Assembly (NCBI GenBank): GCA_038496445.1
Contig: JALMLS010000590.1
Location: 62,001 to 126,000, forward strand
Direction: 5' to 3'
Length of the DNA: 64,000 nucleotides
From: Trichosphaerium sp. ATCC 40318
Taxonomy: Eukaryota > Protista > Tubulinea
Position 1 is the first letter of the stretch; the number at the start of each line of letters is the position of its first letter. Below the pieces are notes generated by a model. The model saw only the letters and a list, made by a program, of their open reading frames with translations. It ran no database searches and was not told where the DNA came from. The position numbers and the translations under genes were made by a program. This document shows, piece after piece, positions 1 through 64,000 of the stretch.

Positions 1-1291
1 GATTCTCCAGTGCCCTCTCCTGGCAATAATTACGATAACATGATGATCGGGGACATTACCAGCCTACTGTACACACGTTTTGCTACATAACATAATTATT
101 TGCTGACGTTGTAAAAAGACCAACTCCTGCGTTTACCCAGAATGCTGGTGCCTCAATGGGCCAAAACGATGGAGAAATAATCGCTGTACAAACTGGAGCA
201 CATATAAATGTACAAAACAAGCTTTTCATCCATTTTTTCATCTCATCACTTCCTTAGACATCCATAAACGACATTTCTTATCAAAAAAACCATGGTTCGA
301 GGCAACCACCTCCAAGAAGTACGTACACGCTTGGATATTTAAAACAAAGACCAGCCATAATAATAGAACTCTTTTTTAGTTCAACCAAACTATGGCGTTA
401 AAAGAAAACAACAAGATGACATACACTCAAGACCAGTAAAGCGTAGCAAGTCGAAACAACAAACACAAATTCCAGCAGGTATTATCAACAAAAAATTTAA
501 TTGCCTCCACACTACTCTAGTACGATACTAAAATATTTTTCTAGAAATTGCACACGTGTATATAAGCCAAGAAGACTTGTTAAATATTTCAAGCACTGCA
601 TTCGAACAACGTGTAAAAAAGTTGAGCATGCACAGATCATTCACACTAGCTGAAAGCAAAGAAATTAAACGACAACGCCGACTTGTTAGAAACCGTGAAT
701 ATGCACGTGCTTCAAGACAAAAGAAAAAAGCAGACATTAAATCACTTCGTGCTCGTATCAACACGTGCGTTTTTAATCTAAAACCAAAAAGTGAAACACT
801 AACTTGATCCTTTTAGGTTAGAGGTTGAAAATGAGGCATTAAAAAAGGAGGTTGGCATGCTCAACAACAAAGTAAAAGAGCTTCAAAGCACTCCTTTTAT
901 GAATACAGGGCACTCTCAAGCGCCAGTAGTGAATAATGGCGGTATCTCTCCATTTTTTGACGCCAGCAAGCTATCATCTATTCAAATCAATCCATTCAAT
1001 TTTTCTGCCCAAGGCAAGGTCGGCGTTGCACTCTTTGCCTTACTCTTCATGGCTGTATTCTACTTGCCAATGTCAAACCTTCCAGGACGCAACCAATTAG
1101 GCCAGCACTCTCCTCGACGCATACTTGAAAATAGCAAACTGCCAGTTAACGATTTATACAACGGTGAGATTTCAGGACCTCAGTCGATAAACACCATTAT
1201 ACCCGATACCCCTCCAGCATGTGGTCCCTTACGGTATGGCTACGTTTATTGTGGCATCGGTGACGCAGAGCATTACACAGCGGCGGCTTGA
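1..1291 (+). CDS. Membrane-tethered bZIP transcription factor (Maf-like extended basic region; ATF6/CREB3/bZIP28-like topology); 5' end lies outside the window; multi-exon
   Basis: ISQEDLLNISSTAFEQRVK..EIKRQRRLVRNREYARASRQKKK basic region. An intron (gtgcgt...ttttag) joins it to the zipper LEVENEALKKEVGMLNNKVKEL. Then a TM helix (VGVALFALLFMAVFYLPM) and a lumenal RRIL motif. Confidence 0.85.
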
Positions 1292-1449
1292 TTTGTACAG
1301 TACTTGTAATTGTAAATAACCAGTAATTTTAATAATATAAGCCAAAAAAAAAACATGTTGTGTTTTTCTTTCTTTGTTCTTTATTTTAGAAATAATTAAA
1401 AGTACATTTGCATCCTCACTGCAGGTAACTACCTAGCCAGCGAATAATT

Positions 1450-2885
1450 TCAGTATGGCCAAACTTCCAAGTCATTTGACTCTCTCTAGATATCAGTAAT
1501 GTAAGTAAGCGAGCCTAAGGATAGATTGCTTTTGTATTATACGCACCTGCGAAGTCGGCCTGTACGGATCGTGACAACCAATTCTAAATGCTGCACATGT
1601 TGTATGATCCATCTTGCCTTGGTTCAGATGAGTTAGTCTAGAGATAGACAGTTACGCAGTTCTTACCTGGATACTTGGCATAATCACTTGCAAGAGGGAG
1701 ATTTGGGTTCTGTTCCATAAACTCTCTGCTCGAACTAGTTGTGAGTCGGCAATGATCCATCAGTTTCTTGGATATCTGTCTTGGCGATATAAATGTTTCA
1801 TCCGCCCCTATCAGCGCCTGCAGCAACTTGCATTCGTAAAGCTAAAAACAATAAAACGTCAAAAAAAAAACAGAAAAAAAACATGGCAAAAAAAAGTGTT
1901 CCGAACCATTTTCGCGTGCGACACCATGTCTCTGTCAAGTGAGTCCCAAGCAACACCAGCAGTAATTCCTTTAATATTGGCTTCTGCTGGAGATTTGCCT
2001 AGAGTTTGTGGATCGAGATTATCGTGCACGCCATCGGACACCACAAAAACAATGTCCTTTTCTGCCACAGGCGCACATATAAGCGCTAGGTTCCGAAGAT
2101 CCGGTTCTCCATCGTTAATATACGGCCCTATAGGCTCAGTTACGCTTTCCGATTTCAGAAAAAAAAAAAAGACCAACTAGCGCACCTATCCTGCCGCCTG
2201 GATCTCTGGCGTCTGTAACATCTATACGGTTTCCTGCTGTGATATCGACTACTTCTTTTTCCTTGTCCTTAAAGACAAAAGCCTTACAATCTCCAATCGT
2301 ACAGCAAACGAACGCCCAACTGGGGTCAGTCGGATAGTGCTTGTTATCAATCTGTACAACCACACCACCAAGTAGCGTTGTTGTACCTGCCATCCATGGA
2401 TCGTTTTTATCAAAGACTATGGCATGGTTCGCGTGATGTAGCGCGGAAATGAGTACATCACCGATCTCCTTTATCGTTTTAACTTCTCCCATTTTACCAC
2501 TCAGATATACAACAAATGCGTTTTTTGCTCTGTTGGCCGCCTCCTTAGGCCGTTCGCCCCAGTTACAGCCATCCGTTACGCAAAACAAAATACCGTTTTT
2601 ATGCGTGTGTATCCTGTAACTATCGCACATAGGATCGCCCTCTCTGCTGGCATTGTCTGGGTAGTGTGGATACGTTGATATCGTTGACCCGTACGCTTGT
2701 TTAAAACTTTTATCAGGCACTTCGCCTTCATACGGCCCACTAATTACAACGGGATTACTCATACATAGTCTTTTAATTTTCCAATTCGGCAAATCTTGTA
2801 GAAGATCATTATCTTCCTTGTATTGTTGAAAAACGCTCTTCCCTTTAGTACTACTTTGTTTTGCCATCTTTCTACCACAAGCCAT
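1450..2885 (-). CDS. PP2C-like (PPM-fold) domain protein, CG9801/TipA-like family; multi-exon
   Basis: Motifs GDPMCD, VTDGCNWG, GTTTLLGG, IGDCKAF, DPGGRIG, VSDGVHDNLDP and PGKMDHTTC across spliced exons; the last exon reads RESNDLEVWPY*. Confidence 0.85.
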
Positions 2886-3304
2886 GCGTTATCTGGTTTC
2901 CCACGTGATTATTTTGCTATTTTATCATTTAGTCCAACGAAATCACAACCAAACGATTTTGTACATAATTTGGATCAGTTTTTATTTTTGTTACAAGTGT
3001 TTCTGGCGATTGTGAGGCGGTTTTTTTTTTTGGTTTTTTTTTTGGCAATCAGGGTGAGAAAAGGATCGCATCGAATGATTCCGTCAGAAGCCAGTGGAGA
3101 AAGTGAGGGGCATGAGATGATGGGTGAGTCATTTTTAGTTGGTGTAACTTTTCGTTGGCTAGTTTGTGAAGCATTTCAAACGGTGGTGTTTGGGGTGTAC
3201 CCACAGTGGAAGCCTACGCAACAATAAACCGGAAACTATAAATAAACGACTCATAAAAACAATAAAAACGTACACTAGCAAACGGTTCGTAAATCCGAAC
3301 ACGA

Positions 3305-4208
3305 TTAATTATCGGTAGAGATGAAGATGTGGAATCTACTCTCAATGCCAAGGAGCACCAGTAAGCAGAAGACACCCTCAACTAGAACAAAATGGTAACT
3401 GTTAGCTTATTTTTTTTAACGTGCAACGTATGAGAAACGTGATTTATTGTCGGCACGCACGTGCATTCCTAGATTGATTAGTATTTAGAAAGATAAAGTA
3501 TGTACACGCACCTTCTATGCTGTGAATTGATGTAGCTTGCGCAGCTAAAGAACAAAAGGGGTTAGAGTAAGAACACAGCGCTAGTGGCAATAAGGGGGGT
3601 ACCTTGAGGTGGGTGTACTATCACTTCAAAATTGGGCGTTTCACGTAAACGTTTGATTATCTCCTCCAATCTAGTTACTCTTAGCTTGATAACAGCATAT
3701 GGGTACGTGCTGTGGTTCGTTCTTTAAGAAAGTGAATCGTTCTGCTCTGGTATAACAGTCAGTCAATAACGGAAATGATAAATGTAATCACGCACCTCGT
3801 TTTGGGCTTCCTTTGATCTTCTGGCTGCTCTGGAGGCGGATGTTCACCCACTCTGATTATTCGTCCTAAATCCCGTTAATATAACAGTTGCATGCACATT
3901 ATGTAACAAGAACCTTTGATTGGAGCTGCTGTCTCGCGTATCTTGTCAATATTGCTTCTGGCAGCATCAAAACAATTTTTTATCTGCTCAAACCCTTGCC
4001 AGTACGTTATAAACGCGTAATATTAGAGGTTAGAGGTACCTTGCTCTTTTTGAACGAGCATACCACCCGTTGTTGCTACAGCATCGAGCGTTTCGCGAAG
4101 AGAAACCCGTAGAGTACTTACCTACAAGAAATAAGCTTTTTAATTTACACTATACGCAACTAAAGCCAAAACATCATCAAATCGCTGTTCGACTGGGTCA
4201 GGTTCCAT
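3305..4208 (-). CDS. Hypothetical protein, multi-exon, divergent from RPT1
   Basis: ATG at 4208 (MEPDPVEQRFDDVLALVA), several short exons bounded by GT-AG introns, ending ...LLGIESRFHIFISTDN*. No recognisable motif. Confidence 0.5.
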
Positions 4209-4343
4209 TTAAGTAACAAACAGCTCAATTATACCCGTGGTCGCTGAGAAAAACGTGAGTCAAAATAATTCGACAAGCGAGGACAAAGTTATGTTAAGCC
4301 AATTTGAACAAAAAAGTTAACCTAGCTTACAAATAATTACATC

Positions 4344-6057
<1,714 letters not shown>

Positions 6058-6207
6058 GGGGGGGTCGCATTTGGGAAAACCCCTTTTTGGGAGAGGAGAG
6101 AGAACAACCAAACAACAAAAAAAGGAAAAAAAAAAAAAGAGGCAGGAGAGCAACTCAAAACTGGCTTGCCATCAATCGCTGTCCCCTCCATGTAAATTTA
6201 ATAATAA

Positions 6208-7383
6208 TTACAGTACTGTTTCACCTATATCCCCAGATTTACGTTTTCTCGAGTGTTGCTTTTGCAAACTCTTTTGGTAATCGTGTGCTTCTGTGTGAAG
6301 CTTCAAAAAAAAGGCATCATCCGTCTCTTCAGAGGAAGAATCATCATCTTGCGTTGCAGCTCCATTGCCTTGATCAATATTCATATCTGTTGTGGTCGGA
6401 GGCGGAGTGAAGACTCGCCAGCTTGGGATGGTAATGCTTTGCGCAGGCTTCATCTGGGATGGCCTCACTGCTTGACTTAATTGATTTGCCAGTGAGATAA
6501 TATCGTTTCGACGCGAATGAACGCTACGGCGAGGTACAAGGCGATTCTTTTTGAAGAAAAAAAGTTAACATAATTAATTGTTTTATACTTGTTGGGTGTA
6601 CCTTGCGCTTTTCGCGGCTCTTCTTCAACGCTGGTAAGTTTAGTTTAACAGATAGCAACGTCTTCTTATTAGAGAACGCTTTTACTTTCTCGTTGTCCTT
6701 ATCTATCTGGTCTGATTGCATCCAACAAGATACATTGCTGTGATTGTGCCATGACAGAAAGTAGTCCTTTTTTGAGTCTGTAGTGGTTGTTGCTGCAACT
6801 ACTCTGTCTATCCAGTACCCATTACACTGGTTTCGAGCAGTTTCAAGGAGCTCCAAGTGTTTAGAAGTGGCGTTGTAGGATCGGCAACAGAAAAGTTCGT
6901 TTGTATTTGTTGTGTTGCGCTGTGATGGGAGAAGCACAATACATGTCCTTCGTAGGTTGCGTAGGCTAGTTTGGACTGAGGTTGAAGATGTAAACACTTC
7001 ATTTACAGATGTTTCAGGTGCATCTATTAGTATGCGTTAGAGGTTATGATGAGGAGTTGCGCCGCTTACCTTCTGCGAGGGAAATTTGAGTTGGCGTGTA
7101 AAATCTAGTGCCACGAACAATATTCGGTGATTTAGCGTCACCTGTAATATGCGTGATGCGAATGAGGATATTATTGTCGTCTTCTATGGCCACTTCGGCT
7201 ACATCGCCTAGACATAATTAGTTTTAATAGCCGTTAACCACGTCACGCACCCACTGAGTATGCTGTTTTATTGACAACAGCAGAAGCGTAATAATGCCTC
7301 ATTTTGTCCTTGTACAACGGTAAATCGCTACATGACGGTAACGGATTGTATGCAGCTGTGGGATCGAGTTTAGGGTGTTTCAT
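6208..7383 (-). CDS. BAH domain + chromodomain-like chromatin protein; multi-exon
   Basis: After splicing: YYASAVVNKTAYSVGDVAEV...GTRFYTP...NEVFTSS...TCIVL...LFCCRSYN (BAH pattern), then YWIDRVVA...KKDYFLSWHNHSNVSCW (chromo-like), then a basic/acidic tail. Confidence 0.65.
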
Positions 7384-7521
7384 CAAGTTTAGCCTGTCAA
7401 ACTTGATAAAGCCTAATATATGTGTGCTGTGCGATGCGTACGCTGTCGGTGCGCCATTAGCGACTTAAAAAAGTGAAACTACAACAGTTAAGTATATTCA
7501 ACTTCATTTTTAGCAGTTATT

Positions 7522-8234
7522 ATGGCAACGATCACGGAGCTTGAGATTAAGGGATCTTATATTATAGAGTGTAAGCGATTTGGTGACGACAGGTATAAAA
7601 ATGATTTGCAAAGACATGTAATTAACACAGGTATTCTGTAGAGGTTGGTTTCAAGAGGTTTACCACGAAGGCAAGTACGCACACTTAAAACAAGAGTGGA
7701 ACCAGATTTCATTGTCTCAATCAACTAAAAACGTCGTTCGAGGTGCGTAAGCTATCTGTTTTTAGCGTCTAAACGTTGCAAAAAGGCATCCACGTTTCAC
7801 AATACACCAAGTTGGTCACTTGTATAACCGGTGCTGTATGGGATGTTGTAGTAGACTTACGCAAAGATTCACCAACGTACTTGAAAGTAAGATGGGCTTT
7901 TAACTTTTTTTTTTCTTTCAGAAGTTAAAAACAGCTACAGCAACTCACTCACTTCGCTTAGTGGAAAGGTAACGTGCTATCAGCTGAGAACAAGAAGCAG
8001 CTTTACATACCTGCTGGCTGTGGTCACGCTTTTTTTACTATGGAGCCAGCGACAATCATGTACTTTCAAGGTGGGGTATGGGTTCCTAAACTCGAAATGG
8101 ATACGAACTGGAAAGATCCTACAATCGGCATTGACTGGCCCAAGGCGGACACTTACATTCTATCCGATAAGGACAAGGCAGCGCCATGTCTTGCGGATGC
8201 GCGAAAGGCGTGGGAAGAGAGAAATAAAGCTTAA
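7522..8234 (+). CDS. rmlC: dTDP-4-dehydrorhamnose 3,5-epimerase (RmlC/RfbC cupin), intron-containing
   Basis: FGDDRGWFQE, NVVRGIH, KLVTCITGAVWDVVVDLRKDSPTY, LSAENKKQLYIPAGCGHAF, WKDPTIGIDWP, LSDKD. Confidence 0.93.
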
Positions 8235-8389
8235 GTGTCAAGTATAAACGTTCACAGTCTTTGTTTGTGTAAAAAGCTCTCAAAGGCATTTATTAAGGGT
8301 GTACATACCAAATATTAGGCTTGGAGTTCGTCTTTGGAGGAGTTGGGTAATAAAAATGCCAAAGCAGAAGCACAGCATTAATAAGCGCT

Positions 8390-8802
8390 TTAATGACCTC
8401 CTTCCAAAAATCCAGAGGAGTGTTTACCAATGTAATTCATAACTAGATGGAATGCGCAAATTGAAACAGCGATAGACCCACATAGTTTTTGTTGGAGCTC
8501 GTCGAGGTTCTTGCGGTTAGCTTTGATGAGTTCTAAGCGTGCGGCGTCGTCTGTAACAACTGTGGAGCTGTTTCAGTGTTAGAAGATTAAGAACTTTTCT
8601 ACGAGTTATATTACCGTGCGCCAATGTTGTTCATGCTGTATTGGCGAAAAGCTGGCATACCAGTAGCGTTTGGTAATCCGAAGGTACGAGGTACAGTGGC
8701 GGCAGCTAACCTGTTTTGGGCAGCGCGCATAGCGACACGAGAGCTGTAAAATATTAATTTAAACAAAGTATTTACGTTAGCTTACAGTGAGTTTTGTAGC
8801 AT
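8390..8802 (-). CDS. Small protein with a mitochondrial-presequence-like N-terminus; 4 exons
   Basis: MLQNSL/SSRVAMRAAQNRLAAATVPRTFG.. (Arg/Ala/Ser-rich, no acidic residues), spliced to ..TDDAARLELIKANRKNLDELQQKLFMNYIGKHSSGFLEGGH*. Confidence 0.55.
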
Positions 8803-9644
8803 TATGTAGTGTTTACGACAGGTATTATAAATTCACTTGTACTTACGAATGACGAACAGACTATCTGTTGACTTTTTTCTCATGAGACATTTTTTCATGC
8901 AACTTGATAAAACAGGATAGCGCTTAGAAGTGCAATTGGAACAAAATATACAATGCTTACTACACTGCAGTTTGCCTTCACCTCGCTAGCGTTCACCCAA
9001 AATCAAGGCATTAGAAATAAGGATTCTGGGTACCTCAACAATTACGTATAATCTCAGTACGACGTTTTCGAGTTACACGTGACATTGAACCCTAAGTTGT
9101 ATTAGCGTTTTGTCGTACCCTAATGATAGAACATTGATAGCAAAACCATTAGGTGTTAAATGCTGTTACATGGTGGTGGCTTTGTAATGTTCCGGTGCAA
9201 GGCTGAGTATGTTTTTATTCATGTCAAATAAGTTGCAATAGTCAGATGCCAGAAAAACTTACAACTCTAATCATTTAGGTTGCATAGTGCCGCACCGCGA
9301 ACCTGTTTTTGTATTTACATTATTGCAGATAAGGATATTGGCGCAGTTACAAATCCTAAAGTGGTACTGTACATTCCGTTTCAATGTCACAATACAGTAC
9401 TACTTGTTGGTGCACTAGTGGCGATTTTGGGTTAATTCCACTTCGGGCTTTCCTTGTTTGCAAAATTGTTATTGCCCGTGGAACTTCAATCAACAGCCAA
9501 CAACAGCGAAGAAGGATGGTATGGAGGTGATAAAATAAGATAGCGTGTTTAGTTCTTAAACAGCCGAGTAATATTTTGGTTATCAAATACTACGCACCGT
9601 TTTTGAAGTGTAACGCAGCTGTAATATAGAACGTGTTTAATGCG

Positions 9645-12600
9645 ATGGAACCAGACGTAGTACAGAGTCGATCAGCGAGGCGTAAGGTCCGAATAAAATA
9701 AATTGTTAGTTACAAGCAATCCATTAATTATCCCTTTGTATGCTAGTTTATCTAATATTCTATCGTAGAGCGTTAAGAATAGGTCTCGAAAGAGAAAGGC
9801 AACAGAAAATACTGACGCTCCTTCTGCTACACGCAGAAAAACTTCTCACAAGCGCTCCACAAAGGTAACATTCTTTTTTAAGTGACTGGAGGATAATAAA
9901 GTTACAGAAATTGTCAAAACGCTCAACAAAGGAGGACGACGAATCGACAAGCGAAGACGAGGAGAAATGGTAAAAAAGCTCAACGAACAATAAAACTACA
10001 AACACGTTTGTCAAAAAAAAGCACTACTTTGCTTACAAGGCTTTTTTTAGCTATCGTAGGAGTCTCAGAGAGCGAGTTATACTCGCTCACCAAGAACGCA
10101 AGGCGATGGAAGAGTTCTTTCACAACCTAGAACAAGTGAGTGCTCCTGAGCCTTGTAGCACGTAGAGAGAAACCTTTTCGAACTTCTCGTGACACGTTTT
10201 ACATAAAGCACAACTAACAAATTCTGTAGAAGCGCGTAAACCATCACTTTTTCAATGGCAAGCGTCTCACGCCAGAAGACATTGCACGTAAATGTAAGCA
10301 AAGGGCTATTTTTATCAATCACAATTTTCCAAATTCTGGTTTTTCCGTCTGATTTTCTGACGCTCCTCTTTGTTGCTTTTCTCGTAGTCAAACTCTTGGT
10401 CACTTCCGTTAATACTGAAGTAGCGAAACACAAACGGTTTTTGAATGCCAACTTGTGGAATCCCCCTGCAGAGTTTCAACACGACTCAGAGTTGCATGGG
10501 TTACCTGAACAAGATGACAACAAAGATGCACCTTCAGAAGCTTTAAAGAAGCAAGCTGCAGTTGAAATACCAGTATGGAGAACTATTTCTCGTGACACGT
10601 GCACCGAATATGAAGAAGAATATACAGACCGTTTCAAAGCGCGATACAACGAGGGTTTAATTATCACATGTCCGAGGAGCGTCAGAAAATCGAAATCAAA
10701 AGCTCATGCGTCCCCCAAGAAAAGAGGAGCGAGCTCTTCTCAATCACCCTTATCGCATATGTCTGCTATGATGGAGCCTAATGTTATTGTCACTCGGCGA
10801 CGACGAAGGTTGTCTGGTATTGAGCTGGCACCTTTAGAGCTGGACCCACAGCGTTCAGCTTTTAAAACAAAAATGGCTATACAATTGAAAAATGTTTTCG
10901 TAAAGGAAGCTTGGTTAGACCAAGAGGTAGAACTCTTTCAATATCTCTACAGTATTTACGGCTCCGAATGGAGACGTATATCCGATATCATGCAATCAAA
11001 GGTACACGTGAAAACAATTTAACGTGCCATGGACAACCTTGTTTTTTTTCAGCATGTTGTTTGCTCACCTACCTCTTTAGTCCCCACAATTCTTAAGGAA
11101 TACATACGAAAAGACCGGTGGATGCTTTAAAAACATAAAAACATTATCTGTAAAGGACACAACATGCCATTTGTGCCTGAAACAATACAATGGGTTCCAA
11201 CCAACAATTTTTTGTGATTGTTGTGATAGGTACAAAGGCCTTGTTTACCTCGTACATTCTGACACTCCTTATTACAGAGCCTATCACTTGGCTTGTCTTA
11301 ATCAAGATAATCCCGAACGGCCGTGGTATTGCTGCGAAGAGTGTAAGAACGTAGTAGCAATGGCAAGTATACACTCAATGTTTGTAACACTCATTGTTTT
11401 TGTGTAACTCTTAATTTAGCGATGCCAACATTGTTTATCTCCTGAAGATGGAGATAATATGCTTTTATGTGATAAATGCGATAAGGGTATCAATCTCTAA
11501 CATTGGCATTGTTGTATTAAATATGGTTTAGGATTTCATCTTTATTGTTTAAACCCTCCTCTTGAGAAGATTCCTTCAGAAGACTGGTTTTGTCCAACCT
11601 GTTCTGGAGCCTCACCTTCCACTTCACATTGTTCTAGGCCTGATACCATGGATGTAGATGGATATAGTGTCACTAGAGCCGCTTTATATGCCTCTGATGG
11701 AGCTTTGAAACGATCAAACACAATCACATTCACCGTCTCCAAGCCACTTTTTGTACGACTTTTTTTGAACCGGTCCTATTGACACGTACTAGTGTAATGC
11801 AAAGAAGAATAGTTTCATTGGCAAGGGTATTTCTATGCGACAGTGTGGGCACCCCCACATGAAGGACATGCTGCCTAGGAGCGTGTTTAACGACGTACGA
11901 TTTGATTTGCTTCAAAAACAGTTCTGGTTTTTTTTCAAACTTCTAAACCACTCGCAGGCAACCTTACCATTCTCTTGCGATAAGAACCTAGTAAATGAAC
12001 TGGCTTCTAGTGCTTCATTAAGCGTCCAAACCCTGATGAACCTTGGGAAGAAGTGTGTACCTTGTGCTTTTAGTAATGGCCTTCTTTTTGGATGTAACGG
12101 CGTCTTATACCCTCCGACAATGTCTTTGTTTGGTAAGCAACCAATGTCGATGAAATTAGGAGCGACCTTGGAGGATATCACAAAACACGTCCGACTCATT
12201 TCAGCTGCGGTTAACAAAGCAATCAATGCGACAATCTTGCGCTATGGTAAAAAGAAAAAAAGCAGAAGAAAACGAAGATCTTCGTCTTCATCAAAAGGTA
12301 GGCGCTCTTGTGCCTCAGCAAGTCAGTCATCAATGCGATCTGGTCAAGATGGATTCAGTGATGGAGAACAACGTGTATGGATCTTCCAAGCGAACCCAAA
12401 ATTGTACAGTATATCAGAGTCTATAAGTTCATTGAAGGACATGACATGGTTCATTAAACAACATATTCATAAGATTAAAAATGGTGATAAAGTACTCATA
12501 TGGGAGAGTGGAAAGAATGCTGGTGTTATTGGTATTGCATCTTTAACATCAGATCCACAAGAGATGGCAGAAGCAAGAGGCATGTCAAAGTTTGCTTTGG

Positions 12601-13406
12601 CTAAAATTTTCGATTCAGTGCAGTTGAGGTCTTGGCTTCACATTGACTATGTCCTTCATAAGAAACTTAAAAAGGCTAGCTGTAGAGCTCACCCTATTCT
12701 ACAAACTTTGACTATTCTTCGTGCTCCTATTGGAACGAACTTTAAGCTATCAAGACAACAGGCTGTGGCTTTTCAAAAATTGATAAAAGACAATGAAGGA
12801 AAAGCACCTAATTTATTAGGCAGTAGTAGCAACACTGAACCGACTTGTAATCAACCCAATCCGGGTTGTCCTGTACTGATACAATGCGCCTATGCTACTG
12901 CCGAGATGGCTGAGCGAAGTGGCGTCCATATGGATGGCCCCATGGCACCACATGAGGTACGTATGCGCCAAAGCTTTGCTCTTTTGAAGAGCGCTCTTAT
13001 CGATACTGGAAAAGACTCCAAGTCCTTCCCTTTTGTGCACTATTTAACCGAGTTTATTTTTTTTCTCATGTTATACTTAGCTTATCACTGCGAGGTTCCT
13101 TTTGTGCTTACAAGAGATACGATACCAACTCTGGCATCACCTGGATTCAGTTATTAGTAATTTTACGTCTAGCTATCACAACAGTATCCTTCTTTTTTTT
13201 TTTTTTTTTTATTTCGCTCTTTTGAGTAGTGTTTTTGCACTTAACTCGTGTAAGCGATTACTACAGTTTCGAGCCTTGCGGAGAATATGGAACAATTGTC
13301 CGCACAACTAGCGTTATTGAAAAGAGAACGGCGTCTTTTCACGCAAGCTTCTCGTGACGTAATTACGGAGCTGTTTACAAAATATGGGTGTGATTGTTTT
13401 TGTTGA
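9645..13406 (+). CDS. Chromatin reader: SANT/Myb + two PHD fingers + EVE (PUA-like) domain; multi-exon
   Basis: Myb: WLDQEVELFQYLYSIYGSEWRRISDIM. PHD1: CHLC..IFCDCCD..AYHLACL..WYCCEEC. PHD2: CQHC..MLLCDKCDKGFHLYCLNPPL..IPSEDWFCPTC. EVE: WIFQANPKLY..MTW..IKNGDKVLIWESGKNAGVIG..GTNFKLS. Confidence 0.85.
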
Positions 13407-13616
13407 CGTTTTTTTACCGTCAAAAGTCTGTAAATAAAAATAACAAGCACAAAATGTGATGGTTTTTGTCACTTGGCGTCACATTACTATTACAGTTATA
13501 AACGCTAAATTTTACGTAGTACCGAATTTGATGGTTTAAGCCTGCCGTTTCGATTTTTATGACTTAGATTATACGTACTCACTACACCTAAAACTACCCG
13601 TAAACAATTGCTAGTA

Positions 13617-14794
13617 ATGACGACTCGCAAAAAAGCGTATGTTGCTTGTCAGCAATGTAGAAAAGCTCATGCGGCTTGTAATAACCAACGACCATGTAAG
13701 AGATGCCAAGTGTATGGCCATGAGTGTTTAGACTCAAATAAAAAGCAGAGAGTATCAAAATGCCCTTTTGAAATAGGTACTAAGAGCGGTGTATCATTTT
13801 TTAAGAGCGTTGTAAGGTCACTTTACATTAACTACACCTGTGGAACCTCCTGCACCAAAACAAATTACACAACCGCGAATGGAATACCTCCAGCGCGTTC
13901 CCACACCGCCAGCCCCAGACGAATATGCGCTAGAATTGCCATTTTTTGATGACTCACCCTTACAGCTCCCAACTCCCGCAGATTATGAAGCCGAAGGTGC
14001 CGAAATTAGCGGTCCTCTGGCTGAGTTTGCTTTGCCACCAAAACAATACACACTTCCAGGTACGTAGGCCTACATACAAAACTGAAACAGTAAAGCACAG
14101 CGTCATAAGGATAATGCTACGCGATCAAAACACGTTTTTTTTTGTTTTTTGATTAAATTTAATTAAAAAAACCCCAAATCACAAAGAAAGCGGTTAACAG
14201 TCTTACAAAGAACCGGAATCAGACGCAGCGCGTGTTAGATATTTAGAATCACAAGTAGCTGGGCTGACAGAAGAGAAAATAAAATTACACAGTATGATGT
14301 CCTCTATGTGGGATGAACTACAGCACCTGCGGCAAAAGACAGGAAGACAAGAAAAACAAAAACCGCAAGTAATAGATCCCGACTTACCTCTTAGGTTGGT
14401 ACCTCCTGCTCGTGCAGAATCTATACGAGTTAAATGGGGATGGGATTTTTCTTTATTATCATGTAACAACGCGTTTATGCATTTTGCTGGGATAACAGCT
14501 GAACATGTTAATGCTGGCTTAACAAAGTTTGAATTTTTTCCGGAGGGCGACATATCACAGTGCATTGTTATTTCCAATCTATTAAAAACTGGCGTTACAG
14601 AGAAGGTTGTAAGAAAAACTCACTTTCAGCCGAGAACACGTAAAGAACAATATGCGTCTTTAACGATTACAGCGCAATCTGATGGTATTATCATGGAGAT
14701 TGGCAAAAAGTTTTTGATGCCACTTGAAGACGTAGTGGACACCGTTGGAGTACACGCTTGTAATGTAAGAGACGAAATGGTAGTGTACCATTAA
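13617..14794 (+). CDS. Zn(II)2Cys6 binuclear-cluster transcription factor with coiled coil and C-terminal PAS-like domain
   Basis: ACQQCRKAHAACNNQRPCKRCQVYGHEC (C6 cluster); coiled coil YLESQVAGLTEEKIKL; PAS-like WDFSLLSCNNAFMHFAGITAEHV..KFEFFPEGD. Confidence 0.85.
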
Positions 14795-14902
14795 ATTAAA
14801 AATTTTTAACCTACGCGCTGCTGTGTTGCTTAACTAAAGTGTGGTTAAGTTCCAAGCTCGAAAACTCGAAGGGATTATCGGTTGAGCTGCGTAATTGTAA
14901 AA

Positions 14903-17453
14903 ATGGTATGTTTTGGTGATCGTTGGTTCGTTTTAGTTAATTGTTATTCAAGAACAACGAAACGCTCTTGGTGTCTGATCGTATTTTACTTCAAGGCTTT
15001 AGAGATGCTGGATGGTATTTGTTTAGTGCGATTTTGTAGCTTTTGTTAAATTCTGTACAGCGACTTGCCAGCAGAAGTTGAAAGTGTCCTTGACCTTAAA
15101 AAGCGTTCAGATGTGTACATGCGCTTATTACTGAAATGTTTGCGCATAATAGACAGCAATCGCGAATTGCCCTCATCTGTACGCACTCTCATATAAAAAC
15201 CAGAAGTAGCTTCCATTCTACGCTTGAAAATCTTTTCATTCGTTCTCCCTAACAGCGTTAGATTGCTAAAACACTTTCACAACGTACAAACCAAGCTGGT
15301 GCCATCGTTTCAATTCTACAAGTACGTAATCACTTGTCAAATACAATGTGACACTGTAAACAAAATGTCAACCGCGCTCGTGTTCATACAGGCGTAGGAT
15401 ATGGGTTATAACGAAAAACTTGGCTACACTGATTTGTTGTACCCTCATTACGACGCTGATATGCGTAAATTACTCATGTGGGTTCAAGAGAGGCTTCCTT
15501 TGAACGAACGCGATAATACAAATCCACTTATCAAGAAAATCGAGATGGAAATTGATGTTATGCTTGAATCTTCATGGGCTCCTAAATTTACGCTTAGTCA
15601 CGAGCATAAAATGACTCACTACAAAGCAGTTGATATTTATATACCTGATACTGGTACGTACGGCTAAATGGTCATGAAAAAAAAACCGTTTTCGGCGCAA
15701 TGAATTTTGTTTGAAAGTAGGTTTTGTTTTGGCTGCAAAAACCACGGTGCGGTCTTGTGTTTAACATGGTTATAGGTGTTTACGCCAGTGGTACATCTAA
15801 ACATGCGCGTAAGTACTTTCAAAGTGGACAAAAACTAGCAACACAGCAGCCTTTGCACAGAGAAACCGTTGCGCCTTCAATACTCCAAAACACACGAATT
15901 ATGTGGGAAAAACAACAAGATTGGGACGCAGAATGGACAGCTCAAGGCATAGACTCAGGTCTTGATCAGGTAAAGCTACCGCGGATTTTTTTCGTTTGAC
16001 GGTTGTTAACACGTGATAGGGTGAGTACAAGACCAAGAAGAAACAAGATGTGGTCAGGCGAATGCGTGAAATTCTAAACAACTCCTTTGTTTCAGCACCA
16101 ACCAACATGTCCTATGACATTCGCCAAGGCAAAGGAAAAGATAACCTACAACACAAGATTCAATACAACCAAAACAAAAAGCCAAAGGAAACAGATGAAG
16201 AGAGTGAAATGAGAAGAAATGCAGAGAAAGAGGAAGCTTTGGTATGTATTTGTTCATCATTTTTTTGGCTGTGTACTACAATATACTTATCGTTCTCTCG
16301 TTTAGGGTTCTTTAGAGAATGCTGATAAAGCTCTGAAGGACATGGAAGAAAGTATAACGACATATCAATCTGATATCCGTCATGTAATGCAAAAACTTAA
16401 CTGTTTTTCGGACTAACCTCGAGTTTAGATGAAAGGCCAAATTAAGGGCGTAATTGAGCAGCAATTATCCCTTAAAGATCAATTAACCAAATGGAAAGAA
16501 ACTTGGGCACTGCTCGAACCAGATCCACAGGCTAACATTGATAAATTGAATAGCCTTGCAAAAGATCAATCTGCTAAGCTTATTAAACTTGCAGAACAAT
16601 GGGAGACTTACCGAGCACCACTTATTAAGGAAATTCGAGAGATTAGAGCAAGGGATAAAGCCAAGGAGGGTAACTTGGCTGTTATTCTGACGGATATCAA
16701 AGCCGCTAGGGATGTTATCAAAGACAACGTCAAACAATTTCACAAGAAGGAAGCAAGGTAAAACTTAGTTCTCGTCAAATCTTTTGTTGTTTTGCTTTTA
16801 TTTTTTTTCTTTCTATTAAGCTTTTCTCTAGATACAAGCAACTCCTTGAAGTATACAAACAGTTACCAAAAGAAAGTCGATCAACATTCACACTTCGTAT
16901 TCTTGAACTCGTCCGTAACGTCAAGAAACAAAAAGTTGAGATCAACAAGGTACACTTTGTTTGTCGCACTTTTTTAGCCCTTTCGACCGGACTCACAATC
17001 TGATTCTTGCTTATGGCGTCAATAGATTCTTGTGGATACAAAGGATTTACAGAAAGACATCAATAAAGTGACAGAGAATTTGAAGAGAAGTTTCAGACTA
17101 ACAGAAGACATGATTTTTAAAGATGCTGAAAAGAAGGTTCCTGCTGCTAGTGCAGCTTACAAGAAGTTGGCTGCAATTAACGAAGTTTTTAAAGCTCTCA
17201 CAGATACAGGTACGAAATAATGAGTTTTCCCAAGTGATTTTGTGCATGAATTAACACGTGTTATTTAGTGGCTGAGAAAGGACAAGTCAAGAACTTTATT
17301 TTGAACCTCGAAGATCGAATAGAGAAGATTGCTCAACGTGCTTCAGCCTTAAATATGGAGCGCATTGACTCCGATTTGAAGCAAGTAAAGGAAGAAAACC
17401 GAGTGATGCAGATCAAGATCGATCATGTGAAGAAATCTCTCGTCAAAAAGTAA
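14903..17453 (+). CDS. CCDC22: Coiled-coil domain-containing protein 22 homolog (CCC/Commander complex)
   Basis: SDRILLQGFRDAG; MGYNEKLGYTDLLYP..MRKLLMWVQERLP; LAEQWETYRAPL; LPKESRSTFTLRILELVRNVKKQKVEINKILVDTKDLQKDIN..RSFRLTEDMIFKDA..AYKKLA. Confidence 0.9.
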
Positions 17454-17800
17454 TATTCATACTGAGTCCTTGTAATTTAGAGCTATAAACAACCCACGTC
17501 ACTACTCTTCCTTCCCGTTGTTTCACGCCCATCTTTTCAATGTACTAGTAACGGACACTTGGTAAGTGATGGAGATAGTAGTGCGATCCTGTAAAGCCTC
17601 AACGGCCAGGAAAACTTGTGAAAATATATCAAAACTTTTTAGTGGTTTTCCGCGTTGTGATTTAGGCTTGGTACAGAAAAAATTAACCCTCTGAAGGTGA
17701 AGGAATGAAAGTCAATGAAATTTGTGCAATGTTTCCTCGTCGTGAAATGTTCAGTGAAAATTACAGTGCTAATCTTGTCATAACCCTCTAACCGCCACGA

Positions 17801-19154
17801 ATGATAGTCGCTCGTCCGGGTAATACCCTGGAGCCTCGTAGATGGGGAGCACCATCCACTGGTAGAAACCGCGTTGTGGTCGAAACAGCCTTCTACACAA
17901 ACGCTCAGGACCTTTCTTCAGACTCTCCACACTCCACAAACAGCTCTGATGACGATTATACGTCCAGCGATGAAGAATACTGGGCTTACCACGCGCAACT
18001 TGAAGTAAACTCCTCAACTGAAGTACAATACGCCCCCGATTTTGAGGACGAAAATAGTAGAGTGGAATTTGACGACTATTGTACGACAGTTTTTACTCGC
18101 GTTTGAATCCAGTTTGACCATTGAGACAGATAGCGAGGACGAAGATGAGAAGACAGCCGTTTGGACAAAAGCCGATACTCTCTTAACGTATGAAGCAGAG
18201 TATTTTGCCAAGATAAAGAGTAAAAGACGCTACGCTCCATATTCTCGCAATTTGTTTCGAGCCTCCAAGAAACGAAGCAAAGCCAGGCTCAAACCGCATC
18301 GCTACATACATCAAAACGTACTCAAACGAAACGAAGAGCGTTTGGAAAGGTTCGTAATGGATGGCAACAAGAAAACATCCAGCAACTAATCCCAACCGCT
18401 TAGAATCGCTGAACACCATCAAGAACGAAAAGAAAAGCGTGCCATTACAATTGCTCGAGTTTACGGATACTGGAACAAGACACCTACTTATTCACAAAGG
18501 TTCGTTCACTGTTTTCCCGATTTGTAGTTACCACTAGACATCTTTTTCTTATGGACTTGAATTAGACATACTGAACCTGCATACGATCGCGTTGAATCTG
18601 GTACAAATGCTGCCATTGTTAGAACAGAGGTAGAACAAATCAACAGAGCCATGGAGCGCTCAAAACACGATGGTACAAAAAACAAAAAACGAAATTGTTT
18701 TTTTGCTTATTATTATTTTCTTAATGGCTCACACCTCTCTTTTTAGTGGCACCATGTGGTTTGACTTATGAGATGATTATGCTTCTTCAAACACGTGATA
18801 TATCTCCTGAGGATTACGACCTGCTTCTGCAACTTGATGAAAGCGTACCAAACAAAACAGTGGATGCTTCTAAAGTCGATTCTCTCGATACTTTTAAATT
18901 TTCTTCCACTGAACACGACTGTGATACACCTTGTTCTGTATGCTTGTCACCTTACTGTGATGGAGAGTCAATAACCAAATTGAGTTGTGACCACATTTTT
19001 CATAAGGTACCTACCCCTCCTGCTTTGTCGTTGTCTTTCATTTTTCTCCTCTATGCAAAATCTGATAAATTATGTTTAGGATTGTATTGATAATTACTTG
19101 AAGAACTACGGCAGAAATTGTCCATTGTGTGGACTTGATGTCACTCAGACTTAA
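17801..19154 (+). CDS. RING-H2 E3 ubiquitin ligase; multi-exon
   Basis: LQTRDISPEDYDLLLQLDE, then CSVCLSPY..LSCDHIFH(intron)KDCIDNYL..CPLC. Confidence 0.88.
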
Positions 19155-19577
19155 ACAACTGTCCTTTTTTGCTGCCTTTGCAAATTGTATTTTAGCCCTT
19201 CCTTTGGTCTGTAGAGCACACGTGATATCTACCTACCCAATAATTGTAAATAAACCGAACAACACGTTGTACTTTCTATCGCTTGCACAGTTTTTTTCGT
19301 TTTAGATTTGACTTGACGTTATCTTTACTATCCAAATCATACCAATACGCCCACAAATACTAAAGTACCGCCTAATTAGCACAGTGGGCAACACTGATCC
19401 AAAATCTTGTTGATGTGTTTCGACACGTCACTCTTTTTGTCAAACGCTCAGAACAATAACGGCATGCACGTTGCTACCAAAGTATGTGAATCCGTTCAGC
19501 AATTTCATGCTTTTTTTTTCCTGATTCTGGGCCACAGTGGAGGTTGTAGCCTTTCAAAGTCAATCATTTCTAGCGCC

Positions 19578-20445
19578 ATGAACACCTTGACTACACTTTT
19601 GTTACTCTCTGCACTAACATGCGCACTGGCGACATGGACTCAAGCAACGGAAACATGCCTGAAAGACATGAACGTTATGCCAACTTGTAAGTTGATAAAC
19701 AACCCAATATAACTTCCGAGGCGTTCGTATACTAATTCCTGACAAGCTGTCGATTTCTGGAGTGGCCCAAACTATGTAAACCTTCCTCCTTCAATAACAC
19801 CTCCTTATGACATACGATGGGGTGTCTGTCATAGCACTCATCCTAGTTATTCATCATGCTTTAATGATCCCATTCAAACATTCCCCAACCCATGCTGCCC
19901 ATCAAGAAACTACCCCAATCCGCCAGCTAGTTGGTACAATCCACCAGCCGCGTCACCTTTTGGAGGCCCTGTTCCACCTGTACGTGCTGTCTCGGCTTTA
20001 AGTTGACTTGGCCTAAGCGTTACAATAAATAGGGTACTTGGACAACCGCTGGCTTATCCACTAACCAGGCACAAGCCTTCTTCAACTATACAACGGTCTT
20101 CAATATTCCTCAGCGTATGGCCAAAATCACAAACAATTCTAACTATGCATAGACTGCGCTGGGGCCACGCTTGTTGGTAGATGCTGGATAGACTCTGCAC
20201 TAGTGTACACTAGGTTGAATGGCGTGTTTAGCTTTGTAGGCTGTAATCTTCCATCAACACCGTATGCTCAAGCAATAACGTTTTCTCTTTCAACACAAAG
20301 TGGGCTTATAGCTGGTCAAGACAACTGGTTTAGTTTCCTAACGTACAACAGCAGAGCTGCTTCAGGTATAATGGTAAAATGGGAAGCATGTTCTTGTGGA
20401 GCAGTGCCTACAGGCGTAACTAATGTGCCTGTCAGTAGTAATTAG
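19578..20445 (+). CDS. Secreted Cys/Pro/Trp-rich protein of unknown function; multi-exon
   Basis: Signal peptide MNTLTTLLLLSALTCALA, short GT-AG introns, exons rich in C/P/W/N, ending ..WEACSCGAVPTGVTNVPVSSN*. Confidence 0.65.
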
Positions 20446-20661
20446 TCATTTCAAATAAAGTAACTAATTCCGTCTTGTTAAAACATCAGCATCCATGCAA
20501 CAACCGCCATTGGTCAAGTTTTTATCACGTGTACAATGCAACTTAAGTACTTTAACGCTACGTGAGTATATGACGTACCGCAGGGCTGTACGATAATGTG
20601 AGAGTGGTTAGAGCTAAGTCAACCAGTGTGATAAAAATAGCAATTGAAAAAAACACAATCG

Positions 20662-21849
20662 ATGCAGATTGACCATACAATGGAAAGTCTGATAGACCAA
20701 ACACCCAGGCTTAATGTGGATGTGCTTGTTTACATATTTAGAAAGATAGGAGACATTCTCGATGTTTGTATGTGCGAATTGGTTTGTAAAGTACGTATAC
20801 GCATGTGATTAAGATTACAGGTGTTTAGGAATGGTGTTCTGTAGCCTCATGTGAGCCACTGTGGAAATACTTGTACCAGAGGCAATTTAAGTCTAGTTGC
20901 TGCGCATACGACATTGTACGCTTAACAGTGCAGCGTAGAAACCGTTATTTTTTATTTATTGACACTGAAATTACAGTTTGACGCAAAAGGCCAAGCTGCT
21001 TTTTATCGCAAAGAGTGTGTGGACACTCATTTTAGCTTTCCTACAAGAGATGATCAAAAACAAGTTGAAGCTGTTGATACAGCACTTGCATTTCAAAATA
21101 CGAAACAAGACTCGGCAAACTATCAAGTATATAAGCTTCGTCGACGACATACACCTCTATCACCTCATGCAATAAAACATGCTTGCATTTCAGCTGTCAT
21201 GATGTTATGTTTAGAGTATGAAACTGGCGAGGTAGTCACTAATGAAAGCAAAGTTAAGATTGGGGTGAGAGGAGGAATGCCAACATCTGTTCCATTAATA
21301 ACGTACGTTAATGTTTGGAGCACTATCTTTATTGTCATGCCATGTAGTGCATTTGCTGCAATGAAACATCCAGGGGCTCTCTGTAAAATGATTGGCGTCA
21401 AAGACCAGGATGTTTGTTCTTACATATCGCCAGAGACCGACCCAGTGCCGTATTTCTATCCGAAGAGAGCATATTCAATGGGTGCATTGTTTTAGTTGTA
21501 ATTTTAGCAAGCTGACACGTGATTTTGAATCAAATAGCTCAAAAGATAACCAAGGATGAAGCTATTCGCCACAAGTTTTTATGTCCCCTACTAGAAGAAG
21601 GTGCAATCGTTTATCTATTTGAAAACGAACTTGACCCTGATGATGATCCTGAGGAGCATTCTGTACTCCTTTTTTTTTTTTTTGATTTTAAGTTGCACAT
21701 ACAGTTTTTTGCTCACAATTTTTTAGATGTTCCCTTATTTTTTTGATGGGTGTGAATACAAGCAAATTGTTAGAGTGTACACCATTTACACCCCTATAGA
21801 CAACGTAATTCACGTGATTGATATAACCATAGCTTGGTTGTGGGAATAA
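20662..21849 (+). CDS. F-box protein; multi-exon
   Basis: RLNVDVLVYIFRKIGDILDVCMCELVCK(intron)EWCSVASCEPLWKYLY F-box consensus. Confidence 0.8.
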
Positions 21850-22137
21850 ACAAATTGTAATGTTTATCCCGATGTAAGTTTTTTGGTACTCTTACTCTAG
21901 TTAGCTACCACTTGTGCTATCCGTTCGCTTATAATTTTCGCGTATTACATCCGAGTGGTTTCGCCTTGTGCTCACACTTGCCGCTTACGCCACTAGCTTG
22001 TGATGTTTCTGAGTATCGAAAAGTAGTAAGCTGTTGCAAATGTTGTTTTGTTTCAAGTAATTAACAGAAAATTAAGAAACTTGCTGACGTTTATAGCGTA
22101 AAGTATTCTATTAAATTACATCTGACACGCGTCCGCG

Positions 22138-22676
22138 ATGACCATAAAGTATATTCTTCTGGTAAACAAACAAGGACAGACGCGACTGTCCAAATACTAC
22201 TCATTTATGCCAATGACTGACAGACAGCACTTGGAGGGCGAAATAGTGCGAAAATGCTTGAGCCGTTCCGAGCGTCAAGTACGTGTCTAATATATTCAAT
22301 TATCGCTTAGCTTAACTTGGTGGAGCTGTTTACCGTTTGTATTTTCTTTCCCCTTTACAATTTCTAATGTTGCCAATAGTGCTCATTTATTGAGTTTCAG
22401 AACCATAAGGTTATATACAGGCGATACGCAAGCCTTTTCTTTATAGTTGGTGTAAACGGCGACGAAAACGAACTTGCAGTGCTTGAACTCATTCACTTGT
22501 TCGTAGAGACACTAGATAAATACTTTGCAAGCGTTTGCGAATTAGACATAATGTTTAACTTGGATCGAGCTCATATGATGTTGGATGAGATTGTAGTAAA
22601 CGGCAACATCGCTGAGACGGCGAGTGTAAAAATTTTGGCACCTTTGGCCCTAATGGACAAGATGGTACAAGAGTAG
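22138..22676 (+). CDS. AP4S1: AP-4 complex sigma subunit
   Basis: [73 protein letters not shown]; one intron. Confidence 0.92.
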
Positions 22677-23056
22677 TATAGTAAAAAGATGTAATGTTTG
22701 TAACGTATTGTGTACGTGTAAAAGAATATCAGTTTTGGAAAACAGAAAATGTGTACGCGTTGGTTGTTTATGCGTCAAACAAACTTGGGCAAAAAAAAAA
22801 GTTTGCGAATCTTAACTAAGGGTATACACCAGGTTGTGCATACCCATAGTTTCGCCTGCAATAGATAAAACAGCTTTGTTCGAGTGTACTTTTCGTTTTC
22901 TAACTCCGACTATTATGTCCAGTCGTTGGCTTGCGTTGTATGAGAGATTCTGTAGTGTATTCGACATCTTACCACAATAGGCAAGTTTTGTGTCTATGGC
23001 TAAGTTAGGTTTACGTCATCTTGTACCCAACTCGAAATTGAGTCACATCAACAACA

Positions 23057-24277
23057 ATGGATTACTTATTGGGCCCTGAAAAGAAACGCGAAAGCTGGCT
23101 CAGTTTATTGCAAGGCGCAGGTATTTCTTGTTTTGCAAAAGTGCGTCTTGTAGCCCTTTAACCTTGTATGCTAGTTGCTGAGTTTATTGCTCTATTCCTC
23201 TTTAACTTCTACAGTTGTGGAACCGTCCAGGTGCGTACAGTTTCCGGAGTTGGTTTTTTAGCTATTAAATAGCTTCTACACGCTGTACTTGCAGTGTTGT
23301 TACTATCGTACCACGCTGTTCCGAGTTTAATCCCGTTCTTTAGGCAGTACTAGGAGCCCGCCCAATGGGACCTTTGGACCTCGTTTCTATCTCATTTGGT
23401 CACGGTTTAATTCTAGGCCTTACTGTAGCGATTAACGCACACATTTCTGGTTCGTGCAACGCGAGTTAGCGAGAAACTCACTAACACTACCACAGGTGGA
23501 CACTCCAACCCTGCTGTAACGTTTGTTTTGGCTATAACAAGTAAGTAGACTCGAGTTATTTACTCGGTTTATCTAACACCTCTAAGACCCTTCGGATGTA
23601 CCTATTATCAAGGTTATTATCTACTGGATTGCTCAATTTCTCGGTGCTATCGCTGGTACTGGAGTTCTCGCTTTGGCGCTTCCAAAAGCTTTGGAAGGAA
23701 ACCTAGGCTTGCACACCATCGCTGGAAACCTCAACTTTGGCCTTGCCTTGCTTGTTGAGGTTATCATCACTTTCGGTCTCGTTTTCACTGTCTACACTAC
23801 TGCCGTAGACGCTAAGAGATCTGGTATTGGTGCCGTTGGAGGAGGTAAGCTTTGAGCGCTCTACAAGTTCGAAAGAGAATAGCGTAGAACGTTTTCATGA
23901 CAACTTGAAACTAACTTCCTGTTAGCCCCACTTTACATTGGTCTTGCTGTCACCGCTGGTCACTTGATCGCTGTTCCTTTGACTGGTGCTTCCATGAACC
24001 CTGCTCGTTCTTTAGGACCAGTTGCCATTACAGGCATTGGAAGATGTACGGACACTATTTTTTTTTGAGCTTGGAAGTTTGTATTTACGTGCGTTTAGTC
24101 TACTGGGTTCACTTGGTAGGTCCTTTCCTCGGCGCTTGCATTGCTGCATTCTTGTACACCTACGTTGTCAAAGTCCACAACAACGACTACAAGAAAGCAA
24201 AGGTACGCTTTTTTTTTAATAGTTTAAAGCGCTAAGTCATTTTGTAGCAAACTGATACTGAACTTGAAATGGAGTAA
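23057..24277 (+). CDS. Aquaporin / MIP-family channel; multi-exon
   Basis: [64 protein letters not shown]. Confidence 0.95.
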
Positions 24278-24954
24278 ATATTTTGCTTCCAATAAACTCT
24301 CGTTTTATTTAGTCTGTTTTGTTCAACGTTAAATGTTTGTTCGTCTACGAAAATACAATTTGTTTAGTTTCATCTCAACGTGACGTTAGTACAAAGTAGT
24401 TGTGCCAAGATTTTCATGTTGACTAAGTCATTTCGGTATTTCGTGCTACTGACGCACTGATTAGTGAACTAATGACAGCATAACTCACCCTATACCTTTT
24501 TCTCCTCGTCTTGTTTCCATTTACCCACATCTGTTCTACCTTTATTTGTCCATCCATACCATTCTTTGCACCGTCTGGTTTGTCGCCAATAAACATAGCG
24601 CGTATTCTACTTAGGCTGCTCTTGAATCCACTTTAGGTCGCACGTTGGTGAAAACGGACAATAATGTTGTGAATCCGACCAATCAAGTTACGTATCGAAG
24701 GTTACACGTGATTGGATTTAATCTTATAATGACGACTCTAAACTAAAAACATCCACAAGTCTCAGTGACCAGAGGCAAATACCGTTACTTAGATACCTAA
24801 CGTAAACGTCCTAAATTATGAATTCGATGTCTTCACGTCAGCTAGCAGTATGTTGTTTGATTCTTTTTGGAAACACCAACTAGTTTGTTTGATTAAAAGT
24901 ACCTCTAGCAATGAGTATTGAACTTATTTTTATATGCATTTAATGACGATCCAA

Positions 24955-25762
24955 TCAGGCCCACATTACAATAGATACACGCTTTTGCCTCTTGACTATA
25001 TCTCCAGGCTTTAGATTGGTCATGTTTGCATTGATAACCTTGTCATGTATAACGTCTTGCTCTTTTGGTTGAATTGAATGTACCCATTCACAAAATGCTT
25101 CCTTTGTAACATGTAGAGCTGAACGCGGAGCCATAAATACCGAAACTGTTGGTACATCAAGGAGATCGTTCGGCAGGAAGACCTCTGTCGGTGTTGAACT
25201 GAATCGAATGGCAGTTTTATCCGTTGGTTTATAGTAAAAGTCTAAAAGAGCAGATGACCCAAGCGTCACTAGTGCGGGCTATTAATAGACAAGTTGCGCA
25301 CGTGATTTTGGGGTAAATAGTAGGTACCTATCGTTGCTGTACGGTCACTTCCACCACCATCTTTATGAGGCTGAAGAAAGTAAGCAAGGAGGAGACTGAG
25401 GATCACATCGTACGTACTATCATTTTCTTGTTTGGATTTTCATAGTGGTTAACGGATATTTGAGTTGGTTCCGCTGAGAGTATACCAGCGTGTTGCAGTT
25501 TGGTTACAAGAGTTTTGAGCTCTTTTGGCAGTTTTGTTGTAAACATACTTACAGCTGGGCCTTTCAAACCCGAAATGTAACCTCTATGTCGTCCTTGGTA
25601 GGCAATACACTGTTTTTAATAATCAGCATGATTTGTAGCGGCTGACACTCTGGTCATATTTAATACCTTTGCGTATAGGCTGTCATGCTCTTCTTGTGTT
25701 AAAATGTCTGGGTAGAATGAAGCACCAGGTAATTGCTCCAAAGAACGCGTTGGGGGCTCCAT
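24955..25762 (-). CDS. AlkB-family 2OG-Fe(II) dioxygenase (ALKBH6-like); multi-exon
   Basis: FYPDILTQEE, PTQISVNHY, PHKDG (HxD), VTLGS..LDF, SVFMAPRSALH..WVHSI, RQKRVSI (Rx5R-type end). Confidence 0.8.
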
Positions 25763-26055
25763 TGAACGTTGTATTAGGCGTTTAAACGTTTGATTACAGT
25801 GTTACTACAATTTGGTTAGCTTTTCACTGATAACGCTCGTGTTATGCACTTGCCGTTTCAGTGTGTATACTGCATTAGCGAAAAGAACGTTGAAGAGCGC
25901 GCTTAACTGAAGTATTTTGACGTGACTTGGGCGAAATAAAGCAAATTGGATTTGGCTATTGACACAAAAGCTGTAAGCTATTTGTTTACTTTACCATGTA
26001 TACATAGGTTATATTTTACGTTAACTTGTAATTTCCTAGCGTGTACGTGTAGTCT

Positions 26056-29000
26056 ATGAAAGGCGGTACTCTGCGCTCTATTGCGCAGAAGATAAAGAAA
26101 CCAAGGAGGAAAAATGTAGCAAATCTAACAGGAGGCATTATAACCGATGACGGGCGTACCTTATATGGTATGGACGCCGAACAATATCAAAGTAGGTCAT
26201 TTCGTTACTTCTCAAACAAAAAAGTGACTAAAACAACAATAAAGAGATGAAATCGCAAGAAGATCCAGTCTATGAAGGTGCTATAGCTAGTTGGGTTGCG
26301 TATGTTGTTAAACACGACCTCATACCACCAGATGATCTATGGCAGGCTCTAAAATCAGGGATTGTACTATGCGAAATGATCAACTCGTTATCGCCCGAAA
26401 GCATTCGAAAATACAACAAACCCAGAAAAGGAAAAACGACAATACACCCTCTAATGGAAAGAGAGAATATTCAGTTGTACTTGGAGAGTTGTTGGTCGCT
26501 TGGTCTTTCTAATAGCGACATGTACGTGTCACAAACAAACTTTTTGTTACTTTATTCGTTTGGCTCATGTTGTTACTGTTAGGTTCACAACAGGTGATCT
26601 ACATAAGAAGAAATATTTCAAGCAAGTTCTACAAAATATTGGAGCTGTATCATCACGAGCAACCGCTTGGGGATGGAAACCAGGAGATGACGTTCCAGAA
26701 ATTCCTGGTACAAAATACTGTCGAGTCAATTTTTTCTTACTTCCTTGTAGGTATTTCTCGGTCTCCAGCTGCCTCTGGTGGTTTGAAATCACTTATAAAG
26801 CCAGCTAAAAAATGGGCGCCTGTACAATCTGGTGGTGAAGCAGTATTCGTTGGAGAGTTAGAAGAGGATGACTATGATATTTTAGAGCGTGAATTAAGAG
26901 AGGTACAAAATATATAATTTGAACTATTTAACACTCATGTGAATTACTATCTGTTTGCACGACACTTACATATGTATTAATAGACAAAAGAGCACTTGTC
27001 AAAGGCAATAGGAACAATTGAGAAGCTTACACAAGATAACCAAAAGATAAAACAACAGATTTGGGATCTTGATGCACAAGCAACAACTACTGAAGTATCT
27101 TTTGTTAGTGAAGAAGATATTATCGTTCTAGAAGAACAATTAAGTAGTGCTCGAGAAGAACTGGAGTCTATTAGACACCAACACGATATGTTACTGACTC
27201 AACAAGGTAAACACGGTAAAAGCACACTATTACTTACAATCTCGAAAACTAGAACAAGCTCTTCAAGAAAAACAATCCCAGGCTAACGAATGGAAAACAC
27301 AACGTTTTGCAATGCAAGAGAAGATGGACTCTACAAGAGAAACCCTTGAAAAAGAAGTTCAAAGATTGAAGCAAGCACATGATGAAGCATTTAATCAAGT
27401 TCTTGATCAAGGCCTTGCGCAAGAAACTCATGGTAACATTACGCTTAATTTTTTTGACTTAACATTTACCTCAAGATAATGAAGTGGCAAGACTTCGTAA
27501 TGAGCTTGAAAAAATGCGTGCAGCGAACAAATCGTTGAGTACAGAGAAAGATACACTCGTTGAATCAATTACAAAGATAGAGCAGCAACAAAAAGCCCAA
27601 AAGACTGATGGACAGGTATATTTGGATTTCAAGTCATATGGCAGAAGCTAATTTAGGTTTCGCAGGTTGCTGACAATAATAATGATGTTGTTGAGACTGA
27701 AGACGGACAGAATGTCACACTAGATGAAATATTTGACTTTCTACAAGAAGAACCCGCAAAGGCACAACCAACAGATGGCTCTCATGCAGAAACTACCAAT
27801 GATAATGACGCTGTGGTATCTGCAGATGACAATGAGACAGTAACTACACATGACGTAACACCAACAATTGCTACTGGTGAGGATGTAAGTGACGTGTTTC
27901 TTATTTGTGACCTTATGCGCTTTTAAGGTACCGAAGGATACTGACAACACAGGTAATGCCACTAATGAAGAAGTGGTTGTTGAACAGCCTAAAGAAGATG
28001 TTGTCAGTAGTTCAGTTGTAGTAGACCTGAAGCAGCAACTTTCAGATGTATCCAGTAAACGTGATGAGTTATCTGTCTTGAATGACACGTTAACACAGGA
28101 GCTAGAACATCTTAAGGTACAGGACTTTAACCTTGGCGCACGCAATTGTATTAATTCTTACTGCTATTAGGTTAAATTGAATGATGATAGTGCCATTAGA
28201 GCCTTGGAGTTTGAAAAGTACTTGCTTGAAGAAAAAGCCACTGATTTTGAAGGCAAAGCTAGCACTCTTGAAGCTCAATTAAAGGAGCAACAGTACGTCA
28301 TACTTTCTTCATTTCTTCCGTTTTTGTTGTTACTCACAGTTCTGTTCCAAAAAAAAGAGCTATTACTGCGCTGTTTGAAAGTCGTGAGACATCATACAAG
28401 AAGCAACTAAAAGAAAGCGCGTCAGAACAGCAACTTATGGAAGATACATTGATAAGATTAAACACTAAGATTTCTGGTTTATCAAGTAAGCTCACTGAAG
28501 TTACAGGAAAGTATGTTGCCGCAAGATCAAAGAATGAACGTGTACGTCAATCACATAGTATCAGTTAGAGTTCTTCTAAGTTTTCTTCAAAGTTTCAACG
28601 AGAGAAGGCCAAGGGTACAAAGAATACACTTGATATTAAGAACAAGATCAAGAGACTAAAGAGACAAACTATGGTTGGGTTCTCAGTTGAACCTGAAGAG
28701 ATCGAAGAGTTCAGGAAAAGCGTTATGTTCAATAGTAGGAAATCTCTTGCAAGAAAGAGCAAGCTTGTTCCTATGAAAATGCCTATTCGACGTGCTGCTG
28801 GAAGTGCAGCACCATCCTTTAATAAGCCTAAAACATTCTATTATGAAGAAGGACAAGTCAACAAAAAGCAGGCGGAGCTCCTAAAGGAGACTATTACAAA
28901 GATACGCAATGGGGACAACGTTAAACCATCTGTTGTTACAAAGCTTCGTTCTTTGTTTAAAACCGATTTTGGACGTCGTACTTTTGCGTTTGTAGTACAA

Positions 29001-31281
29001 GCAACCTTTGAACCTGTAAGCATCACAAGTTTCTAATGATGGCTTTAATATTGTGCTAACAACAGTTTAGGGCAAGTTAGTGATGTTGCCAGAACTAGCG
29101 TTCAAGGTGAGTCTCTTTTTTATTTCATAAATTGAAGGAAGTTTTTATGATTGTTCTAAGTTGCTCTCTTCTTAGACCTTGGTTGGATGTATTACTGTTG
29201 CTTTGAACAATTTTAATCTTATATCTGGGTACGATAAAATAGAGTCTGTGGGTGGATGTAACCAAGTGTTTAGAGCTGATTTTATTGGCCTAAAGGCCAT
29301 CATTGATATATCTTATGGTATAGGTTGGGATAATGGTACTAAAACCATTTACCTAAAGGAATTAATAAAGAGCCATTCTGTATGGCAAAATATAAAATTC
29401 TGGGAGGAGTACTGGAATGTTAAAGTGTCTAAAGGTACCTCGATTTTTGCTGAAACGTTTTTTGGATTAATTTTGACTAAGAATTTTTTTTTAGGTTTCT
29501 CTGAGCATTATCGCTCTACTGAAACTGATGGTGATGGTGAAACGAAACAGCTCAAGTTTATATCCAACACACTTCAGAAATTCGGTATGTGGACTGTTTA
29601 CTAGTTCTTGTTATTTTTCTTGTCAAGTCGTTGCTTATACTTGTTTTCTAGCATCTGCAATGTGGGGTTGGGGTAACATAACACCACAGAGATTTAGTAC
29701 GTATAAATACATCAATTAATGGTTGTATTTTTGAGCACGTGATTCTTATTTTGATTGTAGGAATGTTCTTTTCTGAGCTTTGTGACCAACATAGTATTAC
29801 AGGCACTAATGCACAAAAAGTAATGGTAAGTGTGATACCAAAGCGTTAAGATTACAATGGTGTTTGACATATGACTGTAGGACTATGTAAAAGCGCTTGG
29901 TAAAGGCATACAACCTCAACAACGAAAGCGTTTTGAGACTGTAATGTTTGGCAAAGGACAAGAAGCTTCACCATTGACATATGACAAAAAAGTATGTTCA
30001 CAACACACAACATGTATGAGTAACTAAATCTCTAGGTTACAGTTAAAGTGGCTATGGGCGCTAAGATTGCCAAAATCTCTTTATCTTCTGATACAACTTA
30101 CGGTAAGCTTGAGACCTTGTGTTTTCACGTTCTAACATCTATTCAAAGATAAGCTCCTTCAAACAATAGGGAAGAAACTAAAGCTAAATTCTGATACATT
30201 AAAGACAATCAGAGTATTCTTATGTCATAATAACACAAAAGGCAAGCCGTTTGTTTAACTAGCAATATAGTAGCTAACCTTTTTTGGATTAGTTAAACAA
30301 GTTATGGATAATTCTGACCCATACCTTATTTACCGAAAATGGGCATCCAAAGGAGGACTGCCGCCCTCTTTTAGTGTTGAAATTACAACACCTAGGCGCG
30401 CTGCACCACTTCGTGGTAGATCTGAGCTGGTCCTTAATGACGAGCTTTCAGAAACGTCTTCTATTAGCTACAAAATGAGACAGAGTCATAAAAACTTGAC
30501 ACGACCTAATAAGTCACCTAGACCTTCACCCAGATCTTCACCTAGGCCCTCACCTAGACCGTCCCCTAGACCTTCACCTAGGTCTTCACCACACACATCA
30601 CCTGTAGCAATAAAGAAGGTTCGACAGGCAGCTTCTCTGTCGGCAGCACATACAAGAGAAAGAGCTGCGTCTGCCTTTGTACCAGTTGCAGCAAAAGAAG
30701 TCACAATAGAGAAAAGCCCAAGAACTCTCCGACCAGCACGAAGACCACCACCAAAACCACCAAAGGTGGCTTCATCAAAGTCTTTGATACTGTCACGAGC
30801 TACTAAACCTCCACCTGTACCTGCAAAGCCTTCAGGACGTCATTCAAGCATTCCTTCTATTGCTTTTCAAAAAGCTGATTTAGAAAAACTTGGTAAGTTA
30901 TCGTCTTCCAGTCCTTTCTTGTTTCTCATGGGATGCTATTAGGTGTATATGGAGCTACTGAAAAATCTTCGGTAGATGAAGAGAATCCTATTAGACAGGT
31001 TAGTGGTGAGTTCGATCCAGTTGCTGAAGCGGATGACGAGCTAAATTCGAGACAACGGAAAAAATCACATTTTGGTAAGTCTTTGGTTTAATAGTTTGAA
31101 TTATTGGACTAACGTGTTTGGTATGTTAGTTAATAATCCCAGTATAAAGAGTAACCGACAATCCACTGCATGTACGTAATGTGGTTTTCCTGTGTTTTGC
31201 TTTAACCCAGTTTGACTCCAACTCAAATGTTAATTCGTTTATTAGTTATGCCTACAGAGTAAAATGGCAAGCAAGTTTTAG
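26056..31281 (+). CDS. Large scaffold: calponin-homology domain, long coiled coil, SBF2-like helical domain, PB1-like domain and Pro-rich tail; multi-exon
   Basis: CH: LWQALKSGIVLCEMINSL..ENIQLYLESC..FTTGDL. Coiled-coil exons. SBF2-like: FGRRTFAFVV and YLKELIKSHSVWQNIKFWEEYW. PB1-like: VKVAMGAKIAKISL..TY.KLLQTIGKKLKL. PPPKPP/PPPVP motifs. Confidence 0.7.
30514..30591 (+). repeat. Coding 12-bp tandem repeat (SPRP/SPRS x ~6)
   Basis: tcacctagacct-type units encoding SPRPSPRSSPRPSPRPSPRPSPRSSP. Confidence 0.9.
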
Positions 31282-31403
31282 TGTAATTTGGGGTATGTAA
31301 ATAAACTTTGTAAACGAGGTTAAGATTTTGTTTTGTTAATAATCCCACGCCCACTTGGTATCACGCCTGGATTACTGACCGTAATTTTAATCCGAGAATT
31401 GTT

Positions 31404-31967
31404 ATGTGCTTTTCATTGACTATTTTACTTTACTCAATACTGCGCGAACTTTTACATGTACAGTGGAGAATAGTGAGCATGACTGGGCTTGTACTTTTTT
31501 TATTATTTTTTGGCCTCTAGACATTTGTTTTGTTACATGGTTCTGCTATGTCGTGTTCAACAGTCCTCAGTGGTATAAAACCAACTTTCCCCTTAACAGT
31601 TTTTTTATCTACCCCTGTTTAAAAAACCATAAGTGCAACGAGGTATGCTACAGACGGTAGGAACGGAATCAACCATATAAACGCTCAACAATCTGAGTAT
31701 CCAAAAACCTGTACTCGTTTAAACTGCGACTACAGGTACATGGCATGCCGTGCGTTGCATCAATGCAACCGAAGTGAAACTGCTGCTTATGTTCTCTGCA
31801 ATCAAGGCGATCTACACCAGCGTGATTTCGCTAGTATTGCTAACGGATTTATAGCTGGTGTTGGAGTTGGAACAATAGTTGTAGCGGTGTTGTTAGTGAT
31901 AATACACATACAAAGGGGTTACAACAAGTGTGGGTATTTTAAAAAACCAACTCATTTTATAAACTGA
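31404..31967 (+). CDS. Small Cys-rich single-pass membrane protein (exon structure uncertain)
   Basis: Last exon YMACRALHQCNRSE..LCNQ..GFIAGVGVGTIVVAVLLVII (TM) followed by a basic tail. Confidence 0.4.
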
Positions 31968-33090
31968 ACAACAACTTCTCAGTACTTGTAACGGCACCCC
32001 TTTAGGGCATCAAGCGGTAAGTGAATTCTACAGTTAGTCATCATAGAGATCACACTATTCGCATACTGCAATTTTTTACTTTTTGAGCTATTCTTGACAC
32101 AAGCGTATCACTGTGTTTCTATTGATGTAGGTGCATCGTATAAATTCGCGTCTAGAAAAGGGATTCACTGCCCCATGTCATGCCCACAAAGGCAGGGATA
32201 GTCAAAAATCCCATGTGTTTGTTTATAACCACCTCAAGGTAGACGAAATTGGTAAAAACTGTTCGTCGGAAGGCAACGAATTCGTATGGTAGTGTATCAC
32301 GTGATTGGTTTTTTTGTTGTTGCGTTTTTGTGCCTACTTTGTCTTGTTGTACAAGTTTCGCTTTCCTGGTGTTGTTGTACACAAGTAAAGCCTGCGGTAT
32401 GCTTCCCAGTGTTTTTAGGGATACTCGATGGTGCATTAAAGATTACCACCAGTGTTCACACAAGAGACAGACTAAGTAAGCAATCAGAAGGGTAGCAATT
32501 TACAACCTTATTAACGGTTTTTTAGTGCTCGGAAAAAAAAAACGGAGTAACACCAGAAAATCAACGTATTTGCTGCATATGGCGATAATGACAGGAAACT
32601 ACTGTTCCAAAGAGTTAAGATGGAGTTGCCACAAACCTGAGTAAGTTTGAATACAGCGAGTCATCGCTAGGTACACAAATTGCTAGTACATCGCTGATTA
32701 TGTTTCTCTACAGATGGTTATTTGATATGCTGTAGTAGAGTGTATTGATAGCTCTGTAGGTGAACGCCAAAAAAAACCCAACGACCCAGTTCATGTTTTC
32801 AAAATGGGATGTGGTTTGAGTAAGCAGAAAACGCTTAAAAAGAAGAGCACTATATTTTTTAAAAGCAAGTAACGCGAGTTTGTATGTACTAGCGCAAATT
32901 GATTCACATCTCGCAAAAAATATACTCGTATTATTTTTATTATATCTTTGCAAATATACTAGTGGCAATAACTCTCAAAAGTACGACCCTTGAAAGAAGC
33001 AACCCAAAATTGTTTACGAGTTTTTTTTTGGTTTTTTTTTATCACGTGATAAAAATACTGCACCAATTGCCTTATTAACTTTTGTTAGCA

Positions 33091-36000
33091 ATGCGTGATA
33101 CTCTTTTTTTCGTCTCACTTTTCTTGATGGCTCTTGTTGGGGCTGTTTTCGGTGCTTCAAGACCCACAGAGTCTGTACCGAGCTGCGATGCTGCTTCTCC
33201 GAACTGGGGATGTCCTCGTGGTGATTACAGTGTATTCGAAAATGGCGAGCTCGACAGGCTTACCTGCAATAAAAGACCAGCACCTCTCATGGCTTGGGCT
33301 TTAAAGGTTGTTCGAAGCAATGACTACAGCACTTGGGCTGGTAGAGAAGACAACAAGGAGACCGAATACGTTCCAGATATGGTCATGGACATTAACATTA
33401 AAGTTCATAACTACGCCTTAAAATACCGTGGTATCCTTATCTATGCTCAAGACGTTGAAGGAAACAGAGTTGGTCAATGGCTTCTACCAGAAGAAGATAA
33501 CCGTACGTTGTTTAAAAAAATGAGTTTAAAAGTTGTGTTCGCTTTTGATGTGTCAGTTCACGCGTTGACTTTTTGATAGCATTCTTCAAGTTACCTTGGC
33601 CTAATTCACACTCATGTCGCCAAAGTATTACCCACAACACTGCTGAACTCAAACCTCTTAAGTCAACATGGAAGTGGAAGGCTCCACCAAAGGGAACTGG
33701 ACCGGTAACTTTCCACTGTTTGATTAAGCAGGGTGACGCTAATACTGGAGCATTTTTCTGGCCAAACAACAGCGGAACCGGTCCACTCAAACTCACCGAA
33801 TCAAGAAGAACAAAACCAACTCAAACATGGTTTCTATCAAAGGTAAATGTGTTTCTTTTTTTTTTGGTTCAAACCCGCTGAACTAACATTTCTTTCTAGC
33901 AAGGTCAATCTTGTACTGATAGATGTACTGAAGTCAGGCCTAATCTGAAGTGTGATCGTGTCCATATGGAGCGTATTAATAGCCCAGCCAAAATCGAAGA
34001 GCTCATAATTCCACAAAGCATCCCTTGCAAACTTCCGTATGTAAGCATCTGTTCTAACAAAGGAGCTACAATGGGTACAGATGGGCTTTGTTACTATGAC
34101 GATACCAGATGTGCATCACAAGGACGTAACAGAGGAAGAGTTACTTGCGAATCTAGAATCGGTGATGCCAGATTCGGGTACGCACCAACAAAGTCAACGT
34201 TTACTTTTTTTCTTGGATACTTATCTTTGTTTTAAGGCTGCCTATGTGTAAATGTGTCACCTCGACTCTTCCACCTGCCAATCCAGGTAGAACCGTTATT
34301 GCAGCTAGAGATGCATCTTCATTTGCCTCAAAATCTACCTCATCTTTCCTATTGATGGCTCTCGCTATTCTTGGCTTAACAATGCGTTCATCAACAAAGA
34401 TGACTGCTTCCCTTGTATTGGCTCTCTTCCTTATCGTTTTGATTTCCTTCCCAACTGCTCGAGCTCATAATTGGCAATTCAGCTCAGGAAGAAGTAAAGA
34501 TATTGCCAGCACTCAAACCCCATGCCCATCAAGAAAACAAGCTGCTCCTCACGTGCAAGTCGGGCCTGGTCAACTTTTCGAAATTGAATGGTCAGTTGGT
34601 CACTCTCAACCTTCGTACTATGTCATCATCAAAGCTGAAGATGAACCAAGACTTAGAAAGGTAACATTCGACCTTATGGACGCGTACATGAACGAAGCAC
34701 CAAACAGCGCTTGCAAGAATCTACCTGTATACCACAGACAATTCAGAACTCGTGATGCTGGCTTTGATCCCTTCCTAGAATTCTATAGCGGTGAGATCCC
34801 TGAAACTTCCCCAAATTTTATCCCAAGGCCAGAAGCTTTCGGTGTTTGGAGAGATGACGCTACATTGTTTGGATATAGGGATGAACTTGAAGTAAGAAAT
34901 TATTGCGAATACACGAACAACAAGCTTGACTTTGTTCTTGGCATCTTCAAGTTTGAACATTTTGCACAAAGACCTGCCGATGCTGATATGGTCAGACTTT
35001 CTATGCCAAATAGTGCTTCCTTCGGTAACTATGTTATTCAATGGCTATGGAGAGGTTACAGAGATTGTATTGATCTTAACTATGTCAACAGGCAAGTTCC
35101 AGACATATACGGTGTTCCACACCTTGCCTCCAGTTTCAAGTAAGTCACCTGTTTCAGATGTTTCTTTTTTTTTTTTGATTGTACGAATTCTGACTTATGT
35201 GGTAGTCGTATTGATCACTGCTACTTCCCTGACCCACGTGTTGTACATGGTACGTAGTACACATTGGGTTGAATTTGGGAATAATTAGTAATAAAGAATT
35301 TTGCGTCCTATTACAGAAACAACCGCATTTTAACACGCGATAAAAAGTATTTTGATTTTTTTGTGGTTTTTTTTTTCCCTAACAATGTTCGCCCTTTGTT
35401 CTAATTGTTAATTTTTAGAATGTTTCAGAATCTACAACAACGCTGATGTTTGTCAACTGGCTTGTGAGCGAAGACGTGACTGTTCAGGATACATGGTATT
35501 GCCTAGTAAACTTCGAGGAAACGAATGGAACGCCCAAGCCAATCTCATCCCTCAATTATGCAAAGACGCTGCAGTAAATCTTGGAGAGTCACCTTTTAAT
35601 GTAGACGTGTGCTACACTGTGCAAGCGCGATTGGGAACTGAGACATTCGGAGCAGAAGAAGTAGTACACGCAGGTGACCCTGCATACCAATCGACATGTT
35701 GGCTAAAGGGAGCTGGGCGTCTATTCCCTGGATTTATTATTCCTCCACAACATCAAGATATCCCATGGAAACACGGAGATCAATGCATATCTTGCGACGC
35801 TGTAAACCTTAACAAAAACATTACACGTCAACCTAAATGGCCAATGACGAATGACTGTAGAAACTGCGACTTGGAACCTAAAACCGATACACCTGCCTTC
35901 GATCCCCCTGAGCTCATCTTAAAGGAGGCTGGTAAGCTATGTGATGGTCATAATATTTACCGAGGTCTCGGGGGAGGAAAGAAACACCACAGCTGTCCTG

Positions 36001-36284
36001 GAGAAACATGGAGGAATTGCAAAAAAGAAGTACTCATCAGAGGACGTCCTGCTCCTTGGAACGCTCTTCATTTTGGCAACGATTGTGCAGCTGCCGCTGC
36101 AAAAGATCTAGAGTGTTCTGATACAATCTACACTCTACAACTCGGTTTGAAATACAGTGGTGGATTTGCATACAGCTGCTTCTGTATGAGGAAGCTTGCT
36201 TGCTGTAACGGATGCAGACCAATGGCATTGGCAACAAATCCACAACGTTGGAATATCTACACTCTCCATCGAGGCTCATCATAG
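33091..36284 (+). CDS. Secreted/membrane polyprotein: signal peptide, Reeler, Cys-rich module, TM + internal signal peptide, LPMO-like His-brace domain, Cys-rich (PAN/apple-like) modules
   Basis: Signal MRDTLFFVSLFLMALVGAVFG. Reeler YRGILIYAQD..VGQW..SITH..WKWKAPPKGTGPVTFHCLI. In-frame splice gg|gtacgc..tttaag|g. Then LVLALFLIVLISFPTARA|HNW, IEWSVGH and YVIQWLWRGYRDCIDL. Confidence 0.8.
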
Positions 36285-37083
36285 GCTTTAACATATAAGT
36301 TTGTATTGAGTAAAAAGTAATGCTTGTTAATAAACGGATACTAAACCAACTCGGCAAATTTTATTGTTGCACTCTGCGATATCTTAAAAGTATCCCAAAG
36401 GCCTGCCTGGAGAAATGTATTCAATATTTCAGTGGCTTGTAGTCGCGGTAGCAAAGGATGCCGGTCATTGTGTCTTGTTTACCATTGTAAGTTCGAGAGC
36501 TTCCTTCAAAGATGGTCAAAAGTTTGTGGAAATTGTAAAAAAGGCAAAAAAGACGGTTTTTACCGTTTCTTCCAAGCTTGTTTATTTACTTGATTGACCT
36601 TCTCACGACTTGTGTACTACCAAACAGCTACTGGACCGTGTAATACAAGCATTAATAAGGCAAGGCGACTTTTGAATAAGTTTGATAAACAGTCTTCTTT
36701 TTATGCTGAATTTAGGAAATCACGCTAATCGGCATTCATCGTCATGCTATAATAGAGTGCAAGCATGCGACTAATGTACCCTCATTGATTTACCAGTTTC
36801 AGCCTTTGAAACCACAAGGACCTTTAGCTTCACACTAGACCATAGCAACGGAAACGCCATACTATTGTCGCTACGTTAACGTGAGACCAAGAGTTGCTGG
36901 TACTTCAGTGGCTTTGTGTTGCACAAACAAAGTCACAAGCAACGCAACAACTACGTCCGTCAGAAAGTGGACAGAATTAACGGAAATATGGATAAAAACG
37001 AACCGAGAGATTCCATTCACTTAAAATAATTAAGTTTACAAATGATGAGTCAGCAGCAAAATTTTCTCATAACCTTACTCTAA

Positions 37084-39004
37084 ATGGCCGAACCGGACTC
37101 ATTAAACCTTGACAATACCTGGGACGATGTCGTTGATGGCTTTTTCGCCTGGAACCACGACGAAGACTCCCAGAGCTCCACAAATGAACCTCTGTCACCT
37201 GCCAGCATTAACGTATTCAATAATGGCGTTGATTCTCTAGACGCTACACTAGAGTCTATGACGTCGTTTGGGGACTTACCAATGCCCCCTGTCGATCCTT
37301 ACGCTGTATCGCCAATTTATCCGGACTCTACGCCTAGTGAGTTTGGTGCAAACTTGATGGTGCCAAAAACTGAAATTAAAAGCGAACCAACGCATTTAAC
37401 ACAAAAACCGAAGCTTCCTCAAACATACGAATCAACCCTTGGCGATAAACGCCCGAAGAAACGTAAACGGGCCCAACCAGCCAACTCCCTTCCTGATCCT
37501 ACAAAAGTCGAAAACCTCAAAAAATATGAAGATCCTTTAATCGCTTCAGACTCTGTGACCTTCGGAGAGTTTGAAACAAAGCTCAGGTACATTTAACGTT
37601 TAATGTACTAAAAACCTTTATTAACATTCAGGACGAGTTAAAAACAAATTTATTCACTCTTTTGCTTTAGAAGTAGCCGAAAAATCTCCACTACAGAGGA
37701 TAAGCTCCTCAAGAGTATTAGACGTAAAATTAACAACAGAGAATCCGCGCGTAGATCGCGCGCAAACGCTAAGCAAAAAGTGTCTACACTTGAGCAAGAG
37801 ATTGAAAAACTAAAGGAAGATACATCAATCATGAAACAAGTACGTATCTATTAATACACGCGAGTAGTGTAAACACGCGTAGCAATATTTTTCTTTCAAA
37901 CAGTTTTGTATCGTTTTTCTTTTTGATCTAATACCTTCCTTTAGCGTTTGAGGCAACTCGAAGGTAGAAACGCAGCACTTGAAGGTGAATTGAACCACCA
38001 CAAGTCTATTGTGCGTAATAATCCAGCAATTCATCATTTATTTGAAGGATTTGCGTATGCGCATGCGTTATCGAAGAGCGAGGTACATATTTTTTTGTTT
38101 GAATTATGCGGGTGATAGTTAGCCCCACACATAACTTTTTTCGCCAAATTTTTTTTTTGAAATGAATTCTATGGTTACGCATGAAATTAACGTGTTGTTT
38201 TAGAAAATTCGCGCTGGTGCCCAATCTCTACTTGTATTCGCAGTTATCTTGTGTTTTGGACTCACCTGGGCTTTCCAAGCCAATCCTCAAGTGGCAATAC
38301 GTGATCGTGTACAAATTCCAACTGTAGCAGTACGTTACCTGCAAGCTTTTATAGCTTCTCCGCTAACATATTTTAATTAGGAATTTAACCCTTCAAATGG
38401 TGAAGGACGTGTTCTAGGTGGTGTAGGTGGTGCAAAATATCACCAAGCGAGTATGAATGCGCGGCGGATGTATGAAGAAATGGGTCCTGAGCAGATGTTA
38501 ACAACACAACAACTTTTACGCGCCCACACCTTAAAAATTCGTCAACAAAAAATGAAACAACAAAAATCCACAACAAAACTTGATGCAAGTGACGCCTCTA
38601 TCGTGACACAACCACTCAGACCTAAAATCAAGAATGTTACTTCCTTTGATTCTGTAAACCGTCAAGAAACTGGAGTTCAATCTGGAAACCAGCCTCAAGC
38701 ACAGAGCGATTTACCTCAACACCCTGAGATTAAGCAAGAGCCGATCGAGTCTCAAGCAGCACGTACAACCGAGGAGATTGCCCAAGCTCACGCGAGCGAA
38801 GCCAGTGCAGAATCTACGACCACTACAACAGCCCCAGATAGCACTACGACTACACCTGCGCTTTCTGATACATCCACTTCCACTAATTATGTAGTTGGAG
38901 AGCCCGTTGACGTTAGTCCTGACGATGTGGCTGTGCCTGTCGTTAAGATCATATCTGACGTACCCGAAGGCATGTTCCGTCGTGTTGTCCAAGTTCCAGC
39001 TTAG
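37084..39004 (+). CDS. Second membrane-tethered bZIP transcription factor; multi-exon
   Basis: KSIRRKINNRESARRSRANAKQKVSTLEQEIEKLKED..RLRQLEGRNAALEGEL; TM SLLVFAVILCFGLTWAF; lumenal EGRVLGG and a Thr/Ser-rich tail. Confidence 0.85.
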
Positions 39005-39170
39005 GAAGCTTGCGATAATGTGTTTGTAAATAATAAAGACTTAGATACTTTTTTTTCCATAAACTCGTGTACAGTCGTTCAAACTCAACAATCAGGTTTT
39101 GTAAGAACTGTTTTAACTTTTTACTTTTTTTTTTTTTGAACTTTTTGTTGACTTTGGGTGATTTCTCGTC

Positions 39171-40264
39171 ATGGGCACAAAACAATCAACAGAGCAAGTT
39201 TGTGAGCCTTCAATGCAATATTCGCGTCACGTTGGGAAGAAGTTAGACAAAAACGGCCAGTTTACAACATATCATGGTAATTCAGCCTGTTTGTCATTTC
39301 ATGAGCTAACGTGCGTTTCTAAGGTGTCACAGTCGTTTGCGATGTAACTGAAGAGTGTAAATTAATGTATGACGCCCTAGTACGCGCTTATGAACGTATT
39401 AAACGTATGTAACAAGAAAAACCAGATAACGGTTTAAAAGTACAGTTAATCTTCTATCCTCTTAATCCACTCCAATAGAAAGTGATTTGGGCAAGTATTA
39501 CGCTCTTTTACCTCCATCAAGTTATCACATGACAGGCACGCGGATTTTTTGCTTTTTTTTTTTGCTTTGAAAGAAAAACTGAAAAAAAGGTTCCTTGTGT
39601 CTACAGTCACGTCTGCACTTTACGAAGCATTACTTCTTTTTTATCATTGCATTAGTAGTTAATACAGAAAGGTTTTTAGCTCCAATGTAGCTACTTGCAT
39701 ACTTGTTTTGAACAACCAAAAACGTTTGTACTTATGTTTTTTGTATAATCAGTGTTCGATGTTATGACGCTTGAAACAAAGCAAAAGGATATCATTAAAT
39801 GGCAAAAAGCAGGTTTTGATGAAAAGACAACACTAGAGCAACTAGAAAAAGAAATGATTAATCGTACAAATGACATATTCAAGAAAGAATCAGAAGATCC
39901 TTCAACCTTCAAAATGAAAGTAAAAAATATTTTCATGTCACCTAACGGATGTATTGGCATTGACTTGGTTTCCGCTGACGAGGAATCAGAGAAGTCTATC
40001 AGAGCTTGGAGGTCAGTAATGGGACAAGCGAGTAAGATCCCAAACAGCGCATACTATAAATTCCATGTGACACTTGGGTATCCTTTCTTAATGTTAGACA
40101 AGGAAAGATTTGATGAGGTGACAAAATTACGTAATGCTGTCTTTGCAGAGTTCAAGGATGTTGGTGTCATCACGGTGACAAAGCCAAGATTAGCTTTTTT
40201 TAAAGATATGACAGATTTCTGTGATAAACCTTCGTATGAGAGAGTAATAGATGCAAAAGAATAA
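39171..40264 (+). CDS. 2H phosphoesterase superfamily protein (DUF1868-like)
   Basis: KLDKNGQFTTYHGVTVVC, YALLPPSSYHMT|VF and YKFHVTLGY provide the two HxT motifs. Confidence 0.82.
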
Positions 40265-40379
40265 CTGTATTTTTTGTATTTAGTACGTCGACGACAAAAC
40301 AATTTTAACATCATTTAAATCATGTTAATAAACAAATACTTGCTTTTGTTTATTGGTAAAGTTTTGAACCACTTCAATT

Positions 40380-41083
40380 CTCAGTGTAAACACATACATT
40401 TGTACGCCCTCAGCAAGCCTTTGTTTAAGTGTAGAAGCAAGAAGTGGTAACATGCTAATCCTGATTCCGTTTCATACACTCTCAAAGATGGTAGCGCGTT
40501 TTTAAGCTTGTTTAATTGTTCACGTGATACTTTTCATATCTGCATCCTGTACGCATTGTATACCCCTTCTCCGACAAGCGCCAGTATAGAAAGGCGTGAC
40601 AACGACGACAATTTTCAATGGCATAATCAGTAATGTTATGCTCCATGATAAATCCAATGTTGCCAAATATATTCAGCCTTTAAATTCTTCCACTATTTTC
40701 CGAGGATTTTAGTGCATTCTCTTGAACCCTCAGCATAGCGGGTTACCTGAAAATGGAATGAATGATCTCAATGAGACGAGTGCTATTGACTCAATACATG
40801 AGTCGATAACAGATGCCACATGTGTCACGAAAGGAAACTTTTCCGTGAAATAGTTTACTGAGCCTGCATTCTTTAATACGACAGTACCATGGTTAATACC
40901 GAGTAAGCACCAATCTATTGGGGCGTTTGGTTGTTATTGGAGCTTCGTAGCGTTAGATAAGCAACAAAACATAGTTTAAAAAGTAGAAGGCGTAGAACTG
41001 TTACTGCGTAAATACCAACCTAGTAGCTACGCATCTGTTATCTTTTGAGTGTGACTTGTCCTTTTTAGGGATATAGGGCGTCA
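40380..41083 (-). CDS. Hypothetical protein (exon structure uncertain)
   Basis: Open exon-like segments (DWCLLGINHGTVVLKNAG.., LNIFGNIGFIMEHNITDYAIENCRRCHAFLYWRL) separated by GT-AG intron-like stretches. Confidence 0.3.
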
Positions 41084-41373
41084 TCAGGATGACAGTTAAA
41101 CGTAGTATTACAGATCTTCAAGCAACAAAAGTTAGCAATAGCGTGAGGCCTAAAGCGACCGAATATGTGTTGAAAGCTTGACTTTTTTGTACTAATGTCG
41201 TTTAGCACTTTACAATTGATACACGTAAGCGCGCACTAGCCCTTTTGTGAGATGCAACGCGATTTTACAAGTGTAAACAGAAATCAATAGCGTTTTTATT
41301 GTTTATTGTACGTTGTACGCTGTAGTTGTGATAACTGATACTCTTTTTGAGGAGTGTAAACGAGTCTTTTTAA

Positions 41374-44300
41374 ATGATGGAAACAAATACAGACCAGGCG
41401 TCGGGAACGTCTCGTGCTGTACAGTTTCATCAGCTAGAGTCCAGCTGGACTCAATGTTTAGTTGCTGTACGTATTTTTTTTGTTAAACTTTTTCCAACGC
41501 CTATCCTACGCGCGTGGGTGTCTCTAGAATGTTTGTAACTCTTATTTTCTTACGCTCTACATTTAAGATAGCTTCACAAGACAATCGCTCCATTACAACC
41601 TCACCAAAGATAGCAGATCGCTGTACAAAGTTTTTCAAGCAACTAGTCTCAATGAATTTCGTGTTGGAGAATTGTCTTGGTAAAAAATCAGCCTGTGATA
41701 TTGTACGTTATTTATTCTACAACACAAATAAACTCTCTTGTATTTTTGTGTTTCCCAAAGTGACACTTTCTCAAAAAAAAATTCGAAAAAAAAACGGTGA
41801 AAAAGGTGTCACTTTTTGTTTAGTGTCATTTTTTTGGATTTAGTTTGATTGTTATTATAGCTTCATGGTGTTCTAAAGGAACATCCGGATTGGGTAATAC
41901 GGGATTATCCTTATTTAACTTATCTAACTGATGCGTTGTACCATGGTAGCTCAGAGGAGGTATGTTACTTTTTTTTTTTTTTGGGTTTGGGTAACGGATT
42001 TTTTTTTGCGCTTCAGGTGAAGGAACAGCTTCAGTTATTTCAAGGAGTGAACCTAGATAAAGATCAAACATTATTACAGTGTTATCGCGCAAATAAAGAT
42101 CTATTCAAGAAGTTTAAGGCACGATTTTGTTAATATCTTCTTTTTTTAGTAAAATGTGAAACTTCGGCGTTTCTTTTTGCCGTTTGTCGTATTTGATGTG
42201 TTACTTTTATATTATTATTAACTGTTGATATCAGGGTATTATATTTAATAAGGCGTATGCTGAAATTAAGAGAAAGACATTCTTCAAATGGAAGAACAAA
42301 GATGCTCTTGTACTCAAGTTCCAATCTTTTTGTATTATCGGTAAAATACTCGCCATAGAACACCATGGCACCTCGTAAGTTATACTATATGCTTCCTCTC
42401 AATGTGTTTATTATATTAAGATAGTTTTTAGGAACTCTGATTTGGTGTCAAACTGGAAACGTTTTCTTTTGTCTGCAAACATTGACGATTTGGATATTAT
42501 TCTCTATGAAATTTACCCTGATAGCACTGACAAGTTATCTGCTATACATATTGATAAAGATGTACTGGATTTAATAATAGATAAAATTATTAGTAGTAGC
42601 AAAAAGGTACACAACAAAGACATACACAAAGGAGTGTTGTCATGACAAGAAAAAAAAACCAATTAAATTTTTTAGAATGTGATTGGATGGTTACATAAAT
42701 TGCTTCATGCTTTTCCAGTCAGGTTGACACTTGTCACTGTACAGAAGATAATGGGATTTTTGAATGGTAATATCATCTACTAGTTATAATATACTGTGCT
42801 ATATTTATGATTTGTTAAATGTAGATTACTCAGCAAGAGGGATGAAAGGAATGGAGAATGATGAACTTGATCATTTTTTTACTGTAATGGGAAAATGCTA
42901 CACTTTTGCGAAAAAAGTGAGTCGCGACATTGACAGTATTCTTGATTTCCTCATCACACAGATCAGCAGTAAGGCCAAAGTTCGGTACGTAGTTAACTAT
43001 GTATAAAGTGAAAATACTAAATACTTGATAGCCGTATATGTGAGTCATTGGCAAGAGCTGACGTTGAAGCAATTTCGAGCAAGTTTTCTCAAATTCTAAA
43101 AGTAAATATTACACAATCCAAGACAGCAAGCAATTATGTACCTGAGGTAATACAAGAGCTTCTACAGATGCGTGTTATAGTAGTCAAGGATGTACATGAC
43201 TATTTACAAGTAAGTAAAACATTGATCTCATGACCTACCTATTGTATTGTTCTAACTTAACCATTAGGCGATGTCCTTCGACTTAGCATGCGCAAAAGCT
43301 ACTATAGTAGATCTAGCACCATTACTAGATATTGTATTCTCTGACAAGGAGTTTATAAAAGCCTTTGAGGCTAACTACCATTGCCAATTATTCGGCCTTT
43401 GTTTGGTCAAGTACTTTACGGCGATTATTGGTTCTCAGGTACTTTTAATACTTCCCTATTTGTTCTCCTAATGACCGCTTTCAGGTGGATCCCACATCAC
43501 AACCCTGGCGATTTCGTAGCTTCTTACAAGACGTTCTTGTTTTGCCTTCAAGATGCACACACTTTGCGGGTCTCTTCGAGCCTTCAGCTAAGGAGTTTTT
43601 CGTAGCTGAGTTCAGGAAGTATATGGTAAGATTGCCTGCATTTACCGTGCTTAACGACAATTCTAGGTTGACCCTATTGTGTTTCATGAAAGCGTAGCAA
43701 CGTGTAGTTTCTTTACAAAATTGAGAGACTATAGGAAGAAAGCAACTAATCTATACTCAGTCATGCTTGAAGCCTTGGTACGATTAAACAGACTCATATA
43801 AACTTGTTGTAACATTAATGTAGGTTGATGTTATTGTTACATGGCATACCACACCTCAAACACCTCTTTTTATAGACCCAAGAAAGCAACATATAAATGA
43901 CCTTATTGAATGGTTGAAAAAGTACCAAATTGACTCAAAGAGTATCCTTAAGGATCATAAATTCGTTTTGAAGTACCTTATGCCTTGCGCTTGGGACTTT
44001 GCAACGATGGATATTGAATTATTAGAGCCTCCTGACTTGATGATCTTTTTCCGTGCACATGACGTCCTCGTAGAAGGACAAAAGCAATCTTCGACGCTCA
44101 AAGGATACACAGATTATTGCAGCAAGATATGGTCGGTACGTACCAAAACCTAACGAACTTACTACTTCAAAGTGGAGTAGAAGAAAACGGAAGACTTTTT
44201 TTTTTTTTACAAACTCCGAAACAATCGCCATAAAAAGCTGAAAATTTTCGCATGAGTGTTCACGTGGGATATAAAACACTACCTCGTTAGTAGACACCTA

Positions 44301-47300
44301 TACTAATTCGCCATGCCTTTTGGACTACCTCCAAGTGCCCATTGTAGTTTTTTATATTTTTGGGACCAAATAACGCTTTACTCACGTGACTGCCTAGTTC
44401 GTTAATACAGATTTAAAAGAAATGAAAGCAAGATTCGAGAATCGCCAAGTAACGAAAAAAGAAGCGCGCAAAGCACATGAGAATCTAGCCATTCTAGAGG
44501 AGAACTACGGACGATACTCTAAGAATATTATTTCAGCGAGTGATGTTGCGGACTGTTTAGCTTTATTTGAACAACTTGATACCGAAATGGATAACATCAG
44601 ACTACTACTTTATTGGTTACAACCAAGAGGCACGAAAACCGTTTTTTTGATTACCTTAGAGCACATTTCGTGTTGTCCTTTGATTTCCACATTCTTGGTT
44701 TTAACATAAGCTTTAGGCGTTGCGCGAACATCAGAACTTATTGGAAAGCTTGAGAATATAGAACAAATGAGCTTTGTAATAGTTAACATGAAGAATGCAA
44801 TTGAAGAACTAAACGAAGACCTTGAGGACCTTGAGCCTATTAGGGAGTTCCTCTTATACTTTTTAAGCCATGAAAGTAGTATATTCGAATACTATTGCTC
44901 CAAAGAACTCGATGTCTTTTGCAACAATGAAGTAATATCCATTTATCATAATTCCAAGCTAACTATGGACCTAGAATGTGACACTCAAAGAAATCTGTGC
45001 TGCTGTTGAAAAAACACGTGATAAGCTCAAGGAACTTGTAACAGATGATCAACTACCTTTATCAAAGCTAGATCCTATTGTAGAGCTTCTAAAAGGTTTT
45101 TACGGAGTCAAGAGCGAACACGAACTTGACTGCATGTACGTCAATATCCATTATTTCAGTTTTCAACTTTGCTCATATTTCTTTTAGTTTAATGGCGCCG
45201 TACTCGGGATACATCATCCCACAGAACCTTAAAACATTATTGCCATTAGTTTTTAAGCTCCTGCGCTACTGTTCCATTCTACCAGCATTAGTTGAGGTAC
45301 CACAAAGGTCTAGAAGTTAAGTGGTTAAAAATTGTTTTTAGGTTGTGACTATGTACGAGCTTACTGGAGTTCTTGAGGATCCTGCCTTTGATGAGCTCCA
45401 AAATATTGCTCATGAGCTTTCTCAACGTCATAATATCCGTGTTTGTGATGTACCTCGTTATCTAAGCGATATTACAAAGCTGATAAAGAAGGATCTGACT
45501 GATGAGCATTTATCACTTCTCGAATACACAAAGGAAGCCAAAGAATTGGTTATATTCTTGTTGAAACTAAAGCAAGATGGATCATTTAAGGAGCAATACA
45601 ACCATGTCATACATCAGCTACAAGGGCGTAAATATGACTCAAGTCTAATGAAAGATTTGTTCATGGCTTACAGCTTTGTGAGACCATTTCTAAATGCTGA
45701 GTACAACCTTACAAAAGTCATCGAAAAAGTAGACGTTACAAATCAGGATGACCTTGAAGCCTTGAGGTACAGTGTTACACAAAATTCTACTTGTTGTTTC
45801 GCTTGTCACCGTTTTATTATTGACATGTTGTGTTTAGGAATGCAGCTAAGAATGTTGAAGAAATAGAGAGTTGGTTCCGTAAAGGTAGCAAGATGGAGAA
45901 TATCTTGTACAAACTAGAAGATATTATGGAAAAGGGATGGTATGAAAGTCACCTGCAGAACTGGAAGCGAGGACGATCATGGTTATCTATCAAGTACAAA
46001 ATTGCTCATGGAAAAGAAATCATCTTTGAGGAGCAAGAGCTTGTTGAACTTCAGGCACGTGCCACCCTTTTTTTTCTTTTTCTTTTTCTTTGGTTTTTGT
46101 TTGAGTCATTGCGGCGAATTTCTTATTGGTATACAGGGACTACTTGCCACTCCCGGTAATGACTTGGATACAAAGCACTTGCAAAATATCAAGAACTTTA
46201 TTCGCATTCACAGTTTGATGAAAGACATACATTCTTTGAGGCTTAATCTCGAAAAGACAGGTATGTATTCCAACATGGCATGTTTATCTAATAATCTTAA
46301 GGACATCCTCACTATCAGGATACTAGTGAGCCTCACGTTTCTGTGCAAAAGTGTCTTGATGCTTCTTTTCTAAAGCAACTGAAACATCAACTGAAGGTTG
46401 ACATGGAGAAATGGGAGAAACAGCTACTATTACTATACAAAACCTACCCAAGGCTTCTCCTATTCAATAGCCGGTACCTATGACTTGACTTCAAAGGCGT
46501 CTAATCCAAACTCATAGAGAGATACTTATGATGTTGTCACTACTGGAAGATGCCAGAAAAGAAAAGCATGAAGAAGATGACGCTTCAACAAGAACTTACA
46601 TGTGGACTCCTTTAGCTTCTTACGCAACATGTGCTTTTCCTGAATTGGGGTGTGTTGATCACATTCAAGTTATTCGTGCTATAAAGGTATTGAACAAAGC
46701 AAGACCAGATGATGACAAAAGAGATATCACGCTCGTTTGTGACTTTTTGCAGTCGTTAGAAAAGTGCCTCAAATTGAAGCTCAAGGTACCTTTTTTAAAC
46801 TTATCATAGCGTATCTAACCCACTTTAGGCTTCTTCAGTAAGACTCAAGAGCAGACATAGTAGAAAGGTGGCTACTAAAGTACCTTATGTTGTATTACTG
46901 CCAAAAGGATCTTCAGAGAACAGCTTGGTACAAGTTACGTTGATGACAGTGTTCCCTGAGAAGCCACCTGGCTACTGTCAAATTCTATGGTGCGAATAAA
47001 AAATCAATGATAACGTCAGTTGCATGCTAAGTGAGTTCTATAGGTGCTCTGCAACAACTTCAGCAGCTGAGCTCGATATCTTTCTCCACAGAGTTCGCGT
47101 GTATGACAATCTAGAATACGCGATAATGGAAGTCAACTTGCTGCATCCTTCAATGCGTGAGACGCTTTGGAAGTTCTGTGTTGATGCAACAAAGAAAAAA
47201 ATGAGCGTACCATTGTGTCTTGTATTTTCTGAGAACACAAGTGTTGATATCTTTGCCTTCTTAGATGTAAAGACAGCAGTTACGCCTACACCAGGCGCTG

Positions 47301-50300
47301 AGAAGAAGGTACAGTAACTAATTGGTTGCATTGTAACTCACCTTTATCTCAATAGCTGCGCAGAAACCTACTTGATAGGAAGTACGCTCGCGGTATTCTG
47401 GGCGTTAAGTACATCGCTGGAGAGCCTGGTGACGGTAAGTCACATACTGCAAAGGAAACTATGAAATTGCGTGCACAAACGAATGCTTTATCGAGTACAA
47501 TCTGTACTATAAGTCTCAATGAGGATTTCACTGTTGGACAGTTTATTAAGCAAATAACGAATCACAAGGATGATATTTACAAGCGTGTTGCAAGGGTACA
47601 AACTAGTTTGTCCTTGGACATTTTGTTTACTGACTGGCTTCTTCCAGATAGAAAAGAGTGGTTGGGAAACTTGGGATGAACACGAACCTACCAGGCTTCC
47701 ACCAAGGTTACCTATTTCATATGATTTCTCACGTGATAGATTGGAGCAAATTGGAAATCAAATGCTTGAAGAGGCACACTTATTTGAAATTACAAAAGAA
47801 ATATCGAATCGTGTTAACTCTGAAATAGGCTAAGGGCTCGTATTCACCACTTCGTACTAAAGGGCGATCTACATCGATTGCAGATGATGCTCCTGTACCT
47901 CTACAATCATTCAAACGCGAATCTAATATCGTAGATGATGGATTTGGTAAGCACCATATCAACACTTTTTTTTGAGTTGACTTTATGTACTAGATTCAAA
48001 GTTAAGGGAGACTATAACACCGTTTATATTCGTTCATTTTAATATTTCCTGTTTTGCACCAATGAAGCGGTTAAACCGTTTCTTGTTTGATCTACTTATT
48101 TGTGGTATTGTAAGCGATCCAAGTACCGGAATGATATTCTCTTTACCTGACAACACATCATGGAGATTCGTTGTAGAAGTTCCAAATAAGAGACCAGGTG
48201 TATGTTGTTTGATTACGTACACAAACATGTCAACTTACTGCTCATGTTAGGAAATATATAGCGATGATTATGGCGTTGACGCACGTCTACCAATAGTCAA
48301 ATATGTAGGCACAGAAACTGTTGTCAAAGGTGACTTTCCAAGGTTTATTGTACGTGCCCTTTTTTTTTAAATCTTATGAGTTCATCAGTTGTTAATTCAT
48401 TTATAGATTGGGGCTGAAGCAATTAGAGTCCTTTCAATTCATAGGACTGTACGCTTACGTGCAGACAACAGCACCAAAAATCCTCGCCCAAGAGCGAAGT
48501 ATAAAGGGTTAGTTTTGTTACCTATGACCAAATGGTATTCTTCAATTATCTTAACAAGTTGTAGAAATCCAATCTCGCGGTGGTACCCTTGGAAGATTCC
48601 AACAGCAACAGAAGATCAATGTTACGAAGAATTGGACTGGATAGAGAAAAAATGGCTAAGCGAAGAGTTAAAACGTCGCAGAACGGCAAGGTAAAACATC
48701 TTTATAAGAAACAAGAAACTAAATTATTTCAAGCGCCACAAGCGCACATGATAGTGAGGAAGCATATCTGAACAGCTCAAGACCAATGCGTCGTTCTAAG
48801 CTACACCAAGCCCACTTTATTCGTTACATGGCTCAACGTCTAGATGAGCTCTCAGACCTCAACACTCTACTGAACAAAAACTTTGGATCAACGCTTGTTT
48901 TCCCTGATTACGAACACCTTGTTAACTTGATCATTGAAGAATCCTACTTTTTCTGCTCAAGGTATTACAGAGGCGGTAAGGTGAGTACAGTGACTGTGAT
49001 AAACAAGTACGGTATAAAGCCACCACCAGAGGATGAAGAGGATATTAAACGCCAAGTTGGTAACATCAACCAATACGTTCGCGTGATTGTACCTAAAGAA
49101 AAAGAGCTCTCAACACGCATGAAGAACCTTCTTTTTAAACAGTTAGCAATTAAACCAGCATCTACAGGAGCTCAAAAACAAGGTAATGCTATACTAGAGC
49201 TTCTTGGTATAGAGCTAGGAATCATTGAAAATGGAAAACCGAATGTCAAACTTATTTCTGAAATATTGGATGAAAATGAGTACATTATGACTTTAGACTT
49301 TGCTGTAAAAATGATACAACTCAACCAAAGACGTAAGAGTAGGATTCCAACAATCCTACAAGGTGAGACCGGTGTAGGAAAGGTAAGTAGCACAAAATCT
49401 TGATTTCCCAAACTCATTTGCCTCTTTTTTTTTAGACATTCCTGTTACAAGTTTATACAAAGCTTCTTAATGCTTCGAACTCTCTTCAAGCTGATATACC
49501 AGAGAAGCAATATGAGTTCTTGCTAAATACTGTATTGGACATTGAGACGTATCGCAAGAAGATTAAGAAATCTCAGTATGATGAGATTAAACATAAACTT
49601 GAAGTACTTCGTTACCAAGTAAAACATAAGTGGCAAGAAGGTGTTGCTTCTGGATGGGCAAATGTTGAAAAGCGGTTTTTGATGCTTAATATCATAAAGA
49701 GCTTTGAGCTTGATAAAGATGTTAAAAGACTTGTTTTACAACGTGATTGCGTTGACTGGAAACGATTTGTGTCAAACCAGCTCGTCAGAAATCCTTTCCT
49801 TATTCCATCACCAGGTGACTCATTTTTCTGTTCTTACTGTAGCATCTAATAACATCTCTTTGTAGAACTCCAGAGCGTCATGGATGAAGAACACACGCCA
49901 ATGAATGTGTTGAATATCACAAAGATTGTTCTTTTGCTTAAGGAGTTGGGAAGATTGAGAACAATGGACTTGTTCTTTAAGATACCTGTCCACTCTGCAT
50001 TAAGGTCTATGGATTTTATTGATCAGATAATACCAGTAAGCAAAAAGGCACAGAGATTGATTGGATTCAAGAACCTGACGTTTACTGTATTCTTGGATGA
50101 AGTGAACACTAGTTCTTGTCTTGGGCTGGTGCGTCAGAAATATAGTGAGTGGTAAATGTTTGTTGCTTACACGTGTTGATTTTTAGGTTAAAGAAATCAT
50201 TACAGACAATACGCTAAATGGACAACCTTTACCAACAAATATATTTTGGGTTGCTGCTATCAATCCTCATCGTATTTACTCCCCTGCGCATCCACATGAT

Positions 50301-53300
50301 GCACACTTTATAGAACAGAGCTTCAGGTACGCCTCAATTAAATTACCTTGCGCTGCGTTTTGGCTCAATGATCATTTCAGAGACTCTTATAATGTTCGAC
50401 AATTGCCACCGCCTTTGAACCAAATGGTTATTGATTATCACGCCATGGACACTGAACAAGAATTGGATTATATCCAAGCCAAGTTGCTATTTGATAGAAC
50501 CCAGAAAGATTCAGAATCAGTCCATCTCCTTGGCCACATCCCTGGCTTCGCGATGATAATCCACAAAGCGCAAATTTTCCTCAGGTACAATTTTTATTCA
50601 AACAGTACTGTTGTATATTTACTAGCGTTTAGGAAATGGTATGGTGAATCAGCTGTATCACAAAGAGATATTCAACGTGTATTTACCCTTGTTGATTGGT
50701 TTATACGAAACCAACGTGCACAACAGAAGCTCGGTATGGGTATTTGGAAGGATATTGAGGTGAGTTTTTTTGCTTTGTGGTTTCGGGAGATGATTTTTTG
50801 ACTGTTTAATTTAGGTTAAAGATACAAGAGCTTGTCGTAAAACACGTGCAGTAATGCTTGCAGTAGCATTAAACTACTACATGCGCCTTTCTACTAATAT
50901 ACGTGGTCACAACCTTCGTAAAGGCTTTGTGAAGACAATGGACGAACTACTTAAGCAATACGATCTTTTAAGCACTTTACCTACTACACCTACAGAAAAC
51001 TCTTTTCTTCATATACTCAATAACGAGATGAACACGTTTGTAAATGAGATGACTATTCCTCCTGGTATTGCTATTAATCTAGCTCTAAAGGAGAATATAT
51101 TCGCTATGATTGTTGCTATTGATGCTACAATTCCACTCATTATACAGGGAATGCCTGGTTCATCAAAGACTCTTAGTTTTAATATCATCTTGGCTGAGAA
51201 TCTTGGAAAGAAAGTAAAGAAAAAGGGTGCAAAGAGTTCACCTTTCCATAACTTATTTCCTGTGCTACAACCGAGGTACAAACTGCCCTAGCATTGTATG
51301 ATAATCAACGGATTTTTTTTAGATACTTTCAATGCAGCGTTGATTCAACATCCTTCCAGATTGAGAGGACGTTTAAAGCAGCTATTGAGTTACAAGAAGC
51401 ATTTCAAAAACGAGGTGTTAATGAGAAGTGTGTCATTCTCTTGGATGAAGCCGGTCAGTTTATATTTTATGATTGATAGTTGACTTGTTTTTAGGATTAC
51501 CGGAGGAGAGCAAGGAGTCATTGAAGATTCTTCATTACTACTTTGATAACCCAAGAGTATCTGCTGTTATAATTACTAATAACCCTCTCGATGCTGCAAA
51601 GACTAACAGGGCTATAAACGTCTACAGACCTCCGCCTACGCTAAAGGATCTCAAAGAACTAGCAAAAGGTACTTGCACTCTTCAAGTGTTCGTCTTCTCA
51701 CTTGTCGGTTTCTAGGTTGTCTGCAAATGCAACTCTCAGGAGAACGTGAAAAAATTGTTGATGGCCTTTGCTCGGCTTACCACATCCTACAAAAACGATT
51801 TCATTACATGTTCCAACTCCGTGATTTCTACCATTTTCTAAGGCAAGCTCAAAACACTTTATCGCACGTGTAGTTAACATTTTGTTTTAGGTATATACAT
51901 AGACACAGTAAAAAAGGTGAAATCACTCCAGATGTTATTGTGCGTGCTATAGAACGTAACTTTAATGGTGTATCTGGAGAAGAGTTCAGGGAAGTTCTCA
52001 ATATTGTTGCTACAAGCATTAAGATTCGCCATTTCCTAGACGCCAACAAGATCTTGCCAAGGCACGATCCACAATAACACCTTCAATGACTTTAAACTGA
52101 CGCTATATCTTTGTTTATAGAAGCGAGATTGAAACACTTAAGGAGAGCTTAGCAGATGTAGAAATATCGCCAGATTTGATTAACGATCTTGGTTCTCGTT
52201 ATAAGCTCATTATAGATCAGAGTAATGATGAATCCTCCCATTCTATTCTTTTTGATCTTGGCATTCTTGACCCTAAAAAGACTCTTGTATTCAATTTTTC
52301 AGACTTTCCAGAAGACAAGAATCAACTACAATTGAACAACATTATCTCCAATATCAAGCTAGCAATGGCTCGAGGTAGCACTATTCTTTTAATCAACTGT
52401 GACTCTATTTACAGTAGTTTCTACGATCTCTTCAACAAAAGGTACACACTGAAAACAGCATTCTTGTTAACCTTATTGTTAATATTCTTGCTTTAAGGTT
52501 CAAAGTACTACGAAGAGGAAAAGATAAGCAAAAGATAGAACTATTTTGTAATGTTTCTCTTGGCGCTTCAAGTCAGATTTGTGAAGTACACTCAGACTTT
52601 CAATGTATTATATACTTGCCTCTACGTCGCTTAGATACCACCCCAACAGCTTTCCTTAACAGGCACGGAATTAAAACATGTATTCCTGCTTGTATTGACA
52701 TTTCTTAGGTTTGAGAAGTACAGGCTGACAATCAAGGGCGTTTTTAAGTACCTTGAGAGAACGAAAGATTACGTCAAGTATCAATCTCTTGGTCATATTG
52801 CCGCACAAGTACAAAACTTTGTAAAGAAATTAGGCATCACAAGTTTTTACGGCATGAGACCTGCTTCTCTTACTTCAGTTGTGGCATCTTTGCTCATCAC
52901 TGCACGTGATAGCAACAATCTCAGTCTGAGAGGTACAATACAGTGAATAAAAGGTATTAATAGAGCTAACAATTACCAGATAGCAAAGACACAAATGGTA
53001 AAGACTTGATGGGATCTAGGATACATAACAAAGCAACACAAGTCATCATTGAGTTTAATACAAAACTACTTCAACTTGTTAGACCTGAAGCAATCTTCCT
53101 CAAACGTAAAGAGATCCGTCAGTTATACCTAGATGAGTATCTACACCATCAAGAACATTTTAGCTTAACAAGATTCCTTGCAAAACTACTTGAGAAACCA
53201 AAAGTCGATGCAACTCAAAAATGTATTGTATTTTCAAGAGAAACGGGTACGTACCTTATTGTGCGTTTTCTGTCAAATCAAGCGAGGCTTCAAAGAAAAC

Positions 53301-56300
53301 TTAAGGCAACCGGCTTAGTTTGACTTAAACACTCAATTTCTTGTTCTTTTTAGGACAACACTTCTAAACGCGTTGTTTTTTTGTAGGAGAGATTGCTGCG
53401 CTTGCACGTGATAAAAATTTACAACAAAGAATAATCCCTGAATCCGTTCTTTCTCGAACCAAAGTTTACAATCTGTACCTTTTCTCAAGTTGCAAGAGCT
53501 GTAGCGATTGTATACGCAATTTTATGAAGAACCCAGATGTTGAACTGGCAATTATCCTTGCTGATACTAATGTAGTCTCTCACGTGCGTTTTTGTAGTAA
53601 TTTTTTATCATTTTTTGTCCAGATAGCACTGATAACTTTACAGGAACGTATCACGCATTTGAGACAGATTATTGATGAAGAGACGAAGCGAAAGAATAAG
53701 ATTGGTCGAAAGACAATTGTTATGCTCATTCACTTCCCGCCAGAGATGCTTTTCGTGCCATCTAATAATGATGTTTTGTTCTTAAATGGTTGGGTACGTT
53801 GAAAGGCGAACACCATAGTTTCAGTTGCAAGTTTATTTACGTCTTAACTTAGAACTACTATTATTTGGACTCTTCCGCACTTGATAGAACAACCTCAAAG
53901 GAGATTATTGATGTGCGCCAATGGATGATACTGTCTTGCTCCGATGAAGAAAACAGAACGCTTGAAGATGTTACTGTATGTCAACTTCACTAGTGAAAGA
54001 CTCAGTTTATTTACTTGATGTTAGGACCTTGCTCCAGCTCTAGGATCCAAACAATTCCAATTTGCCCTTGATATGTTCGAATCAGCTCTAGGCAATGCAA
54101 AGCACAAGATTGATGTTAACGTGAAAGGCTACTTTGACAAGACACTAAAAAGTACTTTTTCTTTATGATGTTTTTGCTGATTTCTGTTTCTTCAAAGCTT
54201 GGTTGATGAAGCGATTCCAGCATTTATGGGATCTCCAAAGTTTAAAGAAACTGTTCCATTACGTGTGCATGAACATACAATCCCGCAGGAGTGTCACAAA
54301 CCTTTCATCAGCGTTGCAACGGTTCTACTACTCCACTTTCACTACATATATCGCCGAGATTTTAAGCAGTGTAAGATTCACTTCAAACATCTCTATGTGG
54401 TTCTCTAATACTATAATAGTTGTACCCATACCTAAACGCTCTGAGAGAACTACGAACAAACTGTGCAGATGAAGCTGAAGAGGCGGAAATGAACAAATTC
54501 TTTGAATCTTTGATTTATATGGTTCCAATCTCATCGATACACCAACTTGAACTTAAACGATCAAATGTTGTTAAAATTAGTACACAAAAGACAGCGTTCC
54601 CATTATTCAAGTTTGTGAGTGCGAGGATTAAAGAGAAGCTTAAGATCTGTATACAAAACACAAAGAGTCATTACGTCACTGCACAGACAGCAGACATTGT
54701 ACGTTACGTTTTGCGCCCTCCTTTAGACTCCAATAGTATAACTCACTCTCAAGCAGGTTTGTAAAGAAGTGGAGACTCTTATTGCAGAGGATAGTGATCA
54801 GGTAAACACTTGCTTAGACTACAACATTAATAACGATTAGACGCTTCGCACTGTTATCTCTATAATAGAAGAACATCCACAGCGTCTCATTGGACCTTAT
54901 ATGAAAGATTTAATTCACTATGAAATAGCGTTCCAACAGCCTCGTCCTGTACAAGAGAATGTCATCAAACGGTACGCGCTATCGAGCTCACATCACAGTA
55001 ACTTACATCAATTAAAGGTGGTTTTCTCTTAATACAAGCAGCGAGAGTGTCCCAGCTCTTCACGTGGCTTTACACTTTAAAGTACGGGATTTAGTGAGTT
55101 ATGTAAAGTGTATGGAGCCTGTGGTGGAGTTCTATGAGTTAACAGAAAAGGATAACGCACCACCATTGTTTCAAGCACTCAGCGAGATTGCCAGAAAAGA
55201 TGACTTTAAAGGGTTCTTCTACCAAGAACTTATTGATCAAATGTGGGCACCTCTTTCCAAAGCATTTAGGAAATGGCGTGTAACATCAGGTATGGTTTAA
55301 CCTCAAAACATCATACTAAGCCTTTTCTAAAGCACGAGATTCTATGAGCGACAGCGAGACAAACTACAATGTCACTAACTGGCTCCGTATGTTCATTGCA
55401 GTTCATAACAGGCTACCAGCAGATATTGATAAACTTGTATCGAAGTGCCATGTACATACTTATGACTATATGATACTGTACTACCTCTGTATCATTGACT
55501 TGAACGTCAACATGTACACTGTACGTTTTTGCTTTGCGATTGCTCTGTTCTTCCTTTATTAAAATACTTACTCTGTGCAAGGCGTATTCGGTGATTTCTG
55601 CTGCCTGGACAGATCCTGATGCCTACCGTATTGTTTGGGAAAAGGATGGAGATAAGATGGAGAGCCCACCTGGTATTATATTCACGCTTGTTGGAATGCT
55701 AAGTGAGACACTCAAAACAAAACTATTGGATCAAAGTAAAAGACGTTTCATTGAAAATGTGTCATTGAATTACTTTGCAGCAAAGTTATTCTGGCCAAAG
55801 GTATGGTATAATCTAGTATTAGTAATGTAACGTGCTTTTTAGTCTGTGCAAGGTGTTGACGACCCACCAAACCCAGAAGCACAAAAAGAGGTTTGTAAAG
55901 GTTGCTTGCATCGTACAACAACTGACGTCTAGCCTTAGGTTGTTCTACTTTCTTTGAGGCTCCTTAACAATACACATCATGTTATAAAGCTTACTAATGA
56001 CGTATTTCCTTATGTTATGCGTAAGCAGTGGCTGTTCAAGCTGCTTCTTGATCCAAAACTACACAACATGACACGTCAACATATTGGTGTAGAGCTCATA
56101 AAGGCCTATGTTGAGGACCCTCTAGAAGATTTTAGCTTCCATAAACTCAAACCTGCATATAGGCAGAACTTAGCCAATCTCGTGTACGATTAACGCAAAC
56201 AAAGAATAGAATAGTTCAATAACTAACCTGAATGATCCTAGATATGACTTTTATGTTGAAGAGATGAGAAAGACAAAGCTGTCCATTGCTGCTCTGCTCT

Positions 56301-59300
56301 CCAGATGGGAAAAGAATAGTAGTGATTGGTGGTCTAGAGTGAATAAGGGTGTTTCAAGAACGTATGTTGTCAAATTGGATAAATTATGAGGACGCTAATA
56401 AAAGCTTTAGGCATGGCACTATTACTGACTTTGACGTGGGTGGTGAACTTGTGTTTAGCAAAATTGGTAACACTTACCGTACTGGTTATCCTACAATCAT
56501 GCTCACATATCCTAGAACTTGACGCTCTTGCTACGACGATTGTAGAGACGCTGGCTGCTGTGATGACTGAAAAGGTAGTTATCTTTTATTCAGCTTGAAC
56601 AATTAAATACTGACTTGTATAAATAGCATGGCGAGTCCGCCTCGTTTTGGGATCAACTAAATTCCTACGTTGGCGCCCAAGGTATGGCTGCAGTTATCAA
56701 TAATATCATGATGGAAGACTACAACAGACAACTTCATTTGTTCGATATCATTGAGCGTACAAACGCACGAACACATGTTCTTGGTAGAGCAAGCAATTTG
56801 GACTTGTTTGATCCTTGGATTAAAGTGCGTACTAGAACATACTCCCTTAGGCTCTTGTGGTTAGCTCAATCTAACTACATGGTAGCCTTGGTTGACTGCA
56901 CTCCAACGAATGTTTTCAACAAATCGTGGCGGCTTTGCATTTGATGCAAACATTGCCAAGATTATTAAAGGTTTAGTTACAACTCCAGCACGTGCTATTG
57001 CGAAATGTCAAGATTGGGTTGCAAGTGGTTCTCCTTTGGCAGGTACACAGTCCACAACCTTGTTCTTTTTGTTGTCATAATTTAACTGGTTTCTTTTGTA
57101 GGCTCTTTGAAGACTGCACTGTTTGTATATTATTTCATTACTTCTCCATCAAAAGATGACGAATCTATTGATGCCACTACTATTAGCCAACTCATTAAAC
57201 TACTTGATATCAATAAGAATGAAAGGCCCCTACTAGATTACGTATATGATTCTACAAGCCTATCATTTTATAAAACAATAGGCAAAGACGCGTACGCCTA
57301 TGTTGTTATTTTTTTTTTTGGTAAAAAAAAAAAGAAAAAACTGCTCAGTACCTATTTGCTCATTTGTTTTCTTAGAACGGATAGATTAACATCTTTGTTT
57401 TTTGCGAGCAATATTTCAGACACTGACAAAGATATAAGGTACCTATCTCCATAACTGCGAAATTTGTTGTTGATTAGACTCTTTTAGGGCAAGCTTAGTA
57501 AATATGGCTTCTATTGTTGTTGGATTGCCTAGGGATTCAAATCATCTTTACGCTACATTATTCGAGCCTCATAGACTTGCTGATTGCTACCTTATTGGAA
57601 ACCAAGTCATAGAGCCGCTATCGGAAGGTTGTTTATCTTATGGTATGGCAACCGTAGTTACACAAGGCGGTAACATGCCGTATAGGTACTGGAGATATTT
57701 TCTGTTTTAGGTTTTTTTTTTTCGAACACATCCTTTTTGTGGCGCGATTGACTATCTTTTAGGACGACTGATGTCACTTCTGTTCTTCATGGTTCTACGA
57801 CAGCACTTCATTTGGTTTACTTTCTTAACTTTGGTGCTATGTGCATGGCTGTAATCCTTAACCCAGAGTACCACGAAGTACTCCTGAACTTGAATATAAT
57901 TTCTCGAGATTGTATTGCGCCTCATGAAGGCATGGATGATGCTGAAAAACTGAGGTCGTATCTGTATGCCAGGACGACTGAATCTTTTGAGTTTTTGACG
58001 CGCAAGTTGGAAGTCAGCCACTTCCAATGTGCTGGAATGATCAATACATTTTTGAAAGAACTAAGCAAGCAATTAAGTACCCTTCTACGAACAGAAACAA
58101 ACTGTGGGTTCTTACAAGACTACAATTATCTCACAGACTACTGGCAGTTTGAGAAATATGAAGACTTGTGGCACGATCTATTCAAGAGAGTAACTAAGGA
58201 CTACATGACCCAGAAGGCTACTGCAACATCAAACGTGAACAAACAAGGTACCCAAAAAAAACTAAGCTTAATTCGTATTTTTTCTTTTTTTGAGCGTTTA
58301 TCACGTGTTTTTTCGCACAACATGCTCTTATAATGGGTGGCCTTTATTTAACTAAAAAATTATTAGATGCAGTTGTACTACAAGATCTTGAGAATTACAG
58401 GAAACTTACTCATTCTCGAAACAACTTGACATCAATTGAATTCGCATTGATGGAACAACAACGTTCAAGTCCGTCAACATTACTTTGCAAGAGATTTATA
58501 TCGCAGATACACCTTCTACAACACTTGCATCTATTACCACACTTTGTTAAATTCTACATGTGGGTAAACGAGACATTTGCATACCTAATAACCAAGGAAG
58601 AAGCAAAGAGGATTACAATAAAACAAGCAATGAAAAAAGTGAAAAAGAGTGGTCCTAGGCGTGATAAACTAGCGTACATGGTCAATAAGCAATTCGGTTT
58701 TATAAAGTACGATAACCACTAATAACCTTAGTTGCTGTTCATCAATATCTTACTGAGCTGTTAGGAAACATTGGGATGCATGTGCCAATGACTTTATATT
58801 TTTTGCTTATACAACAAACTCAAACCGAATTCCTCTACTTACAGAAGATACACCATTCCATCATGTCCTTTCATATGCTGAAGACAAACACGATCTAATA
58901 TACCAGATGATACAGACTCTAGTGACATTACAAAACTCAACAGTCGCTCTAATTCAGGACGTCATTAAGGTTAGTCTTTTCTGTCTTTTTTTTTAATCTA
59001 CATCATATTCACGCTCATCGTGCTCCATAGGATCGTGAACGAGATGAGACGTTCAACACAATGCTGGTTGGACACGCAAAGAAACCTACAGCGATCAATG
59101 TTGAGCTCATTGCAGACCGTTATAATGACATGACGTACAAGAGAAACAACCTCAACTTATTTATTCAAAAACTAAAAACTGACTATGTCAACCATGACAC
59201 TGTCATAAACTACGGCTTTGAAATTGAGGTAATCCAATACCTGTCACCATTGCAACCTCTTCAAATATACGCCTTCAGGCACGAGTTCCAGTTCCGTATT

Positions 59301-61271
59301 CCAGCAAACACAATAGAAACCTCAAATCAAGAAGCAACTGGTCTTCTTGCACAATTACCTCCACAATTTTGCTCTCAATTACCTGAAGACGTTAGAAGGA
59401 AGCTTTACAGTCTTACTGAAGAGGATATTGAGAATATATTGAACGGTCTTTGTTTGATCATGGGAAGCATGCTGAGCTCTACTACAGTATCTAGATACCT
59501 CCTAAGACAACGAAGATTCCAAACACGAACAGTACGCCAAATTAAACTTTGAAGACAAAACAACCGATTGCTAAATACCTGTTAGGTCTTTGAGTTTGTT
59601 AGAAAGAGGCAATTGCTTAATAACCTTAATCCTTACTTCCCACCAAATTCTTGGTTCAAGACAGTAGTAATGGAACTACCTCTACATCAAATAGGATCGC
59701 TCACACAGCATATCCTCGATAAGCTTACACAACAAAACCAATTTTATCTTCAACTCCCAGAGAACTTCTTACAAGAACACATGACAAAAGAACGTGTTAA
59801 AGAGATTCAAAGCAACATTGAGAGTCTCAAGATGCGCGAAGATACAAGAGAAGGTGTAGAGCCTGTTCTAGATGTACTGAATGCTCTAATCTTCCATTTG
59901 TGGCAATACAAGGAAAGTATAAGCCCTGGTTCTGAAGATGAAAGCATTAGAGGTGCTATTGCTAGGCTCCTAGAGAAGCGAGAAGATGTCTTCCAAGTAT
60001 CTGCGCCAATGACTGGAAGAGGAATGCAACTAAATGTACACAGCTCTACAACATCTGCTCATGCGCAGATGATATGGTCTGATAGTTTCCTTGCAATCCT
60101 TCCTTTTGAAGTGAAAGGAAAACACTACGCTCATCTAATGAAAGAGATTCAAAATGTCGTTGGTCAGCTACAAGAACAATGGTTTTACTCTGAGGTAGAA
60201 GGTATAGATGAAGCAGATTTAGAGATTATAGAGAGAAGACTAGCAAGTGGTGCATTGTATCATGATGATGTCACTGATTTCGAAAATGATATTGCTCAAG
60301 AAAACGATGAAGGAAAGAGAGAAACAATACCAAATCTTTTCAATTGGACAGACCTTCTTGGTGACGAAATGAGATATGAACATGATACAGTATTGGGTAC
60401 GTGTATACAAACAAACACGTGGAAACGTTTTATTTTTGGAAAGAAAAAACGTGTTTTTGATTGAACTTTTGTATTAATTTTTTTTTTTATAGCTGAGTTC
60501 AGTCAAGGTTCTCTTCCTGCTAGTCAGTTTTCTACTACGCCAAAAGATACACCACCAAAAACGCCTTTGAATAAAGAAAGGTCTCTAGATATTATTGAGA
60601 GGCCTGCATTACCACCAAAGATGATAAGGTCAAACTCTGAGCCATCGCAAATGAACACAAAAGTCGCTCCGCTGGTAAGACTTGTTTTCTATTTACCGAT
60701 TCTCTTCTGACTCTTCTGTAGACCGAACGTCCCCCAACACAACCACCATCTCCTAGAATGAGTCAACGCACTCACCCATTACCACTTAATATACCAGCAC
60801 CCGAACCTGAACAATTTGTTCAAGGACCTCCGGCTAAAAAAGTTACTAAACGAAGGTAAAGTTTGAGCTTTCTTTTTTTCCTTAATTTCTTATTGCTTTT
60901 ATAGACCATCTGAACCACCTGTTCCTATCCAAATGGCTGTTGTTCCTCAAACGCTAAAGGAAGAGATAGACTGGATTTGGAAGAAAGTTAAAAGACCTAA
61001 GCAAAACTGGTGTGCTGCACTTCTAGAGGCAAGTTGTTTTTTGAATTTAGTCAAAACCTTTTATGGTGTTTGTTGTTTTTATTGTGCTAACTAATCTACG
61101 AAATAGGGATTCGAAGAAGGTGGTATTGACTCACTAAAGGAACTTAATGGATGGGCAAGAGGCGAGATTATAGCTATTTTAAAAGATGAATTCTCAGTGA
61201 CTAATCCTCTTGATCGCAACAAAATTTGTAACGCCATTATTTTATACAACGATACTATCAATGCACAATAA
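41374..61271 (+). CDS. RNF213: RNF213/mysterin-like giant AAA+ ATPase with Pro-rich linker and C-terminal SAM-like module; dozens of introns
   Basis: Ordered RNF213 hallmarks: GEPGDGKS; VHFNIS..LFDLLICGIVSD..FVVEVP; YIMTLDFAVKM..PTILQGETGVGKT; VFLDEVNT; VAAINP; VSQRDIQRV; ALKENIFAM..GMPGSSKTLS; FQCS..ST; LLDEAGLPE..LKILH; LDAAKTNRA; LRDFY; IERNFNG; SDFPED; FYDLFN; AFLNRFEK. Confidence 0.92.
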
Positions 61272-61475
61272 CCAACGCTATTGCCGGTTTTTGAAAATGA
61301 GTAAAAGAACTCAAGCCCCACCTATAGTGCCATGTACACGTGACACTTTTTTTTGTGAATAAATTGTAATGTACTCAAAAAAGTTGTGTCTCATTTTTTT
61401 GTTGAAAATTTATCTAAAATTTTGAATAGGTGATACCTTTATGTATGATATATGATGTAATGTGCCTGTAGCGAC

Positions 61476-61725
61476 TACAACAAAGTTAAATGATACGTGG
61501 ATAAATACGATCCAGAAATCGCTTGTGATAATGTTGGCGTAGTTGTTAGGTTTACAGTTGACGGGACGACAGCTGTCGGTGTCATTGTCATAGATGGTGC
61601 TGTGGTAGGAGCAGATGATGGAGCTTCAGTCGTTGGACTATTAGTTGTAGGAATGTCGTTTGTAGGAGCACCAGTTGTTGGAGCTTTGGTTGTCGGAGAG
61701 TCATTTGTAGGAGCTTGGTTGGAGT
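61476..61725 (-). pseudogene. Orphan Pro/Thr-repeat (mucin-like stalk) fragment
   Basis: Minus strand reads QAPTNDSPTTKAPTTGAPTNDIPTTNSPTTEAPSSAPTTAPSMTMTPT..; an in-frame TGA lies just upstream and no ATG or acceptor is evident. Confidence 0.45.
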
Positions 61726-61953
61726 TTCAGGTATTCCGTAATTAGCGAAATACAGTATTGTCCGTCAAAAAAAATTCGAAAATTGGAACATTATTTCGCA
61801 CAAGGTTTTGTGACTTATACACAAAGCTGTCCATCTAGGTTGTACTTAAACAAAACCGTTAGTCAATTTTTTCTGAAACAGATGTAAAGGCTGAGAACGC
61901 GTAAAACTTCTTTTGACTTTTGCCAAAAGCACGTGCAATTACAAAGATAAAAC

Positions 61954-63099
61954 ATGGCAACAACAAAGCATGTCTCAAGACAAGTGAAGCCCGTACAGCC
62001 CCGCGAAGAGGAAACGGAAAAGGAAGAGATAACGACAAAAACAATCGAAAAGAAGCCACAAGCAAAGAGAAACCCACCAAAGGATGTAAATACATGTCCA
62101 AAATTGAACTATGTCGCTCAATTGCTTTTCGATAAAGATTTCGCCCGCCACTTTATGTGCAGATACCTTACGCTACCGTCTATCACGTTAATGGGTCAAT
62201 GCTCTAAACAATGGAGTTTCATCAAAAAATCAATACCAGAGGTAGAAATGCTCGTCTTATGTAACGCCTACGCACTAGAATTGCTTGAGGCACCGAAAGA
62301 GTGCGTTTACTGTACAATACAGTTAAATAAGACTTTTTTTTACTCTAGAATCGTTGAAGCTGTTGTGGAATCGACAAGAAACGGGACAGGAAGAGTCGTA
62401 CAAAATTACTGTGACAAAAACCCTAAGAATCTTCTAAAGCACATATTGACAGACACGTGTTTTGCAGAGAGTACAATTAACACGTACACGAGCGTGGAAT
62501 CTATATTGGCAAAGCTTTATTGCCAGAAATGTGAAAAGAAGGCTAAGCCAGCAGTTGATAAAGGCAGTTACGACCCAAAGAGCTTAGATTGGCTGAAATT
62601 CGATTACAGGCGGCTAGATCCAGTACTTGGGCATAGTATGAGTACTCGCTATGATCCGTATGATTCCCCTCCGACTGATGAGTACACTGGTAAATAAATG
62701 CCTACTTAAAGAAAAACGAAAAAAAATTTCTGACAAAGTGTAGGTCCAGAGAAAGCCAGATTTAGTGTCATTGATAATGGAGAAGAATTGTTAGTTTGTG
62801 GGGAATGCATACTGGATAATTATTTTACTGAAAAATGGAAAGAAATTGAATGGTTGCACAAGTCTAGACTATGGGTACTTAAAAACTTGATTAAGTGCGA
62901 TAGATGGATTAGAGATATGGATATTTGTTTTGTACTTATCATGGATGATAACTCAACAATTAGAACAGTACCAAGCTTTAAAAACAAACACCTTAGATTA
63001 CAACAAGGAGAACATTGTATACAGATGCTCTGCTGGGAGGAAGATACTTCGTGGGATGATGATAGTACTGTTCGATGTTCTTGGATTGGAAAGTGGTAG
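61954..63099 (+). CDS. Hypothetical protein with an F-box-like segment and several CxxC pairs; 2 exons
   Basis: ORFs 61954-62697 and 62788-63099 joined by a gtaaat..gtag intron; HFMCRYLTLPSITLMGQCSKQW; CVYC, CQKC, CGEC. Confidence 0.6.
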
Positions 63100-64000
63100 T
63101 TCAATCTTCTAGTGAGAAGTTCGTGTTTTCTCAAGAATTTGGCGTAGCTGTACACGTGTTTTTTTCTTGTTACAGTATGTTTTGGGCAATGTTGAAAGCA
63201 TACAAAATTGTCGTGTAACTTAAGCTACGTCGGGCTATGATTTGCTATCTAAAATAAAAAATAATGTGTGAAGAAGCAATCAACCAATAATAATGGCTTT
63301 TATCAGGCACTGAAGGTTAACCTGTGCTACCAGCCAACACAAACACGTCGGTTTATTTATTACTTTTGTTACAGAACAGTAAAACCAGGGTTTGACTTGC
63401 AAGTGATCAAAAAATACTGCTCACTGGAAGCTATCAATGTTATTTCTCAAGTGTACGTTTTGAGTTGTATAATTAGCTATATTTTTGATAAGTACTATGT
63501 CTATTTAATGTTAGCGAAAAAATCTTGTGTTGACATGGCTTGTGAGCACAGGTATCCTATTTGTATCCAATCTAGCCCATAGATTTGCCCTTATGGAGTA
63601 CAGTGTGATGTAAGAGAAAGTCACGTGATTGCTACTAATCGTAGGTACCTTTTGAAAAGCAGAGTAACGTTAAATTAAATTAGCACTGTTCAACAATTAG
63701 ATATGGGCGTTTAGCGTATAGCTGGTATACATAAAATCTGACTTCCTAAGCGTATGTTCGCCTATTACCAGAGGTTTCTAGAGTAGTGTATAATCAAACG
63801 CTCCAAGGGGTCCCCTTTTGCTTAAAAACACCAAAGCGAATATGTGCGCCTAATTAACGTCTCCTGATACCAAACAATACGAGGAGAGCGTAAAAACACC
63901 TAAAAACCTCAACAAGTAGCGCAAAAAAGTATTTCAATTAGAAGCGAATCCTTTGTGCTTAGTTTAGACCGTTTTGCGCGTTTTATAACTGGAATTCACC

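Follow-up and report, generated by a model that had tools for sequence, protein, structure and literature searches.

In histidine-brace proteins such as the lytic polysaccharide monooxygenases (LPMOs), the catalytic domain is generally expected to follow an N-terminal signal peptide without a gap, a rule on which the search for new LPMOs in genomes relies. Signal peptidase can also act inside a precursor: The glycoprotein precursors of flaviviruses, pestiviruses, and bunyaviruses contain a stop-transfer helix and, after a brief cytosolic loop, an internal signal sequence that the host enzyme cuts at its lumenal end. Among the closest described proteins, X325 proteins have a histidine brace but no detected polysaccharide-degrading activity, and Bim1 of Cryptococcus acts in copper uptake (PMC7924993). 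Reeler domains are known from the CYBDOM ferric reductases (SDR2/FRRS1 and Drosophila CG8399), which combine Reeler, DOMON, and cytochrome b561 and present an extracellular Reeler domain on a membrane protein beside electron-transfer modules (PMC10691727). Our literature searches on Reeler domains and LPMOs, internal signal peptides and histidine braces, LPMO-like families of amoebae or protists, and signal-peptidase polyproteins found no description of a layout such as the one presented here, and a search on Reeler domains and copper likewise returned nothing about it.

The gene in question lies in a stretch of 64,000 nucleotides from Trichosphaerium sp. ATCC 40318 that is called the window below. 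An earlier note on this DNA had proposed a polyprotein with an internal signal peptide in front of a histidine-brace domain, and all elements that it named (the splice junction, the hydrophobic stretch, the RSSTK loop, the internal signal peptide, the His behind it, the WSVGH His, and the RGYRDC Tyr) were found at the positions it had given. We favor, at a probability of roughly 65%, the reading that the gene encodes a secretory precursor that is split in the ER into a membrane-held Reeler/Cys-rich protein and a soluble histidine-brace protein with His as its first residue. The gene and its upstream half are composed as follows:

33091-36284, forward strand: whole gene with 6 exons and GT..AG introns, in-frame coding sequence of 2766 nt for 921 aa, stop codon at 36282-36284
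33091-33502, 33580-33842, 33900-34177, 34237-35139, 35206-35249, and 35419-36284, forward strand: the 6 exons
33091-33153, forward strand: N-terminal signal peptide (around aa 1-21, MRDTLFFVSLFLMALVGAVFG; hydropathy peak at aa 2-24), its extent judged visually on the basis of the -3/-1 rule
33268-33812, forward strand: Reeler-like domain (around aa 60-215), split by intron 1 (33503-33579), called by homology to relatives
33900-34255, forward strand: Cys-rich module (aa 226-324), split by intron 3, with 10 conserved Cys and its C-x-C end inside exon 4

All 5 introns have GT..AG boundaries and all exons join in frame to a single coding sequence; intron 3 (34178-34236) is the junction gg/gtacgc..tttaag/g. 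This splice model is backed by colinear alignment with intronless homologues that spans every junction, with E-values of 1.4e-65 for aa 16-324 against homologue P0003 and of 1.3e-43 for residues 1-239 of the His domain, and the colinear N-terminal part is common to 78 fetched relatives. From its N-terminus onward, the precursor contains a signal peptide, the Reeler domain, the 10-Cys module, a hydrophobic segment, RSSTK, a signal-peptide-like segment ending in ARA, His395, a domain of around 220 aa, and a Cys-rich tail with a putative PAN/apple-like end. A search for paralogues within the 64-kb window found none.

The Reeler call of the earlier note stands by homology but not by direct match. 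The region aligns to relatives with phmmer E-values down to 1.7e-46, and PF02014, with its gathering cut-off of 21 bits, gives scores of 21-41 bits for relatives whose alignments with the region have E-values of 1e-28 to 1e-46, while the window's own intron-split pieces have no match to this or any other Pfam family in a search with 5 exon-wise pieces of the gene. In an alignment of the upstream half that comprised the window sequence and 62 relatives (63 sequences), the conserved Reeler residues are G114, G128, W130, C150, H156, K162, K187, G189, G194, and F196. The Cys-rich module is matched by no Pfam family and by phmmer in 33 relatives; C230, C234, C322, and C324 are 100% conserved in the same 63 sequences, and the 6 further Cys are conserved at 89-97%.

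The domain behind the internal signal peptide, which we call the HNW domain after its first residues, is followed by a tail:

34466-35119, forward strand: LPMO-like HNW domain (aa 395-612), with 362 relatives and an AlphaFold2 fold match
34466-34468, forward strand: codon of His1 (His395)
34601-34603, forward strand: second His (of WSVGH; domain residue H46)
35057-35059, forward strand: Tyr of RGYRDC (domain residue Y198)
35419-36281, forward strand: Cys-rich C-terminal tail (aa 634-920), of which the last ~125 residues (~35899-36281) are predicted to be PAN/apple/WSC-like

Among 1.8 billion representatives searched, the HNW domain has 362 relatives at E<=1e-3, and the closest named ones come from two tubulinid amoebae, Flabellula baltica and Rhizamoeba saxonica. 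Two narrower searches gave less: A shared-word search with P0001 as query retrieved 4 matches only, and a homologue search with a 251-aa piece in a restricted length band retrieved none because the relatives lie outside this band. No relatives turned up among viral contigs searched with the WxGYxD pattern. Across 78 aligned sequences, H1, R9, and H46 are invariant, N2, W3, W195, Y198, D200, and D203 are conserved at 90% or more, and H29, H93, and D144 are also invariant or nearly so. The motif QWxW..Y/F..C.D, which the earlier note had presented as typical of LPMOs, is taken here as no more than a conserved motif of the HNW family. With a His directly behind a predicted signal-peptidase site and a conserved second His (H46), the domain has two sequence properties of histidine-brace proteins. 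By sequence it belongs to no described LPMO family: Pfam searches with 78 members gave only scattered chance-level matches (the best to AA9 with E 0.0056 in 1 of the 78), and neither phmmer nor a profile search matched the domain to PDB sequences.

An AlphaFold2 model of the domain (pLDDT 93.9, pTM 0.90) has LaX325 (6ibh; rmsd 3.5, 127 of 150 residues aligned) and TdAA15 (5msz; rmsd 2.7, 118 residues aligned) as its joint best VIA-align matches, both with a Z-score of 7.8, followed by AA11, AA9, AA10, AA13, and AA16; the Z-scores of LPMO families run from 7.8 to 5, up to a value that the alignment tool itself calls middling. LPMO-type chains dominate both match lists and make up around 35 of the top 50 re-aligned matches, the alignments begin at the mature His1 of the matched LPMO chains, and H46 lies just after the strand formed by residues 38-43 of the model. 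Foldseek against the PDB found nothing at E<=1e-3 and only weak rows for AA10, AA13, and fusolin. Together with the invariance of H1 and H46, the top structural matches support the LPMO-like fold that had been suggested, and the model points to a beta-sandwich of LPMO/X325 type with the Ig-like core of LPMOs, recognizable at middling Z-scores.

The HNW domain resembles X325, as seen in LaX325, in being a small beta-sandwich and in having a second His not far from His1 along the sequence. In contrast to X325, to which it has no detectable sequence similarity, it is around 70 residues longer, carries the Tyr-containing motif WxGYxDCxD, and is located mid-protein behind a hairpin instead of following an N-terminal signal peptide. 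With AA15 (TdAA15A, 5msz), AA9, AA10, AA11, AA13, and AA16, the family has in common an N-terminal His that is invariant, a second His, and a conserved Tyr, but no Pfam LPMO model matches it and the domain does not stand at the start of the gene product. LPMO families also have binding modules appended at their C-terminus, and the tail of the window gene may contain such a module. This tail is common to 39 relatives and has no Pfam match; a VIA search with its AlphaFold2 model, which has a pLDDT of 74, placed almost exclusively PAN, apple, MANEC, and WSC domains at ranks 1-25 (Z 6.7 down to 3.4; model residues 158-287), and Foldseek matches to MANEC were weak (E 0.14). The modeled PAN/apple-like end of the tail may be comparable to the binding module on an LPMO.

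Among the alternatives to our reading, the one that survives best accepts cleavage of the precursor but holds that the HNW domain is no copper histidine brace and instead a beta-sandwich for binding or adhesion, or a site for another metal, with His1 conserved for a different reason. This would fit the middling Z-scores, the beta-sandwich adhesins, pilins, and carbohydrate-binding modules (CBMs) that are also found among the fold matches, the lack of a sequence match to LPMO families, and the conservation of R9, H29, H93, and D144 as further residues. Yet LPMOs and X325 proteins are characterized by just this combination of an invariant His at +1, a second His, and, on a late strand, a Tyr that is nearly invariant, LPMO-type chains prevail among the re-aligned matches, and cupredoxin domains are located upstream in 3 relatives, which makes a domain without a copper brace improbable in our eyes.

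Release of this domain as a protein of its own would depend on the segments that precede it:

34340-34384, forward strand: first hydrophobic segment SSFLLMALAILGLTM (aa 353-367), a Kyte-Doolittle peak and predicted stop-transfer helix
34385-34399, forward strand: basic loop RSSTK (aa 368-372), predicted to be cytosolic
34400-34465, forward strand: internal signal-peptide-like segment MTASLVLALFLIVLISFPTARA (aa 373-394), with the predicted signal-peptidase cut between 34465 and 34466

Following up the suggestion to search other protists for this architecture, we examined 151 distinct copies of the domain, of which 99 non-identical ones lie mid-protein and share the layout while 52 are stand-alone proteins. 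Two strong hydrophobic segments precede the His in 79 of 94 mid-protein relatives, and the loop between them has a median length of 5 aa. Of these 79 relatives, 51 have a loop with positive net charge, 25 a loop without net charge, and 3 a negative one. We applied the -3/-1 rule of signal peptidase by counting residues in the 99 mid-protein copies. Position -1 is occupied by A (81), G (15), or S (3) and nothing else, position -3 is small or aliphatic in every copy (most commonly A, V, T, S, and C, with G in another count), and position +1 is always His, followed by N and then W. Positions -4 and -5 are enriched in P, S, T, and G, and the uncharged h and c regions together have a median length of 18 aa, as would be expected for a signal peptide. 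The gene has the layout of a polyprotein processed by signal peptidase (a stop-transfer helix, a loop, and an internal signal sequence that carries the -3/-1 motif), and its recurrence in 99 non-identical copies among the fetched relatives places it far beyond chance. These counts support the cleavable internal signal peptide postulated by the earlier note. The same note had also likened the first hydrophobic stretch to a GPI signal, and we did not adopt this at the level of the gene because no stop codon follows the stretch: The open reading frame runs on for 554 codons and the stretch is not C-terminal. One may speculate that it becomes near-terminal, but only after cleavage.

Two adjacent hydrophobic segments around a short basic loop also resemble a helical hairpin anchor, and the protein might remain uncleaved as one chain with two ectodomains, permanently held by this hairpin, in which the His has a role that does not involve a free amine. 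A permanent anchor would not need A, G, or S at -1 and a small or aliphatic residue at -3 in 99 of 99 copies, nor helix breakers at -4 and -5 or an invariant His at +1. Moreover, the same domain exists as a stand-alone protein with His directly behind an ordinary N-terminal signal peptide, and in 52 of 52 such relatives the site obeys the same pattern of A, G, or S at -1 and a small or aliphatic residue at -3. We consider an uncleaved anchor quite unlikely.

About equally unlikely appears the formation of two translation products without proteolysis, in which the His protein of this species would start from its own ATG (34382 or 34400, MRSSTKMTASLV...) and read-through from upstream would be nominal. 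Such a start could involve leaky scanning, an internal promoter, or an alternative transcript. In the window gene, two Met codons at 34382 and 34400 indeed precede the internal signal peptide, and MRSSTK-MTASLVLALFLIVLISFPTARA begins with a Met and has all of the n, h, and c regions of a signal peptide. Genes of this stand-alone kind also exist (in both of two examined, in-frame stop codons are found upstream of the ATG), and fused and stand-alone layouts are interleaved on the tree in a way that indicates frequent interconversion. What speaks against this explanation is that the upstream protein would have no terminating stop codon: Exon 4 runs without one from the end of the Cys module (C322 and C324) through the two hydrophobic segments into the His domain. 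Nor is an internal start codon conserved, as no more than 14 of 79 relatives have a Met close to the loop. Finally, relatives from Trinity transcriptomes (Flabellula and Rhizamoeba) and contigs with around 3 times the length of the protein show the same single ORF on one mRNA across the junction, in agreement with the single gene that had been postulated. Two independent genes are rejected for the family by the absent stop codon and the lack of a conserved Met near the loop.

Under the favored reading of a precursor split in the ER, the N-terminal signal peptide would direct the upstream half, with its Reeler domain and Cys-rich module, into the lumen, where the first hydrophobic segment would halt transfer and the short, mostly basic loop would remain cytosolic. 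The second hydrophobic segment would then resume translocation as an internal signal peptide, and signal peptidase would cleave after the A-x-A motif. One product would be the membrane-held Reeler/Cys-rich protein; the other would be a soluble protein of around 527 aa that starts with His395 and ends with a putative PAN/apple-like binding module. The new alpha-amine and the side chain of His1 would form a copper histidine brace with H46 and with Y198 nearby, and the protein may have an oxidative or copper-handling activity. That it attacks polysaccharides of prey or of the cyst wall, as the earlier note imagined, is a matter of speculation. The topology logic is that of the viral polyproteins, with two lumenal products from one ORF, but the window gene belongs to a cellular protist family, and beyond separating two proteins the cut would here generate an N-terminus for catalysis or metal binding.

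A role of the Reeler product may be sought in what accompanies it elsewhere. In the relatives P0203, P0071, and P0006, the part upstream of the hairpin contains a cupredoxin domain that scores above the Pfam cut-off, and the upstream product may therefore act as a partner in redox or copper handling that is produced at a 1:1 ratio. The cupredoxin of P0006 was seen in part, on a contig with 67% GC. In some relatives, a sub-threshold DOMON adjoins the Reeler domain. With a cupredoxin or such a DOMON placed next to Reeler, some HNW relatives resemble the CYBDOM proteins, whereas the window gene has neither DOMON nor cytochrome b561. A tentative and rather doubtful extension of these observations would be an "operon inside a protein" in which the membrane-held Reeler/Cys-rich product, joined in some lineages by a cupredoxin or DOMON-like module, is the dedicated electron donor or copper loader of the released histidine-brace protein; splitting by signal peptidase would secure 1:1 synthesis and co-delivery, and the proteins would make up a new family, LPMO-like and spread over many lineages of protists, that is missed when searches require the catalytic domain at the N-terminus.

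Transcriptomes and metatranscriptomes of protists contain hundreds of diverged HNW proteins, and in 99 of the 151 distinct copies it is a second, internal signal peptide that would place the His as the rule for histidine-brace proteins demands. If this is confirmed, amoebae and other protists would have an LPMO-like family that has gone undescribed, and a cellular case of virus-style polyprotein processing by signal peptidase would be known that also makes a metal site. The Reeler domain, whose function is obscure, would then be tied to the chemistry of copper and redox reactions at the cell surface, in some proteins alongside a cupredoxin.

The gene at positions 33091-36284 of the forward strand is eukaryotic, with short GT..AG introns, and its six exons join in frame into a coding sequence of 2766 nt (921 codons):

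33091-33502, + strand: exon 1
33580-33842, + strand: exon 2
33900-34177, + strand: exon 3
34237-35139, + strand: exon 4
35206-35249, + strand: exon 5
35419-36284, + strand: exon 6

The junction gg/gtacgc...tttaag/g proposed in the earlier note is intron 3 of this model. Since alignments to intronless relatives cross every junction colinearly (aa 16-324 against P0003, E 1.4e-65; the His domain including exons 4-6 against the same relative, E 1.3e-43; the Cys-rich tail against another relative, P0009, E 2.4e-28), the gene model stands on more than a reading of splice sites. Exon 4 is free of stop codons and holds C322 and C324 (the last two cysteines of the upstream module, both fully conserved), both hydrophobic segments and the His domain, so that the fusion into a single gene, as claimed earlier, is a property of the DNA and not of an inferred splice. 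Elsewhere in the window, an ORF at 11835-13157 (+) contains an EVE domain (PF01878, 35.1 bits), and another at 2136-2885 (-) matches PP2C_2 slightly under the cut-off (22 versus 24 bits). The encoded protein is organized as follows (all + strand):

aa 1-21: signal peptide
about aa 60-215 (33268-33812): Reeler-like domain
aa 226-324 (33900-34255): module of 10 conserved cysteines
aa 353-367: first hydrophobic segment, SSFLLMALAILGLTM
aa 368-372: loop RSSTK
aa 373-394: internal signal-peptide-like segment, MTASLVLALFLIVLISFPTARA
His395 (codon at 34466): first residue (H1) of the His domain
aa 395-612: His domain, about 220 aa
aa 634-920: Cys-rich tail

Pfam searches with the Reeler pieces of the window gene, which introns split apart, gave no match, but relatives that align to the region with E-values down to 1e-46 clear the Reeler gathering threshold themselves (P0002, P0004, P0005, P0019, P0122, P0203, and others; 21-41 bits against a 21-bit cut-off). 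The Reeler domain named in the earlier note is thus supported by homology though not by direct match. Across 63 aligned sequences (the window protein and 62 relatives), M67, Y93, and H156 of this domain are 89-94% conserved, alongside C150 and K187. The 10-cysteine module belongs to no Pfam family; in relatives P0030 and P0102, the corresponding region matches the C-terminal end of Glyco_transf_18 (PF15024) weakly and below threshold.

A phmmer search of 1.84 billion representatives with the His domain as query returned 362 proteins at E<=1e-3 (179 at E<=1e-10), and almost every alignment begins with the His, query residue 1. Most of these relatives are 850-1600 aa long with the domain beginning at residue 300-450, and a colinear Reeler and Cys-rich N-terminus is common to 78 fetched proteins. 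Relatives with a named source come from Trinity transcriptomes of two tubulinid amoebae, Flabellula baltica and Rhizamoeba saxonica, from an MMETSP transcriptome, and from the acantharian Phyllostaurus. The others come from environmental contigs about 3 times the protein length, and are therefore mRNA-like single ORFs. The Phyllostaurus protein is of a stand-alone type, seen in 52 relatives, in which Met and a short signal peptide are followed directly by HNW. In the two cases checked on contigs, P0031 (contigs L003 and L004) and P0008 (L005 and L006), in-frame stops upstream of the ATG mark these as real separate genes; L003 also has a poly-A run at its end, which fits an mRNA contig. A quickly computed maximum-likelihood tree of 151 domains (unrooted and with some fragments included) requires at least 21 changes between the fused and stand-alone layouts, and well-supported branches force 15 of these. 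We cautiously conclude that the two layouts readily interconvert, which is expected if the internal segment acts as a normal signal peptide.

Searches with the His domain, both with the lone sequence and with a profile of 78 members, matched neither a Pfam family nor a PDB sequence. Three residues, H1, R9, and H46, never vary among the 78 aligned sequences, and conservation reaches 90% or more at N2, W3, H29, Q31, Q36, Y74, H93, D144, Y149, W195, G197, Y198, D200, and D203. From this alignment, AlphaFold2 predicts a confident beta-sandwich (pLDDT 93.9, pTM 0.90). Foldseek gave no match at E<=1e-3 and just weak AA10, AA13, and fusolin rows. The exhaustive VIA-align search ranked the LaX325 copper-binding protein 6ibh (Z 7.8, rmsd 3.5, 127/150 residues aligned) and the Thermobia AA15 LPMO 5msz (Z 7.8, rmsd 2.7, 118 residues) first, followed by AA11, AA9, AA10, AA13, and AA16 chains. 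When Foldseek's top 1000 were re-aligned, LPMOs made up about 35 of the best 50, with alignments starting at their mature N-terminal His. This predicted fold favors the LPMO-type reading of the earlier note, and the domain is best described as LPMO/X325-like in fold and as having the invariant residues that a putative histidine brace would require (defining features in PMC10952591 and PMC7924993), not as a member of a described family. We keep the claim at this level because the Z-scores are in the tool's middling range and pilins and adhesins are also among the matches; less probably, the domain may have a role other than in copper chemistry. For X325 proteins, which have a histidine brace, polysaccharide-degrading activity was not detected, and the role of Bim1 is copper uptake (PMC10952591, PMC7924993).

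Among 99 non-identical mid-protein copies, the signal peptide expected directly before the His is supported by a strict pattern around the predicted cut. A occupies position -1 in 81 copies, G in 15, and S in 3; at -3, 94/99 copies carry A, V, T, S, or C, the five most frequent residues there (a fuller count on 94 copies adds only G); and P, S, T, and G are enriched at -4 and -5. Past the cut come His at +1 in 99/99, N at +2 in 98/99, and W at +3 in 97/99. Two strong hydrophobic segments lie within 80 residues upstream of the His in 79 of 94 copies in an earlier count, separated by a loop of median 5 aa with positive (51), zero (25), or negative (3) net charge. Before the cut site, the uncharged stretch is 18 aa long at the median (quartiles 15-21), which equals a cleavable signal peptide in length. 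As judged from sequence, the junction has the topology of a signal-peptidase-processed polyprotein, with a stop-transfer helix, a positive-inside loop, and an internal signal sequence ending in a -3/-1 site. For the window gene, separate translation of the His part from Met codons 34382 and 34400 is possible, but such a start is not conserved across the family: Met occurs near the loop in only 14/79 copies, and the downstream domain is thus not generally translatable on its own. A permanent uncleaved hairpin would leave both the strict -1/-3/+1 pattern and the stand-alone genes unexplained. A processed polyprotein would combine two established types of protein, those with a histidine brace and polyproteins split by signal peptidase, with cleavage and copper role predicted; a full-text literature search found no description of a Reeler-LPMO fusion or of an internal signal peptide exposing a histidine brace.

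The window protein has no hydrophobic tail at its C-terminus, so that the part downstream of the predicted cut would be soluble. Its last ~125 residues (35899-36281, aa ~793-920; model moderately confident at pLDDT 74) match almost exclusively PAN/apple/MANEC/WSC folds (ranks 1-25, Z up to 6.7), including apicomplexan lectin-type apple domains and WSC-bearing fungal copper oxidases. This PAN/apple/WSC-like module has no Pfam match, and no fold match was assigned to the tail's first ~100 residues (35419-35720) or its middle. Going by these models, the released product would look like an LPMO-like domain to which a binding module has been added. Upstream of the hairpin and HNW domain, three relatives carry a blue-copper (cupredoxin) domain above the Pfam cut-off, drawn from two families (PF02298 and PF00127):

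P0203, aa 351-415: Cu_bind_like, with Reeler, 23.8 versus 20.8 bits
P0071, aa 366-441: Copper-bind, 32.6 versus 21.2 bits
P0006/P0174, aa 13-39: Copper-bind, 23.9 versus 21.2 bits (P0006)

These domain matches suggest that electron-transfer modules can form part of the upstream product. DOMON matches below the 32.7-bit cut-off occur in the upstream parts of P0083 (aa 512-558, 28.1 bits), P0102 (aa 339-436, 20.9 bits), and P0087 (aa 53-104, 15.1 bits); P0030 has TSP1 and EGF-like modules in place of DOMON. In CYBDOM ferric reductases, Reeler stands beside DOMON and cytochrome b561, its role there being unknown (PMC10691727). The cupredoxin, DOMON, and tail context makes it plausible that the two halves of the protein are partners in redox chemistry or copper handling.
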